Below, piece by piece: positions 1 to 64,000 of a DNA stretch of 64,000 nucleotides. Each line of letters opens with the position of its first letter. Positions within the stretch are counted from its first letter, which is position 1. The notes under the pieces were generated by a model. It was given only the letters and a program-made list of their open reading frames with translations, did no database searches and was not told where the DNA came from. This DNA is from Candidatus Magasanikiibacteriota bacterium. GTDB lineage: Bacteria; Patescibacteriota; Patescibacteriia; Magasanikbacterales; UBA922. The DNA is taken from positions 16,275 through 80,274 of the forward strand of contig DMXO01000003.1 of NCBI GenBank assembly GCA_003482855.1, in the 5' to 3' direction. Position numbers and translations under genes: made by a program.

Positions 1-270
1 CTTGGTAGCAGCTAGAGCAGCGGCCTGTGCATCGCGAGCTGTACCTACACCATCAAACGCACAATATATATCATGATCAGGAGACGCAAAATAATTATCA
101 CCCACAGGACCGTGATTATCTGGACTAGCGATTCTACCTATTTCACATCTGCTCTGTGTCCCTTCCACAGACTCTCTCTCCAACTTACCCGTTTCCAAAC
201 TTTCTGAACCAACCACAAAATGAGGTTCATAAACCTCAGGTGAAATAAAAATGTCTCTTTCTATAACCAT
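1..270 (-). CDS. hypothetical protein, 5' part only (start at 268-270; continues beyond window start)
   Basis: Open frame to the window edge, translating MVIERDIFISPEVYEPHFVVGSESLETGKLERES...CAFDGVGTARDAQAAALAATK. No family recognised. Confidence 0.4.
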   Translation of the reverse strand, partial: MVIERDIFISPEVYEPHFVVGSESLETGKLERESVEGTQSRCEIGRIASPDNHGPVGDNYFASPDHDIYCAFDGVGTARDAQAAALAATK

Positions 271-520
271 AGTAATAATATAAAAATATGTACGTATAAT
301 AAAACAAAAAATCCCTCTTTACAAGGGACTCTATGTGATCCTGACAACGGCAACACATATCACTACCCCTGTAAAACCAGGTGGGTGGCCGCAATCATAC
401 CCCACGGGGCATGAAAATATAGGCTTCCCAATGTAGTAATATTGTCGAATAGGATAAGTGCTGTCGTGTAAAGCAGGATCACTCTTAGTATAATATGCAA
501 TTCTATAAAAGGTCAAATCA

Positions 521-1045
521 TTAACCAGTCTTGCCTAATTCGTCATAACCAGGTTCCTCAAGTGGAACGTTCTTCGCATGATCACTAGGCATAGGAATTA
601 CTTTACCACCTCTATCTTCCACTTCGATAACAGGCTTATCAAACAAACCTAATTTATTTTTTACCATAGCCAAAGTATGCATCAATTCCCGAGCGACCTC
701 TCCCCTTTCACTTCTCCTACTTTGAGTTTGATATATACCCATGAGATGATGCAACTTACGCATATCTCTAGAGATTTCATCGCCATCAGGATGTTGTTCT
801 ACAACAACACCAAGTTTATATACCTCATCGTCAACTTTATCTATATCAAATTCAAAAATATCTGGAGCTACGTCTGCTACTTCTTCAACTTCATATTCTG
901 TTTCAGGAATACCTGTCATTCGTCTATCGTGAGCAACGGCTGACGTTATTGGTTCTGTTTCAAAATGCTCAGGTTGTGACATAAACTGACGATACGAACC
1001 TCTATCTTGGTAATTCATATAATTATTTGCATATGCAAAAGACAT
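521..1045 (-). CDS. hypothetical acidic protein
   Basis: 174-aa ORF with host-like AT-rich composition. No recognisable motif. Confidence 0.5.
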   Translation of the reverse strand: MSFAYANNYMNYQDRGSYRQFMSQPEHFETEPITSAVAHDRRMTGIPETEYEVEEVADVAPDIFEFDIDKVDDEVYKLGVVVEQHPDGDEISRDMRKLHHLMGIYQTQSRRSERGEVARELMHTLAMVKNKLGLFDKPVIEVEDRGGKVIPMPSDHAKNVPLEEPGYDELGKTG

Positions 1046-1560
1046 ACATAGTATGTCCTAAGCAGGCTTTGATTGTCAACATCATAAAACAAGAAACGCC
1101 TCGTCACTATCTACCATGAACTCATTACTCAGATAACATAACTCATGTATGTTGTGTTATCTGTATCATGTGTCATGATACATACTGACGAGGGGGCAGC
1201 GCGAGCAGACGAACAGAACCACACCCTCCTCGCCGACGACCACATACGATCGCCAAAGCACCGAACGTGGGGCTACCGAGTGCCCCACAGCACTTCGAGC
1301 CGAGCCTCACGGGCCGGCACACCTTGCGCCAGAAGAAGGCGCAGAAGATAGTGCTGTTGGGCGGTCATCTCCCTGGTATTTCGGCGCTTGGTGGGCGGTG
1401 GCGTCGCCATCGGGCTGTTCTGAGTCGTCATAAGACACCTCGAAACGAAAGTGCCCGTCCTCTACCTATGGGACGGGTCGCATGAAAATGAAATATCACT
1501 TCCACACAACCCGTCCCAAAATGCGCTGCCAAATTAAATCTCCTTATATAAAGAACTTCC

Positions 1561-1594
1561 TATGCGCGGGGGATACTAGGTAACTCCCGCGCAT
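1561..1594. other. GC-rich near-perfect hairpin (tatgcgcgggg...ccccgcgcata) just downstream of the micro-ORF
   Basis: 11-12 bp inverted repeat read directly. No U-tract follows, so it is not a classical terminator. Confidence 0.4.
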
Positions 1595-1598
1595 ATAT

Positions 1599-1724
1599 TC
1601 ACCGTGCCGGTATCATCTGTTTGCCACACTTGGGACAGCGCGGCAATTTAGACGACCCCTGCTCAGTGATTTTTCTCACCTGTTTACATTTCGGGCAATA
1701 CGCCCGCAGGTTCTTCTGGCTCAT
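1599..1724 (-). CDS. 41-aa zinc-ribbon micro-protein (CPKC...CPKC)
   Basis: Manual translation gives MSQKNLRAYCPKCKQVRKITEQGSSKLPRCPKCGKQMIPAR. AGGAGGA lies 4 nt upstream of the ATG. It is absent from the ORF track because it is under 60 aa. Confidence 0.45.
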   Translation of the reverse strand: MSQKNLRAYCPKCKQVRKITEQGSSKLPRCPKCGKQMIPAR

Positions 1725-1830
1725 CTATCCTCCTATTGATTGGTAACCAGATAAAGAAATTTCTTGAGAAAACTGCTTATATCTGGTCATCAAGGGCTTA
1801 CGAGACATTGTAAGCTTCCTTAACAAACAA

Positions 1831-1860
1831 AATCCCCGCCTTTTGCAAGCGGGGTTATTT
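1831..1860. terminator. rho-independent-type hairpin (ccccgc-cttttgcaa-gcgggg) flanked by A/T tracts
   Basis: Sits immediately downstream of the minus-strand ORF at 1876..2133. T-tracts on both sides. Confidence 0.5.
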
Positions 1861-1875
1861 ACTCATGTGTATCAT

Positions 1876-2133
1876 CTATTCATCACAATTGCATTCATCA
1901 CCACAACCACATCCACCATTACATCCTTCATCCTCTGAGTAAATTACCCCGCATGCTGGGACATATGCGGGTACAATAAGACCCCAGACCTTGCGGAGGT
2001 TGAGTACTGAAAGAATGAAATGTTTAGATATAGAATTCATAGATGTTGTATCACTAAATATAGTGTAACAGCATATTAATACATGGTCAACCGAGGTTAT
2101 CCACAAAATACCCTTGCGGGCTTTCAGTGCCAT
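1876..2133 (-). CDS. hypothetical small protein with Cys-rich C-terminus (…CNGGCGCGDECNCDE)
   Basis: 85-aa ORF followed by a terminator hairpin. Coding status uncertain. Confidence 0.35.
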   Translation of the reverse strand: MALKARKGILWITSVDHVLICCYTIFSDTTSMNSISKHFILSVLNLRKVWGLIVPAYVPACGVIYSEDEGCNGGCGCGDECNCDE

Positions 2134-2361
2134 ATAGATGACATCGAGGCTACCATCACTTTGATATCAAAATATCTCGCCATTCGTTATAATACCACCC
2201 CGGCACTTTTGATACTTTTGGTGACAAAAGTACGAAAGAAAAACGTACACACCCACTAGCTTCTCTGATGGTTTTTATATTAATAAAAAACTCATGGATA
2301 TTATACCACGAGTTTTGATCCAAACAATCATGAACTTTAACAACCCCAACAGCACCAAAAA

Positions 2362-2844
2362 CTATTCTCTTTCCTCATCAATATACACATGCATATATTC
2401 GGTCTTATCATAATCACAAATATCTTCTTCAGAGAAAAATCTGGCCACTTCTGTCTTAGCTGTCTCCACACTATCTGATGCATGAATCACATTGCATGCG
2501 ACACTCATAGCAAAGTCCCCACGAATAGATCCTGCTTCTGCTTCACGTGCTTTGGTAATGCCAGTAATCTTGCGTACCGTATTTACCACGTCCAATCCTT
2601 CCCAACACATAAGTATGACAGGAGTGCTCTGCATAAAATGTGCAACTCCAGGGAAAAATGGTTTATCAGCAATATGCGCATAATGCTCTTTCAGAATTTT
2701 CTCACCAAGCCGCATCATTTTCATGCCAACTAACTTCAATCCTTTGTGCTCAAATCGCTGAGTAATAGTACCCACAAGACCGCGTTGGATGCCATCGGGT
2801 TTAATAATGACGAGTGTTTTTTCTTTGAGTCCAGTAAAATCCAT
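2362..2844 (-). CDS. ndk: nucleoside diphosphate kinase
   Basis: IIKPDG motif and NVIHASDS active-site region. Typical ~150-160 aa length. Confidence 0.9.
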   Translation of the reverse strand: MDFTGLKEKTLVIIKPDGIQRGLVGTITQRFEHKGLKLVGMKMMRLGEKILKEHYAHIADKPFFPGVAHFMQSTPVILMCWEGLDVVNTVRKITGITKAREAEAGSIRGDFAMSVACNVIHASDSVETAKTEVARFFSEEDICDYDKTEYMHVYIDEERE

Positions 2845-2916
2845 ATGTATTTTTTAGTAGGTTAATTGGCAAAAGTATAACGAAATAAAAGGAAGAAGTC
2901 AAGGATGATCACTAGT

Positions 2917-2946
2917 AAATTGTCAAATTGTTAAACTGTCAAATTG
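2917..2946. repeat. left arm of ~30-bp inverted repeat flanking the four-helix-bundle gene (aaattgtcaaattgttaaactgtcaaattg)
   Basis: Reverse complement of 3338..3374 matches at about 27 of 30 positions. Confidence 0.5.
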
Positions 2947-2957
2947 CTGGGTTAAGA

Positions 2958-3332
2958 CTATTCTTTCAAACGCTGGTTAGTAAAATTTATCAAATTATTA
3001 ATCTCTCTCGGTAGATTATTTAATTCTTTCAAGATAAAAAGGTATTGTTCTTCATTGACCAATTTTCTTACCTTGGATTTTTGATTCCAGTCTAACGCTT
3101 CCTTGACTGAACCAGAAGCATATCGGTAAAATTTTATTTTGTCTTTTTTGGTATATCTTCCAAACCCCTCAGCAATGTTTGCGGAAATAGAATCAATAGC
3201 TCTTACAAATTGAGATCCAACTGTTTGTTTTTCAAACCATCCAAACTTAATTACAATATTCCATACGTAATTGGAAAGGTGAAAAGCTAGCTTATATGAA
3301 CTAACATTTTTTAATTCCAAAAATTTATCCAT
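2958..3332 (-). CDS. four-helix-bundle protein (23S rRNA intervening-sequence-protein family, TIGR02436-like)
   Basis: MDKFLELKNVSSYKLAFHLSNYVW...ANIAEGFGR pattern. Start set at the internal Met (3330-3332), because the upstream 16 codons are encoded by the flanking inverted repeat and overlap the uvrD stop. Confidence 0.7.
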   Translation of the reverse strand: MDKFLELKNVSSYKLAFHLSNYVWNIVIKFGWFEKQTVGSQFVRAIDSISANIAEGFGRYTKKDKIKFYRYASGSVKEALDWNQKSKVRKLVNEEQYLFILKELNNLPREINNLINFTNQRLKE

Positions 3333-3337
3333 ACGAA

Positions 3338-3374
3338 CAATTTGACAATTTAACAGTTTAACAATTTTACAATT
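3338..3374. repeat. right arm of the inverted repeat flanking the four-helix-bundle gene
   Basis: caatttgacaatttaacagtttaacaattttacaatt is the reverse complement of the left arm. It overlaps the last codons of uvrD. Confidence 0.5.
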
Positions 3375-5460
3375 CATCCAGCCCCTTCAAAAAACTTCGG
3401 CGCGGAGTATCCTCATCCAGTGATTCATACGTTACATCGTCATCATCGCTACTTGGATCAAAAAAAGTCGTGTCGTCCTCGTTTGTATTGTAATCTATCA
3501 AATCTCTATTTATCTCATCAATAAAAGGACTGGGGCCCTGCAATAAACTATGCGAATTCGACACAAGTGGATATGTGAGATACAAATATTTTTTTGCACG
3601 GGTAATAGCCACATAAAAAAGTCGTCGTTCTTCTTCTAAATCATCTCCTCGTGACGCTCTATCATTGGGGAATTGCCCAGCAGACACATTCAACACAAAA
3701 ACAGCAGACCACTCAAGCCCTTTTGCCTGATGGACTGTAGAAAGAATAAGCCGTTCTTCATTCCCCCCAGAATTATCATGGGCCTGCTGAGCATGGTAAC
3801 TCTCTTGCAATGTAGCTTCTCCCAGAAATCTATCCAATGCTTCAGATGGATCCTCAAGCGACATGTAACGTTCAGCAAAAACCGCAAGCTGTTCCAAATC
3901 CTGCATACGATCACGATAATCTGGATATTCATTTTCCAAATATTCCTGATACTTTGAGTCAATCACTGCACGGATAAGTTCGCTTGGTATTTTATTATGT
4001 ACCTTATTCAACTTTTCCCATATCTGCAAAAAATCACTCCACCCTATTTGCCCGCGTGCTGGCAACACAGAACCCAAATGGCGCAAATGCTCTGTACGTA
4101 CGGGCGGCTCTAGAGCCGCCCCTCCTGCGACAATCTTCTCATAAATTTTCTGCACCCCCGCTGGCCCAATCCCCACCTGCATATTAAGTACTCTACTCCA
4201 TGCAATAGTGTCTTGGATATTATTATACATACGCAAATATGCCAAAATATCTTTCACATGGGCGCGCTCAAAAAAACGTATACCTCCACGATAATCATAA
4301 GGAATATCTTCCTTTGTAAGTCTCATTTCAAGCTGTTGGGAATGAAATGCCGCACGAAATAATACGGCAATCTCACTCAGAGGGACACCTTCATCGCGCA
4401 ATTCTGAAATTCTATTCAAAATAAATTCTGCCTCTTCTCCTGCATCAGTAAACGCGTGAACCTCTGGCTTGGTAAATCCCTGCAGTACACTTACCAGTTC
4501 CTTCTTATACTGTTTAGTATTATTTGCAATCACTTCATTTGCCACATCCAAAATCTCTGGAGTGGAACGATAATTTGTTTCTAATTTAAATATCTTTGCA
4601 TCTGGGTATACTGTTTCTCCACCAGAGGCGGATCCGCCTCTGGCGGAAAAACTCAAAATATTTTGAATATCTGCCGCACGAAAACTATAAATACTCTGGG
4701 CATCGTCACCAACGACCAAAATATTTTTATGAATTGACGCACACAAATTAATAATACTCGCTTGTATTTTATTGGTATCCTGATATTCATCTACGAGTAC
4801 ATACAAAAATTGTTGCGCGTATTTATTTCTTACGTCTTCTGATTTGAGCAGGAGCAAATGAAAATATACCAGCAAATCATCAAAATCCATGACGTTTGCA
4901 GATTTCTTTCTCTTGGTATATTCTTGGGCAATACTCACGAGTATATCTTCGAAATTAATCCACTGTTCATGTTGCAATTCCAAAACATCATGTATCGTCA
5001 TTTCTGCATTACGCGCATAACTAATAATAGACTGCACAACATTGGGTGAAGGAAATCGACGCTGTGTCCGGTCAATCCCCTCTTGTTTAATACATGACTT
5101 GATCATGTCCCTAGAATCTTCACTGTCAAGTACGGAAAAATTATTTTGAAACCCGAGAACTTGAGCATACTTTTTCAAAATCCTATATCCAATATGGTGG
5201 AAAGTTCCTGACCAAGGCAATGTAATTTCTCCTTGAGTCAACTCTTGCACACGGCGTATCATCTCGTGCGCAGCTTTATTGGTAAACGTCACAAGCAAAA
5301 TATTTTTTGGGTCAACCCCTTTTTCAAGCAAATATGCCACGCGGTAAGTAATCGTACGCGTCTTTCCGCTTCCCGCTCCAGCCAAAACCAAACAAGGGCC
5401 ATCGCCCTCTAATACAACTCTCAGCTGTTCAGAATTCAACTCTTTGTCAAAATTTATCAT
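3367..5460 (-). CDS. uvrD: ATP-dependent DNA helicase, UvrD/PcrA family
   Basis: Walker A motif GAGSGKTRT plus helicase motifs (DEYQDTN, TNYRST). 697 aa. Confidence 0.9.
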   Translation of the reverse strand: MINFDKELNSEQLRVVLEGDGPCLVLAGAGSGKTRTITYRVAYLLEKGVDPKNILLVTFTNKAAHEMIRRVQELTQGEITLPWSGTFHHIGYRILKKYAQVLGFQNNFSVLDSEDSRDMIKSCIKQEGIDRTQRRFPSPNVVQSIISYARNAEMTIHDVLELQHEQWINFEDILVSIAQEYTKRKKSANVMDFDDLLVYFHLLLLKSEDVRNKYAQQFLYVLVDEYQDTNKIQASIINLCASIHKNILVVGDDAQSIYSFRAADIQNILSFSARGGSASGGETVYPDAKIFKLETNYRSTPEILDVANEVIANNTKQYKKELVSVLQGFTKPEVHAFTDAGEEAEFILNRISELRDEGVPLSEIAVLFRAAFHSQQLEMRLTKEDIPYDYRGGIRFFERAHVKDILAYLRMYNNIQDTIAWSRVLNMQVGIGPAGVQKIYEKIVAGGAALEPPVRTEHLRHLGSVLPARGQIGWSDFLQIWEKLNKVHNKIPSELIRAVIDSKYQEYLENEYPDYRDRMQDLEQLAVFAERYMSLEDPSEALDRFLGEATLQESYHAQQAHDNSGGNEERLILSTVHQAKGLEWSAVFVLNVSAGQFPNDRASRGDDLEEERRLFYVAITRAKKYLYLTYPLVSNSHSLLQGPSPFIDEINRDLIDYNTNEDDTTFFDPSSDDDDVTYESLDEDTPRRSFLKGLDEL
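4616..4650. repeat. GC-rich perfect palindrome (ccagaggcggatccgcctctgg + cggaaaa) inserted in frame in uvrD
   Basis: A 22-nt perfect palindrome inside AT-rich coding DNA. Encodes the loop ...SARGGSASGGE.... A near-identical element lies in aroB. Confidence 0.6.
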
Positions 5461-5473
5461 AAAACAACATTTT

Positions 5474-5616
5474 TAATTCACCTAATTTCTAATTGTCTAA
5501 TTCACCTAACAAAATTCCAAATGCCCAAATCATAATTTTTACCTTTTAATTTTTATTAGGTGAATTGGGTGAACCACGTAGATATTTACGTGGTGAATTG
5601 TAATTTAGGTGAATTC
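5474..5616. repeat. MITE-like intergenic element, copy 1 (terminal inverted repeats aattcacctaa / ttaggtgaatt)
   Basis: Multiple aattcacctaa units at the left end and ttaggtgaatt units at the right end. The internal core matches the core at 11108..11217 in the opposite orientation. Carries an extra palindromic insert, ccacgtagatatttacgtgg. Confidence 0.6.
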
Positions 5617-5634
5617 TATAATAACACACCTTGA

Positions 5635-6828
<1,194 letters not shown>

Positions 6829-6862
6829 AAATCTGTAAAATCCATATAAATCAGTGTAATCA

Positions 6863-7549
6863 ATGTTTATGAAATACAAATATCTTGATCTCATCACCGC
6901 TACTTTTGCTGTGGTATTAATTCTTTCAAATATCACCAGTGCTGCAAAAATCAGCAACGTGTGGGGTTTTGTTTTTGATGGGGGGATGATCCTCTTTCCA
7001 CTTGCCTATATCTTTGGTGATATATTGACTGAAGTGTATGGCTATGCCCGTGCACGACGCGTCATCTGGATCGGCTTTGCCATGAACCTACTTGCGGTTA
7101 TTACTTTCTGGGTTGTGGGAAAACTGCCTGCTGAAAGTTCATGGGGACTACAGGAATCGTATGACAGTATATTGGGAATCGTGTGGCGTATTTCCCTAGC
7201 AAGCCTTATCGCCTATCTTGTAGGTGAATTTTCAAATAGTTACATCTTGGCAAAACTAAAAATAAAAACCCAAGGAAAATATCTGTGGCTTCGAACACTG
7301 AGCTCAACAATCATAGGACAATTTCTTGATACTACCATCTTTCTGCTTATAGCATTTGCTGGTGTATTACCATGGAGTATCATCTGGTCTATCTGGATAG
7401 CAAATTACATATTCAAAATTTTAATCGAAATTATATTACTCCCAATCACATATCGTGTGGTCAATTTCTTGAAAAAGAAAGAAGATGCCGATGTATATGA
7501 CAAAGAAACCAATTTTAACCCAATAAAAATAGAACACGGATCAAACTAA
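6863..7549 (+). CDS. yhhQ: queuosine-precursor transporter (YhhQ/DUF165 family)
   Basis: Polytopic membrane protein with the ...AKISNVWGFVFDGGMILFPLAYIFGDILTEVYGY... pattern. Adjacent to tgt. Confidence 0.7.
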   Translation: MFMKYKYLDLITATFAVVLILSNITSAAKISNVWGFVFDGGMILFPLAYIFGDILTEVYGYARARRVIWIGFAMNLLAVITFWVVGKLPAESSWGLQESYDSILGIVWRISLASLIAYLVGEFSNSYILAKLKIKTQGKYLWLRTLSSTIIGQFLDTTIFLLIAFAGVLPWSIIWSIWIANYIFKILIEIILLPITYRVVNFLKKKEDADVYDKETNFNPIKIEHGSN

Positions 7550-7607
7550 TCTAACGAATCATAATGAATTCGTTCAAATTCGTTACATTCGCGCTCTATT
7601 ATTTCAT

Positions 7608-8081
7608 ATGATACATATAACGGTAATATCTGTTGGAAAACTCAAAGAACAATATTGGAAAGACGCAGAAAAAGAATATCTCAAACGTCTGTCTGTTTTT
7701 GTAAAACTTGAGATAAAAGAACTGAAAGAAGAAAAATTTGATGAAAAAAGTAATCACGAAACTATAAAAGAAAAAGAAGCTGAAAAAATTACAAAAGCAA
7801 TTCCTGAAAATAGCCATGTCATTGCCTTAGATAAAGACGGCAGACAATATTCATCACACGATTTATCAGATCATCTACAACAATTAGAACAGTTACAACA
7901 TTATAACATTACCATAGTCATCGGCGGTCCACTAGGTCTTTCTGACGAAATCAAACACCTCGCCAAAGAGTCTATTTCATTTTCCCAAATGACCTTCACC
8001 CATCAAATGACGCGAATTATCTTACTTGAACAAATATACAGATCATGTATGATACAAAAAGGTAAGACATATCATTACTGA
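7608..8081 (+). CDS. rlmH: 23S rRNA (pseudouridine1915-N3)-methyltransferase RlmH (SPOUT)
   Basis: MIHITVISVGKLK...WKDAEKEYLKRL N-terminus. ~155 aa. Confidence 0.8.
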   Translation: MIHITVISVGKLKEQYWKDAEKEYLKRLSVFVKLEIKELKEEKFDEKSNHETIKEKEAEKITKAIPENSHVIALDKDGRQYSSHDLSDHLQQLEQLQHYNITIVIGGPLGLSDEIKHLAKESISFSQMTFTHQMTRIILLEQIYRSCMIQKGKTYHY

Positions 8082-8086
8082 CACAT

Positions 8087-8857
8087 ATGGTAGCAAATGA
8101 AACATCTCCACAATATAATGGAGCCCAGGAATTAGATACGCGAGAAACAACACCGGGACGCGAAACTGAGGTACCTCGCTTTATATCACTTGCAGAAGCG
8201 CGAGAAGAATTACTAAATTTAGAACGAGTACTTGAATCGTACCCAAAAAATATTGAACAGGCAAAAAGAGAAAATAAAAAACATAGGAAAACATTTGCAG
8301 CTTTAAGTTCTGTATTTGGATATGTCACGCTTGCTTCGAGACTGCTAAGGACATACGGATGGGACACAACAGAAATTCGTACTATAAAAGATCACATAAG
8401 AAATGGTTTTGATATTAGACATTCTGACAATGACAAAAAACACCATGTACCAGGTGTACAAGAAATACAAAAAGCTATCGGGCAAAAAGGACAAGAAATT
8501 ATGCAACACATCCCTCATGCTACTCTTCAAAAATATGGCACAGACAATACACCACTTCTTCCTGCTATTATACTCAAAGGAAGATTTGTCGAAGGAGCAA
8601 AAATGCTTGGTGAAAGTCGAGGAATGAATGAGAAAGAATTAGAACAAAAACATAAAGAACTTGAAGCAGAAGTGCGAGCAGATTTCGAAGAATATTTTCA
8701 AAATTATGATGCATTCCTCAGAGATGAACATGGCGGTGGTATATCGAATGGATTGGTAGATGAATTGGATCTTCTCATACAAACAACAAAATCAACTCTC
8801 ATACAGGCAATAAACCCGGAAGAACGCATACAACTAGTACCAGAAAATCGAGCCTAG
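8087..8857 (+). CDS. hypothetical protein
   Basis: 256-aa ORF with host composition. No motif recognised. Confidence 0.5.
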   Translation: MVANETSPQYNGAQELDTRETTPGRETEVPRFISLAEAREELLNLERVLESYPKNIEQAKRENKKHRKTFAALSSVFGYVTLASRLLRTYGWDTTEIRTIKDHIRNGFDIRHSDNDKKHHVPGVQEIQKAIGQKGQEIMQHIPHATLQKYGTDNTPLLPAIILKGRFVEGAKMLGESRGMNEKELEQKHKELEAEVRADFEEYFQNYDAFLRDEHGGGISNGLVDELDLLIQTTKSTLIQAINPEERIQLVPENRA

Positions 8858-8885
8858 GCTCGATTTTTATTATATGTTGAATACG

Positions 8886-9983
8886 CTATATAATGAGCAT
8901 TGCATCTCCAAAACTATAAAATCTATACTTGTACTCAACAGCTTGCTTATAACACTCGAGCATAAATTCCCGATCACCTGCAAACGCACTCACCAACATG
9001 AGCAATGTTGATTTTGGCAGATGAAAATTAGTAATCATGGCGTCTACTACTTGAAATTTGAAGCCTGGTTTAATAAAAATATTTATATCACCATGATAAA
9101 CTTCAAATTTTTTATCTGCATATTCTGCCAAACCAGCGACTCCTTCAAGTGTGCGAACGGTGGTCGTCCCTACCGCTACTATTCTTCTACCTTCAGCTTT
9201 AGCACGATTAATTTTGTCTACGTTCTCCTGTGTCAATTCGATCCACTCACTATGCATAGTATGATCCTCCACACGTTCAGACTTTACAGGAAGGAATGTA
9301 CCAAGACCTACATGCAAGGTAACTTCAGCAAACTCAACTCCTTTGTTTTTTAATTTCTCTATAAGTTCCAGCGTAAAATGAAACCCTGCAGTTGGCGCGG
9401 CGACCGAACCTTCTCTTGCATCATGTGCATACACAGTCTGGTACATTTCGAGCTGGTCAGGTTCATCTTTTACATATGGTGGCACAGGGATATGCCCATA
9501 AATGTTAGCCTTTCTCCGGACTGTTTCAGCATCTTCGGGAAACTCAACTAAGACATCGCCATCCGGCTCTTTGACCATAACCGTACAATAAAAATCAGAA
9601 GCAAATCTTACATTCATACCCGGTTTCAACCTCCTACCTGGCTTTGCCAATACTTTCCATACGCCTTCATTTTCCATAGGACGAACAAGAAAAATCTCAA
9701 CTTCTTGATTGTGCAACAATGGCTTGTCTGGCATCCCATCTCTATTTACATCAATCTCTGTTGACTCAAGCCTTCCAAATAGACGGGCTTTGAAAACTTT
9801 AGAGTTATTCCACACGAGCAAATCTCCTTTTTGTAAATAATCAACAATATCATAAAAATGACGGTCTTGCGTCGTCTTTTTTGCAGGGTCCACAACCATA
9901 AGACGTGAATGATCACGCGGGGTTATGGGATGTTGCGCGATTAGTTCTTGGGGGAGATTGTAATCAAAATTTTTTGTAAACAT
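8886..9983 (-). CDS. queA: S-adenosylmethionine:tRNA ribosyltransferase-isomerase
   Basis: N-terminal DYNLPQELIAQHP. 365 aa. Confidence 0.9.
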   Translation of the reverse strand: MFTKNFDYNLPQELIAQHPITPRDHSRLMVVDPAKKTTQDRHFYDIVDYLQKGDLLVWNNSKVFKARLFGRLESTEIDVNRDGMPDKPLLHNQEVEIFLVRPMENEGVWKVLAKPGRRLKPGMNVRFASDFYCTVMVKEPDGDVLVEFPEDAETVRRKANIYGHIPVPPYVKDEPDQLEMYQTVYAHDAREGSVAAPTAGFHFTLELIEKLKNKGVEFAEVTLHVGLGTFLPVKSERVEDHTMHSEWIELTQENVDKINRAKAEGRRIVAVGTTTVRTLEGVAGLAEYADKKFEVYHGDINIFIKPGFKFQVVDAMITNFHLPKSTLLMLVSAFAGDREFMLECYKQAVEYKYRFYSFGDAMLII

Positions 9984-10050
9984 AATATCTCAATATCATA
10001 ATATCTTGATATCAACCATGCTGATATTAAAATATTATGATATTACGATA
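9984..10050. repeat. AATATC/GATATT-rich tandem and inverted repeat block in the queA-mltG intergenic region
   Basis: atatctcaatatcataatatcttgatatcaa...ctgatattaaaatattatgatattacgatattgat. Same octamer family as 61940..61970 and the blocks inside aroB. Confidence 0.45.
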
Positions 10051-10056
10051 TTGATC

Positions 10057-11097
10057 TTACCGAAGATACCTGTTTACATTCACATTGTGTTCTTCCAACG
10101 TCTTTGCATATTTTACTTCTCCTTCTGGAGTGGTAAGAAAATACCAATAGTCATTTGGCGTGGGATACATAGCAGCCATAATTGATTCAAAACTTGGATT
10201 GCTAATTGGTCCAAGAGGTAGCCCAGGATATTTGTATGTATTCCATGGTGACAGCGAATCTCGATCTTCTTTGGTTGTGAATACATTGCCCTTCTTCCCC
10301 ACTGCGTAATGCACCGTAGAATCTGCCTGAAGCGCCCAATTCAAATCATAACGACGCCAGAATAAATCCGAAACCACTTTTTTATTTTTTTCTCCTCTCA
10401 CTTCACGCTCGAGCAAACTAGCGACAGTGATGACTTCATATACACTTCTACCCGATGCTTCAATGTCAGCATACATCTCTTCGGTAAATTGTGAATCCCT
10501 ATGTTGTACCAATTTGGAAACAATGTCAGTGATACTCGCATCTTTGAAAACTCTAAATGTATCCGGAGACAAATATCCCTCAAGACCAAAATAATCAGAT
10601 TTATCTTGAAGCACTAAGACATCATCAAAAGGTTGTGGAGCATATTGCCCTGCTGCTTTATAATTGTATGCGGGTAAACCAACAACATCATAAAATTCAG
10701 TTGAACTTGCAATACCTTCTTGCTCGAAATACTCAGCGATATCACGAAGATCCCAACCAGGAATGATAGTGATCGTCCGTTCGCCCACCCCCGGAAGCAG
10801 AAGAGTATTGGCTACACGCGCTATAGTAATCGGCGCGTCTACTTCATAATCACCCTGTTGTATTTTTCTGTCTATTCCTTTCCAAATCAAATATCGACGA
10901 AATAGCCATGCGTTCCTCACAACTTGTTCATCAGCGAGGCGCTTCGTCATTGCACTCACATCTTCACCATTTTTTATCTGGAATGAAACTTTCTCAACTT
11001 TTTGCGCCTCGGCTGTATATATTTCTGAATAAAAAAACCACACACCAACAACAAGGCAGAATATGATGATAAAAAACATTATCTTTTTCATGTTCAT
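10057..11097 (-). CDS. mltG: endolytic murein transglycosylase MltG (YceG-like)
   Basis: N-terminal TM segment plus YceG domain. 346 aa. Confidence 0.8.
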   Translation of the reverse strand: MNMKKIMFFIIIFCLVVGVWFFYSEIYTAEAQKVEKVSFQIKNGEDVSAMTKRLADEQVVRNAWLFRRYLIWKGIDRKIQQGDYEVDAPITIARVANTLLLPGVGERTITIIPGWDLRDIAEYFEQEGIASSTEFYDVVGLPAYNYKAAGQYAPQPFDDVLVLQDKSDYFGLEGYLSPDTFRVFKDASITDIVSKLVQHRDSQFTEEMYADIEASGRSVYEVITVASLLEREVRGEKNKKVVSDLFWRRYDLNWALQADSTVHYAVGKKGNVFTTKEDRDSLSPWNTYKYPGLPLGPISNPSFESIMAAMYPTPNDYWYFLTTPEGEVKYAKTLEEHNVNVNRYLR

Positions 11098-11107
11098 AAC
11101 ACACTAT

Positions 11108-11217
11108 AAATTCACCTAAATTACAATTCACCTAATTCATCTAATAAAAATTAAAAGGCAAAATTATGATTTTGGTATTTGGAATTTTGTTAGGTGAATT
11201 AGAAATTAGGTGAATTA
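11108..11217. repeat. MITE-like intergenic element, copy 2 (inverted relative to copy 1)
   Basis: aaattcacctaaattacaattcacctaa ... ttaggtgaattagaaattaggtgaatt. The core is the reverse complement of the copy-1 core, with about 3 mismatches over ~45 nt. Confidence 0.6.
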
Positions 11218-11223
11218 AAAATT

Positions 11224-12276
11224 CTACAAATACTTCCCCTTCCCCTCTCCTTCTATTTTTTTAAGTAACTCTTTCACACGTGGTACATCATCTTTGTGAC
11301 ACACAAGAAGAGCATCCTTGGTATTTACAACCATCATACCCTTGAGTCCAATAGTCGCTACGAGACGATGGTCATCTTCATTCAAGATAAAACAATCTTT
11401 TGACTCAAGATCTATGACATGACCTTTTTCAAAATTTTTCTGTTCATCACTCACAAGTGCCTCTTTGAGCGCATAGAGTGTGCCGGGATCGCTCCATCCC
11501 AAATCAACTTTAAGTACAATAGCTTGGTCTCCATACACATGCTCAACAATTGCGTTATCAAATGATATGGCTTCAAGATGCTCGTATGCGGTATGTATGT
11601 CACTGACACCGCTCACAATATCTTCAAGTGCCATATACATCTTGGGCTGGTACTTACGATACAAGCCCAATACAAAATCGATATCGAATACAAAATAACC
11701 AGGATTCCACATCCACTCACCCGATTCAAACATTTCTTGGCAACGCAATAATTCGGGTCTGTATTTCCACTCTTTGAATGCATACAGTTCTCCATCTATT
11801 CGTTCGCCAAGACGTATCCATCCCAAATTATGATTTGCAAAACGAGGTTGTTCACCCAAAAATACAAATCTATGTGGATTTTCTTGTATCAAATTCTCTG
11901 CCTTCGTGAGTGCATCACGAAAACGATCAGGGTGACGCATAAAATGATCCGCCCATAACATAGCTATAGTACCAGAAATACCCTGTTGTTTGAGCCGCAT
12001 GAGGGAGAGACCAACCGCAGCAGCCAAATCTCGTCGTGCCGGTTCTCCAAAAATATTCGCTCGCGGTACTTCAGGTACTTGCCCACATACCATATTTACA
12101 TATCTATTGTTGGTAGAAATATAAATATGTTTGAAGCCAAATTCTTCAATACGTTCAACAGCCATCTGCAACGTCGATTTATTATCTTTTAATACTTCAA
12201 ACTGTTTGGGGCTCGACTCACGGCTCAGTGGCCAGAGACGTGTGCCAGATCCACCAGCGAAGATGAGAATAGTCAT
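11224..12276 (-). CDS. mannose-1-phosphate guanylyltransferase (NDP-sugar pyrophosphorylase)
   Basis: GGSGTRLWPLSR nucleotidyltransferase signature. Confidence 0.75.
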   Translation of the reverse strand: MTILIFAGGSGTRLWPLSRESSPKQFEVLKDNKSTLQMAVERIEEFGFKHIYISTNNRYVNMVCGQVPEVPRANIFGEPARRDLAAAVGLSLMRLKQQGISGTIAMLWADHFMRHPDRFRDALTKAENLIQENPHRFVFLGEQPRFANHNLGWIRLGERIDGELYAFKEWKYRPELLRCQEMFESGEWMWNPGYFVFDIDFVLGLYRKYQPKMYMALEDIVSGVSDIHTAYEHLEAISFDNAIVEHVYGDQAIVLKVDLGWSDPGTLYALKEALVSDEQKNFEKGHVIDLESKDCFILNEDDHRLVATIGLKGMMVVNTKDALLVCHKDDVPRVKELLKKIEGEGKGKYL

Positions 12277-12329
12277 AAAATAAACAAAAATAAATTACAA
12301 AATATAAATGTGCACAAAATCCGAATATC

Positions 12330-12419
12330 GAAATACGAAACAATAATAAAATTCTAAATTCAAATGTTTAAAACTTTTTGAAAATTCGAATTTGTTTCGA
12401 ATTTCGTATTTCGAATTTT
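12330..12419. repeat. imperfect inverted repeat (ccgaatatcgaaatacgaaacaa / ttgtttcgaatttcgtatttcgaa)
   Basis: Shared tcgaaatacgaaa units in the intergenic region. A related aatttcgaaatt palindrome lies at 13025-13040. Confidence 0.35.
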
Positions 12420-12433
12420 TGTCCTTATATATT

Positions 12434-13024
12434 TTAAAAAAATAATCCGATAACATTATACATCGGCTGGGTCACATACTCCAATAACCATGGTGCACCA
12501 AGTGCAAATACAACTGCAAGGAATAAACCACCAACAATATCCCGAGGATAATGAACTCCCACATATACACGTCCATATGCCACGAGCATCGCAAGCACAA
12601 TCAACAAACCGCTAAGTACTAAAGGCGCACCAATATGTATGGTAATCAAAGCAAAAATAAAGGAAAAAATAGTATGATCAGATGGAAACGATTTCCACGA
12701 CTCGACAGGCTTCAAAATATATTTTATATGAGGAAATTCGATATATGGACGTGGATGTCTCCACAAAAGTGCGATGCCATAACTCAATATTTCTGCCAAA
12801 ACTAACCCAGTCAAAAGCAATTTGATGAAACCAACAAATAAATCGGGTTGTTCATCCACGAGAGAAAAGGCACCCCACCACATAGCCATGATACCAATAA
12901 TATAAATAAGCCAATGTGCACAAAAATACATGAGGCCGTCGACCCATTTTCGTTTGCCAACTTGGGCATTTACTCTAAAAAATAATTTATGCGACCAGGA
13001 GAGCTTCATAATTTTTAATTTCAA
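12434..13024 (-). CDS. PAP2-family membrane phosphatase
   Basis: PSDHT and GVHYPRDIVGG (SRxxxxxHxxxD-like) motifs. Multi-TM. Confidence 0.75.
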   Translation of the reverse strand: MKLKIMKLSWSHKLFFRVNAQVGKRKWVDGLMYFCAHWLIYIIGIMAMWWGAFSLVDEQPDLFVGFIKLLLTGLVLAEILSYGIALLWRHPRPYIEFPHIKYILKPVESWKSFPSDHTIFSFIFALITIHIGAPLVLSGLLIVLAMLVAYGRVYVGVHYPRDIVGGLFLAVVFALGAPWLLEYVTQPMYNVIGLFF

Positions 13025-13040
13025 ATTTTGAATTTCGAAA

Positions 13041-14138
13041 TTATTTAATCCATCTAAGATAATTCTCTACAAATTCATCTAAATCCCCATTCAATACAGC
13101 CACATCATCTGTCGTTTCATAGCGCGTACGTAAATCTTTCACCATGTGATAGGGGTGTAAGACATATGATCTTATTTGGTTCCCCCATTCAGGACTTTTG
13201 TATTCGCCACGCAATTTGAGACGCTCTTCTTCTTCTTTTTCTTCCTGCAACTTTTGCAATTTTGATTTAAGAATTTTCAAAGCTGTTTCCTTATTTTGTA
13301 ATTGTGAACGTTCATTTTGACACTGTACTGTGATACCAGTAGGAATATGTACAATACGCACAGCCGAATATGTTGTATTTACACTCTGACCACCTTTGCC
13401 TCCTGACATGAATGTATCGATTCTCAAATCTTTATCTTCTATTTTCACTTCGTCCTCGTCCTCCATTTCAGGAATAACTTCTGTAAGTGCAAAAGAAGTA
13501 TGACGCATCTTCTCTGCATCAAAAGGAGAAATGCGTACGAGTCTATGTGTGCCATGTTCACTTTTGAGATGCCCATATGCATGATTTCCTTCTACACGAA
13601 ATATAATTGATTTTATACCCGCTTCTTGCCCCTTTGTCTCATCAATAATAGTTACTTTCCATTTCTTATTTTCACAATATTTCATATACATACGCAAAAG
13701 CATCTCTGCCCAATCCTGTGCTTCAGTACCGCCCGACCCTGCATGAATCGAAACAATCGCGTTATTTCTATCATGTTTGCCATCCATGAGCGTGTTGAAT
13801 TCCAACTTGCCAACTCGATTACTTACCAACACATATTGTTTCTCAATCTCCTCACGCAAATTTACATCCTTGTCCACCTCATCCATACCCGCCATTTCCA
13901 GCAAATCTCCAACTTCCTTGTTCAGCTTTTCCCATTCACTAATTTCATTTTGCAAGTCTCCCATTTCTTTGCTTATCTTTGTTGCTGTTTCTGAATTATC
14001 CCAAAAACCTGGCTCACTAATTACTTGAGCAAGTTTTTTCACCTTTTCCTGTTTTTCATCCAATTTCAAAATCACACACATATCTGCGAGTTTTTTGGCT
14101 AAATCTTCTAGAGATTTTACTAAATCGTGCATGTCCAT
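13041..14138 (-). CDS. prfB: peptide chain release factor 2
   Basis: GGQ motif (SGGKGGQSVNTT) and the RF2-specific SPF motif. Uninterrupted frame with no programmed frameshift. Confidence 0.9.
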   Translation of the reverse strand: MDMHDLVKSLEDLAKKLADMCVILKLDEKQEKVKKLAQVISEPGFWDNSETATKISKEMGDLQNEISEWEKLNKEVGDLLEMAGMDEVDKDVNLREEIEKQYVLVSNRVGKLEFNTLMDGKHDRNNAIVSIHAGSGGTEAQDWAEMLLRMYMKYCENKKWKVTIIDETKGQEAGIKSIIFRVEGNHAYGHLKSEHGTHRLVRISPFDAEKMRHTSFALTEVIPEMEDEDEVKIEDKDLRIDTFMSGGKGGQSVNTTYSAVRIVHIPTGITVQCQNERSQLQNKETALKILKSKLQKLQEEKEEEERLKLRGEYKSPEWGNQIRSYVLHPYHMVKDLRTRYETTDDVAVLNGDLDEFVENYLRWIK

Positions 14139-14261
14139 ATGGTGAGTTTACCTAGCACAGCCTGAGGGATGAAAACGGAGACGAGCATGTCCGTAATTCG
14201 AAATATGATATATATAATTCTACGTTAGTTAAGGCAAAAATACAATACTAAATACTATTTT

Positions 14262-14352
14262 TTGGCTAAAATTGGCAAAAAAATATGTTTTAAAAAAAAT
14301 CTCATAAAATAAAAAATACTTATTAAAAAAATTGGCTAAAATTAGCAAAAAA
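14262..14352. promoter_or_regulatory. two ~21-bp direct repeats (ttggctaaaattggcaaaaaa / ttggctaaaattagcaaaaaa) 70 bp apart, upstream of the consensus promoter
   Basis: Read directly. Candidate regulator-binding sites or UP-element-like sequences. Confidence 0.4.
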
Positions 14353-14368
14353 CTAACACGAGAAAACC

Positions 14369-14397
14369 TTGACAAAACAGTTTATTTATGATATAAT
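14369..14397 (+). promoter_or_regulatory. sigma70-type promoter with perfect -35 TTGACA, 17-bp spacer and perfect -10 TATAAT
   Basis: ttgaca at 14369-14374 and tataat at 14392-14397. Drives a ~275-nt hairpin-containing leader and the GC-rich ORF at 14673. Confidence 0.55.
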
Positions 14398-14672
14398 TTG
14401 CTGTTTTGTACCTTACAAAAACTGTCTTCGTGTCCACCAATATATGTATATCTTAACGTGTACATATACTGGTTGGCACAAACAGTCAACCTCAAACACT
14501 GTACAACCTGTCTCAGACAGGTTCACATATCACCCAGATCAAACCACCTTTGTGGCGAAGGTGGTGCAGATATCATAAAGAGCGAGAGTTCGAGTGCCTG
14601 ACTGACCCTACTCAACAGTTCCTACACAAACCCAGTCTCCATTGGTGAGACAGCTACGAAAGAGAGGATACG

Positions 14673-17015
14673 ATGAGCGGAACGACGACGCGCAAGATCG
14701 CCGGCATCGCCGGCAAGGACTGGCTCCTCAACGTGACCGGGATGAAGGTGTTCGGCGACTCGCTCCTCACGGAGCGGGTGCGCAAGGAACTCTCCCGGTT
14801 CGCCTGGGTCCTCCTGATCCAGTTGATCGTGGACCTCTGGGTCTGGACCACCCTGTGGTCCTACGCCCTCCCGAGCTCGATGTTCTGGTCCCTGTCGCTC
14901 GGAACGATGTTCGCCCTGTTGATCTTCAAGGTCGACCAGGGCGTCATCACCCACGACACGTCGAGTGACGAGGGACGCCTCCGGCCGATCATCGGCCGAG
15001 CGATCCTCCTGCTCATGATCGCGCTCATCACGGCCCTCGCCGTGGAACTCGGCGTGTTCGCCACGGCCATCGATCGGCGACTCGACCAGCGCGAGAACAT
15101 CGCGGTCACGGAGCTCAAGGAGACCGAGATCGCGAAGATCAACAGCAAGTACCAGAAGCTGATCGACCAGGCGCGTGCCGACGGCACCGAGGCCACGTCC
15201 CACGCCCAGACCACGGGGCAGCAGGACGTTGAGTCCTACAAGTCCCAGCGTGCCACCGAGCGTGCCTCAATCGAGGCCCGGTACGCGGCCGACAAGAAGG
15301 CCATCGAGGACCAGATCGCCGCCGGCGACCAGCGCATCCTCGACGAGACCAAGGGCCGTTTCACCGGTCGCTCGGGCATCGGCCCCATGGTCATCGCGCT
15401 CCAGCAGGAGAAGGAGAAGGCTCTCGGTGAGCTCTCCAAGATCCGCCAGGCCGAGGCCACCGAACTCGGCACCTTCGACACCACTACCGCGGCCTCCATC
15501 GCCTCGCTCGAGAGCAAGCGCGACACCGACACGGCCACGGCCACGACGACCAACAAGGCGAGGGTCGAAGGCCTCCAGATGCAGTGGGAAGACAAGGTGC
15601 AGGAGATCCGCGAGATGAATCGCGACCGATTCGCCACCATCTACGGTGGTGACTGGAAGCAGGATCGCGGCTTCCTCACCAGGTTCCACGCGCTCCAGGA
15701 GATGGCGAGCGAGGACTCGATCATCCAGTGGCTCATCTGGGGCACCCGGCTCCTGATGATGATCATCGGTATGGCCATCCTCATCCTCAAGCTCAGCTCC
15801 AGCCGTGAGTTCGTCAACTACTTCTCCTACCGGGCGCAGATCGCCGCCGGCAACCCCGACGCCACCGCCCACGCGGAAGCAGAAGGGTACAACGACCCCA
15901 CCAACCGCAAGGCACTCGCCTGGCCACCCGAGACCCTCGAGGTCATGGGTGCCCTGCACATGGCGCGACTCAACCTGTGCAAGGCCTGGCGTGCCTGGTG
16001 GCAGCAGGCCGGTGAGACCTGCAAGCAGGACGCAAAGACTGGCCTCTGCCGGTCCCGCGATGACGTCGCCACCCAGCTCCGGCTGGCGTGGAACTTGACC
16101 GTCCAGCCCATGGTCGACGCCCTGGCCACGGCCGAGCGTGAGGTCGAGCTCAACGGCCGCAGCATCCCCCGCTGGGATGAAACGCGCTACCCCGAGCCCG
16201 ACCCCCGCAACATGACCGAACCGTGGGACCTGTCCGACACGCAGCTCCGCGGTCTCGGATGGGAGGACCCCTCCGAGAAGGTCCGTGATGCCCAGGAGGC
16301 CGTGATTCAGCTGCCGGGTCTCTACCGGCAGATCATCGACTTCATGGCGACCATGGACATGGGAACCCGGCGGCAGATCCGCACTGCTCCGGCCACCTCC
16401 CTCCTCGTGCTCGAGGATCGGCGCTTCCAGTTCTACCACACGCAGATGCGTAGGGTCCTGGAGGACATGGAAGATGCCGAGCGCAAGATCGCTTCGACCG
16501 GTCGGCACATGCCCGAGCGTCCCCGCTCCCTGCGGGAGACGGACCAGATCCGGGAGTGCTGGCGGCTCGACCGCCGCACGCTCCGTGACTGGGGCTGGCA
16601 GCAGGACGTGCCCCGCAGCACGCCCCCTGCTCCGGCTCCTGTCCGGACCCCGGCTCCCACGACCACCTCGGCCCCGACCGCCACGCCCCCGGCCCCGCCG
16701 GTGAACACCGTCTCGACGTCGCTGCCCGAGGTCGACATGTCCCTGACCGGTGACGACGCGACCCGCGTCGACATCCGGCCCCCGGCCGAGCTGGCCGACG
16801 AGACGGACGACGAACCCGAATTCGACGTCGGGGCCGATCTCTCGGAAGCCGACACGAACCCGGGGTCGATCCACCCCGACCTCGTCGCCATCCAGACTGA
16901 GGGCGGCAACGGACAGACGCCGCCGGTCAACGGCGATGGCTTCGGCCAGGACGACATGGCGTTCTTCCGCAGCGAGCCGGAGACGGCCACGCCCGGCGAC
17001 AAGCTGGCCAACTAG
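14673..17015 (+). CDS. GC-rich membrane protein (N-terminal TM helices, central coiled coil, third TM, acidic Pro/Thr-rich C-terminal tail); DUF4407-like architecture
   Basis: Codon third positions are almost all G/C in this frame only. AGAGAGGA SD 5 nt upstream. Composition differs sharply from the flanking DNA. Confidence 0.7.
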   Translation: MSGTTTRKIAGIAGKDWLLNVTGMKVFGDSLLTERVRKELSRFAWVLLIQLIVDLWVWTTLWSYALPSSMFWSLSLGTMFALLIFKVDQGVITHDTSSDEGRLRPIIGRAILLLMIALITALAVELGVFATAIDRRLDQRENIAVTELKETEIAKINSKYQKLIDQARADGTEATSHAQTTGQQDVESYKSQRATERASIEARYAADKKAIEDQIAAGDQRILDETKGRFTGRSGIGPMVIALQQEKEKALGELSKIRQAEATELGTFDTTTAASIASLESKRDTDTATATTTNKARVEGLQMQWEDKVQEIREMNRDRFATIYGGDWKQDRGFLTRFHALQEMASEDSIIQWLIWGTRLLMMIIGMAILILKLSSSREFVNYFSYRAQIAAGNPDATAHAEAEGYNDPTNRKALAWPPETLEVMGALHMARLNLCKAWRAWWQQAGETCKQDAKTGLCRSRDDVATQLRLAWNLTVQPMVDALATAEREVELNGRSIPRWDETRYPEPDPRNMTEPWDLSDTQLRGLGWEDPSEKVRDAQEAVIQLPGLYRQIIDFMATMDMGTRRQIRTAPATSLLVLEDRRFQFYHTQMRRVLEDMEDAERKIASTGRHMPERPRSLRETDQIRECWRLDRRTLRDWGWQQDVPRSTPPAPAPVRTPAPTTTSAPTATPPAPPVNTVSTSLPEVDMSLTGDDATRVDIRPPAELADETDDEPEFDVGADLSEADTNPGSIHPDLVAIQTEGGNGQTPPVNGDGFGQDDMAFFRSEPETATPGDKLAN

Positions 17016-17129
17016 ACCAAGCGACGCCACAACGCAAGGTCTATAAAAACGTCCTCTGTGTGACTCACGCAACTACTGCGACACAGATTCAACATACTAG
17101 CCTCCCTACAGGCGTAGTCCCTACTTTCT

Positions 17130-17202
17130 CGTTTGTTTCTCAAACAAACGGTAGGATGACTCGACTAGGAAGGTTGTGCGATTTGCCCCAAACAAATCGC
17201 AC
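17130..17202. other. two adjacent perfect hairpins (cgtttgttt-ctc-aaacaaacg; gtgcgatttg-ccccaaa-caaatcgcac) in a mid-GC spacer
   Basis: 9- and 10-bp perfect stems read directly. Possible tandem terminators or a small structured RNA. Confidence 0.35.
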
Positions 17203-17244
17203 AGCACAGTGATCTTGAAAATATTTTCGAGATTAGTGTGTAAT

Positions 17245-17280
17245 AAAAAACTACTCAATTTGTGAGTAGTTTTTTATTTT
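17245..17280. terminator. bidirectional rho-independent terminator (aaaaaactactca-atttg-tgagtagtttttt)
   Basis: Stem flanked by A- and T-tracts, between the 3' ends of the convergent GC-rich gene and groEL. Confidence 0.6.
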
Positions 17281-17297
17281 AAAATGTTATCTTCTCT

Positions 17298-19022
<1,725 letters not shown>

Positions 19023-19034
19023 CTACCCAAGAAA

Positions 19035-19059
19035 GATCCCTCTCCGCCCTGGGCGGATC
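19035..19059. repeat. GC-rich palindrome (tccgccctgggcgga core) in the groEL-groES spacer, related to the uvrD/aroB in-frame elements
   Basis: Core tccgccc-t-gggcgga compared with tccgcctctggcgga in uvrD. Confidence 0.4.
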
Positions 19060-19074
19060 AGGATGACAGACTGT

Positions 19075-19350
19075 TTACTCTATCACCGCAATCACATCGT
19101 CATGGTTCAAAATCTTGTGTTCTACTCCATCAACATCCACTTCTTCTCCACCCCATTTTTTGAACAAAACTTTCATGCCAGCTTTCAAATCTAATCGAGA
19201 AAGTTTCTTACCATTGCCAAGGGCAATGATTTCTCCCTCCATCTTTTTTTCTTTGTCTACAGTGTCTGGTAATACAATGCCAGACTTAGTCACTTCTTCC
19301 TCCTTCATTGGTTTGACCAATATACGATTGCCGAGTGGTCTTATTGTCAT
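19075..19350 (-). CDS. groS: co-chaperonin GroES
   Basis: MTIRPLGNRILVKP... Start set at the internal Met (19348-19350), giving the canonical ~91 aa. Confidence 0.9.
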   Translation of the reverse strand: MTIRPLGNRILVKPMKEEEVTKSGIVLPDTVDKEKKMEGEIIALGNGKKLSRLDLKAGMKVLFKKWGGEEVDVDGVEHKILNHDDVIAVIE

Positions 19351-19378
19351 ACAAAATATATTAAAATTACTTATTAAT

Positions 19379-19405
19379 TTGTCACTCAATATTATTGAGT
19401 GCTAA
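19379..19405. promoter_or_regulatory. CIRCE operator (HrcA binding site): ttgtCACTC-N9-GAGTGCTAA
   Basis: Matches the consensus TTAGCACTC-N9-GAGTGCTAA with a 9-nt spacer. Lies ~30 nt upstream of the groES start and overlaps the predicted transcription start. Confidence 0.75.
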
Positions 19406-19415
19406 TAACATACAC

Positions 19416-19444
19416 ATATTACTATTACTCAAAAAAGGTGTCAA
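19416..19444 (-). promoter_or_regulatory. groESL promoter: -35 TTGACA, 17-bp spacer, -10 TAATAT (minus strand)
   Basis: Reverse complement of 19416..19444 reads ttgaca-ccttttttgagtaatag-taatat. Confidence 0.5.
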
Positions 19445-19498
19445 GAACCAAAAAATGTGGATATTTTTTAGGCCTCTTTTTTAAAGGTAAATAAAAAA

Positions 19499-19607
19499 CC
19501 CATCATAGGTAGCGGCTTGATGCGGCGACCGCAGATGAAGTTCGTGATGCCTGTCAGTAACACGACCTTCGGGCAAGCGCCGCTTCACGCATGCTACCTA
19601 TGATAGG
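19499..19607. other. GC-rich ~110-nt structured element closed by a 13-14 bp terminal stem (catcataggtagc / gctacctatgat); candidate ncRNA or small MITE
   Basis: A GC-rich block in an AT-rich spacer, containing internal hairpins (tgcgg-cga-ccgca; gaag-u-ucgug…cacga-c-cuuc with a UUCG loop). Confidence 0.3.
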
Positions 19608-19702
19608 TTCTTATGCATTGGGATTCCATTGTACCCTCAAATAGGAAACCTGTCAATTGGCTTATTTTAGCAAAATTTTTAATATTGGGGACAAACAGTG
19701 GA

Positions 19703-21088
19703 TTACCTGTTCAAATGATCTAATGTAAACCGACAAAATAGTCCCCAATATATCCCTGTTACAATTAAACCAATATATGACGAAAAGAGATAATGGTCAA
19801 ACATGGCTAAAATAAGATAAAAAAAACTAAAAATAGTCACCTTATAGAAAAATTGCATATTGTCGACAAACCAACCCATCCTCTTTTTTTTCTGTTGCAC
19901 GAAATAGTACAAAAAAACAATCATTGTCAAATACACACCTACTGCGAGGATACACCCCACCCAACCAACTTCGACAAGCAAGAGAAGCCACATGTTGTGG
20001 ACTGGCTGATATTCCCATCCGGGCCGAGTAGGATTAAGAGTATACAAAGCGTGCGTGTAATTACCTATGCCAGCACCATACCACGTATATATAGTAGACA
20101 ATTTAAATGACTCATCTACTGAGTCGACTCGCTCAGTAATGGATCTAACTTCAGTAATAGACTCTGGAGAAAAACGTGTTTGAAGCATGGGGGAAAAAAT
20201 GACCCCGAGCGAAAGAAAAAGACCGATAATAAAAATAAAATTTGAAGAAACAAAAAAATGTTTCCTAATATACAAACCATGCAAAAACATAATCATCAAA
20301 GCAAAACAAATGCCAATCAATGCGCTCCTGCTAAGGCTTACAAATAAACCAAATAATAAAATAGCAGAAATCAAAAATTGAAATGTATACTGATACCTCT
20401 TGGCGCATATACTTACTATAAACAAAGTGAAACCCCACACTAACGCCATACTCATATAACCACCAAATATATTCGGATGCGAAAAACTACCATATGCGCG
20501 CAGTACCCTGCCTATACTATCTGAAGCAACAATGGATGTACCTGCCTGCCACGCTACGTGAAGCGGTAATCCAAACCATTTAGAAACAAAAGTTTGTTGA
20601 AGAAAAAATTGAAATATGCCAAGTAATGCCGACGGCAAAGCCCCCATGAAAAACCAAAATCCAGACTGACGAAACGTGAGAGGACCTGTGAGTAATAACA
20701 GAAATATAAATATAGATTCCACAATATGAAGCGCTTGTTGCAAAGCAACATCTCTATCCCCTGCCCACATAATAGAGGCAAAACTCCACAGCACAAACAA
20801 TAATAAGGAAAACAAAAATAGTCTGTCAGTGGTAAATTTGAAATTTGTCCCGATTTGATCGGGATGAAATTTGAAATTTTTATGTTTGAATATCCACCCA
20901 ATAAATACAAAAATAATAACCCATAATAGTATCTCTGTGCCATAAAAGCCAAGTGTCCCATACTCCCACTTTACGCTATTTAAAAACTGCTCTTTCGTAA
21001 TCAAGACAGTCTGCCAAGGCAAAACAAATAAAAAAATACTCAAAAGAATTTTGAGTATGTCTTCAATTGTCCATCGGGGTAACGTCAT
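19703..21088 (-). CDS. O-antigen ligase/polymerase-family membrane protein (Wzy_C-like)
   Basis: Polytopic membrane protein with GSFSHPNIFGGY and SLSRSALIG motifs. Confidence 0.7.
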   Translation of the reverse strand: MTLPRWTIEDILKILLSIFLFVLPWQTVLITKEQFLNSVKWEYGTLGFYGTEILLWVIIFVFIGWIFKHKNFKFHPDQIGTNFKFTTDRLFLFSLLLFVLWSFASIMWAGDRDVALQQALHIVESIFIFLLLLTGPLTFRQSGFWFFMGALPSALLGIFQFFLQQTFVSKWFGLPLHVAWQAGTSIVASDSIGRVLRAYGSFSHPNIFGGYMSMALVWGFTLFIVSICAKRYQYTFQFLISAILLFGLFVSLSRSALIGICFALMIMFLHGLYIRKHFFVSSNFIFIIGLFLSLGVIFSPMLQTRFSPESITEVRSITERVDSVDESFKLSTIYTWYGAGIGNYTHALYTLNPTRPGWEYQPVHNMWLLLLVEVGWVGCILAVGVYLTMIVFLYYFVQQKKKRMGWFVDNMQFFYKVTIFSFFYLILAMFDHYLFSSYIGLIVTGIYWGLFCRFTLDHLNR

Positions 21089-21098
21089 ATATAATTAA

Positions 21099-22037
21099 TC
21101 AAACTCCCAACACACGGCATTTCTCCATCCACTTCTCCTGATATTCTTGCCGTCGATCATTTTCATGAAACTTGAGCACGGCGTCATTGACGACCACACG
21201 TGTATCTGATAAGTGTCCTATACTATGTATATTTCGTTTCATTTTTCTTTGCTGTACATACTTCGCGTATGCATTCATGTTGTCATTAATAAAATACGCA
21301 AAAAATCTTTTGGCCCGTAATGACCAAGCTGTATCATCGACTCGATAACGATCCAAAAGAAAATATGACATCGATGCATAAGGCACATACACATAAGCCC
21401 ATGCGTTCGCCCGCTGTATACTCTCGTAGAGATCATCTGGGTCATACATAGGCACGAGCTGCGCTAACCAGTAGACAAGATATATATCAGGATGTGCAAT
21501 TCTAAGCGATGACATATTGAGATGCGAATCAGCTACGTAGAAGCTCAGACATATTTTATTTGCTATTCTTCTCTTCGTGCGTCGAAGTCTAAAAAAAGAA
21601 AGGGTAAGTGTAACTAACAATCTCGTAAACCATAGACGATTTTTTTTCACAACAATAAATACATCCACATCACTGTCTTCCTGTGCAGAAGATGAGGCGA
21701 CCGTATTGCAAACAAATACAGCGCGTACAAAAGGAATCCATTTTATCTTCTGTACTCCACGATGAGCAATCTTCATTTTTTGCTCCAAAAATGCAACACG
21801 TCGCTGACGCTGTGCGATAATTTTTTCTCTCCTTGGTAAAAAATAGAATCCATCACTACACGACCACATATGAAACGAATCGTCTTGTGAGAGAATATTC
21901 AAAAAATCTTTGTACTCCCATTGCCCTGTACTTTCAGTATACAAAAATCGATACAATTCCTCTTTGGTCAATGGATAATCAAATATGTCAAAATATGCAA
22001 GTGTGCGTACAATAGATTGTGCCAATGTTTGATCCAT
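21099..22037 (-). CDS. hypothetical protein with a nucleotidyltransferase-like motif
   Basis: CNTVASSSAQEDSDVDVFIV resembles the pol-beta-type GS...DxD motif. Confidence 0.45.
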   Translation of the reverse strand: MDQTLAQSIVRTLAYFDIFDYPLTKEELYRFLYTESTGQWEYKDFLNILSQDDSFHMWSCSDGFYFLPRREKIIAQRQRRVAFLEQKMKIAHRGVQKIKWIPFVRAVFVCNTVASSSAQEDSDVDVFIVVKKNRLWFTRLLVTLTLSFFRLRRTKRRIANKICLSFYVADSHLNMSSLRIAHPDIYLVYWLAQLVPMYDPDDLYESIQRANAWAYVYVPYASMSYFLLDRYRVDDTAWSLRAKRFFAYFINDNMNAYAKYVQQRKMKRNIHSIGHLSDTRVVVNDAVLKFHENDRRQEYQEKWMEKCRVLGV

Positions 22038-22054
22038 ATTACCCTAAGTGTACA

Positions 22055-22098
22055 GCAAAAAAATTAAAAATAAAAGTGAGTCTTTCAGACCCACTTAT
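22055..22098 (-). terminator. rho-independent terminator downstream of the PRC-barrel gene
   Basis: Hairpin aagtgggtc-tgaaag-actcactt followed on the minus strand by ttttatttttaattttttt. Confidence 0.5.
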
Positions 22099-22111
22099 TA
22101 TCTCTTTTTGA

Positions 22112-22417
22112 TTAATATTCTTCTATCATAGCGATAGGTTCAGGTGTAGACACAGACTGTTCATTCTTTTCTTCTGTTTTATTCTGCTCGGTAAGGGTCG
22201 TATCATCTACAATCATTTTATCTTGTTCAAACTGCACAACTTGGTCACGGCTCACTATATATTCTCTTTTGCCAAACACAGAAGACTTCACAATATATTG
22301 TGCAACGAGCTGTCCATCTGTCTGCAAAATAACATCATGTACCTTTCCCAAAACTACACCTGACTGTGTTTCAACAGGTAACTGTTTTAATTGCTTCAAA
22401 TTTATTTTCATATACAA
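22112..22417 (-). CDS. PRC-barrel domain protein
   Basis: GVVLGKVHDVILQTDGQ...YIV pattern. Confidence 0.55.
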   Translation of the reverse strand: MYMKINLKQLKQLPVETQSGVVLGKVHDVILQTDGQLVAQYIVKSSVFGKREYIVSRDQVVQFEQDKMIVDDTTLTEQNKTEEKNEQSVSTPEPIAMIEEY

Positions 22418-22445
22418 CAGTTATAACAATAAGACAATGAAACAA

Positions 22446-23201
22446 CTATTTTACTATTTTCCCCTCAACAACTCCACCTGGACCATTTCCTTCGTCTTTC
22501 TTCTTAAACAAAAGCACTTGTTGCAATGCTGTCAAACCGGTCGACAAAAACCAATATAATGCAAGACCTGCAGGAAGCTGGAAACCGATAATAACCGTAA
22601 TGAACGGCATAAAATAAGTCATTTGCTTATTCATCATAGCAGACATGCTTTCATCTTTGGCACCTTTGCCAGCCTCAACTGGCGGTTTTTTGTGAGAAAA
22701 CATTTTTGCCTGCAAAAATTGTGCTCCACCTGCAAGCAAGGCAAGAAAAATATTGCCGTTCTTGCTCAGGTCAAATAAACCTAAAGTAACAGAATTGATA
22801 TGTCCAGGACTTTTTACAAATGAATAAAGCAAGTCAAAATTATCAGATGTAAGTGCTGCTCGCAATACCCAATATAAGGCGATGAATATAGGCAATTGTA
22901 CAAGCAAAGGCAAACAAGATCCAAGAGGATTAACTTTATGTTCCTTATATAATTTCATGGTTTCTTGGGCAATCCGCTGTTGGTCCCCTTTATATTTTTG
23001 TTTTATTTCTTCAAGTTTTGGTTGTAATTCAGTCAATGCTTTCTGTGCTTTGATAGATTTACTTGTGGTAGGGTATAGTACCAGCTTGATAAGAATAGTG
23101 ACAATCAAAATCACCGCGCCTACATCTGGGATAAGGTTATATAATGCGACAAACGCATTAAAAATCGGCTGGTACAAAATGGCATTAAATAATTCACTCA
23201 T
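22446..23201 (-). CDS. yidC: membrane protein insertase YidC (short form)
   Basis: Five TM segments. ...NPLGSCLPLLVQLPIFIALYWVL... motif. Confidence 0.85.
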   Translation of the reverse strand: MSELFNAILYQPIFNAFVALYNLIPDVGAVILIVTILIKLVLYPTTSKSIKAQKALTELQPKLEEIKQKYKGDQQRIAQETMKLYKEHKVNPLGSCLPLLVQLPIFIALYWVLRAALTSDNFDLLYSFVKSPGHINSVTLGLFDLSKNGNIFLALLAGGAQFLQAKMFSHKKPPVEAGKGAKDESMSAMMNKQMTYFMPFITVIIGFQLPAGLALYWFLSTGLTALQQVLLFKKKDEGNGPGGVVEGKIVK

Positions 23202-23302
23202 ATATGGTTAATTTACTAAATTACGCGGGTGGGAGTATAACATAAACTTACTCAGCAATCAACCTTCTCCCATAACCACTCAAACCTCATATTCACAAGG
23301 AG

Positions 23303-23337
23303 TAAAAAATAAAATGACGAGCTAAAGCCCGTCATTT
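23303..23337 (-). terminator. rho-independent terminator downstream of nusA (aaatgacgggctttagctcgtcattt + U-tract on the minus strand)
   Basis: 8-bp stem plus T-tract, read directly. Confidence 0.5.
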
Positions 23338-23359
23338 CTAATACCAAATATTCAATAAT

Positions 23360-24679
23360 TTATTCTTCTTTCTTACTTTCCTCAACCTTCTTTTCAACAT
23401 CATCCTGTTGTACGGGCAGGTCTAGATCTGCCCCTGCTGGAGCTGCCTCTTCATGACTAACCCCTGCATCCTCCGGACCAACTTTTGGTTCAACTTCTCC
23501 CTCTACCACTTCTCCATCACTACTCACTTCTTGTGCCCCGCCCAAATCAACAACCTTGATTTTCCAGCCAGTAAGCTCGGCGGCGAGACGAACATTTTGT
23601 CCGCCACGGCCTATAGCTAAAGAAAACTGATCTGATGCCACATGCGCGATAGCTTCTTTGTTTTCTTCATCAAGATCTACATGGTCTACCTTTGCTGGAG
23701 ATAACGCGTGCTTGATATAGTCTCGCGCATCATCACTATATTGGATGACATCAATTTTTTCTCCACCCAGTTCATCTATAATAGTCGTGATACGACTGCC
23801 ACGTTGACCAATACATGATCCAATAGGATCAATACCTTCATCATCAGTCCATACAGCAACTTTTGAACGATTACCCGCATCGCGAGCTATGCCTTTTATA
23901 ATGACTTCTTCGTTGGCAATCTCTGGGATTTCTTGTTCAAACACCGTTTCGACCATGCGTTTTTCTTTTCTGGATAATATAATCTCTGGCCCACGACTAC
24001 CCATATTTACTGATATAATATAAAACTTCATGCGATTACCCAAATTGTAACGTTCGCGAGGCACTGTCTCACCTTGTGGCAAAATGCCAGTTATTTTACC
24101 AAGATCGATAAGGTATCCTCCTGTCCTGTCACGACGCTGTATGACACCTTGCGTAACACCACCTTCTTGAGTTTTGAAATCATCAAATACCGTGTTACGT
24201 TCTGCTTCACGAAGCTTTTGTATGATGACTTGTTTGGCAGTTTGCGCAGCCATACGACCAAAATCTCCAGGAACTTCCAAATCAATCTTGAGTATATCGC
24301 CTATTTTTGCTTTTTTGTTGTGTGCCACAGCGTCTTTCATCATAATCTGTGTCTTTGGATTAAATCGTAAAAGACCTTCCATTTCTTCTTCGGATAATTC
24401 ACGATCTTCTTTGCGTGCTTCTTCACGACGACGGGTAAGCTCTTCCTGATCTTTTTCAAGTTGTTCTTCATCAATATCTTCGACAACTTCTTTTTCATCC
24501 CACATTTTCATATTGCCAGTCTCTGGATCAAAAATACACATGATATTCTGTTGACGATTACCAAAATCTTTGCGATATGCAGCAGCAAGCGCTGATTGAA
24601 GCGCGTCCATGACAATATCATAATTAAGTCCTTTTTCATCACAGATAAACTGGATGCTTTTTGTGATTTCTGATGACAT
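23360..24679 (-). CDS. nusA: transcription termination/antitermination factor NusA
   Basis: N-terminal NusA domain, S1/KH region, long acidic C-terminal tail. 439 aa. Confidence 0.9.
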   Translation of the reverse strand: MSSEITKSIQFICDEKGLNYDIVMDALQSALAAAYRKDFGNRQQNIMCIFDPETGNMKMWDEKEVVEDIDEEQLEKDQEELTRRREEARKEDRELSEEEMEGLLRFNPKTQIMMKDAVAHNKKAKIGDILKIDLEVPGDFGRMAAQTAKQVIIQKLREAERNTVFDDFKTQEGGVTQGVIQRRDRTGGYLIDLGKITGILPQGETVPRERYNLGNRMKFYIISVNMGSRGPEIILSRKEKRMVETVFEQEIPEIANEEVIIKGIARDAGNRSKVAVWTDDEGIDPIGSCIGQRGSRITTIIDELGGEKIDVIQYSDDARDYIKHALSPAKVDHVDLDEENKEAIAHVASDQFSLAIGRGGQNVRLAAELTGWKIKVVDLGGAQEVSSDGEVVEGEVEPKVGPEDAGVSHEEAAPAGADLDLPVQQDDVEKKVEESKKEE

Positions 24680-24705
24680 AATATTGAGTACACTAATTTA
24701 AATGG

Positions 24706-24757
24706 ATTTCGCAGATTCAAATCAGTGTAATCTGACTAATCTGTGGAATCAATGTGT
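24706..24757. repeat. ~45-bp repeat element immediately upstream of nusA (…aatcagtgtaatctgactaatctgtggaatcaatgtg)
   Basis: Aligns with the element upstream of trpS (51236..51313), with only a few mismatches over ~45 nt. Confidence 0.55.
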
Positions 24758-24843
24758 AAAAAAAGTAGCATCTTCATGATGCTACTTACATATACATAAT
24801 ACCATACACAAGACATTTTGTCAAATCTATGTGCACACAATGA

Positions 24844-25239
24844 CTAACCCATTGGTATCTCATAGTGATTAATTTCAAATCTGCCATGTACCATACACAA
24901 ACTCACCTGCTCAAATTGTATAGGAGTATGATCAATATCTATACCGTGTTTCAAACAATAAAGCCACCCAACAGATTTCAACGCACTCATCTTCTTTTTG
25001 CCAACAGCACGCTCGGCACTGCCGTCACTTCTCTCTCGTGTTTTTACTTCAACAAAACATAATGTCTTTCCAAAGTGGGGCTTTGTCGACCATGCGATAA
25101 TATCTATCTCCCCTTTTTTGGGGATGCTAAAATTGCGATCAATAACCTCATAACCTCTCTGTAATAAAAAAGAGGCTGCTTTTTCTTCGCCCCATGTGCC
25201 TATTTGTTGTTGCTTAGTTTTTGTCATACCCTCCCCCAA
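24844..25239 (-). CDS. yraN: YraN-family (UPF0102) endonuclease
   Basis: GEEKAASFLLQRGYEVIDRN...GEIDIIAW...FVEVKTR. Confidence 0.8.
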   Translation of the reverse strand: MGEGMTKTKQQQIGTWGEEKAASFLLQRGYEVIDRNFSIPKKGEIDIIAWSTKPHFGKTLCFVEVKTRERSDGSAERAVGKKKMSALKSVGWLYCLKHGIDIDHTPIQFEQVSLCMVHGRFEINHYEIPMG

Positions 25240-25282
25240 AAAATTAGACAGCTGTGCTAGCTAAAAAACTCAGATGGCTCGA

Positions 25283-25837
25283 CTACTCCTGCCTAAACAA
25301 AATCATACACCTATGATAAGGACCGACACCGAAATCATCCTGCACTACAAAACCCGCGTTGATAGCCCATGTTTGTATTTTATCAAAATCTACTAATGAA
25401 TGTTCGTCAGGGCCAATGGCTGCGAGTCTACGCATCCAATCAACCACTACAATCCTGCTTTTATCCTTGAGAACACGGGCCGCCTCTTGTAACGGCTTTG
25501 TATAATCCTCAAAATGAAACAAAACATTAACAAAAAAAGCAACATCCAAAGTCCTCGGGGCAATAGACAAACCACCCAATTGTTCAATATCTGCCCATAT
25601 TGTTTCGACATTATGTATTGCTTCAAGCGCAGCACGGCGACGTATACTTTCGAGTACATCTTTCAAAATATCTACAGCATATACAATCCCACGTTCACCA
25701 AGTACCTTTGATCCTGGAAATACAATATGCCCAGTGCGTCCACACCCAAAATCTGCAATATGCATACCTTCATGTATATGTGCGTGCTCAAATAATTCTT
25801 GTGGATTGATAAGTTGATTGCCAGAATGATAACTCAT
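25283..25837 (-). CDS. class I SAM-dependent methyltransferase
   Basis: IADFGCGRTGH glycine-rich motif I. Confidence 0.75.
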   Translation of the reverse strand: MSYHSGNQLINPQELFEHAHIHEGMHIADFGCGRTGHIVFPGSKVLGERGIVYAVDILKDVLESIRRRAALEAIHNVETIWADIEQLGGLSIAPRTLDVAFFVNVLFHFEDYTKPLQEAARVLKDKSRIVVVDWMRRLAAIGPDEHSLVDFDKIQTWAINAGFVVQDDFGVGPYHRCMILFRQE

Positions 25838-26082
25838 ACATTCATACCAAATAATCTGCCAAATATACCAATGATCATTTCACCAAGTAAACCCGTCATA
25901 GCTGCAAGCGAACCAAATATAAAAACAATACCTAAAATTTTGTACATGAGATGTGTACCACCACCGCCCAATTTTGCTTCTGCCCATTCGCTATGACCAA
26001 AATTTTCTACAAACCAAGCAGTTTTTATTACCATGAGCGCCCCCACAACTATGACAAGCCCACCCAAAATATATTTCATCAT
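25834..26082 (-). CDS. small membrane protein (2 TM), hypothetical
   Basis: 4-nt start/stop overlap with the downstream methyltransferase gene. Confidence 0.45.
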   Translation of the reverse strand: MMKYILGGLVIVVGALMVIKTAWFVENFGHSEWAEAKLGGGGTHLMYKILGIVFIFGSLAAMTGLLGEMIIGIFGRLFGMNV

Positions 26083-26132
26083 ATTATATAATGCAGTTAA
26101 ACATCCTCCATCCCCAATATCATACCATAAAA

Positions 26133-28109
26133 TCAGTCATTTATGTAGTACATGGGCTCTCCTTGTTTGTTCCACGAAACTTTGACAACATCTCCATCAA
26201 CTGCGTTGTCGACAATATGTGAACGGAGATACTGAGTAGATGTATCAAACACACTGACACGATAATTTATTTTTGTTCTCTCTTGTCCTCGATCATATTC
26301 CAAAAGAGCAATATACTGCCCATCTGGAGACCAAACAGGAGTCTCTGCATAGCACGAAGCACCACAGACATCAAATGAATTTACTTCAATACTATCGTAG
26401 GTATCAGAATCAATATGATATATATATAAATCAGATCTCCCTACACCGTGGGCAGTGGTAAATGCCACATGTTTTGCATCAGGTGACCATACAAATACAC
26501 CGACATCTGGATATGATCCTACCTCCTCTTTGAGGGGCACCCTATTTTCGAAATCTTTGTAATTTTCAACATCAAAAAAAGAAATGCTATACGCTTCATC
26601 AGCTTCAAGCGCTATGAAATGTTTGTCTGGAGACAATTCAAGTACTCTATTACTCGTCAAATATTTATATCCGTTATCATATTTATATGATAATTGATAT
26701 GTCCGGATCGTCTCAGAGCCGACTTGTTCTGTATTCAAAGTCTCAAGCAAGGGTGTGGGGCCAAAATCCATATTCCCTGCTAGATAACTCAATTTTTCGC
26801 TATACACAAGACGATAAATAACCCCAGCTTTGTCATCGGATATATACATCACTCCATCTGGTTCTACCAATATATCTACGGGACGACCAAGAGCACCATC
26901 ATCAGTGAGCCAACCTGAAACAAAATCATATGAACCTACATAATTTCCTTCCGCATCAAAATCCAAACGTACAACTTTGTACCCGACTGGCTTGGTGCTA
27001 TTCCATGAACCATGATATGCAACAAGCAAATCACCCCACATATATTCTGGCCATCCTTCACTGTGCGGAATAAATGCAAATCCGAGTGGTGCAACGTGCG
27101 CAGGAAGATCAATATAACTCCCTATTTTGTTATTATTTTCATTACATGGATCAATACCATAATCTCTTTGGTCATAATCGCTATCAAATACATTTTTACC
27201 ATAACAAAGTGGCCATCCATAATCTTTCGGTACATCATTTGAATCAAGCTCTCGAGATTTAATTATATTTATTTCATCAGGAGGCAAATCATCTCCCAAT
27301 AAATCTCTCCCCATTTCAGTTGCCCATACCTCACCTGTCGTTGGGTGAGTAGTCATAAAAACACTATTGCGTAAACCAGTGGCATAATGTTGCCAAGCAC
27401 CAGTCTCTGGTTCAACTGCAATAATCGACGCGCGTCGGTTATCTTCCTCATCACACACATTACATGACGAACCAATAGATACAAGCAACATATCATCAGA
27501 GATAAACTGTAATGAACGTGTAGTGTGACGCCCTCCTTGTGGAAGTGCAGTGATTTCTTTTCTATCGAAAACTTGGTAAGTATCGATATCATAATTGTAA
27601 CGCGATACAACGTGTTCTTCAGCTACATAAAGTTCACATACATCATGGCAGCCTCCGCCTGTACCGTCTGGATTCAATTCTATACACGTCGTAATACAAT
27701 CACCAAATGTAAAGCCGTGGGGTTTATTGAGATCAGATACTACATCAATTGTTTCATCAGACACATTGTCCCCATTGGTATCACGCAAGGCAACAATTTT
27801 ACCTTGTGTAGGAATACTTACCAATAGTTCTCCTCTTTGACCCGTGTGCATGACACGAGGGCCATCCAAATCTTGTGCAAAAACAGAGATAGCAAAACCA
27901 TCAGGTAACATGAGAGGAAAATTTGTATTGTTTTGTTCAGAAGACAACTGTCCTTGCCCATTATAATCTTCTAATATGCGTACGATATCACCCGAAGGTT
28001 TGCCTATGGCGGGTCCTACTCCGCGCAAATACGAATACCAAAACCAGCCAACATATAAAAATGTAACGACAATGATGAAAATAATAATACCCAAAATTAT
28101 TTTTTTCAT
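26133..28109 (-). CDS. secreted/membrane-anchored beta-propeller protein (GSDH-like N-terminal part, TolB-like C-terminal repeats)
   Basis: N-terminal TM/signal segment. Repeated ...VWSPD(A/G)K... propeller blades. Confidence 0.55.
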   Translation of the reverse strand: MKKIILGIIIFIIVVTFLYVGWFWYSYLRGVGPAIGKPSGDIVRILEDYNGQGQLSSEQNNTNFPLMLPDGFAISVFAQDLDGPRVMHTGQRGELLVSIPTQGKIVALRDTNGDNVSDETIDVVSDLNKPHGFTFGDCITTCIELNPDGTGGGCHDVCELYVAEEHVVSRYNYDIDTYQVFDRKEITALPQGGRHTTRSLQFISDDMLLVSIGSSCNVCDEEDNRRASIIAVEPETGAWQHYATGLRNSVFMTTHPTTGEVWATEMGRDLLGDDLPPDEINIIKSRELDSNDVPKDYGWPLCYGKNVFDSDYDQRDYGIDPCNENNNKIGSYIDLPAHVAPLGFAFIPHSEGWPEYMWGDLLVAYHGSWNSTKPVGYKVVRLDFDAEGNYVGSYDFVSGWLTDDGALGRPVDILVEPDGVMYISDDKAGVIYRLVYSEKLSYLAGNMDFGPTPLLETLNTEQVGSETIRTYQLSYKYDNGYKYLTSNRVLELSPDKHFIALEADEAYSISFFDVENYKDFENRVPLKEEVGSYPDVGVFVWSPDAKHVAFTTAHGVGRSDLYIYHIDSDTYDSIEVNSFDVCGASCYAETPVWSPDGQYIALLEYDRGQERTKINYRVSVFDTSTQYLRSHIVDNAVDGDVVKVSWNKQGEPMYYIND

Positions 28110-28855
28110 AGATCTTTATTCAAAAAATTTTTAACATTCCTCCATACTAGCCATTTCGTCAATAATGACGTAGATATATGCCCACCTTTTTTTCGTGAAA
28201 TGAATACACACCCGATATCATGAGCAAATTTTTTCACTGGTTCATACGACACAACCTCATCGTCTTGCGCATGCATAATCAAAATTTTCTGAGGATCGAA
28301 TTCTTTTGTGTGATTGACCGGGTTAAAAAATGTACCTGATTCCAATTTTTTCCAATTTTCATCTGAAAACCGATAACCACCTCCATACCCTTGTCTGATA
28401 ATATTTTTTAAATAATCCAAAGACTCAGTATCTTCCTGATATGTCCAATCAATGGGTGGACACAACGCGACTATCTTATACACTTTTTCACTGAGTGACG
28501 ACATGAGCGCAGCAGTACCACCAAAACTTGAACCGATCACAAAAATACGTCTTGCCTCCACCTTATATTCTACTCCATCCCAGATACTGGCAAAGGGTTT
28601 TGTCAAGGATTCTATAACTCCCCAAATATCCTCTTCAGGAGAGTGAGACAAAAATTCCCCATCACTTTCCCACGTGCCTGTATAGCGTATATGAAACACC
28701 CAAAAATTTTTCTTTGACAAAAACCGTATCAGTTTCTTCTTCGCTGGTAGAGTAGGAAGACCATCGCAAAGAATAATCACATCATGTGATTCTTTTTTTG
28801 GTGGAAGAAATTCTGCAACAATGCCGTTTTGGAATTGTGTTCGAAGTAAATGCAT
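28106..28855 (-). CDS. alpha/beta hydrolase
   Basis: GSSFGG nucleophile elbow. Overlaps the upstream gene by 4 nt. Confidence 0.7.
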   Translation of the reverse strand: MHLLRTQFQNGIVAEFLPPKKESHDVIILCDGLPTLPAKKKLIRFLSKKNFWVFHIRYTGTWESDGEFLSHSPEEDIWGVIESLTKPFASIWDGVEYKVEARRIFVIGSSFGGTAALMSSLSEKVYKIVALCPPIDWTYQEDTESLDYLKNIIRQGYGGGYRFSDENWKKLESGTFFNPVNHTKEFDPQKILIMHAQDDEVVSYEPVKKFAHDIGCVFISRKKGGHISTSLLTKWLVWRNVKNFLNKDL

Positions 28856-29115
28856 ATGTGAATGACTGAATTTTAGGTTATAGGTTATAGGTATTAGGTA
28901 GATTAGATTTTTAAATCAGAATATATAATACTTATCTAAATACCTATAACCTAATACCTTCTAATAATATCATAATCTTGACATTGGTTCCAAAAGATGT
29001 TTATATAAAATACTTTGTTCTTTATATACATCGTTGGTGCTGTACCTATTTATTTATACAAATAGATATATACGGCATCAACGACGCGGGCGATGACCCG
29101 CACAGGAGGGATCTC

Positions 29116-29826
29116 ATGACCAGACAGTTCAGGAAGGGCCGGCCTCGGCGAAAGAAGGGGCAGCAGGCCCCGACGGGGACGAGGCCGAAGGAGTGGCGCA
29201 AGAAGTACACGAACGACGAAGATGACGTCGATGACAACGAGGTGAAGGGGTGGATTGGCTTCGCCCTGCTCGCCTTCGTCATCATCGTGATCGCTGTGTT
29301 CGTGTTGGTCGTCTTCGTCTCGTGCGCCATCGAGGGCGCCGAGTGGCAGGATGGCACCCTGGACACCGACGACCCCCCCACGATCGGAGAGGTCGTCGAG
29401 TCGGACAGCAGTGTCCGCCACTGCACGGGGGGCCTCCCATTCTGCGACTGCGAGACCGACGCCGACTGCCCGGAGGAGTACATCTGCAGCGATCGCTACG
29501 GCTCGCTCTCGTGCGTCGGGCCCGAGTGCACGCCCGACGATGAGGAGGGCATATACAGCGACTGCGACGACGACGAGCGCTGCAGCTTCGACCGCTGCTA
29601 CGAAGGGCGGTGCTTCTACACCCAGTGGACGCACATCCCGGAGTGCTACGGTGAGTCGTCGTGCTACGTGGACGACGACTGCGAAGCGCCGCCCGGCTTC
29701 GAGCCGGGTCCATGCGTCGCGTACGGGTGCTTCCTCCCGAGCGGCGTCTGTGGCGCCGTCGTGCTCGACGGGGAGTCGTGCTCCGCCGGGCTCGGGGTGT
29801 GCGACCCCGATGGCGTGTGCCGCTGA
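29116..29826 (+). CDS. GC-rich single-pass membrane protein with basic N-terminal tail and acidic Cys-rich (CxxDxDC…GxC) extracellular repeats
   Basis: Start set at the ATG preceded by AGGAGGG (29104-29110). The ORF-track start at 28978 lies in AT-rich non-coding DNA. About 30 Cys residues in 4 repeat units. G/C-dominated third positions. Confidence 0.6.
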   Translation: MTRQFRKGRPRRKKGQQAPTGTRPKEWRKKYTNDEDDVDDNEVKGWIGFALLAFVIIVIAVFVLVVFVSCAIEGAEWQDGTLDTDDPPTIGEVVESDSSVRHCTGGLPFCDCETDADCPEEYICSDRYGSLSCVGPECTPDDEEGIYSDCDDDERCSFDRCYEGRCFYTQWTHIPECYGESSCYVDDDCEAPPGFEPGPCVAYGCFLPSGVCGAVVLDGESCSAGLGVCDPDGVCR

Positions 29827-29922
29827 CCATGTCCGGCAAGCATAAAAAACTCAAGGAGACGCGATCGTGGGGGCGATCGCATGGAGTTCAGTGTCCCGAT
29901 GTATATCGGGATAGTGAAATAC

Positions 29923-29957
29923 AAAAATCCGCTGAAAAAGCGGATTTTTGTATTTTG
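29923..29957. terminator. bidirectional rho-independent terminator (aaaaatccgc-tgaaaaa-gcggattttt)
   Basis: 10-bp stem flanked by A- and T-tracts. Confidence 0.6.
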
Positions 29958-29963
29958 CATTTA

Positions 29964-30131
29964 CTATTCTGCCTTTTCATCATCTTCATCCACCATGTGT
30001 TCAGGTGCGTCGCATGAACACTCTTTAAGTGGTTGTCCATGCATAGAACAACTTTCTGCTTGGCATGTACCCGGATGTGCTGAGACGCCACCACATTCCC
30101 CAGTACATACATAATGTGTAGTGCCTTCCAT
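29964..30131 (-). CDS. 55-aa Cys-rich putative metal-binding protein (heavy-metal-binding-domain-like Y.C…HPG.C…C.M..L pattern)
   Basis: Manual translation gives MEGTTHYVCTGECGGVSAHPGTCQAESCSMHGQPLKECSCDAPEHMVDEDDEKAE, with a double stop. Starts 9 nt after the HD-domain gene stop. Not in the ORF track. Confidence 0.45.
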   Translation of the reverse strand: MEGTTHYVCTGECGGVSAHPGTCQAESCSMHGQPLKECSCDAPEHMVDEDDEKAE

Positions 30132-30140
30132 ATAATTATA

Positions 30141-30719
30141 TTAAGAATTAACATTGAAAACTTTTTTTGCTCGTTCAAATGTACGATTGAGCTCAGTCAA
30201 AATCGGACTATCCAATCGCTCTTCCAAAATCATAAGTGCTTGCTTATAAAACCACAAACGTTTATCAGCCGGAGCATTGAATCGTTTCCACATCTCATCT
30301 CCATACGTCTCATAATCATAGAGCATGGATGATAAATTGTGGAGTTTGTCTGCAGCACTTACGAGAAGCGTCTTCTCTGTCATAGTTTTCATGAGAGACA
30401 AATACCGCTCTTTGCGTTCGAGCCATGGTATATCTCCCTCGTCACGCTTTTTTACCTCGGTCATAGACTCGACCATGGTACGCACAGTATTCCCAAAATC
30501 TTTTTCTACCTCATCACAAGTATAATCAGTCTCTTCCACGGTATCATGCAAAATACCTGCCACGATTGAATCTTCGTCATCCGTATAATCCATAAGTATG
30601 AGCGCGACAGCAAACGGATGTGTCACAAACGGCGTCAATCCATCCCCTTTGCGCAGTTGCCCACGATGTAATAATGTTGCTTTTCGAATCGCCTGTTCTA
30701 TGGTATGAGAATATCGCAT
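30141..30719 (-). CDS. HD-domain (RelA/SpoT-like) phosphohydrolase
   Basis: HPFAVALIL...AGILHDTVEETDYT HD motif. Confidence 0.7.
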   Translation of the reverse strand: MRYSHTIEQAIRKATLLHRGQLRKGDGLTPFVTHPFAVALILMDYTDDEDSIVAGILHDTVEETDYTCDEVEKDFGNTVRTMVESMTEVKKRDEGDIPWLERKERYLSLMKTMTEKTLLVSAADKLHNLSSMLYDYETYGDEMWKRFNAPADKRLWFYKQALMILEERLDSPILTELNRTFERAKKVFNVNS

Positions 30720-30722
30720 ATA

Positions 30723-31139
30723 TTATTTGAACGCTTGAACAAACTGTCCCATACTATCAGTTTGTGGCAAAAAGAAAAAATGAAATTTCCAAGTCTTATC
30801 TTTGGATACAATCTCCAATGTCTGTTCGTCATATATATTTTTACCTGCGTTCACCGATACTATATCTGCGCGAGGAACAAATACATTGCCTTTTTCTTTC
30901 AACAATTCTTCAAGCGGTGTCGCATCTATACGAGATTCACCTTGAGCGACCTTTTTGTCCTGTGAACTACGAACTGCGTCTACTACTGCGTTATTGATAC
31001 TACCCGTCACTCTCACATGACGACCAGCTGGCCCCGTGTGAAAAATATACAATCCATTTTCATCTGCAATGAGTGAATACGTCTTTGCACTACGTATAAG
31101 CCCTGCAGGTATGACTGCCCCATTGATACGATATAACAT
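30723..31139 (-). CDS. hypothetical protein
   Basis: 138-aa ORF in an apparent operon with the HD-domain gene. Confidence 0.5.
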   Translation of the reverse strand: MLYRINGAVIPAGLIRSAKTYSLIADENGLYIFHTGPAGRHVRVTGSINNAVVDAVRSSQDKKVAQGESRIDATPLEELLKEKGNVFVPRADIVSVNAGKNIYDEQTLEIVSKDKTWKFHFFFLPQTDSMGQFVQAFK

Positions 31140-31261
31140 ATAATTAAATTATATATAACAAACCTGTCATAATACTATTAGAATATATTTTTTGAACTCC
31201 GTCAATAGAGGTACAAAAAATCACTCACCATAAGTGAATGATTTTTGAATAACAGATAGTA

Positions 31262-31912
31262 TTATGCTTTCTTTTTCTTTGTTACTTTTTTTGTCGTCAC
31301 TTTTTTCTCTTTTGTTTTCGCTGGTTTAGCAACGACTTTTTTCTCATCTAGTACTTTCTTCACTTTCTTTTCTACTTTTTCTTCCTTCTTCTCTTTTTTA
31401 TTTTTTTTCTCTTTTACTTCATTGATAGAGACATCATGATTCAAAAGACCAAGAATTTTATCCAGTTTAGTGTTGAGCATGTTCAATTGATCCTTGAACT
31501 GGTCCCCACCTTTACCACGTGAACCTGCATCATTTTTTCCGAAACATTGACTACAGTACACTGGCTTATTGCCTACTGGTCTAAAAGGAACTTCGCAGGT
31601 GTCTCCACACGTTGCACACGTTGCTTTGTGCATTTGTTTTGAACCCATGTCAGAACGTTGAAAACTATTTCTTCCAAACTTTCCTGATGTTTCTCCATTT
31701 TTCTTTCCAAAACAATTACTACACAAAACTGGTCTACCACCTGTCGGTCTAAAAGGAATTTGACATTCATCGCCACATTCACTACATACTGCATCAAACA
31801 TTTCCCGTTTTGCACCACGATCAAAGCCCCTGCCACCACCAAAATCTCTTTTCCCAAAACTCTTTTCACTGTGATAACCACCCGGCTTACCACCTCGTTT
31901 AAAATTTCCCAT
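31262..31912 (-). CDS. tandem CxxC…CxxC zinc-ribbon protein with Lys-rich (histone-H1-like) C-terminal tail
   Basis: Two repeats of C(S/A)xCGDxC(Q/E)(I/V)PFRP…RPVxCSxCF, followed by a K/E-rich tail. Likely nucleic-acid binding. Confidence 0.6.
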   Translation of the reverse strand: MGNFKRGGKPGGYHSEKSFGKRDFGGGRGFDRGAKREMFDAVCSECGDECQIPFRPTGGRPVLCSNCFGKKNGETSGKFGRNSFQRSDMGSKQMHKATCATCGDTCEVPFRPVGNKPVYCSQCFGKNDAGSRGKGGDQFKDQLNMLNTKLDKILGLLNHDVSINEVKEKKNKKEKKEEKVEKKVKKVLDEKKVVAKPAKTKEKKVTTKKVTKKKKA

Positions 31913-32040
31913 ACTATGTCTTTTACTTAAATTATGTGAGAACCGAGGTGAGTGTACTCTATTTATAGATAAAAAGCAAGGGATGAGTACAAAAAAGATC
32001 CTTGAGACAAGCCGACAGGCAAGAACCCTACAAAATAAAA

Positions 32041-32232
32041 TTAATCAAATATAAATAACTCTTCAATGGTTGTTTCGAGAGCCATAGCCACATCATGAGA
32101 CAATTGCAATGAAGGATTGTATTTACCTTGTTCCAAAAAAACAATGGTTTCACGTCTCACATTCACTTGTTGTGCAAGTTGCTCTTGAGTCAAACCAAGT
32201 CGTGCTCTTAGTTCTTTTATTCGTGTACGCAT
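32041..32232 (-). CDS. XRE-family HTH transcriptional regulator
   Basis: [31 protein letters not shown] Cro/C1-type HTH. Confidence 0.8.
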
Positions 32233-32248
32233 AACGTATTAAATTAGG

Positions 32249-32680
32249 TTAGAGACTCTTCCTATCATACACAATATTCGATATTGCTTTCACAACTACT
32301 CCGACAAACAACGTCGCTACCAAAAACCAATCTATTTCAATTGTTTTGGAAAAACCACTTTTGATGATCTGGTACAATATGCCCACTACTATTGTGCCCA
32401 CCATTGCCCATGCGGCATTGCGTTCAGCAAATGCTTCTATTTTTGTCTCACGCTCATCATTATTGAGAGACATCATAATATGAAGTACATCAATAATAAG
32501 CAAAGTAATCCAACCAATAGTAACACCTATACGTAGTGAATCAGACCATATGGGGAATACCTGAAATATAGCAAAAGGAATTAAAAAAATACCAATATAC
32601 ACCCATCCTTGCCATGTGGCTGGAGCCAATCCCCATCCACCATATTTACGACGTCTGAACCATTGTGGTTTTCCAAACAT
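32249..32680 (-). CDS. membrane protein paired with the XRE regulator (DUF2178-like arrangement)
   Basis: Four TM segments. Confidence 0.55.
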   Translation of the reverse strand: MFGKPQWFRRRKYGGWGLAPATWQGWVYIGIFLIPFAIFQVFPIWSDSLRIGVTIGWITLLIIDVLHIMMSLNNDERETKIEAFAERNAAWAMVGTIVVGILYQIIKSGFSKTIEIDWFLVATLFVGVVVKAISNIVYDRKSL

Positions 32681-32832
32681 ATAATAGTTCTTAGTTTAGA
32701 ATTCATATCCAGTAGGATCTGGCTATGAATATAAAATAATATGTTATATATTTCTAACTATATGTTAGACATTTCTAACATAATTGTCAAGAAAACATAA
32801 GTGGATAAGTATAAACTATATAGCAAAGACCC

Positions 32833-33651
32833 CTAACTAAAAAATATATTTTTATTTATAAAAAATAGGAAGATATTCCAAATAGAATTTGACTGAATCA
32901 AATCCTGAATAGTATATGATGCGGCACGAGACTGACTCACCATGAACTCTTCTTTCCTTGGCGAAGTAAATAACGCTCGAGGTGGCCCTTCGGTCTTCCC
33001 TGTTTCATGCACATAGTCGGACATGCTGCTCATGACGATGTCATAACCATATGTAATAAAATTACCATTAGACATACCTGGCTCGTGAACAATAAATTGC
33101 TTATCACCGTCATCATACCCGACAAGCACAATCGTATGAAATGAAGATGAGGTATTCAAAAAAGGCACATTTTTATTTTGTAAACTATATCCATGATGAA
33201 ACGTGATAACAGGTCTTCCTTCCATCAACTCCAATTTTATATCCTCAAGCTGGGGATTTTCTACAACGGTTGAAAAAAAATTATGTGCTACACGCTCTAT
33301 CATATCAGATGTCCTATATGCATTAGAATTGTCATTGTCCCCGTATATCTTATTTTGATATTCAAAAAGAGGTCTCATCTTCTGTTTTGTCTCCTGCTCT
33401 CCGAGCACACCTGTCTTCCCATTATAATATTCATCTATCATAACAATACTACTCTCTTCACATGCTTGACTATATGGTTTGACCCACACCCCATCAGGAA
33501 TTTGTGTCGCGAAAGGTACACCAAGCCTCACCTGTCTTTTGTATACTGTCTTGGCATTTACCTCGAAAGACAATATAAAAAAATATAGTAATAAAACCAA
33601 GTATGCAGACAAAAAAAATTTTGGAGGATTAATTATTTTCATATATATCAT
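32833..33651 (-). CDS. secreted C39-like (papain-fold) cysteine peptidase family protein
   Basis: Signal peptide. YSQACEESSIVM Cys region and HTIVLVGYDDG...VHEPG His region. Confidence 0.5.
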   Translation of the reverse strand: MIYMKIINPPKFFLSAYLVLLLYFFILSFEVNAKTVYKRQVRLGVPFATQIPDGVWVKPYSQACEESSIVMIDEYYNGKTGVLGEQETKQKMRPLFEYQNKIYGDNDNSNAYRTSDMIERVAHNFFSTVVENPQLEDIKLELMEGRPVITFHHGYSLQNKNVPFLNTSSSFHTIVLVGYDDGDKQFIVHEPGMSNGNFITYGYDIVMSSMSDYVHETGKTEGPPRALFTSPRKEEFMVSQSRAASYTIQDLIQSNSIWNIFLFFINKNIFFS

Positions 33652-33881
33652 ATAATATTGGTATGATAAATATGTATCTTCATATTGTCAATATATTTTC
33701 CCTAAAAAATAACCATTTAAGCCAGCCGACACTGCAAACGCAAGCTATACTGCCTTAGATATACACCAAATATATTCATCACATGGGTATAACCTGTGAC
33801 TAACATATATTGACAATCTTGTCCTATATAATCCATACTAAATATATATGAAATATCAAAAGTAACACATAAACAAACTAT

Positions 33882-36800
33882 ATGAGAAAAACAAAAAGAA
33901 TGTATTCAGGATTTATATTTTTACTTATTGTCAGCTTCTCATTGCTACCGGTATACCCCGCTTTTGCGGTAGCTTTTTTAACACTGGACAATTTTAGCGG
34001 ATATGCAACTACAATCATGGCAAGCGGTGGCGGATGGACGGGTGGAGAAACAATATCTTTTTATCTCAACACTGCGTCTGGCTCCCCTGTTGCCACCACA
34101 GTAGTTGGGGACAATAGTTTTTTTGGACCGACGGCTGTACCTATTCCCGCAAATACTCCTCAAGGCCCTTTGCCGATTATCGCGGTTGGATCCATAAGCA
34201 GTGAACAACAGACAAACAGCTATTATGTTGTTCCTTTCAACCCAAATACAACTATTGTGGGAAACAATACGCCCGGAAGTATATTATCAATTGACGGACA
34301 AGGCTTTGCTCCAAATGAGATAGTCCAATTTACCATGGAAGGCATCACAATGGGTCAAGTGACTGCTGATACGGATGGAAATTTCTTAGACGGCCAAGCT
34401 ATAATTCCGAGTATAACTACAGCAACACATATTCTTCATGCTACAGGCCAGTCTTCAGGCGCTGATGCTGCCACCTATTTTTATGTGGGTGGATTTTATC
34501 CAAGCGTAGCTCCATCAACCTATTATATTCTGCCAACCCAGGTGCTGAGTTTTTCAGGAGGCGGGTTTGCGCCAGGTGAAACAATTGACGTTTTTGACGG
34601 ACAAAATCAAACGCCGCTCTCGTCTATCACTGCTGATGACGCGGGGACATTTGCTGACGCAGGAAGTATTACCATTCCCTTGAGCTTTATCGGTACAAAA
34701 ACATTTCGGGCTGTGGGACGCATAAGTCATGGCGCAGCTCAAACAGATATTACGGTTGGATCATTTATCCCATTTGCAACGCCTTCTACATTCTATATAT
34801 TACCCGGTGATGTATTGACATTTAGCGGTGGAGGATTTGCAGCCAGTGAACCAGTAAAAATTTTTGAAGGCGCGAGCCAAACCGAAATTTCAAATTTTAC
34901 AGCTGACGCGGAAGGTAATTTTGCAAATACTGGAGCGACATCTATTCCTTTTGACTGGGTCGGCACAAGTCATACCTTTAGATTAGTCGGACAAATTGGT
35001 GGTGGTGTAACTGAAGTCATGCTTACGATAGGACAATTCAATTCACTCGTATCCCCTTCGTTGTATCATCTCAATGCGGGAGAAAACATTAGTTTCACAG
35101 GTACTGGATTTTCTCATGGCGAAATAATCTCTGTTACCGAAGGACAAAGCCAAACTGTACTTACAACTATTACTGCAGATGCAGATGGTAATTTTATTGA
35201 TGGTGGAACATTTACTATCCCCTATGACTGGGCAGACAGCAGCCGTACATTCACGCTGACCGGAGAAAACAGTCACACACAAGCAACAGTCATTATTACC
35301 GTTGCAAAATTTATACCCCTTGTACTCCCATCAAGTTATTATCTTCCGCCTGGTTCTAATATTTCTTTTTCTGGATCAGGATTCGGTATGAATGAAAACA
35401 TTTTGGTCACAAATGGGCAAAACAATACGCCACTTACCATGTTTCAATCTGATACAGCCGGTGCGTTTCTTGACGCAGGGATCTTTAACATTCCCTTCAA
35501 CTGGGCTGGTGTGCAATCACTTCATCTGATGGGAGAAAACAGCCACGCAATTGCTGATATTGATATTACCATAGCAGGATTTAATCCTCTCATTTCACCA
35601 TCGAGCTATTACATTGCTCCAAAACAAACATTCACTCTGTCTGGTACAGGTTTTGCGCCAGACGAAATAGTAGACATTGTCATGAATAATGGAACACCGT
35701 TACCCATAACAACAGACACAACAGGGGCATTTGATGAGGCAGGCCCTTTGATAGCACCACTTTCGGGAAACGAAATACATATTGTGGCAATTGGGCAAGA
35801 TAGTGGTGTAAACGCAAATGTGGATATTGGACTTGCAGCTCTATATCCTCTAGTCATGCCTGATATGTGGTATGTGCCATCAGGAAGTACTGTTACATTT
35901 TCAGGCACAGGTTTTGCTCCAAACGAAGATGTGATTCTCACAAACAATAATACAACGCTTGTTACTGTCCCAACTGACGCGAGCGGTAATTTTGTAGGAC
36001 TTTCTGTTCCTACAGATTTCGGAATAGACAGACAGGCTACTTACACATTTACTGGAGCCGAAAGCAACATGATCTCTACGGTTACTATTACCATTGCGGC
36101 ATTGCAACCATTTGTGTTTCTCGATTCCTACTATGCCCCACCGGGCAGCATTATTTACGCGACCGGTATAGGATTTGCTCCAAACGAAGAAGTAACTATA
36201 CGTATTGGATCTTTGGCAGTGGTAAGTGTTGCAGACGGCACGGGCATGGTTAGCTCCACTCCCATTACCATTCCATTTGGTTTAGCCGGGCCAACAGCAG
36301 ACATAACCATGATAGGCAATGCGAGTAATGCAGTGGCTACAACCATGATTACCTTGGCTCCGTTCTTGCCACAAGTCACGCCCAGCACGTGGTATACCAC
36401 GCCAGGGACAACAGTTGTATTTAATGGCACAGGATTTTCGACTCAAGAAATCGTACATATCTTACTCAATGGAACAGACGTGGGCTCAGTGACTGCAGAT
36501 GCAACAGGAAACTTTGTTTCTCCAGGTATTACTATCCCCGTCAATGCGACGCAAGCTCATTTTGTACTCACCGGTGAACAAAGCAATTCTCCAGCTATGA
36601 TTGATATAGGACTGGCAGGATTTGCACCACTCGTAACTCCGAGTACATGGTATGCACCTGTTGGTTCAAATATTATATTTATGGGAACTGGATTTGCCGC
36701 CGGTGAAACAATAGGCATTGTGTTGAATGATACACCATTAAATTCAATAATTGCTGATGCTCAAGGCGGATTTACTACGCCCCCAATTATCATTCCTACT

Positions 36801-37415
36801 GCTACGACAGTTGCTAACTTTGTATTTACCGGTAGCATGAGTAACGCACAGTCTTCAATTCCTATCACACTGGCAGAACTTAACCCAGGAATTCAACTTT
36901 CTACGTATTATGATGTTGGAGGTGGACCAATCACTATAACGGGTATGGGATTTTCAAGTAGTGAAAATATAGACGTTACATTTGGCGGACAAAATCTTGG
37001 CATTGCCGTGACAGATGTAAATGGAAATTTCTCATTTGAAACAACCGTGCCATATCTCCCAGCTGGCAATCACACGGTGCAGGCAATAGGACAAAACAGC
37101 GGCGCCAACGCAATGGCTACATTTACTAAACCGCAAGTATATGTAAGCGTTGAACTCGCACAGTATGCGAGCGCACCAGGTTCAGTGATTAACTTTCTAG
37201 GAAGTGGATTTATACCTGGAGAACCAATTGACGTCTTCACCGATAGAAGTGGTGCCATAGCAGTACATACCTTTAATGCAGATGGGGCAGGCGCATTCAA
37301 TGATTCAAGTTATACAATTCCCCTTGATTATATTGAAGGAACACTAACACTTACCGTAAAAGGAAGGTATAGCCTTGCCCCAGTAAACATCATATATTAC
37401 GTGACAGGGTCATAA
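33882..37415 (+). CDS. large secreted repeat protein (~11 tandem ~95-aa Ig-like repeats with F(S/T)G(S/G)GFAP(N/G)E motif)
   Basis: Signal peptide plus highly regular internal repeats. Confidence 0.7.
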   Translation: MRKTKRMYSGFIFLLIVSFSLLPVYPAFAVAFLTLDNFSGYATTIMASGGGWTGGETISFYLNTASGSPVATTVVGDNSFFGPTAVPIPANTPQGPLPIIAVGSISSEQQTNSYYVVPFNPNTTIVGNNTPGSILSIDGQGFAPNEIVQFTMEGITMGQVTADTDGNFLDGQAIIPSITTATHILHATGQSSGADAATYFYVGGFYPSVAPSTYYILPTQVLSFSGGGFAPGETIDVFDGQNQTPLSSITADDAGTFADAGSITIPLSFIGTKTFRAVGRISHGAAQTDITVGSFIPFATPSTFYILPGDVLTFSGGGFAASEPVKIFEGASQTEISNFTADAEGNFANTGATSIPFDWVGTSHTFRLVGQIGGGVTEVMLTIGQFNSLVSPSLYHLNAGENISFTGTGFSHGEIISVTEGQSQTVLTTITADADGNFIDGGTFTIPYDWADSSRTFTLTGENSHTQATVIITVAKFIPLVLPSSYYLPPGSNISFSGSGFGMNENILVTNGQNNTPLTMFQSDTAGAFLDAGIFNIPFNWAGVQSLHLMGENSHAIADIDITIAGFNPLISPSSYYIAPKQTFTLSGTGFAPDEIVDIVMNNGTPLPITTDTTGAFDEAGPLIAPLSGNEIHIVAIGQDSGVNANVDIGLAALYPLVMPDMWYVPSGSTVTFSGTGFAPNEDVILTNNNTTLVTVPTDASGNFVGLSVPTDFGIDRQATYTFTGAESNMISTVTITIAALQPFVFLDSYYAPPGSIIYATGIGFAPNEEVTIRIGSLAVVSVADGTGMVSSTPITIPFGLAGPTADITMIGNASNAVATTMITLAPFLPQVTPSTWYTTPGTTVVFNGTGFSTQEIVHILLNGTDVGSVTADATGNFVSPGITIPVNATQAHFVLTGEQSNSPAMIDIGLAGFAPLVTPSTWYAPVGSNIIFMGTGFAAGETIGIVLNDTPLNSIIADAQGGFTTPPIIIPTATTVANFVFTGSMSNAQSSIPITLAELNPGIQLSTYYDVGGGPITITGMGFSSSENIDVTFGGQNLGIAVTDVNGNFSFETTVPYLPAGNHTVQAIGQNSGANAMATFTKPQVYVSVELAQYASAPGSVINFLGSGFIPGEPIDVFTDRSGAIAVHTFNADGAGAFNDSSYTIPLDYIEGTLTLTVKGRYSLAPVNIIYYVTGS

Positions 37416-37422
37416 CTAAAAA

Positions 37423-37449
37423 TGAAAACCGCCCTTTTGGACGGTTTTT
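37423..37449. terminator. bidirectional rho-independent terminator (aaaaccgcccttttggacggttttt)
   Basis: Sits between convergent gene ends. Confidence 0.55.
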
Positions 37450-37450
37450 G

Positions 37451-37711
37451 TTATGCCTTTTTCCATCTTTTCAATGTTGGCAATACTCTATCTGCCATCT
37501 CTGTTGCTTCCTCTTTTGTTATCTCCATCATATCTGCCATACCAATCATCTTGTCACGGAATTGTTCAAATGTTATATCTGGAAAAGTAAATGAACCTGC
37601 CTTGAAACAATACTGGCAATATTCTTCATTTTTACTACCATCTATATTGGTACCAAAATCTTCTGCCACTGCCATGGGCATAGCACAACTTTGACAAATT
37701 TGTTCAGACAT
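37451..37711 (-). CDS. putative zinc-ribbon domain protein (zinc_ribbon_2-like)
   Basis: CQSCAMPM...YCQYCF pattern. Confidence 0.6.
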   Translation of the reverse strand: MSEQICQSCAMPMAVAEDFGTNIDGSKNEEYCQYCFKAGSFTFPDITFEQFRDKMIGMADMMEITKEEATEMADRVLPTLKRWKKA

Positions 37712-37747
37712 AAAAAATAACAGTTATGAAATAATTTTTAAAAAAAA

Positions 37748-38200
37748 TTATTTTTTCAACAAATCATCCGGCAGAACCCACTTGCCGACAGGCATTGCAT
37801 TACATGCCCGAGCCAGATAACTTGCCTCTTCTATAGAAATAGGTTCGCCACCATAATCATATGACCATGCAATACTTTCCGCCACCGTGCCAGGAGTTGC
37901 TTGGCATCCTCCCAAATCTGAATAGGGACACGCATCCAAAGAAAATGTCCCTTCGGCACAGGAAAGCTTCATGCGTTCTTCGGTAAATACAGAACCAATA
38001 AAATCTATACACGTACTTTTGGTATTGATAACATTGCAGCTTCCACGAACTTTGCGCGCGTCGGTTTCTTCAATAAGAGGTTTTACGTCTTCTTCATAAT
38101 CCACACTGGTTGCCTCAGGCATATCACCACTACTACATCCAAAACCAAACAATACACACAAAGAGACACACAGGGGTAAAACAATAATGCGGTATGACAT
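37748..38200 (-). CDS. lipoprotein, hypothetical
   Basis: Signal peptide with a lipobox-like LFGFGCSS. Start set at the internal Met, which also avoids overlap with the next gene. Confidence 0.5.
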   Translation of the reverse strand: MSYRIIVLPLCVSLCVLFGFGCSSGDMPEATSVDYEEDVKPLIEETDARKVRGSCNVINTKSTCIDFIGSVFTEERMKLSCAEGTFSLDACPYSDLGGCQATPGTVAESIAWSYDYGGEPISIEEASYLARACNAMPVGKWVLPDDLLKK

Positions 38201-38210
38201 AGGTAAAAAA

Positions 38211-39158
38211 TTATCTTGTAGACACAGGTTTTGTAACATCTTCAGGATACAATTCAGGATCTATGGTACGGCTAAAGCATACGCGTCCTGCATCATGACT
38301 CCAATTTTGGTTGTATGAATCATAGGGAGATCCAAAATATAATCCTGCGGGTGTTATATCTTTATTGACACGTTCAAATACAACACAAAGTTCAAATGAA
38401 AGCTCATTTGCTATCAGATACTCATATTGTTCATTTGTTTTTGGATCAAGTGGTGCAATAAATCCAGTAATACTATTATTGAGTTCACTCAACTGTACTG
38501 GCAACTCTCTCTTTTGAACCCAATAGTTTACAATCTCTGACTGGATCATTTGAAGATCTTGGACACGTTCATCATCAAATCTACGCGCGCGCTGGTCGGT
38601 CGGTGTACCAATAATAAAAAACCCTGCGATAATACTACCAAGCACAATCGCTGATACGACCCCTGCTAAGATCATGGGTATTTTTGTCTTTTCAAGTGAA
38701 CGCTTCAAATCCCAAAGATAATACCCAAATACAGCTGCAGCCACAAGAAGTACTACCAACACTTTCAATACAAAACGTACGGTAAGTTCGCCACTCAAAA
38801 AATTATATACAAACGTCATGAGATCAATAATAATGGTAATGGCTGAAATAAAAAGTGTAAAATACACGAGCCATTTACGGAGTTTCAGGTTTCTTTTTTC
38901 TGGTGTTTTGTACAAATCTTTCTCAAGCATCCACGACGTCACGAGATACGCAATCACGGCAATCAACAAAACAGATGTCGACCAACGTACGCCATTGGCA
39001 ATATTGGTAAAATAATAATTTAGTTTATCAGGAAATAAAGCATTGATATATTGGATAAAAAGTGTAATAAAACCAATGATACTCAAATAAAATGTCACGA
39101 TATTAAATAAATGTAAAAAGACATCTTTTGGAGTACTGCGAAGTGGTGTTTGTTCCAT
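38211..39158 (-). CDS. membrane protein (possibly DUF5671-like)
   Basis: Four TM segments plus a conserved C-terminal RRFDDERVQDLQMIQSEIVNYW region. Confidence 0.55.
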   Translation of the reverse strand: MEQTPLRSTPKDVFLHLFNIVTFYLSIIGFITLFIQYINALFPDKLNYYFTNIANGVRWSTSVLLIAVIAYLVTSWMLEKDLYKTPEKRNLKLRKWLVYFTLFISAITIIIDLMTFVYNFLSGELTVRFVLKVLVVLLVAAAVFGYYLWDLKRSLEKTKIPMILAGVVSAIVLGSIIAGFFIIGTPTDQRARRFDDERVQDLQMIQSEIVNYWVQKRELPVQLSELNNSITGFIAPLDPKTNEQYEYLIANELSFELCVVFERVNKDITPAGLYFGSPYDSYNQNWSHDAGRVCFSRTIDPELYPEDVTKPVSTR

Positions 39159-39222
39159 AAAAAATGATTATTGTAATAATAAGTTTAGTATAACATGAGA
39201 TGATTCAATTTGTATATGCACA

Positions 39223-39258
39223 AAAAACACCCCTATTTCTAGGAGTGTTTTGTTTGTG
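39223..39258 (-). terminator. rho-independent terminator downstream of the cold-shock gene
   Basis: Hairpin aacac(c)cc-tatttcta-gg(a)gtgtt with flanking A/T tracts. Confidence 0.45.
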
Positions 39259-39265
39259 AAAAAAG

Positions 39266-39469
39266 TTACGCGATTTTGCGGACTTTCACTGCGTTCAAGC
39301 CTTTTGGACTTTCTTCGACTTCGAACTCTACTTTGTCGCCTTCACGAAGATCATCATATTGAACGTCTACGAGCTCATTTCTATGAAAGAAAAGATCTTT
39401 TCCTTCACCTTCACGAGCGATGAAACCAAACCCCTTATCGGTAAGTCTGGCAATAACACCTTGTTGCAT
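39266..39469 (-). CDS. cspA: cold-shock protein
   Basis: GFGFI RNP1 motif and FFH...V RNP2 motif. 67 aa. Confidence 0.9.
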   Translation of the reverse strand: MQQGVIARLTDKGFGFIAREGEGKDLFFHRNELVDVQYDDLREGDKVEFEVEESPKGLNAVKVRKIA

Positions 39470-39624
39470 AGTTGTAAAACAAATAAATTACTTCCCAGCC
39501 TAAGCAGGGAATCAAACATCATGTAGTAATTTCAAACTCGACTTTGTTTGTTTTACAACACTCTTTTTGATATATATATACTATCACAAAACACGCGATA
39601 TGTCAACCTCTCAGCCAATGGACA

Positions 39625-39885
39625 CTATTTATCGTCTCCCATTGCCTTGCGCTCAACGATAATTGTACAGTTCGATACGAGTGCGGCAAGAGCTCCAATA
39701 GCAGCAACTATAGGCGCAGCAAGTACACCTACTGCACCAATAGTAAGGGGAAATTCGATAAGTGTTTCTCCATCTTCCTTCTTTATAATGATTTTACGCG
39801 CATTCCCCTCTTTTACGATTTCCTTTATCTTGGAGACAAGTTTATCTCCAGATATAGTGTACTCTTCGTGTGTTTGCTGTGGCAT
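39625..39885 (-). CDS. DUF4342-domain protein
   Basis: ...KIKEIVKEGNARKIIIKKEDGETLIEFPLTIGAVGVLAAPIVAAIGA... Confidence 0.55.
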   Translation of the reverse strand: MPQQTHEEYTISGDKLVSKIKEIVKEGNARKIIIKKEDGETLIEFPLTIGAVGVLAAPIVAAIGALAALVSNCTIIVERKAMGDDK

Positions 39886-39929
39886 AATGTTATATATTAT
39901 TAAGTAATTTCACTCCTATTAAAAATTTT

Positions 39930-41249
39930 TTAAAGTGAAAATTTTTCAAAAAAAATATGATTATTAGAAGCCCCACATTTCTTCAAAGAGGCTCGTACGC
40001 CCTTCATCATGGCAATTGGTCCACACATATATACATCGGCCTTGTCTATATTTTTTATATACATATTCAAAAATTGTTCGTCCACCCTGCCTTTCAGACC
40101 TTCCCACGACGTATCATCACTAACTAGATAATAAATTTTCAAAAACCGTTCTTGTGTAATTTTTTCTATTTCATCTTTAAATACAAAATCTTTTTTAGAC
40201 TTCACTGAATATACAAGAATAACCTGCTTGTGTTTATCAAATGATTCAATAAGGGCACGAACAGGAGTAATACCAATACCACCAGCAATACATACAACTG
40301 TATCTCTCGTGCTCCTCGCTGTCACAAAATTGCCATGCGGACCGTCAATAATAATAGATGTGCCAGATGATACAGTGCCAAGTTCATGAGTAAAATCACC
40401 AAGATCCTTGAACGTAACACGCAACACACCATCTACCACAGCTGAAGAAAATGAAAAAGGATGTGCTTTCCACCAACGCTTCTTGTCGAGGAAACGAAAA
40501 ATAGCGAATTGTCCTGATTGAACTTTGAATGAATCCAAATTTTTGCCCCTTATATACAAAGAATATACATTGTCATTTTCTGATTCCACATGATCAACAA
40601 CAAAGTGATGTTTATTCCACATATACACTGGTTTTATAAACCTATAGGCAAGCAAATTTCCAAATACTCCTACGTACAATATATACCAATATGCTTGAAA
40701 AATATTATTACCTACAAAATCGCCACCAAGCTCAATCTCATGCCCAAATGCCAAGGCTATGGCTATATATACGGTGAGATGAACGGTATACCACATCTCA
40801 TATGACATCATCCGTCTTATTTTGGAAATAGAAATTACTGCAACACATACCAAAATAAACAAACCGAAAAATGCGCCAACCAACTCATCTCCATAAAACA
40901 AAAAATTATACTGTTGTTGCCAAAAGGAAATATCATTGGTAGATGCGTATGACAAACCCAAAAATATAGGATGTAGTATCAATGATATAAGCAACCACAG
41001 ACCATTGAGGTGGTGAAGATATGTCAGTCGATCGAAACTCAATAGTTTCTCCATCCATGGAATACGTGCAATACACATGACCTGAAACAATACAAAAAAG
41101 GCTGCAAAAAGACCCATAAGCCGCCCGAGTCCAAGCAATAATTGTACATTGTCTCCAGATAACAGGTCTCCAGATGAACTATACCAAAACCAGATAATCA
41201 ATACTATATTGGCACAGGTAAACAGTAATAAAATATATTTTTTATACAT
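39930..41249 (-). CDS. ferric-reductase-like transmembrane protein with FAD/NAD(P)-binding domain (NOX/FRE family)
   Basis: Six TM segments with His pairs, then HPFS(FSS) FAD motif and GGIGITP NAD(P) motif. Confidence 0.75.
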   Translation of the reverse strand: MYKKYILLLFTCANIVLIIWFWYSSSGDLLSGDNVQLLLGLGRLMGLFAAFFVLFQVMCIARIPWMEKLLSFDRLTYLHHLNGLWLLISLILHPIFLGLSYASTNDISFWQQQYNFLFYGDELVGAFFGLFILVCVAVISISKIRRMMSYEMWYTVHLTVYIAIALAFGHEIELGGDFVGNNIFQAYWYILYVGVFGNLLAYRFIKPVYMWNKHHFVVDHVESENDNVYSLYIRGKNLDSFKVQSGQFAIFRFLDKKRWWKAHPFSFSSAVVDGVLRVTFKDLGDFTHELGTVSSGTSIIIDGPHGNFVTARSTRDTVVCIAGGIGITPVRALIESFDKHKQVILVYSVKSKKDFVFKDEIEKITQERFLKIYYLVSDDTSWEGLKGRVDEQFLNMYIKNIDKADVYMCGPIAMMKGVRASLKKCGASNNHIFFEKFSL

Positions 41250-41305
41250 ACAAACAAAATATCATGCACAACTATCATACACTCATATCAGATGCTTTTC
41301 AATAT

Positions 41306-41334
41306 AAAAACACCCACTGTTAGTGGATGTTTTT
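41306..41334. terminator. terminator-like hairpin (aaaaacacccact-gtt-agtggatgttttt)
   Basis: Stem with one mismatch plus T-tract, at the 3' boundary of the GC-rich asparaginase island. Confidence 0.45.
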
Positions 41335-41347
41335 ATTCCATGTGTCC

Positions 41348-41423
41348 GTCTTGAACGGATTCAAGACCACCCTCGTTATGACTATAATTTTTTATAATAA
41401 TAACGAGTTGTCGGGTGGTCTTG
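41348..41423. repeat. strong nested hairpins at the asparaginase 3' boundary (tcttgaa-cgga-ttcaaga; caagaccaccc…gggtggtcttg)
   Basis: A 7-bp perfect stem and an 11-bp perfect inverted repeat enclosing a further inner repeat. Confidence 0.45.
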
Positions 41424-41455
41424 TGAAAAGAACGCCCTCCAACTCTATCTGCATA

Positions 41456-42523
41456 TCAGTCCTCCTCTTCCTCCTCATCCTCGAAGCCGATCAGCAGTTC
41501 GCCGACGATGTTCGTGGAGAGGAACATCTGGATCCGATCCGGGTGCTTGGGGTGCATGGCGATGGCCTGGCGGAACTTGATGTCCCCCATAGCCGGCGTG
41601 AGGCTCTCCAGCGAGAGCGCCCCGGCCGCCTTGGCCTTCGCACCGAGCTCGTACCGACTCAGGACGACGCGCCCGTCCTCGAACGGGGAGAGGATGCCCA
41701 CGTGGATGCCCGCGTCGGTCGCGGCCTTGATCGCGTCGATCCACGAGTAGTTGGCGTCCCCCATGTCCCACGGCCGATCCGGGATGTTGCCCGCGCCCTT
41801 GGCCTCAAGGATCACGCCCTTGATGCGACCAGCCTTGACCATATCCATCAGGACGTAGGGCGGGGTGTCAGCGGACACCATGAGCGACACTACGTGCTGC
41901 TCAAACTTGGTGTCGAGGCGGAGGCCCTGGACCGCGGCGACGGGGTCCTTGCGATGGACGCCGTCCATGATCATGATCTTCGGGAAGGCTTTGGCCACAG
42001 GGTGACGTCCGGGCGTGTGGAACGCCGCGAAGTCGGCCTCGTTGCGCTTGCGGACACGCGAGCCGTCGAGCACGTCGCCGAGGCAGACGCTGTAGACGCC
42101 CACGATGCCGTTCCGCAGGAAGGACTTGCCGACGCGCATGGTGTTCGCCACCTGCATGGCCACATCCGAGCCCGACTCCTCCTTGGTCATCTGCGCGCCG
42201 ATCACGAAGACCGGCTTCTGCAGCGACAGCTTGAAGAGCATGGCCAGGAACGCACAGGACTCCGCCAGGGAATCCGTGCCATGCAGGATGATGAACATCT
42301 CGTGGTCGTCGTAGGCCGCCGCGATCATCTGGCCCATCACGACCCGGTCGTTGTGCATGACGTTGGTCGAGTCCTGCCGTTGCGGGAAGTCCTCGAGCGT
42401 CAGCTCGATGCCCTTGGGGAGTACGATCCCCTCAAGCAGCTCGGCCGCGGACTTCGCGGGATGCAACGGATCCCCGACCATCCCCAGAGTTCCTCCCGTG
42501 TTAAGAACGTATGCTTTCTTCAT
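41456..42523 (-). CDS. ansA: L-asparaginase (type I / GatD-like asparaginase family), GC-rich
   Basis: TGGTLGM and HGTDSL signatures. Start set at the ATG preceded by GGAAGGAA; the ORF-track start is a TTG. G/C-dominated third positions. Confidence 0.8.
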   Translation of the reverse strand: MKKAYVLNTGGTLGMVGDPLHPAKSAAELLEGIVLPKGIELTLEDFPQRQDSTNVMHNDRVVMGQMIAAAYDDHEMFIILHGTDSLAESCAFLAMLFKLSLQKPVFVIGAQMTKEESGSDVAMQVANTMRVGKSFLRNGIVGVYSVCLGDVLDGSRVRKRNEADFAAFHTPGRHPVAKAFPKIMIMDGVHRKDPVAAVQGLRLDTKFEQHVVSLMVSADTPPYVLMDMVKAGRIKGVILEAKGAGNIPDRPWDMGDANYSWIDAIKAATDAGIHVGILSPFEDGRVVLSRYELGAKAKAAGALSLESLTPAMGDIKFRQAIAMHPKHPDRIQMFLSTNIVGELLIGFEDEEEEED

Positions 42524-42605
42524 CTTCGGTTCCTTCCACAATCAAAGGCTCTTCACCTCCACACTCCCACACTCGCGGGTGTGCGCTCGGTGTTATCGAC
42601 CCTCC

Positions 42606-42643
42606 AGCACACTGATTATCTAGTCAAAGATAAACAATGTGCT
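42606..42643. promoter_or_regulatory. imperfect 9-bp inverted repeat (agcacactg…caatgtgct) enclosing atctttgactagat, in the asparaginase 5' region
   Basis: Read directly. Candidate operator. Confidence 0.3.
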
Positions 42644-42755
42644 AAAGGGTTAAATTTTTTTGTAAAGAACTATTATTTAAAAAAAGTTTTAACCGCAAAA
42701 TATACCAGACATACAAAGAAAAACAATGACTAAACACCGACCTTGTCTAGAACAG

Positions 42756-43373
42756 CTAACCACTAAACATAATTTTCCGTATAAGTTCGCTAAGATTATG
42801 GTTGTGGATATTGTTGAAACGAAATTCCATTTCTTTGAAGTACAACAACACATATTTTTTATTGATCCCATTATATTTTTTTAATTTGGTTTTCACATAT
42901 GTCCAAAACATTTTTGTTTCATCAACTAAAATCTTATTCGTCAATTTCGTTTTGTACGGTTTGGTGTTATAATAGGTATGTCCATTCAAAATTAAAGCAT
43001 CATATATTTTAAAACTTTGTGTATCTCGCACATCAAATGGCACAATATGAGTACGCATGATCTGTTTTAATTTCAATGCTTCTATATCGTTTACTGCACC
43101 TGTAAAAATAGTATTATCGAGCTTGCAAATACCTATTATTGATACTAGTGATTCTATATTTTTTGTTAGATACACATACGGAAATTTCTTATCACACTCA
43201 CAGGCAATAGCAGTCCGAATGAAAAAATAAATACGATCTACGGTGTGACGATTTATTTTTATTATCTGACTCGCTTTGGACGCAGGAACTTCCAATACAA
43301 ACAAATCAATTATTTTTTCAATTTGTCTATTAGAAAGTTTGCTGTTCTTTATTAATCGATGTTTCATACACAC
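42756..43373 (-). CDS. IS1595-family(-like) transposase
   Basis: N-terminal LSNRQIEKIIDLFVLEVPASKASQIIKINRHTVDRIYFFIR resembles the IS1595/ISXO2-type HTH region, with a DDE-like ...VDET... segment. Adjacent to the GC-rich island. Confidence 0.45.
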   Translation of the reverse strand: MCMKHRLIKNSKLSNRQIEKIIDLFVLEVPASKASQIIKINRHTVDRIYFFIRTAIACECDKKFPYVYLTKNIESLVSIIGICKLDNTIFTGAVNDIEALKLKQIMRTHIVPFDVRDTQSFKIYDALILNGHTYYNTKPYKTKLTNKILVDETKMFWTYVKTKLKKYNGINKKYVLLYFKEMEFRFNNIHNHNLSELIRKIMFSG

Positions 43374-43410
43374 ACTATTCTTATTGTTCTATACAAGCCA
43401 CATACAGCCC

Positions 43411-43453
43411 ATAAGCAGATTAAGCTACAAAATTTAATTACTTAATCTGCTTA
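43411..43453. repeat. 13-bp perfect inverted repeat (taagcagattaag / cttaatctgctta) upstream of the transposase gene
   Basis: The same TTAATCTGCTTA unit recurs in tandem at 63414..63450. Confidence 0.45.
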
Positions 43454-43591
43454 CTTTGCTTATTCTGTTTATAGACTTGTATAGGACATGGATTATTGAT
43501 TGTGCGTGTACTTTATGTTAATCTCTATAGGGTGTTCAATGACACCCTTGGGTGAAGAATATCACCCCATATTTTTACTTAATTTTTCTCT

Positions 43592-44386
43592 ATGTACAGC
43601 GAATTATTGCAAGAACTAAATCTCTCACCTAACGAAGCAAAAATATACGAAGGCATGCTATCCACAGGAGAAACCAATGCTTCTATTATTGCACTGCGTT
43701 CAAATGTGCCAAGACGCAATGTATACGACGCATTAAACCGTTTAATCGAGAAAGGTTTGGTATACAAAATTGTTGGATCAGGAGAAAACTTATTTCAAGC
43801 GGTAAATCCAAACAAACTGCTCGACTTGCTTCATGAAAAAGAAAAATGGCTCAAAAGCAAATTGCCAGAGCTTCAAGATTTATACGCGACCGATCCCCCG
43901 CTCAAAGCCGCGTATATTTATAGCGGCGTAGAAGGATACAAAAATTACCACAATGATTTGTTGCGAATCTCACAAAAAGAAGAAGTGTATTTTTTAGGTG
44001 CAAAAGCATTGTGGAACAGTCCGCAGGTGAACAAAGCTTTTCGCACCAATTATTTGAAAGAATTTGAAAAAAGAAAAGTTCCCTACTACACGCTGTTTGA
44101 TCCGGGAGTTTTACGCGAACTTCCAGAAGTAGTACAAAATGCAAAAGGAGAATATAAAGTATTGCCTGATCAATACGCAACGCAAGGTTTGGTAGATATT
44201 TTTGGCGACTATGTGGTGACTTTTAGCGGCGTGCATGTAGGCAGATTTGATGATCACTTGAGAATTTTTATTATCATTGACAAAGACCTTGCCAATACCT
44301 ATCGCACATGGTTCAAAATGATTTGGGATCTGCTCCCTGGAAAATCTTGGACTGAAACGCAACAGACAGTACTTTTGAAAAAATGA
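43592..44386 (+). CDS. TrmB-family transcriptional regulator
   Basis: NLSPNEAKIYEGMLSTGETNASIIALRSNVPRRNVYDALNRLIEKGLV TrmB-type HTH. Confidence 0.75.
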   Translation: MYSELLQELNLSPNEAKIYEGMLSTGETNASIIALRSNVPRRNVYDALNRLIEKGLVYKIVGSGENLFQAVNPNKLLDLLHEKEKWLKSKLPELQDLYATDPPLKAAYIYSGVEGYKNYHNDLLRISQKEEVYFLGAKALWNSPQVNKAFRTNYLKEFEKRKVPYYTLFDPGVLRELPEVVQNAKGEYKVLPDQYATQGLVDIFGDYVVTFSGVHVGRFDDHLRIFIIIDKDLANTYRTWFKMIWDLLPGKSWTETQQTVLLKK

Positions 44387-44447
44387 TATCTTGCTATAAC
44401 AAAACACCCTGACAAAGGGTGTTTTTAGTATTTTAACATCAAATATC

Positions 44448-45788
44448 CTAATACACACCAAGATATCTCTCTCGTTCCCAATCTGTCACATGAATCCTAA
44501 ATTCATCCCATTCTCTCATTTTTATATCATGGTACTTTTTGTATGTCACCGCACCAAGCACATCTTTTACTACTTCATCTTTCGCAAGTGCATGTAACGA
44601 GCCATACAGGTCAGCAGATAATGTATCAATACCGCGATTCATCATCTCTTCAGTCGTGAATTCATATACGTTCTCTTCCACTGGAACCGGGGGCATCATT
44701 TCATTTTCTATACCATCGAGTCCCGCTGCAAGCATGACTGCAAAAGCAAGATATGGATTTGCAGAAGGATCTGGACAGCGGAGTTCTACACGAGTTGCTT
44801 TTGGTCGAGCAGGATTAATGCGTGGAACACGGATAAGTGCTGAACGATTGGTCTGACCCCAAGATAGATAGACAGGCGCTTCGTATCCTGCGACCAATCG
44901 CTTATATGAATTTACAAGTGGATTCAAAATAGCATTCATAGCTTTGATATGTTTGAGCTGTCCTGCAATGAAATTGCGAGCCAGTAGAGAAAGCCCATAC
45001 TCTGCCTGTGCATCATAAAATGCATTGTTTCCTCCAACAAAAATACTTTGATGCACATGCATACCTGAGCCATTGATTCCAAAAAATGGTTTTGGCATAA
45101 ACGTCGCGTGCAAACCATACTTTGCAGCAATCATTTTAAGTGTGTATTTGAATGTTGTTGCATTGTCTGCAGTCATGAGTGGATCACCGTATTTGAAATC
45201 TATCTCATGTTGGCCATCTGCAACCTCATGATGTAGGGCTTCAACCTCTATACCAAGCTCTTGCAACGCATTGGTCATCTCTTTTCTCACCTCAGTTGCA
45301 GCATCAATTGCTTGATCAAAATATCCAGCATTGTCATGTGGCAAGGGTACGATGTTTCCGTTATCTTTTTTAAGAAGAAAAAATTCTAATTCCGGACCAC
45401 AAAAATATTTGTATCCCAAGCTTTCTGCGCGGGCAATCTGTTGTTTTAAAATATAGCGTGGATCACTTTCATATGGTTCACCATTTGGTCTATATACATC
45501 ACAAAAAAGGCGAGCTGTCACATTAATACCCTCTTTGGTCCATGGAAGTAGGGCGAATGTTGAGAGATCTAATTTCAAATACATATCACTTTCAAATATA
45601 CGCGCAAAACCTTCAATCGAAGATCCATCAAACCACACATTTCCATCTATTCCCTCTTCTAGTTTTTCAACAGGAATAGTCACTGCTTTTAGTTGACCGA
45701 GCAAATCGGTAAACTGCAGATCAACAAATTTGACTCTTTCTTTCTCGCATAGCGAGAGTATCTCCTCCTTGGTGTATGCTTGAGACAT
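44448..45788 (-). CDS. glnA: glutamine synthetase, type I
   Basis: 446 aa. GS beta-grasp N-terminal domain and catalytic domain motifs. Confidence 0.9.
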   Translation of the reverse strand: MSQAYTKEEILSLCEKERVKFVDLQFTDLLGQLKAVTIPVEKLEEGIDGNVWFDGSSIEGFARIFESDMYLKLDLSTFALLPWTKEGINVTARLFCDVYRPNGEPYESDPRYILKQQIARAESLGYKYFCGPELEFFLLKKDNGNIVPLPHDNAGYFDQAIDAATEVRKEMTNALQELGIEVEALHHEVADGQHEIDFKYGDPLMTADNATTFKYTLKMIAAKYGLHATFMPKPFFGINGSGMHVHQSIFVGGNNAFYDAQAEYGLSLLARNFIAGQLKHIKAMNAILNPLVNSYKRLVAGYEAPVYLSWGQTNRSALIRVPRINPARPKATRVELRCPDPSANPYLAFAVMLAAGLDGIENEMMPPVPVEENVYEFTTEEMMNRGIDTLSADLYGSLHALAKDEVVKDVLGAVTYKKYHDIKMREWDEFRIHVTDWERERYLGVY

Positions 45789-45830
45789 AGCGGGTTAAAT
45801 TAATAATTAATTAATAATTAATTAATAAAA

Positions 45831-46463
45831 TTAAATAATTTGTATACATAATCTAATTGCAAAGAATATAAGCAGGCTAGACATAGCAAGATAAAAAACG
45901 TTTGTTAACCATTGTATCTTTAATTTGAAAACAAAAAAACCTAACAACATAACAAATATGAAACAAGCTAATGCGCCTATCATCAAAAATAGAGAACTAA
46001 CTATAACTTGCGACATCGAAAATGTTTTAATTGCAAATAAAGTACCTGCCACACCTATAAAATATAAAATTGTTGGCGGGTGCAATGACACAAGTAACAT
46101 ACCATTCCAAAATGTTTTTTTATCCACTAATTTTATTATTTTCTTATCCTTTTTTATCGCAACTGTTAGACCATTCACCCCTAACAATAACATATAGCCC
46201 ACACCTGCCAGACCTAATAATAATTTTAACCAAGCAATGTTTACAATAAATTGTATTATTCCAACATATGCTAACATCAAAAACAAGCCATCCATACAGG
46301 AAGCTCCCAAAGCCAATACCAAGCTCTCCCTTATCCTCCCTATTACAGAGCTTTGTAAAACGGTAGTCTGCACCGCTCCAGGCAAAGCCGCAGCAGTAAA
46401 ACCTATAACAAATGCATCTAAGAAAATCATATTCCAAAATTTACTAATCGTAAATTGTTTCAA
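45831..46463 (-). CDS. LysE-type translocator-like membrane protein
   Basis: Six TM segments. AALPGAVQTTVL near the N-terminus. Confidence 0.45.
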   Translation of the reverse strand: MKQFTISKFWNMIFLDAFVIGFTAAALPGAVQTTVLQSSVIGRIRESLVLALGASCMDGLFLMLAYVGIIQFIVNIAWLKLLLGLAGVGYMLLLGVNGLTVAIKKDKKIIKLVDKKTFWNGMLLVSLHPPTILYFIGVAGTLFAIKTFSMSQVIVSSLFLMIGALACFIFVMLLGFFVFKLKIQWLTNVFYLAMSSLLIFFAIRLCIQII

Positions 46464-46488
46464 AATTCAAAATCTAAAATTATTCTAG

Positions 46489-46560
46489 CTCCCCCGGTAG
46501 GACTCGAACCTACAACATCTGCATTAACAGTGCAGTGTTCTACCATTGAACTACAGGGGA
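46489..46560 (-). tRNA. tRNA-Asn (anticodon GTT)
   Basis: Manual cloverleaf: acceptor TCCCCTG/CGGGGGA, D-arm GTTC/GAAC, anticodon stem CTGCA/TGCAG with loop CTGTTAA, T-arm GTAGG-TTCGAGT-CCTAC. CCA not encoded. Confidence 0.85.
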
Positions 46561-46569
46561 ATAACGTCA

Positions 46570-46591
46570 AACCCGCCGGTGACGGCGGGTT
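46570..46591. other. GC-rich 9-bp hairpin (aacccgccg-gtga-cggcgggtt) immediately 5' of the tRNA on the minus strand
   Basis: Read directly. Possible terminator for the upstream glycoside-hydrolase gene or a processing element. Confidence 0.35.
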
Positions 46592-46749
46592 GTGTGTAGA
46601 TTGATTGTTGTTGAAACTACTCAACAAAAAGACACATTCCGCCGGTCGGTCTGTTATTATTGTTATTATTGTTCACGAATATGTATTTCATAACTAGAGT
46701 AGTGTAACACACTATTAAAACTCTGCAAATGATTTATCCACAACGAACA

Positions 46750-49700
46750 TTACTTGGTAAATTTCATATACGTAATAGAATAACCAGGGAACGTATAACT
46801 AAACTGCTGTGAAGCTGGGATAGCCTTAACTTGGTAATCAATATCATTGTGTGTCTCCGTAAGCGATGAAGCATCAAGCTGATATACTTCCCCTTGTGCT
46901 TGTGGCGCAAATCCATTTAACTGGAGTGTGTAATCATGATTTTCTGTGTCACGATTCAATACAGCAACATACAAGGTATTTCCATCTGCAGACAAACTAC
47001 TTACTGCGGTAACCCTTGGTGCTTGTTTAGTAGTTACTGCGTCATGACCCATAAATTTTTCATAACTTACAGGAAGCATTTTCCCATCCCACGCAAAGTA
47101 TCGTGCAAATGCCTGGAATGTATCCCCATTCAAATTTTGTTTAGGAACCCAGTTATAATCTCCTACCAAACCATTCACAAATCCTTCACCTGGTGTAGCA
47201 CTATTCCAGAAGAATAATGACCCGCCGTGAATTCCCTGCTCCAACATATACGCAAGTTCTGACCATGCATACGCCGCATCGAGGAATTTGTCAGTCTGTT
47301 TGTTTTTGAAGTCATTCAAAATACTATTGAACTCATCTACAAAGTACGTCACTTGTTGCCCGGGCAAATATCTTTCTGCCAACTGTTTGTTTGAAGTATA
47401 CCGTGTCTGACCTTCCCAATACGGACCTGCCATGGTTGAAAGCGGATATTGGTTAACACGATCTTGATTGTAGTAATCATAATAATGGTGAATCGCAAGG
47501 CCTGAAACCAAACTGCCCTTGCCACGTGAAGTAATTTGTTGTAATACTCTTTCAAAATTAAACTGTGAAGATGACTGTGCTGGTAGAATACATTTCAAAT
47601 CAGCTTTAACTTGATGGATAGAGTCACAAAGATCAACAAATCTATTTGCAAATCCTACTTCATTACCCGTGTACTCTTGATAATATGGCTCATTACCTAA
47701 TTCTACATAATGAATGTCATAGGGAGCCAAACGACCACGACTCGCACGTAGGTTTGCATAGTTGTATTGTGCGACGTCCAAAGGCCACCCCGCTTGCTTT
47801 AGTTCTTCAACTTTTTGATTGTAATCTGCGTCTGGTGTTCCAACCATATACTCAATCATGGCAGTAAGACCTTCTACACTATACAAATCTTTGAAAAACC
47901 CAGTCCATGTGTTTGTCTGTGACCCGTACGCTGTTTCCTTGGGGCTTGGAAGCTGCAAAAGTAGTTCAGCATTCATTTTCTCTGCCATCTGGCCATAATC
48001 ATCAAGTGTCATGAGATTACTATCAAAACTCCATGCATAAATGACATCTGAATTGAATAAAGAGGTGGAATTTTGATTCACTGGATTTATTGAATTCAAA
48101 CCTGCGTACGTAGTACGAAGCTGCAACTCGTCAATTTTAAATTTATACGAATCCTGGCGCTGCGATTCTGCATTGAGTTCATACGTAGCAATGGTACCAA
48201 ATTTAATCCCCGTTTTTTTACCTTCGGATGAGATATCCAAATTATCCAATGTAAGTTCTGCCATGAGTTGCCCATCAACCCAGACTTTTGATATATTGTC
48301 AGTCAATATTTCAATGCTATACCATCTATCAAAAACAACAGGCTGAGGTAAAACAAATGTTTTATTATATGCTGTACCAATCTGAATCTCAAACGTACGA
48401 TCAGGTCTTAGCATCATGCGGAATTGAGATGAATCTGCAATTACCGCTTTATTATTTACACTGTACGGAATATCAGATGAAAGTTTAAAATCAAAACGAG
48501 TATACCTATTATGATCAGGAAATTGCATTCCTGTATTTTGTCCTTGTACATACAGTGTATTGACTTGGGTCGTGGACCCAGATTTCTTTGTATAACTGAT
48601 TGAATGTCGATTAAATTCATCAGCATACGTTGGTGAATGATCAAACCATTCTGCCTCATAATAATTTTGTGATTGTTCTCCACTGGGATACTGAACATAT
48701 AAATCTTTTACTGGGCGTTGGATGCCCCATGTATAGGTATTCACTGGCTGTGCATTGTCGTACTGTGGGATCATGGGATTATAAAGTCCATCTGTCATGC
48801 GGCCAAAACCTTGTCCATACATCCAGTAATTTTTGTGAACTCCGGTATCCCACATGTGCATGCGCCACAAGGGACGATTGATATTATTCCCTGATGGCTG
48901 TGCATTGCCACCAAGTTCAGTAAATACATTATAATTATAATCCCACACGCGATCATTCATTGAGTTGCCACCCAAAACTCCACGGTCAACATAGGGGACT
49001 TTGGTCCCTGTTGCATCAATGACCATTGCATTTGCCGGAGTTGGTGTGGGAGTGGGAGTGGGAGTTGGTGTCGGCGTAGGAGAAGTCGTTGTTCGTGTCA
49101 TCCGTAAATTAGTAATCTTTACATCCATGGTTGTAGAACCAGGTACTAGATATTGTATGAAAAAATGAGAAATCTGTGCAGGGTTGAAACTTGAAGCCGA
49201 TAGATTACTTAAAGGTATGGAAATCGCTTGTGGATTTCCATTTAGCATACCTGCAGGAAGACGAATAACTGCCGAGGTATTTAACCAACCGCTAAAAAGG
49301 TACAGATTAACAGTAATCCCATCAATATTAACTTGTTGGGCGTTTAGCCGATCTCGTGTTGCCGTACTGAGATCACTCTCTAAAGAAAATTCTAATGTGT
49401 CATACCCAGCAATACTAAAGGTAGGATCAAAATCATACTGCATACGTTCATCACCCCATGCATTTACAAAATGCATACCTGTTGCATCTGGTGTCGGTTG
49501 CGTACCACTCAGATTAATGCGTGAAGGTGTAGGAAAATTCATTGTCTCGACAACCGGCGTTGGAGCTGGGGTAGGAGTTGGCGCTGGTGCCGGAGTCGGA
49601 CTTGGTGTTGGAGCTGGTTCTGGTGTGGGAGTAGGAGCCGGTGCTGGTGTAGGCTCAGGAGCAGGAGTGGGGGTAGGTGAAGGTGCAGGATCTTGAGGTA

Positions 49701-49977
49701 CACTACAACCTGCAATTTTTTTGACTTGCAATCGTCTATTTGTCAAACAAGTAAACTGATTCGTGTAAGCTCCATTTGAAATGCAACCATTTTGCATCGA
49801 AAGTTGTTTGCCAAAAATAACAAGGGACACACCATTTGATGTTTGTGTACATTGGTTGACACTAAAATTGTATGTCTGAACTACATCCCCATCTGCAGCG
49901 CGTGCAAAACTAGGTATTGCAATTGCCACAAATACCAAAACAAATACTTGAATTAAAAAACGTGATAGCTTCTTCAT
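46750..49977 (-). CDS. large secreted glycoside-hydrolase-like protein (clan GH-A TIM-barrel with YVELGNEP motif) with Pro/Thr-rich linkers
   Basis: Signal peptide, PTPTPAPEPTP… and (TP)n linkers, ELGNEP catalytic-acid motif. 1075 aa. Confidence 0.5.
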   Translation of the reverse strand: MKKLSRFLIQVFVLVFVAIAIPSFARAADGDVVQTYNFSVNQCTQTSNGVSLVIFGKQLSMQNGCISNGAYTNQFTCLTNRRLQVKKIAGCSVPQDPAPSPTPTPAPEPTPAPAPTPTPEPAPTPSPTPAPAPTPTPAPTPVVETMNFPTPSRINLSGTQPTPDATGMHFVNAWGDERMQYDFDPTFSIAGYDTLEFSLESDLSTATRDRLNAQQVNIDGITVNLYLFSGWLNTSAVIRLPAGMLNGNPQAISIPLSNLSASSFNPAQISHFFIQYLVPGSTTMDVKITNLRMTRTTTSPTPTPTPTPTPTPTPANAMVIDATGTKVPYVDRGVLGGNSMNDRVWDYNYNVFTELGGNAQPSGNNINRPLWRMHMWDTGVHKNYWMYGQGFGRMTDGLYNPMIPQYDNAQPVNTYTWGIQRPVKDLYVQYPSGEQSQNYYEAEWFDHSPTYADEFNRHSISYTKKSGSTTQVNTLYVQGQNTGMQFPDHNRYTRFDFKLSSDIPYSVNNKAVIADSSQFRMMLRPDRTFEIQIGTAYNKTFVLPQPVVFDRWYSIEILTDNISKVWVDGQLMAELTLDNLDISSEGKKTGIKFGTIATYELNAESQRQDSYKFKIDELQLRTTYAGLNSINPVNQNSTSLFNSDVIYAWSFDSNLMTLDDYGQMAEKMNAELLLQLPSPKETAYGSQTNTWTGFFKDLYSVEGLTAMIEYMVGTPDADYNQKVEELKQAGWPLDVAQYNYANLRASRGRLAPYDIHYVELGNEPYYQEYTGNEVGFANRFVDLCDSIHQVKADLKCILPAQSSSQFNFERVLQQITSRGKGSLVSGLAIHHYYDYYNQDRVNQYPLSTMAGPYWEGQTRYTSNKQLAERYLPGQQVTYFVDEFNSILNDFKNKQTDKFLDAAYAWSELAYMLEQGIHGGSLFFWNSATPGEGFVNGLVGDYNWVPKQNLNGDTFQAFARYFAWDGKMLPVSYEKFMGHDAVTTKQAPRVTAVSSLSADGNTLYVAVLNRDTENHDYTLQLNGFAPQAQGEVYQLDASSLTETHNDIDYQVKAIPASQQFSYTFPGYSITYMKFTK

Positions 49978-50248
49978 ACTTATATTAGTTAAAATTAACG
50001 TACTGGACAGGATTTTAAAATTAAAAAAACCCAGCCTCTGGGTTTAAAACGTTGAAAATATAATTGTAAAACACATGCCCCCATACTATGTATATTACGT
50101 TGGCGCAATTCTATCAAACACAAAAAAATGCGTCAATGGAGCAAAATACTATACCTTTTTTGTATGTAATTATCAAAATGCTCAACACACATAAAAACCG
50201 ATGGTACACATCGGCTTTATCTATCCACAAGTTGAGTGCGCTTGGTTG

Positions 50249-51232
50249 TCAACGAACTCCTATCATCTTTCGCACTTCTTCCATTGTTTGTGATGCAACT
50301 TTCTGAGCTTTGCTCGCACCTTCACTAAGTATTTCTCCAAGTTCATTATGATTATCAAGTAATTCCATTCGGCGTGTTCTAAAATCTGCAAAATAAGTTG
50401 AAATTGATTCGCCTAAAACTTTTTTCAAATCACCGTACCTTATAGTTCCGTCTTTTTCTGCTTTTACAAATTCTTTATAAATTGTTTCGTTGCCAAATTG
50501 TTTCAACAACAATAATAAATTAGCAACTCCTGGTGCTTCTCCGCCACCTTCGGTTGCAGTCACCGCTTTTTTCAATTTCTTTTCAATAACTCCTGATTCA
50601 TCTGCAAGCTCTATTACATGATCAGCACCCAAACTCTTGCTCATCTTTTTATGCGGTTCAACCAAACTCATAACTTTGGGGATTTGGGTAAGCAAGTGTT
50701 TTGTTTCTGGAAAATATTCTTGGTAGCGTTTATTAAACCAACGAGCAACATCTCGCGTCAATTCAACATGCTGAATCTGGTCTTGTCCAACAGGCACTAC
50801 TTCACCATGATAAAGTAAGATGTCCGCAGCTTGGAGAGCTGGGTACGTGAGCAAACCGGCATTAATATTTTTTGCTTGCTGTAAAGATTTATCCTTATAC
50901 TGTGTCATGCGTTCAAGCTCGGAAATAGGGGTCACGCTATTAAACACCCACGCCAACTCTGTGTGTTCTAGCACATGAGACTGAACCCAAAAAACTGTTT
51001 TCTCTGGATCAATGCCCGCGGCAAGAAGTTCTGCGGCCGTACGCGTAATTTGTGCGCGACGATCTTCAGGCTTCATGTTGCCTGTAAGTGAATGATAGTC
51101 TGCAATAAAAATATACATCTGATATTTACCAGAATTTTGGAGTTCTACCCAATTTTTTACTGCACCCAAATAATTACCAATATGGAGATTGCCAGTTGGT
51201 TGGATGCCTGAAACAATAATTGGTTTAGACAT
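50249..51232 (-). CDS. trpS: tryptophan--tRNA ligase
   Basis: HIGN class-I motif and KMSKS. Confidence 0.9.
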   Translation of the reverse strand: MSKPIIVSGIQPTGNLHIGNYLGAVKNWVELQNSGKYQMYIFIADYHSLTGNMKPEDRRAQITRTAAELLAAGIDPEKTVFWVQSHVLEHTELAWVFNSVTPISELERMTQYKDKSLQQAKNINAGLLTYPALQAADILLYHGEVVPVGQDQIQHVELTRDVARWFNKRYQEYFPETKHLLTQIPKVMSLVEPHKKMSKSLGADHVIELADESGVIEKKLKKAVTATEGGGEAPGVANLLLLLKQFGNETIYKEFVKAEKDGTIRYGDLKKVLGESISTYFADFRTRRMELLDNHNELGEILSEGASKAQKVASQTMEEVRKMIGVR

Positions 51233-51235
51233 AAA

Positions 51236-51313
51236 AACATTGATTACACTGATTTAACATTGATTACACAGATTATTCAGCGTAATCCTGACTAATCTGT
51301 GTAATCAATGTTA
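51236..51313. repeat. repeat element immediately upstream of trpS with a perfect 20-bp inverted repeat (aacattgattacacagatta / taatctgtgtaatcaatgtt) and an extra tandem half-copy
   Basis: Same family as 24706..24757 upstream of nusA. Confidence 0.55.
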
Positions 51314-51350
51314 ATTTTAGCTCTAAACCATCTAAAAAACAAGAGACGGA

Positions 51351-52544
51351 CTAGACCGTCTCTTTATACTCTTTTATTTTAAGCAAACCTTCTTTGAGCT
51401 CGTCTTCGCTCTCCCCAAACGCATACCGTATATATCCTTCCTTACCAAAAGCAATTCCTGGCACAGTTGCTACACCTGCCTTATCTAATAATTCCGTACA
51501 CACCTGTTTTGAGTCTGAACTTTTTATACCAAGAGATACGATAGGCAAAAAACAGTACAGGGCCGAAGCTGGATATGAAAAATTAGTTTTAAATAATTCA
51601 TTATATATATTCATAAAAACGTTTCGCCTTTTCTGCATTGCATCTCTCACGTGTGGTATTATTGTAGAAGCATTTTGTAACGCACACAATGCCGCGTACT
51701 GACTCGCTGTAGCCACACCACTAGTCGTCTGACCTAATAAGATTGTAAGAATTTTTATAATTTCTTCTGGTCCGAATGCAAAACCGACTCGCCAGCCAGT
51801 CATAGCAAAATGTTTTGAACAACTTTGTATTACAATCACATTCTCTTTGTGTTCTTCAAACGAACCACACGATATAAATTCTCCATCATACACAAGCCCA
51901 CTGTATACTTCATCTGAAATGACAAAAATATGGTGTTCATGAGCCACGCGAAGTATATTTTCTAATTCTTGTTTTGAGTATAAGGCGCCAGTTGGATTAG
52001 AAGCATTATTCAAAATCAAGATCCTTAAATTTTGTTCAACCGCTTTTTCCAATTCCGCAATTTCTAGTTTCCAACTTGCCCCGATACCGCCAGGTTTTTC
52101 GGGGTTTCCAATTTCTTCTGTTTCTAATATAATTGGTTCCCCTCCGAAAATCTTCACCATACTCGGATATGAAACCCAATATGGTGCAATAATTCCAACT
52201 TTGTCGCCAGGCTGTATCAAAGCTTGCAATAACAAATATATACCAAACTTTCCCCCAGGTGTTATGACACATTCTGACACTTCATAATTCGCATAATACG
52301 TTGCATTAAGCCAGTCGGTAGCTTGTTCTCTTAGTTCTGGAATACCTGCCACTGGCGGATAGTGTGTTTTGCCATCTCTCATTGCTTTCATTACCGCTTC
52401 AATAACAATATCTGGCGTATCTATCATGGGTTCTCCCGCGCTTAAATTATATATACGCTCGCCCTTCTTCTTTTTCTCCATTGCTAAAGTATTTATTGCG
52501 ACGGTGGCTGATTGTTCAAGTTGTAGATGGCTCCTGAGATCCAT
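51351..52544 (-). CDS. pyridoxal-phosphate-dependent aminotransferase, class I (aspartate/aromatic)
   Basis: NLSAGEP and the SKxFAMTGWR(V)G Lys-region. Confidence 0.85.
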   Translation of the reverse strand: MDLRSHLQLEQSATVAINTLAMEKKKKGERIYNLSAGEPMIDTPDIVIEAVMKAMRDGKTHYPPVAGIPELREQATDWLNATYYANYEVSECVITPGGKFGIYLLLQALIQPGDKVGIIAPYWVSYPSMVKIFGGEPIILETEEIGNPEKPGGIGASWKLEIAELEKAVEQNLRILILNNASNPTGALYSKQELENILRVAHEHHIFVISDEVYSGLVYDGEFISCGSFEEHKENVIVIQSCSKHFAMTGWRVGFAFGPEEIIKILTILLGQTTSGVATASQYAALCALQNASTIIPHVRDAMQKRRNVFMNIYNELFKTNFSYPASALYCFLPIVSLGIKSSDSKQVCTELLDKAGVATVPGIAFGKEGYIRYAFGESEDELKEGLLKIKEYKETV

Positions 52545-52545
52545 A

Positions 52546-53172
52546 TTACCTCTTACTCAACGCAACTTTTAATCCCAAGGCGACAAGCAAACCGCCAAAC
52601 GTTTTATTAAATATATTTTGATATTTTTCAAACACACTACGAACTTTATTATGTGTCAAAATAGTTGCTACAAAAGAAAACCATAGCATTGTTTGAAGAA
52701 TAACAATAACACCAATTATACCAAGCACATACGATGGTGTGTTTGCTGGAATCATGAGCGTAAAAAGTCCTAAAAAAAGCAGAGAAACTTTTGGATTAAG
52801 TACATTTGTCAGAAAACCGCTCCGAACCCCACCCCATGCTGACATAGTATCTAATTTCTTTTCAACTTCTACATCAAATTTTTTTGACTTTGACATAAAT
52901 GAACGAATACCAATGTAGATAAGATACCCAGCCCCTAGTAACTTAATGCTATTAAACAAGATTATTGATTGAGAAATGATAAATGCAATACCCGCAAGAC
53001 AATACAGCACATGTACACCAATACCAAGTCCGAATCCAACTGCTGTCCAAATTCCTACTTTACGTGAATGTGCGAGAGAATTTTTTACAACCATAACAAA
53101 ATCTGGACCAGGACTGATAGCCGCGAGGAGATGTATACCTGCGACTGTAACAATAAGTGTTATGTAATTCAT
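52546..53172 (-). CDS. LysE/RhtB-family amino-acid exporter
   Basis: AISPGPDF N-terminal motif. Six TM segments. Confidence 0.7.
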   Translation of the reverse strand: MNYITLIVTVAGIHLLAAISPGPDFVMVVKNSLAHSRKVGIWTAVGFGLGIGVHVLYCLAGIAFIISQSIILFNSIKLLGAGYLIYIGIRSFMSKSKKFDVEVEKKLDTMSAWGGVRSGFLTNVLNPKVSLLFLGLFTLMIPANTPSYVLGIIGVIVILQTMLWFSFVATILTHNKVRSVFEKYQNIFNKTFGGLLVALGLKVALSKR

Positions 53173-53181
53173 AAAAAAATA

Positions 53182-53445
53182 TTATTTTTGTAATCGTTTT
53201 GACTCTTCAATTATAAATTCAAATAACTTATTCAAAAATTCTTGATCTACACCAAACTCGTCCCCCAACTTTCTATAAAATTCAAACAATCTCTGTTCTC
53301 TATCTTTGTCTTGAATACTCATGCCTGATTCTTTTTTTATTTTTCCAATCTGTTTTGCAAGTTCAAAACGCTTGGCAAGTAGCTCAATAATTGAATGGTC
53401 AGTGTCATTTATTTTATTTCGTAATTGTTGTAAATTATTGTTCAT
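53182..53445 (-). CDS. chorismate mutase (AroQ class, type II)
   Basis: LRNKINDTDHSIIELLAKRFELAKQIGKIK pattern. 87 aa. Confidence 0.7.
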   Translation of the reverse strand: MNNNLQQLRNKINDTDHSIIELLAKRFELAKQIGKIKKESGMSIQDKDREQRLFEFYRKLGDEFGVDQEFLNKLFEFIIEESKRLQK

Positions 53446-54154
53446 ATGATTGAATATTATTGCCTAACTTTTGTAACGCTTGTATCAGCTCTTCTCTGAC
53501 TTCCTTTGCGTACGGATTAAATCTTTGCATATCAAGAAACAACTGCAGGGTGTCATTTGTAACCAAGTCATTTATCCGCAGTAATGACTGATAATCTGGC
53601 GTAGAAATTTCCTGATCCTGTAAATCTAATTCTGCAAGTCCCCTGCCCAAAAAATGTACCAGGGCTTGTGATCGCGCCATTTGTCTATCATGCTCTTCGG
53701 GTGTAGCATGAATGATTTTGAATTTCATTTTTTCAAACATTTTTTCAAACATATTCAGCTGCTCTTCCGTTACCCTAACTGGTGAAACAACAATCTTTTG
53801 GCCTTCGATGCCTAGTCGTTTTACTGAGTCGGGACCAAATAGTGGGTGCGTGGCAATTATTGGCTGGGTATGTCTCAATTCAAAAAGCATGTCTTCGACA
53901 GGTTTCACTTTTACCGAACAGGCGTCTACCACAATAGTTTTGGGGTCGAGTTTATCCGTAATTTCCTTACACACATTTTTTATTTCAGAAATTGGTACAA
54001 GTAAAAATAATACATCAACATTCAAAACGTCATCGACTTTTCCTTTTTCCTTTTTCCTTTTTCCCTTATCACATATCGCAACATCACCGAACTCTTTCAT
54101 CAGCCCGGCCCACAATGTCCCAAATCGTCCATGTCCTATGATACCTATTTTCAT
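53435..54154 (-). CDS. tyrA: prephenate/arogenate dehydrogenase
   Basis: MKIGIIGHGRFG Rossmann motif. Confidence 0.8.
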   Translation of the reverse strand: MKIGIIGHGRFGTLWAGLMKEFGDVAICDKGKRKKEKGKVDDVLNVDVLFLLVPISEIKNVCKEITDKLDPKTIVVDACSVKVKPVEDMLFELRHTQPIIATHPLFGPDSVKRLGIEGQKIVVSPVRVTEEQLNMFEKMFEKMKFKIIHATPEEHDRQMARSQALVHFLGRGLAELDLQDQEISTPDYQSLLRINDLVTNDTLQLFLDMQRFNPYAKEVREELIQALQKLGNNIQSYEQ

Positions 54155-54159
54155 ATTAA

Positions 54160-54729
54160 TTATTCTCTATTCTTTACAACGATGAATGTTGTAAGATTGG
54201 GATGCTCATCTTGAATTCCACGATCTAACAAATCCAACTTATAAATCTGTGCGCTCCGAGCTGGAGCAATCACTGCAGTTTCACGAGGTAACACTCCTTC
54301 TGCTAAATCTTTTGCTGCTTTTGCGGTGTCTTCCCATTCTAGTAATTTTGCATTTGGGAACTCACGTTTGATATATCGTTCACATTGAGAAATTGCTTGG
54401 GGATGCGTGGCAATTTGTCTTATATCTTCTTTTTTCACGCCAGACAAAACTATAATACACTGGTACACTTCAAACCATAATTCATCTACCATAGTAAACA
54501 AATATTTTCCCATTGCTTCAAATGCCGTCTGCACAAGCCCACCGCGAGAATTTACCACAGGAAAAATACCATATTCAGCTCGGCCTTCAGTTACGGCTTT
54601 CAAAACGCCTTCCATATCTATAGCAAATAAAATCTCTGGATTATCCCAACCTTGCCGTTGTGCATACAAAAGTCCTGCTTCTTCTGAAAATGATCCTTGA
54701 TCGCCAGAAACGGCTATTCTGATACTCAT
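54160..54729 (-). CDS. pheA: prephenate dehydratase (no ACT domain)
   Basis: N-terminal PDT domain beginning IRIAVSGDQGSFSEEA. 189 aa. Confidence 0.8.
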   Translation of the reverse strand: MSIRIAVSGDQGSFSEEAGLLYAQRQGWDNPEILFAIDMEGVLKAVTEGRAEYGIFPVVNSRGGLVQTAFEAMGKYLFTMVDELWFEVYQCIIVLSGVKKEDIRQIATHPQAISQCERYIKREFPNAKLLEWEDTAKAAKDLAEGVLPRETAVIAPARSAQIYKLDLLDRGIQDEHPNLTTFIVVKNRE

Positions 54730-55763
54730 ATTTTATTTACTTTACTAAGTAAGTAATGATCCACGAGCACTAGTGCCACCATCGCCTCTACAATCACGGG
54801 CGCGCGCAATGCAACACATGGATCATGCCGACCATGAACTTGGATGTCAACTTCCTGGCCATTCGTATCTACTGTTTTTTGTGCTTTAACGATACTTGAT
54901 GTTGGTTTGAATGCTACTCGCAATACAATATCTTCCCCATTTGATATACCTCCCACAATCCCACCAGCATGATTAGTTTTAGTCCTCACCTTTCCATCTC
55001 TCATTTCTAACTCATCATTATTTTCCGAACCCTTCTTTTCTACGCACGCAAATCCATCACCGATCTCTACACCCTTTGCGGCAGGTATGGTCATAAGTGC
55101 ATGTGCCAAATCTGCGGATAATTTATTAAACACTGGCTCGCCAAGCCCCACAGGAACATTTTTAGCAACAACCTCCACAACTCCACCCACAGAATCACCA
55201 TCTTTGCGAGCTTCTTCAATTTCTTCAATATATCTTTCTTCAAATTTTTTTCCTTTATTTTCGTATTCTACATTTCTTTTAATCTTTCCTACCTGGATAA
55301 TCTCAGCATTTACTTCAACCCCTATTCGTTGCAACAGTGCCTTCGCCACCGCTCCTGCCGCCACTCTCCCAATTGTTTCTCGTGCAGATGCCCGTCCTCC
55401 GCCTCGCCAATCGCGAAAACCGTACTTCATATCATACACATAATCAGCATGGCCTGGACGATATGTGTCTTTTATTCCTTCGTAACTTACAGACTGTGCG
55501 TCTCCGTTGCGTATAAGCAACGCAATAGGTGTGCCCAATGTTTTCCCATCAAAAATGCCCGATAAAATTTCTACCTGATCTTTCTCTTTTCGTTGCGAAG
55601 TTAGATTACTTTGCCCAGGTCTGCGTCTGTCTAATTCTTTTTGAATATCTTCCCTTGTAATTTCTAATCCTGCAGGACATCCGTCAATCACAACACCGAC
55701 CCCAACGCCATGTGATTCGCCGAATGTCGTTATTTTAAATATATTTCCAAAAATGTTACTCAT
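54726..55763 (-). CDS. aroC: chorismate synthase
   Basis: N-terminal FGESHG. Confidence 0.9.
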   Translation of the reverse strand: MSNIFGNIFKITTFGESHGVGVGVVIDGCPAGLEITREDIQKELDRRRPGQSNLTSQRKEKDQVEILSGIFDGKTLGTPIALLIRNGDAQSVSYEGIKDTYRPGHADYVYDMKYGFRDWRGGGRASARETIGRVAAGAVAKALLQRIGVEVNAEIIQVGKIKRNVEYENKGKKFEERYIEEIEEARKDGDSVGGVVEVVAKNVPVGLGEPVFNKLSADLAHALMTIPAAKGVEIGDGFACVEKKGSENNDELEMRDGKVRTKTNHAGGIVGGISNGEDIVLRVAFKPTSSIVKAQKTVDTNGQEVDIQVHGRHDPCVALRAPVIVEAMVALVLVDHYLLSKVNKI

Positions 55764-56893
55764 ATTAGTAAGGATTCTTTAATAATCTTTTCATCGACAC
55801 TATGTACAAAATTATTTTTTTCTTTATAAAACTCACCAATTCCTTTCAACAACACGAATCTCGCTTCTCCATCTTTTGCTTTTTTATCCAACCTAATCTC
55901 TCTCAAAATATCTTTCCAGCCAAAGGCTGGTCCGCCTTTGGCGGAAATATCCCAATATCCCAATATCTTAATATCCAATATTTTTTTCAAAAAATTTTCA
56001 ATTTCAATATAATCTTCCTCATCCAATACCCCCATCAACATAGAAATTCTTGCTTCAACCAACATCCCCAATCCTACGGCTTCACCGTGCATCAATTCAT
56101 ACTTACTTAACTTTTCAATCGCATGCCCGATTGTATGTCCAAAATTCAAAATACTCCGTTCCCCTTTTTCTCGTTCGTCTCTCATCACCACTCTTGCCTT
56201 AATTTCAACTGCGCGAGTAATTATTTTTTCTAATACATGTAAATCTAAATCTAAAATATTTTTTATATTTTTTCTTACATATTCAAACATCTCTATGTCA
56301 TGCGTTAAAAACATTTTTATGGCTTCCAACAATCCATTAATAATATGCTTGCGAGGAAGTGTTTCTACAACTCCTGGAGTAATAAAAACTGCAACTGGTT
56401 GCCAAAATGAGCCAATCAAATTTTTACCATACTTCGTGTCTATTCCCGTCTTTCCACCCACCGAACTATCCACCATTGCAAGCAATGTTGTTGGGATTTG
56501 AATATACGAAATACCGCGCATATAGGTGGAGGCGACATAGCCTGCGACATCACCAACTACTCCGCCACCAAGTGCGATAATAAGAGTATCACGGCTACAC
56601 GCGAGTTTGAACATTTCGTTGTGCAAATGAGTAACGATTTTTTGTGTTTTGCTTTTTTCGCCATGAGAAAAATGAAAAATATTGGATATTGGATATTGGA
56701 TATTATTTTTTAAATCTTTCAACAATTTATCGCCGTATAATTTCCTTACCTTACTATCAGTAATAATAACAATATGTGAGACATCTTGTTTTTTTATAAA
56801 CTGAATCAAAGGCTTCAACAAACCATTTCCAATTACAATATCATATTGTCTATGTGCGCTTGGTAAATTTATTTTTATTTGTTTATTTTTCAT
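55760..56893 (-). CDS. aroB: 3-dehydroquinate synthase
   Basis: GGGVVGDVAGYVASTYMRGI and GHTIGHAIE motifs. Confidence 0.9.
   Translation of the reverse strand: MKNKQIKINLPSAHRQYDIVIGNGLLKPLIQFIKKQDVSHIVIITDSKVRKLYGDKLLKDLKNNIQYPISNIFHFSHGEKSKTQKIVTHLHNEMFKLACSRDTLIIALGGGVVGDVAGYVASTYMRGISYIQIPTTLLAMVDSSVGGKTGIDTKYGKNLIGSFWQPVAVFITPGVVETLPRKHIINGLLEAIKMFLTHDIEMFEYVRKNIKNILDLDLHVLEKIITRAVEIKARVVMRDEREKGERSILNFGHTIGHAIEKLSKYELMHGEAVGLGMLVEARISMLMGVLDEEDYIEIENFLKKILDIKILGYWDISAKGGPAFGWKDILREIRLDKKAKDGEARFVLLKGIGEFYKEKNNFVHSVDEKIIKESLLI
55916..55985. repeat. composite in-frame repeat inside aroB: GC palindrome (gccaaaggc-tggtcc-gcctttggc + cggaaat) followed by ccaatatc tandem octamers
   Basis: The palindrome half tccgcctttggcggaaat is about 16/18 identical to the uvrD element. 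It encodes ...SAKGGPAFGW... An inverted copy of the octamer block lies at 56673..56712. Confidence 0.55.
56673..56712. repeat. gatattgg tandem octamers inside aroB (inverted relative to 55946..55985)
   Basis: aatattggatattggatattggatatt encodes ...NNIQYPISNI... Confidence 0.5.
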
Positions 56894-56930
56894 ATATGCT
56901 TAAGTGCCGATGTACTTCTGTGCTTGAGTG

Positions 56931-57968
56931 TTAGAGTCTAGAAGCCAATTCCTTCACCAACTTCTCTGTCTGCTCCCATCCTAAACACGGATCAGTAATA
57001 GAAAGTCCACTCATATCAATATCTTGCGCTTCTTTCCCATCAACTTTTTGGTTTCCAGGTTTGATAAAACTTTCAATCAAAAATCCTTTCACCATATGTT
57101 TTAATTCTGGGAAATCATGCAAATTACTGACAACTTCATGAACTACCTGAATCTGGCGTTCCAAACTTTTTGTACCATGTATCATACAATTATCATGACT
57201 TGCATCTATCACAATAGCTGGATTCTTCACTTTCTGATCTTCCATTAATTTTTTGGCGCGCATAATATGCTCTATATGATAATTTGGCCCATCTACTCCA
57301 CCACGAAGCACAAGGTGAGCGAACTCATTGCCATGCGTTTCAACTTGATTGCCATGAAATACGGCAATATGTGGGTGTTGCGCGGCAATAACGCTATTCA
57401 CGCCAATATCTACTGCTCCGCTTGTTGGATTTTTCATACCTACGGCCGCGTCAATCGCTGACGCAAAAATACGATGCTCTTGGTCTTCAGCACTTCGGGC
57501 GCCAACGGCAACCCATGATAATAATTCAAGAAACCCTTTTGCATTATGCGTAAATAATGCTTCATCTGCAATGGGAAGTCCCATTTCAAGCACGGTAACC
57601 ATAAGTTTGCGGGCATATGCGATTCCTTTTTCAATATCTGCGGGAGCAAATAAATCTGGCTGATTTACGGGGCCAGTCCAACCTTTTGTTGTACGGGGTT
57701 TTTGAATGTACACGCGCAAAATCAATTTCAGTTTGTCTTCAACTTCGGCACTTAGCTGTTTCAACTTTTCTGCATATTGAATCACCGCATCAAACGGCCA
57801 CGCAGAACACGGACCCACGACCACAATCAATCTGTTGTCTTTGCCAGCAAGAATATCTTTCACTTCTTGCTTGTCTCTTTCAATTCTTTCACACGCGTGT
57901 TCTGACAAAGGAAAATTTTGGATAATTTCTTCAGTAGTTGGTAATTTTTTTATGATATTCATTCTCAT
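56931..57968 (-). CDS. aroG: 3-deoxy-7-phosphoheptulonate (DAHP) synthase, class I
   Basis: LIVVVGPCS and KPRTTKGWTG motifs. Confidence 0.85.
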   Translation of the reverse strand: MRMNIIKKLPTTEEIIQNFPLSEHACERIERDKQEVKDILAGKDNRLIVVVGPCSAWPFDAVIQYAEKLKQLSAEVEDKLKLILRVYIQKPRTTKGWTGPVNQPDLFAPADIEKGIAYARKLMVTVLEMGLPIADEALFTHNAKGFLELLSWVAVGARSAEDQEHRIFASAIDAAVGMKNPTSGAVDIGVNSVIAAQHPHIAVFHGNQVETHGNEFAHLVLRGGVDGPNYHIEHIMRAKKLMEDQKVKNPAIVIDASHDNCMIHGTKSLERQIQVVHEVVSNLHDFPELKHMVKGFLIESFIKPGNQKVDGKEAQDIDMSGLSITDPCLGWEQTEKLVKELASRL

Positions 57969-57984
57969 ACTGTTCAGTTCTTAT

Positions 57985-58776
57985 TTATAAAATTATAATT
58001 TTTTTCATTTCCTCAGTATACTTTGCGATGTCTATTTTCATGTCTTTCCACAATTCAATTTGTCGTAATCCCTGTGCCACAAACATATCTAATCCTGAAA
58101 TTGTTTGTGCCCCAACTAACCCTGCATCTTTTAACAACTTCGTTTCAATAGGATTGTAGACTATATCAAATACAATATGATGTGATTGTAAAAATGACTC
58201 TGGCACGGAACTTTGGTCAACACTTGGATATATACCAATAGGTGTTGTATTAATTATTACATCAATATCTTCTGGTTTAATTTCTTCCCATGTTACAGAT
58301 CTTCCCCCAAAACTTTTAACTAGCCCTTCTGCTTTTTCTTTTGTCCTATTTACCATTAACACATTACCTTGCTGCTGTTGCAAAACATACACAACGCTTC
58401 TTGCTACTCCACCCGCACCGATAACCAACACATTTTTATTTTTTAATTCAATATTTCGCAGTGCATATTCAATACCATACACATCAGTATTATAGCCAAA
58501 CAATTTTCCATTTCTATTTATTATTGTATTTACTGAACGTGTTCTTCCTGCAACCTCATCAAATTTTTCTACCAGATTAATACATATTTCTTTATACGGC
58601 ATAGTAATTGCAGACAATTCATATGGAACATTCAATATATGTTTAGTAATCTGTGAGATTCCACCACACTCATCTCTTACCAATTCTGCGTCTATCCCAA
58701 GCCGTTTGTACATTTCATTGTGCAATATAGGGCTTAAGCTATGTGTTAATGGAAATCCTATTACTGCGTTATGCAT
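57985..58776 (-). CDS. aroE: shikimate dehydrogenase
   Basis: Start set at the internal Met (58774-58776), giving AVIGFPLTHSLSPILHN. NADP-binding GAGGVA. Confidence 0.8.
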   Translation of the reverse strand: MHNAVIGFPLTHSLSPILHNEMYKRLGIDAELVRDECGGISQITKHILNVPYELSAITMPYKEICINLVEKFDEVAGRTRSVNTIINRNGKLFGYNTDVYGIEYALRNIELKNKNVLVIGAGGVARSVVYVLQQQQGNVLMVNRTKEKAEGLVKSFGGRSVTWEEIKPEDIDVIINTTPIGIYPSVDQSSVPESFLQSHHIVFDIVYNPIETKLLKDAGLVGAQTISGLDMFVAQGLRQIELWKDMKIDIAKYTEEMKKIIIL

Positions 58777-58820
58777 ACTAAGTTCATAATTTTGTAAGCA
58801 TTGTAAGCCTCGCAAGCATT

Positions 58821-59249
58821 TTAAGCCTTAATTAATAATTTTAAACCCTCAATATACCCCAACTCTTTTTTGCCACTAATCTTTGCAATACACGCTGGCG
58901 CAGTGACAGAAATCTTTCTCCACTCTTCACGATTTTCCACATCAGACAAATGGACTTCCACGCACGGCAACTCAGTATCAAACAATGCATCATGCAAAGC
59001 ATAACTATAATGCGTCAACGCGCCTGGATTGATAATAATCCCATTTGCTTTCTCACTATGCTGTTGTATCCAATCAATCAATGTGCCTTCATGATTTGAC
59101 TGAAACGTTTCAATTTCAATCTCATATTTAGTTGCCTCTCCTGTAACTAAGTCTTCAATATTTTTCAATGTCAAATCACCATAGTGATTTTTATCTCGCT
59201 TGCCTAGTAAATTCAAATTTGGTCCATGTATCAACAATATTTTTTTCAT
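58821..59249 (-). CDS. aroQ: 3-dehydroquinate dehydratase, type II
   Basis: ILLIHGPNLNLLGKRD signature. Confidence 0.85.
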   Translation of the reverse strand: MKKILLIHGPNLNLLGKRDKNHYGDLTLKNIEDLVTGEATKYEIEIETFQSNHEGTLIDWIQQHSEKANGIIINPGALTHYSYALHDALFDTELPCVEVHLSDVENREEWRKISVTAPACIAKISGKKELGYIEGLKLLIKA

Positions 59250-59258
59250 AATTATGTT

Positions 59259-59795
59259 TTACACGTTACAAGTTGTAGGAAGAACAGATTTTATTTCCTC
59301 TACTGCTTCCCTAATGGATGTATTATTCATGACCGTCATATGCGCAAGTGACTCGAACAATGGTTCGCGCTCATCCCATATTTGTTTGAATGCGTCAAAC
59401 GGATTCATATTTTCTGGAAAAAAAGCAGGCTTCCCATTTACCATGATACGTTCAAATACAATACCACGAGGAGCTGTCACATGAATCACGGTGTGTTGTT
59501 TAATGATTTCTCTATTATGTTCACTAAGCGGAGTTCCCCCGCCTACTGATATCACCTGCTGTGTTCCTGACAATACTACCTTATGTAATGCTTCTTGTTC
59601 AAGTCTACGCACAGTTTCCATTCCTTTATCAAATCCTATTTGTCTACAAGATAAAAACTCGCCGCTCTGCTCCTGGTGCAGTTGTTCTACCTTGTCATCA
59701 AGATCAACATGTTGAATATTTAAACTCTCTGCAAGTTTAGCACCTATTGCCGACTTGCCAGTGTGTTTAAAACCGATTAAGATTATGTGTTTCAT
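59259..59795 (-). CDS. aroK: shikimate kinase
   Basis: GFKHTGKS P-loop. Confidence 0.85.
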   Translation of the reverse strand: MKHIILIGFKHTGKSAIGAKLAESLNIQHVDLDDKVEQLHQEQSGEFLSCRQIGFDKGMETVRRLEQEALHKVVLSGTQQVISVGGGTPLSEHNREIIKQHTVIHVTAPRGIVFERIMVNGKPAFFPENMNPFDAFKQIWDEREPLFESLAHMTVMNNTSIREAVEEIKSVLPTTCNV

Positions 59796-59838
59796 ACATT
59801 TAGTAAAAAGTCTATTATATTCGTTAAAATCCGTTAGA

Positions 59839-61164
59839 CTAGTTAGGTTTGCGTTCTATTTTAGCACCCAACTGTTGCATCACCTCAACATAATCCGGAA
59901 ATGTCTTACTAATCTCTTCTGCCGTGTCAATAATCGTATCGCCCTCTGCGATCATACCTGCGAGGCTTAAGGACATAATGGTTCTATGGTCCTGGTAGCC
60001 ATGCAATACACTACCATATAAATAACTTTTTTCAACTATGAGCCCGTCTTCTCTTTCTTCAATTTTTGCACCCATTTTTTGGAGTTCAGTTGCCATAGAA
60101 TGTATACGATCTGTTTCTTTTATGCGTGCCTGTGGCACATTCACTATTTCAGTCTTCCCTTCTGCATATGTACCAAGTACCGCAAGTGTTGGAACCATAT
60201 CAGGAATATCATTTGCATCAATTATTTTACCCTGCAATGGTTTACCGCCGTGAATAACCAATTCATTTTCTCTAATTTCAATATCTGCGCCCATATCTTG
60301 CAATATATATATTAATCTCTTGTCGCCCTGCTGTTCATTTATATCTATTCCTTTCAAAACTACTTCTCCTGGAACCATACACGCCGCGGCAAGTGGATAT
60401 GAAAGTGAAGAAAAATCTACAGAAATTTGTTTTGTAAACGCATGATATTCTTGTTCTGCTTTAACTCGATACACGTCTTCATTTTCAATTTGTTCATGGG
60501 AATAATTAATTCCCTGTTCACCCAACCACGCAAGTGTTATGTCTACATATGGTCGTTCATTGAGATTTTTTACATGAATCTCCATATCATTCTTCGCATA
60601 ACATGCGGACAGTAGTAAAGCGGAAACGTATTGTGAGGTAGTTCCATCTGCTTCAACTTTCCCACCTTGCAATTGTCCGGATATCTTCAAAGGGCAATGG
60701 CCACTCTGCGATGTGATGTTCATTCCTAATGTTTGCAATGCGTCTATAAGTGATTTGAGTGGTCGCTGTTTCATTTGTTCTCCGCAATCTAAAATAATTT
60801 CTTCATCAAAATTAGCTCTCAAACCCAATACGGGCATAATAAATCTCGTAGTTATGCCAGAATTTTGTGCATACAATTTTTTGGAAATAACATTCAAAGG
60901 AACTCCGTTACTTTCGACAATCAAAGAATTATTTTCACTTGTAATCTTTGCCCCCAAGCCTCTACACACATCAATCGCTCCCCGTGTGTCATCCGACTCC
61001 AGTGGATTTATAAGTATACTTCTTCCCTTTGCCAAAGTCGCCAAAATTAAAGCTCGTATGGTTTGAGATTTGGATGATGGAGGAATAATGCTCCCATCTA
61101 ACCTTTCAGTTTTATTAATTATTAATTTCATAGGTAATGAGTTTATATCTTCAGTGTAATCCAT
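59839..61164 (-). CDS. aroA: 3-phosphoshikimate 1-carboxyvinyltransferase (EPSP synthase)
   Basis: PSSKSQTIRAL motif. The true start may be the internal Met at 61129-61131. Confidence 0.9.
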   Translation of the reverse strand: MDYTEDINSLPMKLIINKTERLDGSIIPPSSKSQTIRALILATLAKGRSILINPLESDDTRGAIDVCRGLGAKITSENNSLIVESNGVPLNVISKKLYAQNSGITTRFIMPVLGLRANFDEEIILDCGEQMKQRPLKSLIDALQTLGMNITSQSGHCPLKISGQLQGGKVEADGTTSQYVSALLLSACYAKNDMEIHVKNLNERPYVDITLAWLGEQGINYSHEQIENEDVYRVKAEQEYHAFTKQISVDFSSLSYPLAAACMVPGEVVLKGIDINEQQGDKRLIYILQDMGADIEIRENELVIHGGKPLQGKIIDANDIPDMVPTLAVLGTYAEGKTEIVNVPQARIKETDRIHSMATELQKMGAKIEEREDGLIVEKSYLYGSVLHGYQDHRTIMSLSLAGMIAEGDTIIDTAEEISKTFPDYVEVMQQLGAKIERKPN

Positions 61165-61403
61165 TTTAATCTGTCCTAAATCAATGCTAATTAAAAGAAC
61201 CTCATCACTGAGGCTCTTGAACTATTTTTAGGTAGAACAAACAAGAACGCTCAGCTTAGAGGTTTCCAAAAAAATAGAAATAAAAATTTGCAGCGCTTGT
61301 ATGTTTCATAATGGACGTACTATATCGCGACTAGAAAGTAATGTCAAAATGGCATGTGGATAAAACAATATTTATATTTCTTTCCATGCAACTCATCCTC
61401 CTG

Positions 61404-61432
61404 TTCTCCTTCTCTTAAAAAGAGAAGGAGAA
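61404..61432. other. perfect 12-13 bp hairpin (ttctccttctctt-aaaa-agagaaggagaa) in the 370-nt leader upstream of the aro operon
   Basis: Read directly. Followed by a G-rich segment. Candidate attenuator or regulatory RNA structure. Confidence 0.35.
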
Positions 61433-61533
61433 ACGCTCTAAAAAGTGAGTTTCAAGTAAAACATTCCCATCTCTTCGTAAGAGGGGGGCTAGGGGTGAGT
61501 TGCGTTGCAAAAATACTTACATTTATTTACTAT

Positions 61534-61938
61534 CTACTCCAACTTAGAAAGTTCTATTCTAATCCTCTCCTTTCTACCAGCCACATAATGCCTCGTTGTC
61601 TTTCTATTAAAAGAATCGCCCGATAATGCCGTAGTTAAAATAAACTGCTTCAGTAATTTCATAGGCAAGTCTTTTCGCCGTAAATATACTTTTACTTCAT
61701 CACTCATATAATCAATCAGCATACACGGCACTTTTGTATATCCTAATTTCTTCAATGCCTTCACCCGATGATGACCATCAAGAATTACATGCGTATCTTT
61801 TTCAACAACAATCGGCTTAACGAATTCACCTTTTTTTCTAATCAATTCAACAACTTCTTTCACTCGTTTGGTAGATGTTTTTTCATGAGTTTTTAGATCT
61901 TGAATTTCTAGAAGGACAACATGTTTGTTCATATACAA
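61534..61938 (-). CDS. ParB/sulfiredoxin-like nuclease-domain protein
   Basis: VILDGHHRVKAL (DGHHR) motif. Confidence 0.55.
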   Translation of the reverse strand: MYMNKHVVLLEIQDLKTHEKTSTKRVKEVVELIRKKGEFVKPIVVEKDTHVILDGHHRVKALKKLGYTKVPCMLIDYMSDEVKVYLRRKDLPMKLLKQFILTTALSGDSFNRKTTRHYVAGRKERIRIELSKLE

Positions 61939-61939
61939 T

Positions 61940-61970
61940 ATCTTAATATCTCAATATCCTAATATCACAT
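61940..61970. repeat. (Y)YAATATC tandem octamers (aatatcttaatatctcaatatcctaatatcac)
   Basis: Same family as 9984..10050 and the aroB internal blocks. Confidence 0.45.
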
Positions 61971-61974
61971 ATTT

Positions 61975-63291
<1,317 letters not shown>

Positions 63292-63306
63292 ATGATAAAA
63301 AAATAA

Positions 63307-63331
63307 AAAACTGCTTAAATTGAGCAGTTTT
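63307..63331. terminator. bidirectional terminator-like hairpin (aaaactgct-taaattg-agcagtttt)
   Basis: 9-bp stem with A/T tracts, between the TrpR-like and trpB2 genes. Confidence 0.4.
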
Positions 63332-63413
63332 AAATAATAAAAAATAAGCACTGCTCAGCTTCGCCAGCAGTTCCACCAATTTAATAAATTTCCATTCCCT
63401 TTCATAATACAAA

Positions 63414-63450
63414 GCTTAATCTGCTTATTGCTTAATCTGCTTAATCAATA
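63414..63450. repeat. tandem gcttaatctgctta repeats overlapping the stop of the TrpR-like gene
   Basis: gcttaatctgcttattgcttaatctgcttaatc. Same unit as the inverted repeat at 43411..43453. Confidence 0.45.
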
Positions 63451-63706
63451 TCTTCCCAAATCCCCCTTTTTTATCCAACAACTCTCGAGCTCCTCTCTCA
63501 ACCTTTGAAATGCTCACCCCAAGTTTCTTCGCCACCTCACGCTGAGTAATCCCTTGACTAAGTAATTTAACAATCTGCCAGCGCAAAACAATGTCCTTCA
63601 CTTCAGCAGGTGTAAGCAAATCAACCAAAAAATCTTCCATTAATTTTACGTCCTTTATCCCAGATAAAATTTTCAAAAGTTCTTTTTTATTCTGCACAAA
63701 TCCCAT
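63425..63706 (-). CDS. TrpR-like regulator (YerC/YecD family)
   Basis: LLTPAEVKDIVLRWQIVKLLSQGITQREVAKKLGVSISKVERGAREL. Start set at the internal Met (63704-63706). Confidence 0.6.
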   Translation of the reverse strand: MGFVQNKKELLKILSGIKDVKLMEDFLVDLLTPAEVKDIVLRWQIVKLLSQGITQREVAKKLGVSISKVERGARELLDKKGGFGKILIKQIKQ

Positions 63707-63888
63707 ATATAAAGTTCTAGTTTGGTATTTGCATTTTGAGTTTGTACTACTGTACCAGTACAACGATATACTACCAAATAAAAAATCCACAGTCAATAAC
63801 GGCTGTGGATAACAAAAATTATCATGTTCCAAAAATCTTTCAGGACCTATGACCTAAAATAGCCTACCCAATACCTCGTCACACTTCT

Positions 63889-64000
63889 ATCACCACCGGC
63901 AATATCATCGGTCGCTTCTCAGTCTTCGTAAAAATAAACTGCCCTATCTTATCCCTGATATCATTGCGAATTTGATTGCTGTCTGCCCATGATACAGGAT
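63889..64000 (-). CDS. 3' end of an unidentified gene (C-terminus …FIFTKTEKRPMILPVVIEV)
   Basis: Open frame entering from beyond the window end. Stop at 63889-63891. Confidence 0.3.

Follow-up and report, generated by a model that had tools for sequence, protein, structure and literature searches.

The stretch of Candidatus Magasanikiibacteriota DNA considered here, 64,000 nt in all and referred to below as the window, raises the question of how a short GC-rich palindrome came to lie, in frame, within two unrelated housekeeping genes, uvrD and aroB. The first-pass annotation, made from the sequence alone, had likened the palindromes to the Rickettsia palindromic elements (RPE) and had taken them for insertions into the coding sequence. 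It is probable, in the light of the comparisons described below, that the two sequences belong to a non-autonomous, dispersed DNA repeat of 30 bp, copies of which were inserted into these genes and not inherited with them.

A double hairpin within uvrD and aroB

The uvrD/pcrA gene (3367..5460, minus strand) encodes a UvrD/PcrA helicase of 697 aa that is otherwise intact and carries the element at 4618..4647 (minus strand; nhmmer, 45.7 bits), while aroB (55760..56893, minus strand), encoding a 3-dehydroquinate synthase of 377 aa, carries it at 55916..55945, also on the minus strand. Both copies were found in the genes named by the first-pass annotation, with the reading frames kept, and its count of 16 identical positions out of 18 in the right halves was correct. 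The element is exactly 30 nt long and consists of two 15-nt units, TCCGCC-N3-GGCGGA, arranged head to tail, each of them a stem-loop in which TCCGCC pairs with GGCGGA in a stem of 6 bp; the 3-nt loop is purine-rich in the first unit (NRA) and pyrimidine-rich in the second (TYN). On the coding strand, the uvrD copy reads TCCGCC-AGA-GGCGGA followed by TCCGCC-TCT-GGTGGA and, taken as codons from its first base, translates to SARGGSASGG (UvrD residues 272-281). The aroB copy reads TCCGCC-AAA-GGCGGA followed by CCAGCC-TTT-GGCTGG, which in the same way gives SAKGGPAFGW (AroB residues 317-326), and the two copies are identical at 23 of 30 positions. Two details of the first description had to be revised: the trailing 'cgga' is not a tail but forms the final arm of the second hairpin, and the left half of the aroB copy is not degraded but a perfect hairpin (CCAGCC-AAA-GGCTGG on the forward strand) with two compensated base pairs, as perfect as the other unit of that copy. 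The pattern TCCGCC-N3-GGCGGA occurs three times in the window (4633, 19043 and 55931), with 0.00 occurrences expected. The uvrD copy additionally contains a perfect 22-nt palindrome, CCAGAGGCGGA+TCCGCCTCTGG, at 4622..4643, with a BamHI-like GGATCC at its centre; the window matches this palindrome once, and 100 shuffled sequences did not match it at all.

As single-stranded DNA, the uvrD copy folds with a predicted energy of -17.6 kcal/mol (z = -8.1 relative to shuffles) and the aroB copy with -15.0 kcal/mol (z = -5.6). These two window copies happen to fold as one long hairpin. Across the family, 11 compensated pairs are found under a model of two hairpins versus 2 under a model of one long hairpin, and the loop sequence of one unit is statistically independent of that of the other. 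The covariation and the independence of the loops support the reading of the element as a dimer of two 15-nt stem-loops, and on the same grounds one long 30-nt hairpin was ruled out as the conserved structure. There was no signal of selection for structure at the mRNA level, with 8 G-U pairs against 7 mismatches in the sense strand. In the flank logos, the base after the hairpin is A on either strand, where a terminator would have T, and the element is accordingly not a terminator; an Rfam scan of the window returned a single tRNA as its sole match.

Alignment of orthologs, which the first-pass annotation had proposed as the means to recognize a lineage-specific insertion, showed insertions of this kind. 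In AroB, the insert is missing in every one of the 119 other homologues retrieved, and in L001, the nearest of them (77% identity), a clean 30-nt gap takes the place of the aroB copy. In UvrD, the insert aligns to a 10-residue gap in PcrA (1PJR) and is missing there and in ~107 of 120 homologues, all of which have a short F-E-x-x-Y-P form. The same site is filled in ~13 of the 120 homologues, a polyphyletic subset of Magasanikbacteria, and the UvrD insert is not a single private insertion. Cluster members yielded no near-identical protein that lacks an insert. The empty uvrD allele at L136 reads GAT TTT and then GAA AAG, and the filled alleles have the 30 nt between TTT and GAA or GAG. Comparison with the empty allele shows that the codons on either side of the window copy, TTT for Phe271 (4648..4650, minus strand) and GAA for Glu282 (4615..4617, minus strand), are the pre-existing 5' and 3' halves of a TTY/RAA insertion site. 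The stems of the UvrD alleles are identical at 23 of 24 positions in genes that share only ~67% of their nucleotides, and no local excess of identity indicative of a common recombination tract was found among the filled alleles. These alleles come from independent projects and assemblers and exhibit sequence variants, nested insertions and decay, including decayed or partly deleted copies such as SARGGENG, SAQDGDG and SGSSSGRG. Recurrent insertion at the same site, an old insertion followed by precise loss, and allele transfer may each have produced this pattern, and the sequences do not separate the three.

The Gly-rich loops had also been predicted to occupy surface positions, and both inserts do map to low-confidence loops of the AlphaFold models. 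In the AroB model (mean pLDDT 93.3), only residues 316-319 fall below 50; they are part of the loop that joins helices 308-314 and 326-335. In the UvrD model (mean pLDDT 84.8), the insert is within a coil, residues 272-288, and pLDDT falls below 50 at residues 275-282.

Distribution, insertion site and reading frame

If the palindromes belong to a repeat family, as the first-pass annotation had it, further copies are to be expected elsewhere, and a scan of species-representative genomes found at least 120 matching genomic stretches, with fewer than 5 expected by chance even at 70% GC. All the matches listed are metagenome-assembled genomes (MAGs), 64 of them with a CPR label and 56 with another label or unclassified, and they include long-read MAG contigs of 1.6 Mb. 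The non-CPR labels among the matches listed comprise Omnitrophota, PVC, Ignavibacteria, Chloroflexota and others. The element is thus not lineage-specific: CPR classes and at least nine other labelled phylum-level groups are represented among the matches listed. The host genes in this set include those for DnaG, PheT, UvrB, Mfd, ArsA, a class II aaRS, GH57, PolX and HsdR, and in a Pfam scan of ten host ORFs nine matched housekeeping families. About two thirds of the copies are intragenic, 85 of 126 being located in spans of 150 aa or more that are free of stops. The density is 2 full copies in the 64-kb window and 0 in 57 kb of relatives, and five distant loci from a metagenome scan for UvrD relatives had no further copies; such a low copy density is not usually found in an active repeat. 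Near-identical strains showed no presence/absence polymorphism.

The search for linked genes was likewise negative, as all-against-all clustering of 2,445 ORFs around the copies revealed no recurrent protein family. A search of the 1.1 Mb around the copies with an IS200 TnpA sequence identified one IS200-like gene near a copy (L079), the hairpins of which are unrelated to the element. Viral contigs gave three matches, one of which is a real phage fragment with two intergenic copies; with so few matches, phages are not a major reservoir. The impression that the element is undescribed was shared by our literature search, in which no published description was found and the matches were primers, synthetic linkers and comparator elements.

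The flanking sequence TTY/RAA is common to coding-like and non-coding-like copies. Of the 63 coding-like copies in the flank logos, 49 have T at position -2 and 58 have A at position +2, and of the 19 non-coding-like copies, 18 and 16 do so, respectively; there is no general RAA/TTY signal at -7..-5 and +5..+7. A third independent gene, UvrB from a Liptonbacteria MAG, has TTC followed by AAA in the empty allele and TTT, the 30 nt and AAA in the filled one. In none of the three comparisons of filled with empty sites (aroB, uvrD and UvrB) is there a target duplication. The alleles differ in their net change in length, which is either +10 or +9 aa. Direct repeats of 6-7 nt, of the form RAAnnTY, flank 12 of 122 copies (~10%) as against 1.1-1.7 expected, and are part of tandem-repeat tracts that run on both sides of the copy. 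These could be the footprints of a mechanism that forms duplications. At two loci, L073 and L139, the host reading frame excludes a gain of 37 nt. A simple 7-bp target duplication as the general rule was ruled out by the empty-site comparisons, these frame arguments and the two-sided tandem tracts.

Within long open reading frames, the copies are strongly biased in frame. Where the stop-free span measures 200 aa or more, phases 0, 1 and 2 hold 64, 7 and 5 copies, so that the Ser-Ala-x-Gly-Gly frame accounts for 64 of 76; in spans shorter than 100 aa the counts are 4, 9 and 7. Compared with a rate of 1/3, the bias has P = 8e-20, and with the availability of targets (43-68%) as the reference, P ranges from 1e-3 to 1e-13. 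Among the codons of the loop, TCC, GCC and GGC make up only 6%, 12% and 18% of their respective codon families in the window, and the chance probability of the observed coding of the element is ~1.7e-7. Since the codons used are rare here, it is the DNA and not the peptide that is conserved.

Origin of the copies and relation to known repeats

It is probable that the copies entered a pre-existing, AT-rich TTY/RAA junction, with no host sequence lost and no target duplicated. With its length of 30 nt and no stop codon in its common forms, a copy that arrived between codons would be read through as Ser-Ala-x-Gly-Gly-Ser-Ala-x-Gly-Gly. The flexible loop of 10 residues, presumed to be translated, would be tolerated at the surface of the protein. 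Copies in the other frames (RQRRIRLWRK and PPEADPPLAE) would mostly have been purged by selection, and in one frame the TTY/RAA target is rare to begin with. The element itself most likely has no host function.

Several rival explanations can be considered. Ancestral or protein-level loops, i.e. a selected peptide motif or an old variable loop with no DNA inserted, would agree with the similar peptides found at the same UvrD site in several clades and with the longer native segment that fungal-type 3-dehydroquinate synthases have at the position of the AroB insert. The residues of that fungal segment are unrelated, however, PcrA and most UvrD relatives have the short form, the AroB insert is unique among 120 proteins, and the same 30 nt, rare codons included, turn up in non-coding DNA as well as in unrelated proteins from many phyla, all of which makes an ancestral origin very improbable. 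We consider it equally hard to credit that each palindrome was made locally, by template switching or fold-back synthesis, with no transfer between sites. Such mutations do create perfect short inverted repeats, and the arms within a unit co-vary as fold-back copying predicts, but a local process cannot give the same 24 stem bases at 120 or more unrelated sites in some ten phyla, and the empty alleles of aroB, uvrD and UvrB have no half-site from which to copy. The probability of an assembly or library artefact is next to nil, even though every record listed is a MAG and palindromes can arise from chimeric reads; the UvrD site is filled across unrelated projects, and copies are in frame within intact genes and on the long-read contigs. 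Selection by the host for a signal, be it DNA uptake, protein binding, RNA processing, or pausing or termination, with the position in genes being incidental, would account for stems that are far better conserved than the loops or the flanking synonymous sites, and the uptake sequences of Neisseria and Haemophilus also have a frame preference inside genes. Against this, the density of the element is about one per 30 kb or less, where uptake sequences reach about one per kb, its positions follow no regular pattern, G-U pairs are not favoured over mismatches in the sense strand, copies in UvrD have decayed or been partly deleted, and the A following the hairpin does not suit a terminator. A host signal thus appears improbable.

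The element could also be a minimal MITE, composed of two abutted 15-bp terminal inverted repeats (TCCGCCNRAGGCGGA) of a DDE transposon and moved by cut-and-paste with a stagger of ~7 bp at RAAnTTY, the copies in genes being rare survivors. The element as a whole is nearly a pair of inverted repeats, the direct repeats at the 12 copies start with RAA and end with TTY, and the 7-mer tandem arrays around some copies could be excision footprints. This origin is nonetheless unlikely, given that all three empty/filled comparisons are without duplication, that the flank logo has no general RAA/TTY signal at -7..-5 and +5..+7, that the frames at L073 and L139 do not permit a 37-nt gain, that the loops of the supposed inverted repeats are independent, and that no parent element, i.e. 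a pair of units flanking a transposase gene, was found in 1.1 Mb around the copies. Alternatively, no dedicated enzyme would be needed if a nascent strand ending in TTY switched template to another copy, in the same genome or in imported DNA, copied the hairpins and returned at RAA, by microhomology-mediated copying-in or gene conversion. Strong hairpins stall polymerases, the conserved flanks pre-exist at the target, the three empty-allele sites show no duplication, no gene is linked or recurrent, and a phage contig with two copies could deliver templates. On the other hand, a microhomology of 3 nt is very little for a process that succeeded repeatedly, and neither the near-identity of stems across phyla at so low a copy number nor the tandem-repeat tracts around ~10% of copies are explained by it. 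We regard enzyme-free copying as a minor contender, somewhat on the unlikely side.

For the inserted, non-autonomous repeat that we consider probable, the route that we tentatively favour, by analogy, is mobilisation in trans by an enzyme that recognizes the hairpins and integrates them seamlessly, with the single-strand chemistry of IS200/IS605 or REP-RAYT systems; this is a possibility and not yet a likelihood. It is less easy to see a cut-and-paste transposase with a variable stagger, or the switching of a polymerase between templates at TTY/RAA microhomology, as the agent that moves the element, and insertion mediated by RNA primed on TTT/AAA is doubtful. In its widest form, which we put forward as a serious but still speculative possibility, the proposal is that of an unrecognised, multi-phylum family of 30-bp double hairpins, the smallest transposable unit known in bacteria, integrating seamlessly at TTY/RAA through a trans-acting, hairpin-recognising enzyme. 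Uncultivated bacteria that live side by side (CPR, Omnitrophota, PVC, Ignavibacteria and others) would exchange the family among themselves, and the family would keep adding 10-residue Ser/Ala/Gly loops to essential proteins, and would be one of several such hairpin families in CPR.

The comparison with RPE made in the first-pass annotation, as in-frame elements of much greater length, was apt. RPE are palindromic, lie in frame in unrelated housekeeping genes and encode a peptide compatible with the protein fold, and how they move is unknown (PMC10969869). The 30-nt element is likewise a palindrome found in frame at fold-compatible positions of unrelated genes. However, RPE are ~100-150 bp long with a conserved peptide of 30-50 aa, compared with 30 bp and 10 aa here, and their roughly ten families are confined to Rickettsia, whereas this element occurs in about ten phyla; the two are set apart by description, rather than by comparison of consensus sequences. 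The GC clusters of yeast mitochondria, e.g. GC42, are short GC-rich hairpins in AT-rich genomes whose mobility has been deduced from presence and absence (PMC4478555). The GC-rich hairpin in an AT-rich genome, with stems more conserved than loops, is common to both systems. GC42, with 42 nt, is a mitochondrial repeat that lies for the most part between genes and is bordered on either side by an AG target dinucleotide, in contrast to a bacterial element that is about two-thirds intragenic, has TTY/RAA flanks and leaves no duplication at the verified sites. Double-hairpin elements are also said to have been described in Allomyces mitochondria, by Paquin et al. in 2000 (cited in PMC4478555), in intergenic regions, introns and variable regions of rRNA. 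They resemble the present element as very short mobile repeats with two adjacent hairpins, but in-frame colonisation of protein genes is not known as a hallmark there.

Among bacterial repeats, the REP/REPIN-RAYT systems come close in several respects, being imperfect palindromes of 20-40 nt that form inverted doublets, are non-autonomous and produce no target duplication, and recognition of the hairpin as single-stranded DNA is a plausible mechanism for both. REPs are extragenic and species-specific, carry a 5' GTAG tetranucleotide, occur in hundreds per genome and are accompanied by a RAYT gene, related to the HUH transposases of IS200/IS605. This element differs in its largely intragenic location, its low copy number, its spread over many phyla and its TTY/RAA flanks, with no GTAG; in the 1.1 Mb around the copies, the one IS200-like TnpA (L079) goes with unrelated hairpins. 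Seamless insertion and hairpins would suit transposition of the IS200/IS605 type, but elements of that type constrain the 5' flank alone, and here both flanks are constrained at once, which speaks against such a route. Bacterial MITEs such as Correia, ERIC and BOX are typically 50-500 bp long, with a core between terminal inverted repeats and a target-site duplication of fixed length. They too are small, non-autonomous inverted-repeat elements with occasional in-frame fusions, but the present element is of 30 bp, has no core and no consistent duplication. The DNA uptake sequences (DUS/USS) differ from it in being dense, at about one per kb, and lineage-specific, where the element is sparse and spread over many phyla.

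If the element really moves, the lower size limit of mobile DNA units would have to be reset, and a 30-bp recognition structure that carries no cargo would suggest that many uncultivated phyla share an unknown enzyme or repair pathway. Near-identical copies in CPR and in phyla that may be their hosts or neighbours would make it possible to trace how DNA is exchanged within groundwater and sediment communities. The element also offers an explanation for part of the many lineage-specific insertions in CPR housekeeping proteins, and it carries a warning for annotation, phylogenomics and structure prediction, in that its loops recur at the same sites and are not homologous characters. The copies together are a natural catalogue of the positions in essential enzymes at which a flexible insert of 10 residues is tolerated.

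A single unit in the groES-groEL spacer

The first-pass annotation had listed a third, related copy between groEL (17298..18944, minus strand) and groES (19075..19389, minus strand). There is indeed one related hairpin unit in this spacer, TCCGCC-CTG-GGCGGA at 19043..19057, but it is not the 30-nt element, scoring only 6 bits against the 30-nt model, and it is embedded in a different, MITE-like repeat (18940..19068) with the inverted-repeat ends GTCATTCTGA ... TCAGGATGAC. The comparison indicates that the single unit is related to the element in sequence and is not a copy of it. The orthologous groES-groEL spacer of L135 is without the MITE-like repeat. The motif GTCATYCTGA occurs 28 times in 1.1 Mb of loci, often in pairs of plus and minus orientation.

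A double-hairpin insertion in uvrD and aroB

The window belongs to a CPR bacterium of Candidatus Magasanikbacteria, and the genes concerned were confirmed as those of UvrD/PcrA, 3-dehydroquinate synthase (aroB), and GroEL and GroES. In the window, whose background GC is ~38%, the uvrD copy contains a perfect 22-nt palindrome (CCAGAGGCGGA-TCCGCCTCTGG, 4622-4643) with 0 counterparts in 100 shuffles, and TCCGCC-N3-GGCGGA occurs three times (4633, 19043 and 55931) versus 0.00 expected. The 30-nt element is built of two 15-nt stem-loops, head to tail, and lies with its reading on the minus (coding) strand at 4618-4647 in uvrD (TCC GCC AGA GGC GGA TCC GCC TCT GGT GGA, SARGGSASGG) and at 55916-55945 in aroB (TCC GCC AAA GGC GGA CCA GCC TTT GGC TGG, SAKGGPAFGW); both copies translate without a frame break, as the first-pass annotation had claimed, and each gives a 10-residue peptide. 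The left unit of the aroB copy (plus strand), CCAGCC-AAA-GGCTGG, is no degraded copy; it forms a perfect hairpin in which two pairs are compensated. Searched with a sequence-only profile, the 64-kb window gave the single unit and two full copies, no more, and 57 kb of more distant Magasanikbacterial DNA gave none.

The 10 extra AroB residues are present in the window protein alone among 120 homologues, and the nearest aroB neighbour (L001, 77% identical) has a clean 30-nt gap at the insert. The window UvrD carries its 10 added residues between the F and E of a short form, F-E-x-x-Y-P, that is found in PcrA (1PJR) and in ~107 of 120 relatives; an empty uvrD allele (L136) reads GAT TTT/GAA AAG, and the filled alleles read TTT, the 30 nt, then GAA or GAG. 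Judged by these alignments, both sequences are insertions, and lineage-specific ones, as had been proposed. Their supposed placement in Gly-rich surface loops agrees with the AlphaFold models (overall pLDDT 93 for AroB and 85 for UvrD), where both fall in low-confidence coil, at 316-319 between helices 308-314 and 326-335 in AroB and at 275-282 inside coil 272-288 in UvrD. The conserved unit is the DNA and not the peptide: TCC, GCC and GGC are minority codons in the window (making up 6%, 12% and 18% of their respective families), the chance probability of the observed SAxGGSAxGG coding is ~1.7e-7, and 23-24 of the 24 stem bases are kept between UvrD alleles whose genes are ~65-70% identical in nucleotides.

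Distribution, anatomy and reading frame

That further copies would exist, as predicted, was borne out by a search of species-representative genomes with the pattern TCCGCYNNNGGCGGAYYCGCCNNNGGYGGA, which matched at least 120 records versus a chance expectation of 0.07 at 50% GC, or 4.5 if every genome were 70% GC. All of the records among the matches listed are MAGs. By record title, the matches listed include 64 records from CPR/Patescibacteria (about 20 named classes), 12 from PVC (Kiritimatiellae, Lentisphaerae, Verrucomicrobiota, Planctomycetes), 11 from Omnitrophota, 10 from 'uncultured Gammaproteobacteria', 5 from Ignavibacteria/Bacteroidota, 2 each from Chloroflexota and Firmicutes, 1 each from Deltaproteobacteria, Firestonebacteria and Margulisbacteria, and 11 unclassified. 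Some of the non-CPR contigs are 0.1-1.6 Mb long, and mis-binning was therefore rejected as their source. A Pfam scan of ten host ORFs matched nine, the named hosts being DnaG, PheT (two copies), UvrB, Mfd, ArsA, a class II aminoacyl-tRNA synthetase, GH57, PolX and HsdR. Among 2.9 million viral contigs just three carry the element, one of them a genuine phage fragment. This contig (L130) has genes for terminase, Mu-like portal and capsid; it derives from the groundwater sample that also yielded the sister Magasanikbacterium, and carries two intergenic copies (356-385 and 8270-8299), one of which is a concerted variant with all four arms altered (TCAGCC/GGCTGA).

Among the matches listed, TTY (5') and RAA (3') flank both classes of copy: T stands at -2 in 49 of 63 coding-like and 18 of 19 non-coding-like copies, and A at +2 in 58 of 63 and 16 of 19, respectively. 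The flanks already stand in empty-site homologues of three genes (TTT/GAA in UvrD, TTC/AAA in UvrB, and in AroB ATT ahead of a codon that varies between K, E and I); TTY/RAA is therefore a target preference or a microhomology and no part of the insert. In the copies among these matches, the first loop has the form NRA and the second TYN; the two are statistically independent, and compensated pairs in variant copies number 11 under a two-hairpin model versus 2 under a single long hairpin. Single substitutions in these variants gave, on the sense strand, 8 G-U pairs versus 7 mismatches, and hence no sign of selection for mRNA structure.

The copies listed are strongly biased in frame. Where the stop-free span over the copy is at least 200 aa, phases 0, 1 and 2 (phase 0 being the Ser-Ala-x-Gly-Gly reading, the others Arg-rich and Pro-rich) number 64, 7 and 5 (P = 8e-20 versus a rate of 1/3); at 300 aa or more the counts are 50, 4 and 1, and below 100 aa they are 4, 9 and 7. 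The bias owes part to target availability: TTYRAA junctions in the window genes are 43% phase 0, 13% phase 1 and 45% phase 2, and TT/RA junctions 68%, 1% and 31%, one phase being scarce because T/RA makes a stop codon in that frame. Phase 2 is strongly depleted beyond its targets, and the Pro-rich and Arg-rich readings must therefore be selected against too. Off-frame readings do occur in real genes, as PPKADPPRAE in UvrB of L139 and LRQRRIRLGRK in a class-V aminotransferase of L073.

Site history and mode of insertion

Filled UvrD alleles are scattered in at least six places on a neighbour-joining tree, on which the empty P0003 clusters with the filled P0002 and the filled P0001 lies outside both. 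Decayed or shortened alleles (SARGGENG, SAQDGDG, SATDGKG, SGSSSGRG) are also present, and no recombination tract common to the filled alleles was seen around the insert. The pattern may reflect recurrent insertion at a hot spot, or an old insertion followed by seamless loss. Two UvrD alleles have a second, different hairpin nested in unit 1, at the site orthologous to 4618-4647: a 21-nt CCTGCCTGTCCGGTAGGCAGG read ACLSGRQ in L134 (P0094), and a 24-nt insert read PSHLAGRQ in L133 (P0011). In UvrB, L024 holds the full element and its sister L137 (P0244, 3001-4875) a single unit at the identical site after F, TCCGCC AACT GGCGGA, with a 4-nt loop and in another frame (HPPTGG). Variable loops of CPR UvrD (P0032, P0035, P0037, P0040, P0051) and UvrB (P0254, P0257, P0337, P0353) hold further short peptides of the kind that GC-rich palindromic repeats typically encode (VIPSEARNPS, VIASERSERGNPE, SPLEGGRGV, LPTGQAG, RISGAEPRTELRSG); hairpin repeats thus seem to colonise genes in frame as a general feature of these CPR genomes. 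The hypervariable loop of the window UvrD has a perfect 20-nt palindrome of its own (GGGCGGCTCTAGAGCCGCCC, 4102-4121, read GAALEPP), with no second copy in the window or in any of the other loci analysed.

The seamless gain at a short site, the two hairpins and the lack of duplication fit best with a single-strand, hairpin-recognising chemistry such as that of IS200/IS605 or REP-RAYT; however, that model does not predict two constrained flanks, and here both are constrained. No recurrent protein family was found in the loci around the copies. The sole IS200-like TnpA seen (L079, 3485-3904) lies 720 nt from a copy, and its end hairpins (CCACTGGT-TCG-ACCAGTGG and GACTGCCC-TTG-GGGCAGTC) are likewise built of a stem (here 8 bp) and a triloop, but are unrelated in sequence. 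Of 122 copies among the matches listed, 12 are flanked by 6-7-nt direct repeats (RAAnnTY), where 1.1 would be expected by shuffled pairing and ~1.7 from the 1.4% rate at unoccupied TTY/RAA sites; a 37-nt gain, of element plus 7-nt duplication, is excluded by the reading frame in two genes. On inspection these repeats belong to short tandem tracts, in which about 10% of the copies listed sit and which have a 6-8-nt period and units that open with RAA and close with TTY (L040 1161-1227, L071 2435-2525, L073 7334-7424, L043, L121 and L139). The tracts extend to both sides of the element, as in aggattt cggattt aggattt-element-aggattt, are 7-10 times commoner around these copies than at unoccupied TTY/RAA sites, and may be target-rich tracts, footprints, or products of hairpin-induced slippage.

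Related repeats and neighbouring features

The first-pass annotation had likened the element to Rickettsia palindromic elements, though much shorter, and this likeness holds: they are the closest in behaviour, both colonising genes in frame, and differ in size and host. Mitochondrial GC clusters and double-hairpin elements are the closest in form. REP/REPIN sequences are set apart by extragenic location and GTAG and, judging by the 1.1 Mb around the copies, probably by RAYT, and classical MITEs by target duplication and core. We rate the element as belonging with the hairpin repeats that colonise coding sequence, among which it is unusual in being so small and in ranging across phyla; a literature search gave no prior description, in keeping with its having been called undescribed.

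The third copy claimed for the groEL-groES spacer stands only as a single related unit (19043-19057), embedded in a different repeat that has GTCATTCTGA (18940) and TCAGGATGAC (19068) as its bounds. Across 1.1 Mb of loci the bounding motif was counted 28 times versus ~4 expected, often in intergenic +/- pairs with 50-140 nt between them; the orthologous spacer of L135 is without the bounded repeat. The repeat belongs to a MITE-like intergenic family of 50-140 bp with inverted repeats (T)GTCATYCTGA ... TCAGGATGAC(A) and variable internal GC hairpins, whose members include the window copy filling the spacer (18940-19068), L135 12077-12227, L127 2133-2228 and L038 4763-4842.

Three GC islands (55-57% versus 38% background) may have been horizontally acquired: 14100-17100, with a 780-aa DUF4407 protein (14673-17015, +); 29000-29900, with an unannotated 282-aa ORF (28978-29826, +); and 41450-42600, with an asparaginase (41456-42541, -). 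The gene directly downstream of uvrD (2958-3377, -) encodes a 23S rRNA-intervening-sequence protein (PF05635), a four-helix bundle related to bAvd; the PF05635 gene is likewise directly downstream of uvrD in L133 (2182-2565), and ~5.4 kb upstream of it in L136 (1217-1567).

Follow-up and report, generated by a model that had tools for sequence, protein, structure and literature searches.

The intervening sequences (IVS) of ribosomal RNA and the S23p/IVP proteins have been known since about 1990. An IVS is described as a selfish element with terminal inverted repeats round an S23p-type ORF; it is excised by RNase III (the cutting has been demonstrated for the IVS of Coxiella), its mobility has only been hypothesised, and a 2016 study still described the function and origin of IVS and of S23p/IVP proteins as unclear (PMC4990558). 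ORFs of this kind are also present in rRNA insertions of CPR bacteria (PMC11270868), and PF05635 resembles Avd (PMC10053308). In the 23S rRNA of Leptospira, Coxiella and Xanthomonas, and in rRNA genes of CPR bacteria, an inverted-repeat stem surrounds one small PF05635/TIGR02436 ORF; these insertions are regarded as selfish and horizontally transferred, and enterobacteria have short IVS that lack an ORF. The other elements that invite comparison are bacterial MITEs such as the Correia elements of Neisseria, ERIC/IRU of enterobacteria and RUP/BOX of pneumococci. They are intergenic, multi-copy, modular and 100-200 nt long, with imperfect palindromes or inverted ends; they often abut or overlap the ends of genes and are co-transcribed as hairpins.

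The 64,000-nucleotide stretch of Candidatus Magasanikiibacteriota DNA analysed here (the window) carries two short elements that resemble both. The reading that explains them best, at a probability of about 0.7, is that they are non-autonomous, MITE-like derivatives, shorn of their ORF by deletion, of an IVS-type palindromic selfish cassette that occurs widely among Patescibacteria. This cassette shares with the rRNA IVS its inverted-repeat stem round a single small PF05635/TIGR02436 ORF. It differs in lying between protein-coding genes instead of in rRNA helices, in having arms made of arrays of 8-11-nt units that are specific to the protein clade, and in giving rise to short derivatives that are multi-copy. 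What is new here is an IVS-like cassette at many non-rRNA sites, with its own arms for each protein clade and with many ORF-less derivatives; together with differences in insertion between species, such features are what a mobile element would be expected to show. The literature searched describes neither these arms, nor MITEs from Patescibacteria, nor four-helix-bundle cassettes as mobile units at non-rRNA sites.

Copy 1 lies in the gap between the divergent genes uvrD and tgt, and copy 2 between the stop codon of the NDP-sugar transferase gene and the start of mltG, 11 nt from the latter (Table 1). Exact AATTCACCTAA units and their inverted counterparts TTAGGTGAATT number eight in the 64 kb, all of them within 5475-5615 and 11109-11216 (at 5475, 5499, 11109 and 11125 on the plus strand and at 5556, 5605, 11190 and 11206 on the minus strand). 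When one mismatch is allowed there are 11 matches, against 2.2 +/- 1.4 in shuffled sequence, and none of 100 shuffles reaches 11. The plus strand of copy 1 aligns over its full length with the minus strand of copy 2, from ATTTTTAATTCACC to the last TTAGGTGAATT, with 88% identity over 58 nt of the core and 100% over 24-26 nt of the end arms; the left arm of copy 1 has 8 extra nt, and copy 1 also carries a 24-nt insertion. Both copies have the same orientation relative to the downstream gene (tgt or mltG). Their sizes are 141 and 108 nt, the only coding sequence being a four-codon remnant ORF in copy 1. The arms within each copy are complementary to 85-89% over 20-27 nt, and both copies are predicted to form long hairpins (z = -5.7 for copy 1, z = -4.4 for copy 2). 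The first-pass annotation had described two copies in opposite orientation with inverted terminal units, a shared core, a palindrome in copy 1 and an intergenic location of both; the unit counts and the end-to-end alignment, the core identity, the finding of CCACGTAGATATTTACGTGG and the gene calls agree with it on each point. The copies lie where it placed them, with conserved limits that shift to about 5469-5616 and 11109-11222.

Table 1. Features of the two elements and their surroundings in the window
Feature	Position	Strand	Remarks
Sister-clade full-length cassette	2911..3374	-	directly after uvrD stop
Sister-clade PF05635/TIGR02436 ORF	2958-3332	-	Pfam E = 1e-21; TIGR02436 E = 3.5e-23
Sister-clade arms	3336-3374 and 2911-2946		five 8-nt AATTGTNA units / four inverted; 30 nt, 90-93% complementary
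uvrD	3367-5460	-	
Copy 1, ORF-less element	5469..5616	+	towards tgt; sense by comparison with L228
Copy 1 left arm	5475..5509	+	AATTCACCTAA, AATTTCT, AATTGTCT, AATTCACCTAA units; unit types are the family consensus types
Copy 1 core	5510..5555	+	corresponds to 5' leader, start codon and 3' tail of full-length cassette (alignment to L228 ends)
Copy 1 remnant mini-ORF	5521-5535	+	ATG CCC AAA TCA TAA, inside core
Copy 1 right arm	5556..5615	+	TTAGGTGAATT, GGGTGAA, GGTGAATT, TTAGGTGAATT units
Copy 1 24-nt insertion relative to copy 2	5574..5597	+	GGTGAA direct repeat at its bounds
Palindrome CCACGTAGATATTTACGTGG	5574-5593	+	inside copy 1 24-nt insertion
tgt promoter TTGATT-N17-TAAACT	5631..5659	+	between element and tgt ATG, outside element
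tgt	5668-6828	+	
Gene order after tgt			Vut_1/YhhQ-like transporter, rlmH, 256-aa ORF, then queA (-)
256-aa ORF	8087-8857		without Pfam match
mltG/YceG	10057-11097	-	
Copy 2, ORF-less element	11109..11222	-	towards mltG; sense by comparison with L228
Copy 2 units	11109, 11125, 11134 (1 mismatch), 11190, 11206		start-codon equivalent mutated to ATA
NDP-sugar transferase	11224-12276	-	

The 24-nt insertion of copy 1 consists of an 18-nt hairpin core and a duplicated GGTGAA, the latter resembling a 6-bp target duplication. Its palindrome CCACGTAGATATTTACGTGG is unique: neither the rest of the window nor any fetched locus contains it again, and the idea that it represents a repeat family of its own was discarded for want of a further copy. 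At gathering thresholds, Rfam matches one tRNA in the whole window and no rRNA; a known RNA family or riboswitch (preQ1, for example) was rejected as the identity of the element, which has no Rfam match.

When one genome per species is scanned for pairs of units separated by 3-20 nt, the two copies prove to belong to a large family. At least 119 loci were found, almost all in Patescibacteria MAGs (among the matches listed, Magasanik-, Uhr-, Moran-, Nomura-, Sung-, Portnoy- and Niyogibacteria, with several bins labelled as other taxa), and the few matches outside Patescibacteria are plain tandem repeats only. The first-pass annotation had allowed for a local duplication with no homologues beyond the two copies; the scan shows these to be two among many. 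One genome (JAUPKF01) has at least 15 loci and seven others at least 5-8; the 64 kb of the window organism hold two. At least 80 elements, 68-317 nt long, have the same '++..--' layout. They start with 2-4 direct units of the types AATTCACCT, AATTTCT, AATTGTCT and AATTACCT, continue through a TAATAAAAT motif into an AT-rich, roughly palindromic core, and end with ATTTTATTA followed by the inverted units. The arms and the inner TAATAAAAT are conserved across elements and the cores are variable: within one genome cores are homologous over 100-170 nt, in either orientation, and between genomes they differ. The gaps that house elements are tandem in 54 cases, divergent in 7 and convergent in 6; because this split matches the background at the same loci (354/45/63), the elements are tied to neither promoters nor terminators.

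Some elements contain small, nested GC-rich hairpins. Small hairpin elements (TCACCCCGTTAAATA...TATTTAACGGGGTGA and CCATTCGGCTTGAGCTCATGGCCGAAAGC) also sit within AATTCACCTAA units or arms and recur in several genomes (the same insert at L017 2530-2627 and L087; others in the arms of L005, L077, L105 and L038). One short element (L042, 3811-3917) lies in the leader of an rRNA operon, flanked on one side by a tRNA (4608-4691) and on the other by the 23S rRNA gene (377-3299), which begins ~500 nt downstream of it. An element inside 23S rRNA was considered and rejected, since this sole rRNA-linked copy is outside the gene. A phage origin was likewise rejected, a scan of viral contigs having given unrelated tandem coding repeats only.

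The long form of the family identifies its kin. Comparison of flanks reveals, at four loci in unrelated genomes (L014, L054, L028 and L113), a conserved stretch of ~400 nt between the '++' and '--' arm clusters. It is an ORF of 119-135 aa that belongs to PF05635 (23S rRNA intervening-sequence protein) and TIGR02436 (four helix bundle protein); full-length ORFs pass the Pfam and TIGRFAM cut-offs, with E = 5e-12 to 1e-21. The whole cassette measures ~500 nt, and the genes beside these four are all different and unrelated. A protein search returned 2,176 homologues, of which the best 120 are 73-96% identical and come from Moran-, Sung-, Magasanik- and Uhrbacteria. Three homologues were then sampled blind to their flanks (Magasanikbacteria, L218-223; Moranbacteria, L224-227; Uhrbacteria, L228-229): in all three, AATTCACCTAA and TTAGGTGAATT arrays bound the ORF, each in a different gene context. 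Counting the four scan loci and the three blind picks, the full-length forms with these arms contain a PF05635 gene in 7/7 cases, with its start codon in or directly after the conserved inner motif (CTAATAAAATG) in 7/7. The arm family is thus linked to the PF05635 ORF, a protein for which we know of no catalytic activity. In the predicted fold of the full-length RNA of L228, the arms form a closing stem of 12+3+19 bp. Of what characterises an IVS, the family therefore has the stem round the ORF (L228 fold) and, in its full-length members, the PF05635/TIGR02436 ORF, which the window copies have lost; location in a 23S or 16S rRNA helix is absent, the window having no rRNA and the elements lying between protein genes.

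The relation of the window copies to this cassette emerges when the ORF of the Uhrbacteria cassette L228 is removed in silico and the remainder is aligned to them. The match is end to end, with 103/117 positions identical in copy 1 (+) and 96/106 in copy 2 (-). Identity is 88-91% in the assigned orientation versus 78-84% in the opposite one; given the strong palindromy, element orientation is only modestly resolved by these alignments. Both arms, the leader as far as the start codon and the tail past the stop codon survive in the window copies, and the ORF is gone: copy 1 retains the leader, the ATG and two codons, followed by the last codons and the tail, and in copy 2 the ATG is mutated. Coding remnants also persist in short elements elsewhere, as 21 C-terminal codons in L011 (E = 5.5e-5) and 10 N-terminal codons in L068, which favours derivation of the short forms from the long over the reverse. 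Because arms and ends are retained and the ORF is lost, the window copies stand to the cassette as a MITE does to its parent. The one full-length cassette within the 64 kb (2911-3374) belongs to another clade and is not of the AATTCACCTAA type.

Evidence on mobility comes from four orthologous gaps at which presence or absence differs among relatives of the window: uvrD-tgt, tgt-yhhQ-like, mltG-transferase and prfA-pap2. The tgt-yhhQ-like gap contains an element in L126 and is 34 nt long in the window; the prfA-pap2 gap contains a CTAATCAC cassette in L127 and is a short, element-free spacer in the window. These differences are between species only, at 66-77% protein identity (window versus L127 and L126). 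Ten contigs of the source population (Rifle groundwater Magasanikbacteria, GCA_001783195.1) are identical at both copies, and blastn of the flanks against all fetched loci for empty sites at high identity gave only filled orthologues (L102/L012) or diverged sites. Because no near-identical pair of filled and empty sites was found, movement is inferred from the comparison between species only. Further findings speak for mobility: multi-copy families are homogeneous within a genome, identical cassettes occur in independent gene contexts, protein identity is unusually high across deep lineages, and ORF-less derivatives exist. The retention of an element by L102 and L012 at one orthologous site, and the absence of a catalytic protein, weigh the other way.

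The proposal in the first-pass annotation of a non-autonomous mobile element, specifically a MITE, thus holds in its first part, on the strength of the family, the homogeneity of cores within a genome, the insertion differences and a full-length relative with the same ends. The copies are small and non-coding, have terminal inverted repeats, are dispersed in multiple copies (in other genomes) and differ in presence between species, all as expected of a MITE. Strict MITE status is another matter. The Correia elements have a TA target-site duplication; here the flanks of ~90 elements yield nothing beyond an ambiguous terminal AATT, and a duplication would be unreadable because the AATT ends are palindromic and part of every unit. 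In further distinction from those MITEs, the arms are tandem units of varying number, and the parent encodes a four-helix-bundle protein of PF05635 (the only ORF of the longer form, in 7/7) and not a transposase.

The copies might instead be classical MITEs, derived by internal deletion from an insertion sequence and mobilised in trans by a transposase (DDE or other) that binds the terminal and subterminal AATTCACCTAA repeats, with the PF05635 gene as a passenger in some copies. Small, multi-copy, intergenic elements whose terminal inverted repeats contain repeated subterminal units fit it, and so does the excess of short forms over long (~80 to 4 among the matches listed in the arm-based scan). 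It is nevertheless a distinctly unlikely explanation: none of the ~90 elements inspected has a recognisable target-site duplication, within ~120 loci no arm pair surrounds an ORF of transposase size, and at the loci examined the element is tied to no gene for a transposase, recombinase or reverse transcriptase. A passenger, moreover, would not be expected to be the same gene in 7/7 full-length forms with its start codon set in a conserved inner motif, nor to have a sister protein clade with arms of its own.

That sister clade is represented in the window by the cassette directly after uvrD (Table 1), whose protein (2958-3332) is barely alignable with the AATTCACCTAA-type protein. Its sampled relatives, at 66-68% identity, come from Curtissbacteria, Falkowbacteria and a bin labelled Alphaproteobacteria. 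In 3/3 of these, AATTGTTA/CATTGTTA/AATTGCTA arrays flank the ORF on both sides, so that AATTGTTA-type arms occur in 4/4 second-clade cassettes (the window gene and the three relatives). A third arm type consists of the CTAATCAC arrays round the L127 cassette. Arms are specific to the protein clade, and the number of units per array is highly variable. At the Falkowbacteria locus L231 (1040-1200, 1580-1660), ~17 tandem AATTGTTA/CATTGTTA units are seen upstream of the ORF and ~7 inverted units downstream.

The 11-mer unit remains exact while protein identity drops to 55-75% and cores drift, which suggests that selection acts on the unit sequence itself. The protein that the element encodes is the natural candidate for a reader of the units; the co-variation of arms with protein clade could also be plain co-inheritance. 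An extension of the main reading, possible but doubtful, would make the arm units binding sites of the cassette's four-helix-bundle protein, which would then be the non-transposase mobility factor of a new class of element; the rRNA IVS would be the best-known insertions of this class and the window copies its non-autonomous passengers. One conceivable route, echoing the partnership of Avd with a reverse transcriptase, is that a hairpin RNA excised by RNase III would be copied back by reverse transcription. The cassette proteins and Avd of diversity-generating retroelements belong to the same four-helix-bundle superfamily. They also differ: the cassette proteins score below the Avd equivalog cut-off (the L127 protein gives a weak match to the Avd model, E = 9.5e-7, below cut-off), the cassettes examined have neither a reverse transcriptase nor a template/variable repeat pair, and no reverse-transcriptase family is among the called neighbours of ten cassettes.

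Some features of the family suggest service to the host, in which case the element, immobile now or always, would be a structural one: an RNase III or stability site, a terminator, an insulator, or a donor of a Shine-Dalgarno-like AGGTGA. Elements typically occupy the entire intergenic gap, with a median of ~15 nt to each flanking gene. About a quarter of the downstream start codons are 1-8 nt past a terminal, Shine-Dalgarno-like AGGTGAATT, and the TAA of the terminal unit doubles as the stop codon of the upstream ORF in 5-6 loci (L020, L036, L075, L081 and L100 are among the loci showing such abutments). An orthologous site of L102 and L012 still holds an element although the flanks are only 86% identical. 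This explanation is nonetheless improbable. Elements favour neither 5' nor 3' contexts, the T-run of an intrinsic terminator is absent, and presence is patchy between close relatives. The likeness of AGGTGA/TCACCT to Shine-Dalgarno and anti-Shine-Dalgarno sequences is considered coincidental, because sister-clade units of the same layout, such as AATTGTTA, lack it and because the spacing from AGGTGA to ATG in the window, at 14 nt for mltG and 17 nt for uvrD, is far outside that of the downstream starts just described.

The gene neighbourhood of the two copies at first suggested a regulon operator. A cluster of queuosine salvage genes (tgt, the Vut_1/YhhQ-like gene and queA, together with rlmH, mltG and the 256-aa ORF; 5668-9983) is bracketed by the copies, each of which faces, in the same orientation, an operon with queuosine genes and ends at a -10-like hexamer (TATAAT at 5617-5622; TATAGT at 11108-11103). 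AATTCACCTAA units might then be transcription-factor operators that co-regulate two convergent queuosine operons (tgt/yhhQ-like/rlmH and mltG/queA), much as the first-pass annotation had offered a repeated regulatory cassette of transcription-factor sites as its other interpretation. That interpretation fails, the same promoters being present in syntenic relatives that lack the element. On the syntenic 20-kb contig L127, the genes uvrD to prfA stand in the same order as in the window and their proteins are 58-72% identical (pap2, 49%), and not one AATTCACCTAA unit occurs anywhere; there are no units upstream of tgt in the closest tgt loci either (L120 and L188 at 77%; L126 at 69%). The tgt promoter TTGATT-N17-TAAACT lies outside the element and recurs upstream of tgt in L188, L120 and L126, all of which are without an element there. 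The motif is, accordingly, not kept at orthologous tgt and mltG promoters (L127, L120, L188, L126). The genes beside elements are unrelated across loci, convergent gaps occur at background frequency, and the copies share long spacer sequences for which an operator array has no need. A queuosine-regulon operator or shared promoter was therefore rejected; the operator reading is largely refuted already, with a residual likelihood that is very small, and tgt and the other neighbours are regulated independently of the element. Because the gene order is ancestral, being the same in L127 without elements, the bracketing of the queuosine genes appears coincidental.

To the right of copy 1, on the minus strand, is a promoter-like TTGTGA-N17-TATTAT with a TG extension (5618-5646), which faces uvrD. 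Copy 1 lies between uvrD and the tgt promoter and, by this arrangement of motifs, probably inside the uvrD leader; if the site is used, the whole of copy 1 would be transcribed as a ~150-nt hairpin in that leader. In L188, the closest relative, arrays of ACTTAG/CTAAGT and ATCCGTAA replace the AATTCACCTAA element upstream of tgt (5955-6090).

Palindromic intergenic doublets without target-site duplications also recall REP/REPIN elements mobilised by RAYT (an IS200/IS605-like TnpA), and a short conserved word in inverted pairs recalls the paired DUS of Neisseria, from which an array of DNA-uptake sequences might be supposed. REPINs resemble the present elements in forming intergenic hairpins and in that each element clade has its own protein. 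Either origin is exceedingly improbable: no RAYT-like ORF lies beside or inside any arm pair (~120 loci of 8 kb), the cassette protein is not an HUH/Y1 transposase, and the unit arrays are AT-rich. The units, moreover, are almost confined to the structured element instead of being dispersed in coding DNA as uptake sequences are, and copies number tens per genome, not hundreds or thousands.

To return to the deletion derivatives of an IVS-type cassette, we infer that recognition of the arm units underlies the spread of the copies, whether present or past, with the cassette protein, which a full-length copy would supply in trans, as the candidate recogniser. Once transcribed, the arms are predicted to form a stem of ~30-45 bp. 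The rRNA IVS suggest by analogy that RNase III would cleave it, so that an insertion in an operon spacer or a 5' leader would be tolerable. The puzzle of the IVS and of S23p, some 30 years old, becomes directly testable in this setting, with thousands of natural variants available for tests of protein recognition. Palindromes of 100-500 nt also occupy many intergenic spacers of the small Patescibacteria genomes, where they abut start and stop codons and are likely to break assemblies; recognising them therefore improves the annotation of uncultured lineages.

The window contains other palindromes built of repeated units. One without an ORF (12318-12415), made of CGAAATACGAAA/TTTCGTATTTCG units with an inner AATAATAAAAT, lies between the NDP-sugar transferase gene and pap2. 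TACGAAA units also form a palindrome in L127 (15280-15370), in the mltG-transferase gap that is the site of window copy 2, and they adjoin AATTCACCTAA arms in L029 and L074. A ATAATATC/GATATTA palindrome (9969-10067) fills the gap from the mltG stop to the queA start, with 46-nt arms that are 76% complementary. Two more intergenic palindromes of short repeated units (28875-28959, AGGTTAT/ATAACCT; 51236-51314, TGATTACAC/GTGTAATCA) establish that several families of unit-array hairpins coexist in this genome. Elsewhere, at 14673-17015, a GC-rich island (55-57% GC versus ~38% for the window) encodes a 780-aa ORF with a DUF4407 domain and looks horizontally acquired.

What the first reader, a model, noticed from the sequence alone, without database searches (positions are those of the whole stretch)
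14139..17297. GC-rich 780-aa membrane/coiled-coil gene with Pro/Thr-rich tail in an AT-rich genome, behind a textbook sigma70 promoter, direct repeats and a structured 275-nt leader
From ~14600 to 17020 the DNA switches to very high GC, with third codon positions almost all G/C in one frame. The encoded protein has 2-3 TM helices, a long coiled coil and an Actinobacteria-style PAPTPAP tail. It is preceded by a perfect TTGACA-17-TATAAT promoter, two 21-bp direct repeats 70 bp apart, leader hairpins (aacctgtc-tca-gacaggtt; ccacctt-tgtggcg-aaggtgg) and an SD. Host genes in this window lack SD motifs, while every GC-rich gene retains one. This points to recent horizontal acquisition, or to a chimeric assembly. 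The host/symbiont association this might imply is speculative. The protein's function is unknown.
Basis: partly seen in the sequence, partly recalled or inferred. Interest (0 to 1): 0.7.

Follow-up and report, generated by a model that had tools for sequence, protein, structure and literature searches.

The report
Conserved GC-rich gene cassette in AT-rich CPR
A very GC-rich membrane-protein gene sits in an AT-rich candidate-phyla-radiation (CPR) bacterial genome, but it is neither an assembly error nor a fresh foreign import: related genomes carry the same kind of GC-rich gene, often at the same spot, framed by conserved control and RNA-structure elements.

Summary
ORF 14673-17015 (780 aa, Pfam DUF4407) has GC 0.67 and GC3 0.90, against GC3 0.29-0.36 for its neighbours. 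It lies behind a 12/12 TTGACA-17-TATAAT promoter, two 24-nt direct repeats, a roughly 270-nt hairpin-rich leader and a GAGGA Shine-Dalgarno (SD) site.

The interpretation (recent transfer or chimera) is not supported. The window is a 'Candidatus Magasanikbacteria' MAG. Independent assemblies of relatives carry GC-rich family members at the same prfB | groEL-groES-wzy locus. In 12 of 12 loci examined, this two-domain family has higher GC3 than its neighbours. Synonymous sites between the window and its 55%-identical counterpart are saturated, yet GC3 stays at 0.90 and 0.74.

The promoter, the leader and a 150-nt three-hairpin 3' trailer are conserved across lineages. In the trailer, 22 of 39 pairs show compensatory changes, and there is no Rfam match. 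The leader and trailer are better conserved than synonymous sites.

The gene tree disagrees with the host-gene relationships, so cassettes are also exchanged or sorted.

Best reading: an old, self-contained expression cassette whose coding GC-richness is actively maintained. The cause of that maintenance and the protein's function remain unresolved.

The parts
14262..14355 (+). Two 24-nt direct repeats (14262-14285 and 14332-14355) with core TTGGCTAAAAT, 14-107 bp upstream of the -35 hexamer. I read them as an operator-like site for a transcription factor.
   Evidence: 92% identical, 70-bp spacing; 2 exact core matches against 0.10 expected; the same or a one-off motif lies near the family promoter in L001, L008, L010, L011 and L016. 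Protein binding is inferred, not shown.
14369..14397 (+). Sigma-70 promoter: TTGACA, 17-nt spacer, TATAAT, with a TG extended -10. It is part of the conserved module CTTGACAAAA..TGnTAnAnT.
   Evidence: 12/12 match; the module is invariant in 8 copies from 6 lineages; this is the genome's own promoter type. Activity was not tested.
14403..14672 (+). 5' leader of about 270 nt. It contains a 5'-proximal hairpin (about 14404-14420), a long imperfect hairpin (about 14423-14493), hairpin 14507-14525, hairpin 14545-14565 with loop UUUGUGGCGAA, and the SD site GAGGA at 14664-14668.
   Evidence: the first 140 nt or so are about 88% identical to L001; 11 of 31 pairs show compensatory changes across 4 lineages; the UUUGUGRCGAAG-loop hairpin recurs before both cistrons in L001. 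The transcription start is inferred from the -10 position.
14673..17015 (+). CDS, 780 aa, GC 0.67, GC3 0.90. It encodes a DUF4407 module (TM1-3, a roughly 95-residue antiparallel coiled-coil hairpin, TM4), a family-specific C-terminal domain of two helical hairpins each followed by a PxWP..DPR..PW..GWxDP loop (about 380-645), and a disordered Pro/Thr-rich acidic tail (646-780).
   Evidence: identical to the NCBI protein DCS29_01440 of a 'Candidatus Magasanikbacteria bacterium' MAG.
17016..17243 (+). Structured 3' trailer. The conserved core is 17098-17246: a junction-closed hairpin, hairpin H2 (17174-17202), and the sequence-conserved hairpin H3 (CACAGUGAUCUU 17205-17216 with GAGAUUAGUGUG 17229-17240).
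   Evidence: z = -9.5, and the MFE structure equals the centroid; 93% of cells are paired against 33-41% in slid controls, and 22 of 39 pairs are compensatory; covariance-model hits lie on the + strand only, in 4 lineages and 5 distinct copies. Conserved G-U pairs fix the strand; no Rfam match.
17244..17279 (.). Intrinsic terminator AAAAAACUACUCA-loop-UGAGUAGUUUUUU. It is A/U-flanked, so it is probably bidirectional and shared with convergent groEL, whose stop codon begins at 17298 on the - strand.
   Evidence: the same AAAAAACUAC..GUAGUUUUUU design follows H3 in L001, L008 and L011. The simple terminator scan did not list it because the stem is GC-poor.

Best explanation
This is a long-standing, self-contained expression cassette of Magasanikbacteria-like CPR bacteria. 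It is not a fresh import.

Shown:
- The unit consists of operator-like TTGGCTAAAAT repeats, a native-type extended -10 sigma-70 promoter, a roughly 270-nt hairpin-rich leader, an SD site, a GC3-rich ORF, a three-hairpin trailer and a terminator.
- Homologous promoter, leader and trailer modules flank GC-rich family members in several independent lineages, at the same prfB | groEL locus in the closest ones.
- The GC excess is confined to coding sequence and is a property of the whole protein family: 12 of 12 loci, with neighbour GC3 ranging from 0.26 to 0.81.
- Synonymous sites between lineages are saturated.

Inferred:
- The ancestral cassette already carried a GC-rich ORF.
- Some force acting on the coding region keeps it GC-rich against the genome's AT-biased mutation. 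I think the most likely force is selection on the mRNA or its codons. The rival is repeated re-seeding by recombination with GC-rich alleles.
- Such an mRNA is strongly structured and poor in AU-rich sites, so it would need an SD site to initiate. Host genes start on AU-rich, SD-less leaders.
- The 5'-proximal and 3' hairpins most plausibly protect and regulate the transcript, giving a long-lived, slowly or conditionally translated message.
- The product is a four-TM envelope protein with a roughly 14-nm coiled-coil stalk and a Trp-rich repeat domain. It evolves fast, so I guess a cell-surface or host-contact role.
- Cassette contents have also been shuffled between lineages.

How likely: about 0.85 that this is neither a recent one-off transfer nor a chimera. 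About 0.55 for the full statement that the GC-richness is old and actively maintained. About 0.3 for the specific mRNA-stability or translation-gating mechanism.
For: (1) Synteny and independent assemblies. L008/L009 read NTP-transferase, PAP2, prfB, [GC-rich mini gene, DUF4407 family gene, lipoprotein], groEL, groES, wzy, matching window 11224-21088. L001-L003 and L007 match on the groEL side.

(2) Family-wide GC3 excess, gene versus neighbours: window .90/.33, L001 .74/.26, L008 .76/.30, L010 .72/.32, L011 .51/.34, L013 .60/.49, L014 .78/.68, L015 .93/.81, L016 .84/.56, L017 .73/.55, L018 .79/.55, L019 .80/.38.

(3) Saturation. At conserved amino acids, the fraction of identical codons between window and L001 equals the expectation for independent sites, both in groEL (.50 observed.45 expected) and wzy (.43.44) and in the DUF4407 gene (.53.50).

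(4) Non-coding modules are better conserved than synonymous sites. The leader is 75% identical overall and about 88% over its first 140 nt. The trailer covariance model scores 120-154 bits in 4 lineages.

(5) The GC excess stops at the ORF. The upstream spacer has GC 0.28 and the terminator-to-groEL spacer 0.20. The spacer between two GC-rich ORFs in L001 has GC 0.32.

(6) The promoter is of host type and is conserved in 8 copies.

(7) No close donor was found. Among 1.84 billion cluster representatives, the best hit beyond the 55% homologue is about 31-33% identical, and the named relatives are CPR MAGs. I found nothing on phages, plasmids or viral contigs, and no PADLOC or PHROG match.

(8) SD sites are present on 7 of 12 family genes but on only 1 of 11 host genes in the relatives.
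Against: - Gene and host relationships disagree. By groEL (85%), wzy (57%) and prfB (78%) the window is closest to L008, but its DUF4407 protein is 32% identical to L008's and 55% to L001's. At least one replacement, or paralogue sorting, happened at this locus. That weakens the argument 'vertical descent, therefore amelioration should be complete'.
- The size of the GC3 excess varies a lot between lineages (logit shift 0.45-2.9). A mix of transfers of different ages would give the same pattern.
- Three unrelated GC-rich genes in the window share GC3 of about 0.90 and correlated codon usage (r = 0.81-0.90). A common recent donor would also produce this.
- I have no expression, half-life, tRNA or read-mapping data.
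- The 12 loci are not all independent. L016 and L018 share a gene context, and the host taxa of L010-L019 are not established.
- Topology, surface location and function of the protein are guesses. Fold searches returned only generic coiled coils.
Confidence: 0.55

Rival explanations
1. Recombination hot spot with recurrent re-seeding. The prfB-groEL spacer, and the family's cassettes in general, are repeatedly overwritten with GC-rich alleles from GC-rich donors. These could be GC-rich CPR such as the L014 or L015 genomes, or GC-rich hosts. Entry would be by homologous recombination through the conserved promoter, leader and trailer modules or within the resident ORF. On this view the GC-richness reflects the age of the last replacement, not selection.
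For: - The gene relationships disagree with the host-gene relationships.
- Cassette contents differ between lineages: a mini gene and a 627-aa gene in L001, a lipoprotein in L008, neither in the window.
- Trailer types are shuffled. L008's DUF4407 gene carries the trailer type that follows the 627-aa gene in L001.
- The GC3 excess is variable.
- Family members do exist in GC-rich genomes (L014, L015).
- Codon usage of the window gene correlates with L015 EF-G at r = 0.82.
Against: - No donor closer than about 33% identity, other than L001, exists among 1.84 billion representatives.
- The GC-rich genomes examined lack the AT-rich leader and trailer modules needed for flank-mediated exchange. 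The covariance model found none in L013-L016.
- Even in GC-rich genomes the gene still exceeds its neighbours (L014, L015).
- There are no mobility genes at the locus.
Confidence: 0.27
2. GC-biased gene conversion at a hyper-recombining, diversifying locus. Frequent allelic exchange of a fast-evolving surface protein drives GC3 up in every host background, without any selection on the mRNA.
For: - The GC3 excess is family-wide and independent of host GC content.
- There is evidence of exchange or sorting at the locus.
- The protein diverges fast compared with groEL (55% against 80% identity).
- The leader and trailer have intermediate GC (0.44-0.46), above the spacers.
Against: - The effect (GC3 0.33 rising to 0.90) is far larger than the few-percent shifts attributed to gBGC in bacteria (my own knowledge: Lassalle et al. 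2015).
- The excess stops sharply at ORF ends, and the adjacent spacers are the most AT-rich DNA in the region (GC 0.16-0.28).
- The four population samples of the L001 lineage are identical over 4.6 kb, so there is no sign of ongoing exchange there.
Confidence: 0.1
3. A single recent horizontal acquisition by the window's lineage from a GC-rich donor such as an actinobacterium.
For: The gene has atypical GC3 and codon usage, an SD site and a PT-rich 'actinobacterial-style' tail. Two other GC-rich genes in the window have the same codon signature.
Against: - GC-rich homologues lie at the same locus in relatives, with homologous native-type promoter, leader and trailer.
- No donor was found.
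- The family's closest members are all from CPR or metagenome sources.
Confidence: 0.04
4. Chimeric assembly or binning artefact that joins GC-rich reads from another organism into an AT-rich contig.
For: The GC switches are abrupt. The sequence is a MAG contig.
Against: - The same architecture was assembled independently in at least five projects and lineages (ENA ERZ964682, ERZ27060442, ERZ1283812, ERZ794998; GenBank FLOH01000628; GCA_002869205.1; JGI 3300025669).
- The GC switches coincide with a start-codon/SD site and a stop codon inside one coherent transcription unit.
- There are four such ORF-bounded islets in 64 kb.
Confidence: 0.01

Closest known systems
Pfam DUF4407 (PF14362) membrane/coiled-coil proteins
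   Same: Residues 37-377 match the model well above its gathering score. The layout is TM helices, a long helical hairpin and another TM helix.
   Different: This subfamily adds a roughly 270-residue C-terminal domain of repeated helical hairpins with the motif PxWP..DPR..PW..GWxDP (55 cluster representatives at E < 1e-30). It seems restricted to CPR-like metagenomic lineages. Its genes are GC-enriched relative to their genomes. DUF4407 itself has no known function, and only 3 papers in the library mention it, all in passing.
Horizontally acquired genomic islands that ameliorate towards host composition (Lawrence and Ochman model; my own knowledge)
   Same: The GC content, codon usage and translation-initiation signal are atypical compared with the flanking genes.
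   Different: The locus has no integrase, tRNA or transposase. The promoter is native. The island is present at the syntenic locus in relatives. It shows no amelioration even though synonymous sites are saturated.
Hypervariable surface-structure loci with persistently deviant GC between conserved flanks (O-antigen rfb and capsule loci with a JUMPStart/ops leader; my own knowledge)
   Same: Housekeeping flanks are conserved. The contents are variable and swappable, and their composition deviates from the genome over long periods. A conserved long 5' leader precedes the genes.
   Different: The deviation here is towards high GC in a low-GC genome. Each unit is a single gene with its own promoter and a conserved structured 3' trailer. 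I did not test for an ops element or an RfaH/LoaP-type antiterminator.
mRNA 5' stabiliser hairpins (ompA-type) and 3' stem-loop barriers to exonucleases (my own knowledge)
   Same: A hairpin starts within a few nucleotides of the predicted 5' end. Several very stable hairpins precede the terminator.
   Different: There is no sequence similarity and no Rfam family. H3 is conserved in sequence as well as in structure, which suggests a specific binding partner rather than a generic barrier.
Integron gene cassettes with structured attC sites
   Same: ORFs are arranged in series, each followed by a conserved imperfect hairpin element, and the cargo varies.
   Different: Every cassette here has its own promoter and terminator. 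G-U pairs indicate an RNA rather than single-stranded DNA. I did not look for an integrase beyond the locus itself.
Codon-usage 'complementarity' between AT-rich Patescibacteria and their GC-rich hosts (bioRxiv 10.64898/2026.06.21.733656)
   Same: The lineage is the same kind of organism. In this window, host-like GC-rich codons stand against an AT-adapted genome.
   Different: The preprint describes genome-wide parasite-versus-host differences. It does not describe GC-rich genes inside the parasite genome.

Membership tests
Pfam DUF4407 (PF14362) | HMM match above the curated gathering score | tested here: met
   85.9 bits against a cut-off of 31.3, E = 3.9e-24, residues 37-377 matching profile positions 11-285 of 297.
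Pfam DUF4407 (PF14362) | Membrane helices flanking a long coiled-coil region | tested here: met
   four hydrophobic windows. AlphaFold helices 101-197 and 209-285 form a hairpin (pLDDT 87).
Recently acquired genomic island | Atypical base composition and codon usage | tested here: met
Recently acquired genomic island | Absent from the syntenic site in related genomes | tested here: not met
   GC-rich family members occupy the prfB | groEL site in the L008/L009 and L001 lineages.
Recently acquired genomic island | Mobility signatures at the borders (integrase or transposase, tRNA target, flanking direct repeats) | tested here: not met
   there are no such genes between prfB and groEL. The only tRNA is at 46488-46560. 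The direct repeats both lie upstream of the promoter and do not flank the island.
Recently acquired genomic island | An identifiable close donor homologue | tested here: not met
   the best non-syntenic relative scores 409 bits (about 31-33% identity); nothing in phages, plasmids or viral contigs.
Assembly chimera | The junctions are unique to one assembly | tested here: not met
   several independent assemblies show the same AT/GC junction architecture.
Assembly chimera | Clipped or mispaired reads, or a coverage step, at the junctions | not testable with these tools
   No read data were available.
Any Rfam RNA family (leader or trailer) | Covariance-model match at or near the gathering score | tested here: not met
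   only a tRNA in the whole window; at E <= 1 only sub-threshold chance hits (sR2, MCS4, mir-4515).
Integron cassette array | Promoterless cassettes expressed from a common Pc promoter | tested here: not met
   each cassette has its own consensus promoter.
Integron cassette array | An IntI tyrosine recombinase adjacent to the array | not tested
   Only the genes from prfB to wzy and the three GC-rich genes were annotated.
Known anti-phage defence systems (PADLOC) and phage protein families (PHROGs) | HMM match | tested here: not met

The most novel reading that the evidence does not exclude
The GC-rich, SD-bearing ORFs form a dedicated class of genes in AT-rich parasitic CPR bacteria, and their host-like codon usage has a function. 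They would be translated efficiently only when GC-codon-reading tRNAs are available, for example tRNAs imported with host RNA during feeding (bioRxiv 10.64898/2026.06.21.733656). Alternatively, they would be delivered to and expressed in the GC-rich host. On this reading, codon composition together with the conserved leader and trailer RNAs acts as a host-contact switch for envelope and effector proteins.
Probability: 0.07. Interest if true: 0.95.

Novelty: new variant of a known kind. Interest (0 to 1): 0.68.

Why it matters
- Compositional outliers are routinely read as recent transfers or as contamination and are filtered out of MAGs. Here a whole CPR protein family stays GC-rich inside AT-rich genomes over divergences that saturate synonymous sites. 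It is expressed from native promoters and framed by two RNA elements I could not find described (no Rfam match). If the GC-richness is maintained by selection, this is a clean natural case for studying selection on coding GC content, mRNA structure or codon choice in minimal, uncultivated parasites.
- The cassette would also mark a set of probably host-interaction genes.
- The leader and trailer motifs can be searched for directly, and covariance model R1 is a starting point.
- As a practical caution, GC-based contig cleaning would wrongly remove these genes.

Tried and rejected
- Word-indexed protein searches returned only the window protein and the 55% homologue, even when I supplied a trimmed 17-sequence alignment. 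The family was recovered with the exhaustive HMMER search and direct contig look-ups instead.
- Exact-pattern scans for trailer hairpin H3 found only one true locus. The genome collection gave a chance hit in a Bacteroidales contig. The metagenome collection gave L007, which is the L001 population, plus two chance hits, L005 and L006. The viral collection gave nothing. The pattern was too strict: L008 has GAGGTTAGTGT.
- The leader and trailer sequences do not recur at the window's other GC-rich islets. Those islets have their own promoter, hairpin and terminator layout.
- I found no evidence for a phage, plasmid or defence origin.
- A polymorphism analysis of L001, L003 and L007 had no variable sites to work with.
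- Literature searches for GC-rich genes or islands in CPR/Patescibacteria found no description of this phenomenon.
- I rejected overprinted antisense genes, because the long - strand ORFs follow from GC3 of 0.9. I also rejected integron cassettes, because each unit has its own promoter.

Full report
OBSERVATION

The window is about 37% GC. Between about 14650 and 17000 the GC content is 0.60-0.81, with sharp edges. ORF 14673-17015 (+, 780 aa) has GC1/2/3 = 0.63/0.47/0.90. Its neighbours prfB, groEL, groES and wzy have GC3 of 0.29-0.36. Third positions in the ORF are 53% C, 38% G, 6% T and 4% A. GC3 is uniform along the gene at 0.88-0.95, including the lineage-specific tail.

Upstream elements:
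- A perfect TTGACA-17-TATAAT promoter with a TG extended -10 lies at 14369-14397.
- Two 24-nt direct repeats lie 70 bp apart at 14262-14285 and 14332-14355. Their core TTGGCTAAAAT occurs nowhere else in the window, against 0.10 expected.
It folds better than its shuffles (z = -3.6).
- GAGGA sits 4 nt before the ATG. Almost all other ORFs in the window lack an SD-like motif, and the two other GC-rich genes have one.

Region 17016-17243 is extremely structured (z = -9.5, and the MFE structure equals the centroid). It ends in an A/U-flanked terminator shared with convergent groEL. The long antisense ORFs are by-products of the high GC3.

WHAT THE PROTEIN IS

Pfam DUF4407 matches residues 37-377 (85.9 bits against a cut-off of 31.3). 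Hydropathy gives four TM segments.

An AlphaFold model of residues 30-645 has mean pLDDT 87.4. It shows:
- three TM helices;
- a roughly 95-residue antiparallel helical hairpin, with a conserved G-x-S-G-x-x-G-x-G-P turn at its tip;
- a fourth TM helix;
- a C-terminal domain made of two helical hairpins, each followed by a PxWP..DPR..PW..GWxDP loop (consensus).

The last 135 residues are Pro/Thr-rich, acidic and not conserved.

WHERE IT COMES FROM

The protein is identical to DCS29_01440 of a 'Candidatus Magasanikbacteria bacterium' MAG, on a 135-kb contig.

An exhaustive HMMER search of 1.84 billion cluster representatives found 218 relatives, 55 of them at E < 1e-30. Most of these share both domains. 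The few that carry names are CPR MAGs, for example 'Candidatus Parcubacteria bacterium'. Apart from one 55%-identical protein, the closest relative is about 31-33% identical. I found nothing on phages, plasmids or viral contigs.

COMPARATIVE GENOMICS: THE CENTRAL RESULT

(i) The 55% homologue. It lies on contigs from four separate metagenome assemblies (L001, L002, L003, L007), which are identical over their shared 4.6 kb. It sits next to groEL-groES-wzy, as in the window. Its GC3 is 0.74 in a genome with GC3 of about 0.26. Two more GC-rich genes flank it: a 186-aa 'mini DUF4407' without the coiled coil at L001 1572-2132 (mis-called in the database), and a 627-aa protein.

(ii) L008/L009 (GCA_002869205.1 and an ENA contig). 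They reproduce the window's gene order on both sides: NTP-transferase, PAP2, prfB, then the island, then groEL, groES, wzy. The island is a GC-rich trio of a mini gene (GC3 0.69), a family gene (0.76) and a lipoprotein (0.89), in a genome with GC3 of about 0.30.

(iii) All loci together. In every locus I could retrieve, 12 of 12, the family gene has higher GC3 than its neighbours. Neighbour GC3 ranges from 0.26 to 0.81 (table).

(iv) Saturation. At conserved amino acids, the fraction of identical codons between window and L001 equals the expectation for independent sites. This holds in host genes (groEL .50 observed.45 expected; wzy .43.44) and in the DUF4407 gene (.53.50). In a simple two-rate amelioration model with an equilibrium GC3 of about 0.3, one synonymous substitution per site per lineage would leave under 10% of the initial GC3 excess. 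That step is my inference. The observed excess is 0.4-0.6.

(v) The excess is confined to coding sequence. The upstream spacer has GC 0.28, the terminator spacer 0.20, and the spacer between two GC-rich ORFs in L001 0.32.

CONSERVED NON-CODING MODULES

- Promoter. The module CTTGACAAAA..TGnTAnAnT is invariant in eight copies from six lineages. It is of the genome's own type, with 7 matches in the window against 0.72 expected.
- Operator-like motif. TTGGCTAAAAT or a one-off variant lies near the family promoter in L001, L008, L010, L011 and L016.
- Leader. Its first 140 nt or so are about 88% identical between window and L001. Across four lineages, a 5'-proximal hairpin and a 26-bp hairpin are kept, with 11 of 31 pairs compensatory.
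- Trailer. The core at 17098-17246 aligns with five distinct copies in four lineages. 93% of cells are paired against 33-41% in slid controls. 22 of 39 pairs have compensatory changes against 1-3 in the controls. No shuffle out of 500 reached the observed values. Covariance model R1 finds it only on the + strand, only downstream of GC-rich cassette genes, and not elsewhere in the window. Conserved G-U pairs show that it works as a + strand RNA.
- Hairpin H3 (CACAGUGAUCUU with GAGRUUAGUGUG) is conserved in sequence as well as structure, which suggests a specific partner.
- Neither the leader nor the trailer matches Rfam.

COMPLICATION

Host genes place the window closest to L008 (groEL 85%, wzy 57%, prfB 78%), with L001 further away (groEL 80%, wzy 46%). 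The DUF4407 proteins show the opposite pattern: window-L001 55%, window-L008 32%.

Trailer types are shuffled as well. L008's family gene carries the trailer type that follows the 627-aa gene in L001.

So the cassettes have been exchanged, or ancestral paralogues were lost differentially. This keeps a recurrent-exchange model alive. It also limits how far the saturation argument can be pushed.

INTERPRETATION

Two readings are effectively excluded:
- Chimeric assembly, because independent assemblies show the same junction architecture.
- A one-off recent transfer, because GC-rich homologues sit in homologous native cassettes in relatives.

The best-supported reading is an old, modular expression cassette whose ORFs are kept GC-rich. 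The cause is not settled. The options are:
- Selection on the coding region, acting on mRNA structure or stability or on codon-dependent translation. I favour this one. The effect is limited to ORFs, it is family-wide, it also applies to unrelated cargo genes in the same cassettes, and it comes with an SD site and strongly structured transcript ends.
- Repeated replacement by GC-rich alleles.
- GC-biased gene conversion.

A 2026 preprint provides context. It reports that a cultivated Patescibacteria parasite imports host RNA, and that AT-rich parasites and their GC-rich hosts have complementary codon usage (bioRxiv 10.64898/2026.06.21.733656). That makes host-like codons inside the parasite genome particularly intriguing. 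I did not test any link.

The protein's role is a guess. A fast-evolving envelope protein with a 14-nm stalk might be involved in surface or host contact.

NOVELTY AND SCORE

The protein is a new subfamily of a known domain of unknown function. The leader and trailer are RNA motifs I could not find described. The persistence of ORF-limited GC-richness across a CPR gene family also appears undescribed in the searchable literature.

I rate it a new variant of a known kind, with interest 0.68. It is a solid and surprising comparative pattern, but the mechanism is unresolved and there are no expression data.

Noticed in passing
window 29116-29826 (+), with a promoter near 28978 and hairpins plus terminator at 29830-29960: A second GC-rich islet. 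It encodes a 236-aa Cys-rich single-TM protein with GC3 0.90 and an AGGAGG SD site. It has its own TTGACA promoter and a structured 3' end. I found no Pfam, PADLOC or PHROG match. Its layout matches the DUF4407 cassette, but the leader and trailer sequences are different.
   Followed up: partly
window 41456-42541 (-): A third GC-rich islet. It encodes a 361-aa type-I asparaginase (PF00710 and PF17763) with GC3 0.89, followed by a long hairpin and a terminator. Its codon usage correlates with the other GC-rich genes at r = 0.81-0.88.
   Followed up: partly
window about 1180-1480: A roughly 300-bp GC-rich stretch (GC about 0.60) with no codon periodicity in any frame and no Rfam hit. It could be a non-coding RNA or a decayed GC-rich gene.
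   Followed up: partly
window 42756-43373 (-): A 205-aa AT-rich ORF directly beside the asparaginase islet. By eye its N-terminus resembles IS1595/ISXO2-type transposases. I did not test this.
   Followed up: no
window, genome-wide (for example 19628-19656, 24796-24824, 39578-39606, all - strand): Host promoters follow TTGACA-N14-TGnTAnAnT (7 matches against 0.72 expected), and host genes almost never have an SD motif. The lineage therefore seems to combine strong extended -10 promoters with SD-independent initiation.
   Followed up: partly
L001 1572-2132 (+); L008 5330-5890 (+): A 'mini DUF4407' gene (186 aa) is the first cistron of the cassette in two lineages and is absent from the window. 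The L001 copy keeps the TM helices of the family and lacks the coiled coil. The two minis are only 24% identical, and only the L001 copy was compared with the family by eye. In L001 the database gene calls (1502-1975 on + and 1977-2144 on -) are in the wrong frame.
   Followed up: partly
L011 9552-9780: Two tandem copies of the family promoter module (CTTGACAAAACCTCTAAAATRTGCTATAMT), with a TTGGCTAAAAT motif between them, follow the DUF4407 trailer and precede further GC-rich genes. This suggests the modules duplicate within a genome.
   Followed up: partly
L016 5309-7171 and L018 2474-4288: In two lineages with roughly 49% GC, the family gene lies downstream of a TraG/VirD4-like coupling ATPase. 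In L016 a small double zinc-ribbon ORF sits between them.
   Followed up: no
L008 4975-5050: Tandem ACGAAAT(A/T)TACGAAAT repeats lie between prfB and the cassette promoter in the Parcubacteria relative. They are absent from the window.
   Followed up: no

Follow-up and report, generated by a model that had tools for sequence, protein, structure and literature searches.

Organization of the locus

The window, i.e., the whole stretch of DNA that was analysed (64,000 nucleotides), comes from an AT-rich groundwater bacterium, Candidatus Magasanikbacteria. It harbors two convergent genes, one for a Cys-rich protein and one for a Cys/His micro-protein, with a common terminator (Table 1). In the unit of the Cys-rich gene, an AT-rich promoter block of native style is followed by a structured 5' UTR, a strong Shine-Dalgarno (SD) sequence, the CDS, two 3' hairpins and the terminator. 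Flanking elements were compared with the corresponding locus of a divergent Magasanikbacteria species (hereafter, the relative).

Table 1. Features of the Cys-rich gene locus (positions refer to the window).
Feature	Position	Strand	Basis
AT-rich inverted repeat, TAGGTTA heptamers	28874..28959	.	repeat scan: period 7, 2.7-3.9 copies
Conserved AT-rich promoter-like block	28977..29023	+	cross-species local alignment
Structured 5' UTR: long bipartite hairpin 29031-29083, then short GC hairpin 29086-29101	29031..29101	+	folding z
AGGAGG Shine-Dalgarno, 6 nt ahead of ATG	29104..29109	+	perfect match; relative has GGAGG
Cys-rich protein CDS, 236 aa	29116..29826	+	GC3 0.903; sole homologue P0019
Basic tail and acidic patch, Cys-rich protein	29116-29247	+	CDS layout
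TM or signal-anchor helix, Cys-rich protein	about 29248-29322	+	hydropathy; AF2
C-AIEGAEWQDG juxtamembrane motif, invariant in window and relative	29323-29355	+	two-species alignment
Acidic ectodomain, 20 Cys	29356-29823	+	CDS layout
Two 3' UTR hairpins: GC hairpin 29861-29880; second 29887-29918	29861..29918	+	folding z; alignment
Bidirectional intrinsic terminator, 17-bp perfect stem, 5-nt loop	29917..29955	.	hairpin with flanking A/T runs
55-aa Cys/His micro-protein CDS	29964..30131	-	ORF and conserved pattern, pN/pS
HD-domain (HD_4) gene, immediately upstream of micro-protein gene	30141..30719	-	PF13328, E = 4e-17

The promoter-like block contains TTGACA (28978-28983), a TG-extended -10-like element (TTATAT/TATATA, about 29001-29007) and TTGTTCTTT. 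Its cross-species local alignment scored 32, as compared to 19.5 +/- 2.5 for shuffled sequences, none of which (0/500) reached 32. We infer from the sequence that this block may act as the promoter; a simple promoter scan did not flag it. Public 282-aa calls begin at the TTG inside the -35 hexamer TTGACA. The 5' UTR folds with z = -5.70 in the window and z = -4.95 in the relative (locus L020), the architecture being alike and the sequence different. Since even the 5-mer core of the SD was found in 0 of 48 native-like ORFs, AGGAGG is a foreign-type signal.

Downstream of the CDS, a conserved block, GGAGTTCAGTGT, lies at 29883-29894 (cross-species alignment score 34, shuffles 14.7 +/- 2.2, 0/500). 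The outer stem of the second hairpin is conserved (UUCAGUGU...AUAgUGAA), and its inner stem covaries. Folding z values of the 3' UTR were -6.65 and -10.74 at the two loci. Permissive Rfam searches with both loci returned only sub-threshold look-alikes of hairpins and attenuators. The relative has an equivalent perfect terminator hairpin.

The bidirectional terminator between the two genes, the inverted repeats upstream and the co-orientation of the 55-aa ORF with the HD-domain gene, all claimed in a preliminary description of this DNA, were recovered: the terminator stem is perfect and flanked by A/T runs, the repeat arms (28875-28895 and 28939-28959; 21 nt) are 90% complementary, and the ORF starts 9 nt downstream of the HD-domain gene on the same strand. 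The upstream repeat is not conserved in the relative. A minus-strand promoter-like site (28993..28964) is located just upstream of it, and the repeat, in the divergent intergenic region, is probably a 5' leader or operator of the divergent hydrolase/GSDH operon.

Composition and product of the Cys-rich gene

The islet of the Cys-rich gene has a GC content of 66.5%, as compared to a background of about 38%, and its edges are sharp. High GC3 was seen in the called frame only (GC1/GC2/GC3 of 0.60/0.49/0.90), and neighbouring genes have GC3 values of 0.28-0.39. The gene genuinely codes for protein and, within its Candidatus Magasanikbacteria (CPR) genome, is foreign (high-GC) in compositional type. 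Its amino acid composition is also of the GC-rich type, with K, N and I being scarce. The start of this large Cys-rich gene is placed wrongly in public records.

The gene call with a perfect AGGAGG made in the preliminary description was borne out, as were the basic N-terminal tail and the single hydrophobic helix (hydropathy peak at aa 50-68; AF2 helix 40-74). The protein was said to have about 30 cysteines; the count is 21. From W77 on (160 aa), it contains 20 Cys, 37 D/E and 6 K/R. Of the four CxxDxDC...GxC units described, four acidic C-x5-C cores stand (CETDADC, CDDDERC, CYVDDDC and CDPDGVC), only two of which fit CxxDxDC strictly. Traces of duplication spaced 114 and 102-111 nt were seen at the DNA level, and TRF detected no tandem array within the CDS.

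An invariant Cys follows the helix in both the window protein (FVSC) and that of the relative (LHGC). Compared with the lipobox consensus [LVI][ASTVI][GAS]C closing a signal peptide, neither tetrapeptide fits fully. The anchor region comprises an n-region of about 45 aa and a helix of about 23 aa, and an lgt gene is present in the relative.

Other GC-rich islets in the window

The preliminary description regarded the Cys-rich gene as unlike anything else in the window. This did not hold, since the gene is one of at least four islets of foreign composition; at least three others with the same codon usage lie at about 14.45-17.2 kb, at 41.4-42.6 kb and at about 1.19-1.5 kb. For the DUF4407 and asparaginase genes, GC3 is 0.89-0.90, and their RSCU correlates with that of the Cys-rich gene (r = 0.81-0.90), whereas the correlation between the Cys-rich gene and native genes is negative. 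An IS1595-like remnant adjoins one of the other islets, and a GC-rich gene fragment is present in another CPR contig. A tblastn search with the asparaginase against plasmids gave matches of less than 30% identity throughout and no clue to a donor.

As a candidate for a general islet end, GGAGTTCAGTGT was rejected: it is absent from the other islets of the window, which thus have no element end in common with this one. Another inverted repeat, ATATACATCG (10 nt; 29024, 29897), brackets the islet; it is 1 of 31 such pairs and was treated as chance.

A syntenic relative and the GC3 of the Cys-rich gene

By synteny, one homologue of the Cys-rich protein (P0019; 68% GC, GC3 of 0.87) was found at the same slot of the relative. 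Common to both species is the order micro-protein gene, Cys-rich unit and GSDH-81aa-methyltransferase-UPF0102. The two proteins share 36% of their residues over the first 80 aa (E = 5e-11) and 37% over 207 aligned positions, and the CAIEGAEWQDG motif is conserved. The promoter block, the UTR architecture, the N-terminal anchor and the 3' block are conserved to a degree that roughly matches the divergence of the genome around them, and the ectodomain diverges fast while the anchor is conserved. The Cys-rich gene is no fresh insertion but a resident transcription unit, which the relative has in the same slot.

Flanking orthologues are synonymously saturated (dS of at least 1.6), and under a neutral model GC3 would be at most 0.49. 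Therefore, the GC3 of 0.87-0.90 in both lineages is not explained by ordinary mutational drift. The long residence of the gene conflicts with the neutral expectation for GC3.

GC-rich alien genes have reportedly been described in the AT-rich genome of Lawsonia. With the horizontally acquired islets of Patescibacteria and reduced genomes, the locus shares the occurrence of single genes with sharply different GC content and codon usage amid native genes, and the atypical composition, codon usage and translation signals of such islets were all found. It differs in that the gene keeps its synteny and its native-type regulatory flanks across two divergent species, without amelioration and without a known donor. 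No empty site was seen in the related genome, where a homologue occupies the slot, and the searches (for metagenomes, among the matches listed) found just two Magasanikbacteria proteins, with no donor or close homologue elsewhere. Since a GC-rich donor or homologue was found nowhere, the case for a foreign origin comes down to composition, codon usage and the SD.

One tentative explanation, to which we assign a rather low probability, is that a GC3 of about 0.9 was kept in a genome of about 38% GC across speciation by a locus-specific force or by reloading of the slot with GC-rich alleles. The force might be selection on codon or nucleic acid composition, or biased repair or conversion. With reloading, the native promoter, the structured UTRs, the anchor-coding 5' end and the 3' hairpin would repeatedly receive GC-rich alleles of a surface protein, which would come from high-GC partner organisms.

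Parallel or recurrent acquisition is a possible, if unlikely, alternative to long residence. The slot would be a hot spot, or the resident copy would be overwritten repeatedly by homologous recombination; each Magasanikbacteria lineage would recently have obtained its own allele from related unsampled high-GC donors, possibly hosts, and therefore amelioration would not yet have begun. The high GC3 in both lineages despite saturated flanks, the GC-rich-type amino acid composition and the foreign-type SD are consistent with this, as are the other islets with their shared codon usage, the IS1595-like remnant beside one of them and the gene fragment in another CPR contig. Moreover, HGT is frequent in groundwater Patescibacteria, for which genomic islands are documented as well (PMC12455944). 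However, no homologue was found in GC-rich organisms among 1.84 billion representatives or 5.8 billion clusters, and recent acquisition is hard to reconcile with flanks and an anchor that diverge about as the genome does. In addition, the islet is not flanked by an integrase, transposase or direct repeats, and the apparent composition boundary is no simple junction, since the 5' hairpin pairs across it.

The 55-aa micro-protein

The micro-protein gene and the HD-domain gene are probably co-transcribed. The protein shows the pattern H6 Y7 C9 C13 PGTCQA C23 C28 H31 PL C38 C40 H45. Nine homologues from Roizman-, Magasanik- and Parcubacteria were found (64-78% local BLASTP identity), so that absence of the ORF from other genomes, named in advance as evidence against it, was not observed. 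Six Cys and two His are invariant across the family, and one further His is nearly so. Between the window and the relative, pN is 0.25 and pS is 0.84, which indicates purifying selection. The AF2 model (pLDDT of 72-88 over residues 1-40) shows small beta hairpins.

Seven genomic contexts were examined (HD, PRTase, AhpC/Grx, cupredoxin/MFS, VKOR, Ni-SOD and PAS sensor). Elsewhere in CPR, the gene order is AhpC-micro-glutaredoxin, cupredoxin-micro, micro-VKOR or micro-NiSOD-peptidase. Partners for heavy-metal efflux and P-type ATPases were found in none of the seven. The micro-protein is conserved in CPR and independent of the Cys-rich protein; in Magasanikbacteria, the link between the two genes is no more than their common terminator.

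The preliminary description had likened the micro-protein to small heavy-metal-binding domains (HMBD), the consensus of which is Y-x-C-P-M-H-P ... P-G-x-C-P-x-C-G-M-x-L. It does resemble HMBD and the knuckles of rubredoxins and zinc ribbons in its very small size, in having a Tyr and a PG turn followed by paired Cys knuckles (CxxxCGG, CxxxxC), in its predicted beta hairpins and in its redox and metal-enzyme neighbours in other CPR genomes. It differs in having 6 Cys and 3 His as putative ligands and, from HMBD, in being free-standing without a transporter fusion. Neither the PDB sequences nor Foldseek gave a match to metal-binding families, and NCBIfam and other curated metal-binding families did not match the micro-protein family at E up to 10.

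That the micro-protein is a free-standing HMBD member acting in heavy-metal efflux or sensing is improbable. By eye, the Y-x-C ... PG-x-C ... C ... L spacing is similar, and one homologue comes after a cupredoxin gene. However, the HMBD HMM (PF19335) gave no match to the window protein at E up to 0.1, nor to any of 10 family members at E up to 10, so that family membership was not borne out. In line with this, hhalign of the family alignment against this HMBD consensus gave a probability of 3.8% over 6 aligned columns, and the contexts are mainly those of thiol/redox and superoxide enzymes. Most likely, the six Cys and the His of the micro-protein would form two small metal-binding knuckles (Zn or Fe).

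The ectodomain of the Cys-rich protein

When the Cys-rich protein was searched against 1.84 billion representatives, by word index as well as exhaustively, nothing but the protein itself came back. NCBIfam gave nothing at E up to 1, and Pfam gave only noise (DUF6480, E = 0.075; DUF7107, 2.7; DUF4307, 0.058). PHROGs scans with both proteins yielded no real match, and scans of genomes, metagenomes and viral loci yielded the relative again or nothing (for metagenomes, among the matches listed). A two-sequence profile of the protein and its relative gained only weak repeat look-alikes among 5.8 billion clusters. In protein searches, the Cys-rich protein is a sequence ORFan; its one homologue was revealed by synteny.

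Solved structures did not match the window protein at E up to 10, and AF2 gave no usable model of the ectodomain (mean pLDDT of 47.9). A unit of the relative, CCGNGEDDDADGLADCDDPDC, matched the C-rich domain of teneurin-4 (7PLP; E = 0.0019) with the same C-x13-C-x4-C spacing, and the window units align on the units of the relative (HCT.GL, DC..D.DC, CP.E..ICS). Three Ca2+ ions are bound by the solved teneurin C-rich domain, which also contains three disulfides (PMC9058538). Per unit of about 38 aa, such a module would carry six Cys, paired in three disulfides, and about eight acidic ligands for Ca2+. In the window protein, acidic C-x5-C cores recur about every 34-38 codons; unit 1 lacks the DxDxDG loop, and unit 2 has an altered one along with C-x11-C-x5-C spacing.

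The units resemble modules of the teneurin C-rich, thrombospondin type 3 and LDL-receptor class A kinds in being short, dense in Asp/Glu and Cys and, as predicted, extracellular. Unlike the unit of the relative, the window protein has no significant match to 7PLP, the link running through its alignment to this single relative. Nor does it belong to a large adhesion receptor, being a 236-aa bacterial protein with an N-terminal membrane anchor. Metagenomic lipoproteins with tandem C.DG.DND.DG..DC.D.DC repeats (P0020-P0022) share the acidic Cys repeat motif of the relative; they have a lipobox-type N-terminus, are extracytoplasmic and appear GC-rich in amino acid composition by eye (many A, G, P, D and R). 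In contrast to the Cys-rich protein, they have many more repeats and lack the anchor and the CAIEGAEWQDG motif, and the matches to them are weak (E = 5e-3 to 0.75). Thus, the likeness to Cys-rich repeat proteins of high-GC bacteria proposed earlier was confirmed at the level of motifs, mainly via the relative, whereas no Pfam or NCBIfam family was found. A metallothionein preprint mentioning Magasanikbacteria was set aside as touching on motifs only.

Occurrence across samples

In Logan, JGI and ENA, 12 independent contigs from several samples and with differing contig-naming styles were 100% identical to the window. The unit lies complete within four of them; a fifth extends across the left junction and through all of the GC-rich segment. 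Every contig reaching the site carries the islet, and an empty site was not found. Seven short contigs end inside the islet, with breaks clustering at 29437-29482. The other members of the 90% cluster of the Cys-rich protein are identical, and therefore there is no population variation to analyse.

It is very improbable that the ectodomain is the hypervariable target of a diversity-generating retroelement or an integron-type cassette. Rapid divergence on a conserved anchor, a 3'-edge hairpin with a conserved outer and a variable inner stem, and the clustered contig breaks would fit such an element. However, all sampled copies are identical, and blastn of the Cys-rich gene unit against the 64-kb window and 20 kb of the relative detected no second copy that could be a template repeat. 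The hairpin arms, inspected by eye, lack the attC cores GTTRRRY/RYYYAAC, and no integrase or recombinase was found among the six neighbouring genes scanned.

A misjoin of a high-GC fragment of another organism into a CPR contig, as the compositional contrast with its sharp edges and the seven interrupted contigs might suggest, is effectively refuted, given that the junctions are identical in contigs from several samples in three public assembly collections, that the islet holds a single intact gene, SD included, bounded by a conserved promoter and terminator, and that a second species has the same arrangement. Likewise, other reading frames and the opposite strand contain several overlapping ORFs of 100-190 aa, and JGI called an antisense 194-aa ORF, all of which could mark the long ORF as a by-product of high GC with few stop codons and no gene; this explanation, for which a lack of GC3 bias had been named beforehand as the sign, is already refuted by the extreme bias in the called frame, besides which there are the perfect SD and the TM helix, motif and Cys framework kept in the relative.

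Discussion

Taken together, we consider it likely, with a probability of about 0.6, that the Cys-rich protein is a foreign-type, probably Ca2+-binding and disulfide-knotted surface protein encoded in a long-resident transcription unit, and that the micro-protein gene is independent of it. The product would be inserted N-in/C-out by its signal-anchor helix or, alternatively, be processed at the invariant Cys70 as a lipoprotein. The cell surface would then display a very acidic, disulfide-knotted ectodomain, which may be composed of degenerate units of the Ca2+-binding teneurin C-rich/thrombospondin type 3 kind. A fast-diverging ectodomain on a conserved anchor would fit a role in surface contact or adhesion in an episymbiotic bacterium.

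CPR/Patescibacteria represent a large share of bacterial diversity, and most are thought to live attached to other cells. To our knowledge, their surface contact proteins and the partners of these are mostly unknown. A lineage-restricted, fast-evolving, membrane-anchored and putatively Ca2+/disulfide-type surface protein is a concrete candidate for CPR cell contact. The composition puzzle, i.e., foreign codon usage with synteny and regulatory flanks conserved in two divergent species, no decay and no donor among 1.8 billion representative proteins, poses a sharp, testable question as to how amelioration proceeds, or fails to, when genomes are reduced.

The micro-protein represents a conserved Cys/His family that has gone unannotated and whose gene neighbourhoods in CPR tie it to enzymes of oxidative stress and of metals; it also illustrates that genes of fewer than 60 aa are being missed. 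The occurrence of several GC-rich islets of the same style may point to a donor or host lineage. If reloading of the slot holds true, the host range of an uncultured episymbiont could be read from its islets.

Coding Evidence and Protein Layout of the Cys-Rich Gene

The window, from a groundwater Candidatus Magasanikbacteria MAG, has a background GC content of about 38%. From ~29070 to 29900, GC rises to 60–75% with sharp edges, while the flanks are at 23–40% GC. The Cys-rich gene in this islet showed GC1/GC2/GC3 values of 0.60/0.49/0.90 in the called frame, a pattern absent in the other two frames, and GC3 of the neighbouring genes was 0.28–0.39. Thus, the ORF passed the test for an artefact of high GC content.

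The perfect AGGAGG Shine-Dalgarno sequence, basic tail and single transmembrane helix of the preliminary description were all found. A strongly basic stretch of 31 residues at the N-terminus precedes an acidic patch, and the one helix is very hydrophobic (hydropathy peak at aa 50–68; AF2 helix 40–74). The cysteine count, given as about 30, was corrected to 21. Of the C-terminal 160 residues, 20 are Cys and 37 Asp/Glu, and only 6 are Lys/Arg. As to the four proposed repeat units, four acidic C-x5-C cores are present (CETDADC, CDDDERC, CYVDDDC and CDPDGVC), and no tandem array was detectable in the coding sequence. Faint DNA-level duplications, spaced 114 and ~102–111 nt apart, support three to four putative degenerate units.

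Two public 282-aa calls (P0001 and P0015) begin at TTG 28978, which forms the first half of a TTGACA −35-like hexamer, and gain 46 spurious AT-coded residues compared to a start at ATG 29116. The latter, favoured here, was also picked by one public gene caller. On one contig, JGI called a 194-aa antisense ORF in place of the gene.

Since 12 contigs (Logan, JGI and ENA; several samples) were 100% identical to the window and every contig reaching the site carried the islet, an assembly artefact was rejected. Seven of 12 public contigs carrying the micro-protein gene end within the islet (29437–29879), four of them at 29437–29482. These ends could be due to GC-dependent coverage loss or to unresolved ectodomain allele heterogeneity.

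Coordinates of the Cys-rich gene, its surroundings, further GC-rich islets and the homologous gene
Feature	Position	Strand	Description
Cys-rich gene	29116..29826	+	236-aa ORF in the sequence
AGGAGG Shine-Dalgarno	29104-29109	+	ATG six bases 3'
Bidirectional terminator	29917-29955		17-bp stem
Micro-protein gene	29964..30131	-	55-aa ORF
DUF4407 islet	~14.45-17.2 kb (ORF 14673..17015)	+	single gene, 780-aa DUF4407 membrane protein
Asparaginase islet	~41.4-42.6 kb (ORF 41456..42541)	-	single type I asparaginase-like gene, PF00710 + PF17763
Fourth mini-islet	~1185-1500 (ORF 1273..1431)	-	~60% GC, 52-aa ORF MTTQNSPMATPPPTKRRNTREMTAQQHYLLRLLLAQGVPAREARLEVLWGTR
P0019 gene (relative)	between micro-protein gene and GSDH-81aa-methyltransferase-UPF0102 block	opposite strand	284 aa

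Other GC-Rich Islets

The Cys-rich gene had been considered unlike anything else in the window, but three further GC-rich islets were found. GC3 was 0.89–0.90 in the three larger genes (Cys-rich, DUF4407 and asparaginase). Their synonymous codon usage correlated mutually (r = 0.81–0.90) and was opposed to that of native genes (r = −0.43 to −0.65). The 5-mer Shine-Dalgarno core was found in none of the 48 native ORFs of at least 150 aa in the whole window, and the 4-mer in 5; the Cys-rich gene carries the perfect hexamer, and SD-like sequences also occur on the GC-rich genes generally. The composition, codon usage and translation signal of the Cys-rich gene all mark it as being of a foreign, high-GC type.

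The DUF4407 islet (65–81% GC, GC3 0.90) lies between ORFs which, from their sequence, we take to be RF2-like and GroEL-like. Its gene (NCBI HAT03424.1, hypothetical protein) is preceded by a consensus TTGACA-17-TATAAT promoter at ~14368–14400 and a leader of ~270 nt with intermediate GC. The asparaginase gene (GC3 0.89) is directly adjoined by an AT-rich IS1595/ISXO2-like transposase remnant (42756..43373, minus strand), and tblastn against plasmids gave only matches below 30% identity. A GC peak of ~57% at 49450–49750 was rejected as an islet, being a Pro/Thr/Ala/Gly-rich low-complexity linker in a native minus-strand gene. On a CPR contig from SRR22387951 with a micro-protein homologue (L022), positions 3251–3700 form a 64% GC insert within 38% GC; thus, short GC-rich inserts recur among CPR genomes. 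The public 139-aa minus-strand call in this insert reads like antisense. On the plus strand, frame 3295..3579 resembles a truncated protein and contains an HVTL motif of 2H-phosphoesterase type.

A Single Homologue in a Divergent Species

Scans of Pfam, NCBIfam and PHROG gave no family match for the Cys-rich protein. Only the protein itself came back when 5.8 billion clusters were searched by word index and 1.84 billion representatives exhaustively by phmmer. Its sole homologue, P0019 (NCBI WCW16_05615), was reached by synteny, tracing the micro-protein homologue P0007 into the genome of a divergent Magasanikbacteria species, where it lies on a 440-kb contig. The P0019 gene has 67.7% GC and a GC3 of 0.874. 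The basic tail and helix are common to both proteins, the C-AIEGAEWQDG motif is invariant (first 80 aa aligned at E = 5e-11), and their Cys framework is partly alignable (HCT.GL, DC..D.DC, CP.E..ICS; 37% identity over 207 positions). A profile of both proteins found no further family member, yielding only weak look-alikes with tandem C.DG.DND.DG..DC.D.DC repeats after lipoboxes. Genome and viral scans, and a metagenome scan among the matches listed, gave no further homologue. Cys/Asp-rich Ca2+ modules are already known; the lineage-restricted family of two members built here on Cys/Asp-rich modules is new.

A Conserved Transcription Unit without Amelioration

Two blocks at the edges of the unit were conserved between the window and the relative beyond 500/500 shuffles. 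The upstream AT-rich block (CTTGAC ... TG-extended −10-like ... TTGTTCTTT) is probably the promoter, and the other block (GGAGTTCAGTGT ... TGAAATA ... AAAAATCC) lies at the 3' edge. In both species, the 5' UTR folds into a long bipartite hairpin and a short GC hairpin, followed by SD-AUG (z = −5.7 and −4.95). In both, the 3' region (z = −6.65 and −10.7) contains a GC hairpin, a second hairpin and a perfect bidirectional terminator, the terminator in the window being as previously described. In the second hairpin the outer stem is conserved and the inner stem covaries, as judged from two sequences only. The paired arms of the 5' hairpin lie on either side of the apparent composition boundary, which is therefore no simple insertion junction.

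The inverted repeats claimed upstream are present at 28875–28959 and are made of TAGGTTA heptamers. Within 28874–28993, the heptamer array and its inverted copy form an 85-nt imperfect palindrome. A promoter-like site on the minus strand (28993..28964) lies just upstream of this palindrome and overlaps back-to-back with the putative plus-strand promoter of the Cys-rich gene. The palindrome region is unconserved in the relative, which is without the hydrolase gene.

The flanking orthologues share only 57–72% protein identity, with saturation at synonymous sites (pS 0.67–0.84, dS at least 1.6). Starting from islet composition, with native third-position frequencies as equilibrium and a minimum per-lineage distance of 0.8, an HKY model predicted a GC3 of at most 0.49. 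Observed GC3 was instead 0.90 and 0.87, and it was uniform over the length of the gene. Thus, simple vertical inheritance with neutral drift was excluded. Two explanations remain: either the composition is actively maintained, or the coding part was recently and independently acquired or replaced in both lineages, the donors being related high-GC sources missing from current databases. No DGR template repeat was found in the window or in 20 kb of the relative, no integron-type site in the 3' hairpin as read by eye, and no recombinase among the six neighbouring genes scanned.

Foreign-composition genes and islands have already been reported in Patescibacteria (PMC12455944), and they are known from other reduced genomes too. 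New are the conserved, structured native-type transcription unit enclosing a foreign-type coding region, and its occurrence in two divergent species without amelioration and with no donor found. This compositional persistence is genuinely unexplained.

The Neighbouring Micro-Protein

The 55-aa ORF was present as described, and its conservation was confirmed by nine homologues from Roizman-, Magasanik- and Parcubacteria (64–78% local BLASTP identity). Invariant residues are H6, Y7, C9, C13, G21-T-C23-Q-A, C28, P34-L35, C38, C40 and H45, with H31 nearly so; between window and relative, pN was 0.25 and pS 0.84. AF2 with the homologue alignment gave small beta hairpins (pLDDT 72–88 over residues 1–40). 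The proposed likeness to heavy-metal-binding domains (HMBD, PF19335) is one of spacing, not of membership, since no family member matched HMBD or other curated families at E up to 10 and the profile reached 3.8% probability against an HMBD consensus. PDB sequence and Foldseek searches gave no match. The conserved residues suggest two Cys/His knuckles that would bind Zn or Fe.

In other CPR genomes, the gene lies between peroxiredoxin and glutaredoxin, after cupredoxin, before VKOR, or before Ni-SOD and its maturation peptidase. The positions on contigs L015/L016, L022, L023 and L024 are operon-like, in a recurring redox/metal neighbourhood. These neighbours point to a redox or metal role. Since none of these loci has a GC-rich neighbour, the adjacency to the Cys-rich gene is no sign of joint function; it is a Magasanikbacteria-specific convergent arrangement with a shared terminator. 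The relative's copy is annotated in NCBI (WCW16_05620), the exact micro-protein sequence of the window occurs only in JGI, Logan and ENA gene sets, and the family is unannotated.

Predicted Role of the Cys-Rich Protein

The acidic Cys-rich part would lie outside the membrane, given the positive-inside tail and single helix. The invariant Cys immediately after the helix allows lipoprotein processing at this residue as an alternative to a membrane anchor, but the tetrapeptides (FVSC, LHGC) and the 45-residue n-region follow the lipobox rule poorly. The AF2 model was too weak (pLDDT 47.9), and the window protein by itself had no significant match among solved structures. Two repeat units of the relative matched the teneurin-4 C-rich domain (7PLP) with E = 0.0019. 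This 38-residue module coordinates three Ca2+ by eight acidic residues, contains three disulfides and is kin to thrombospondin type 3 and LDL-A modules (PMC9058538). The window protein is alignable to the matching units of the relative, but its unit 1 lacks the DxDxDG loop and the spacing of unit 2 is altered. The best reading from sequence is a small membrane-anchored, disulfide-knotted, probably Ca2+-binding surface module. With its conserved anchor and fast-changing ectodomain, such a protein would suit a cell-contact role in an episymbiont.
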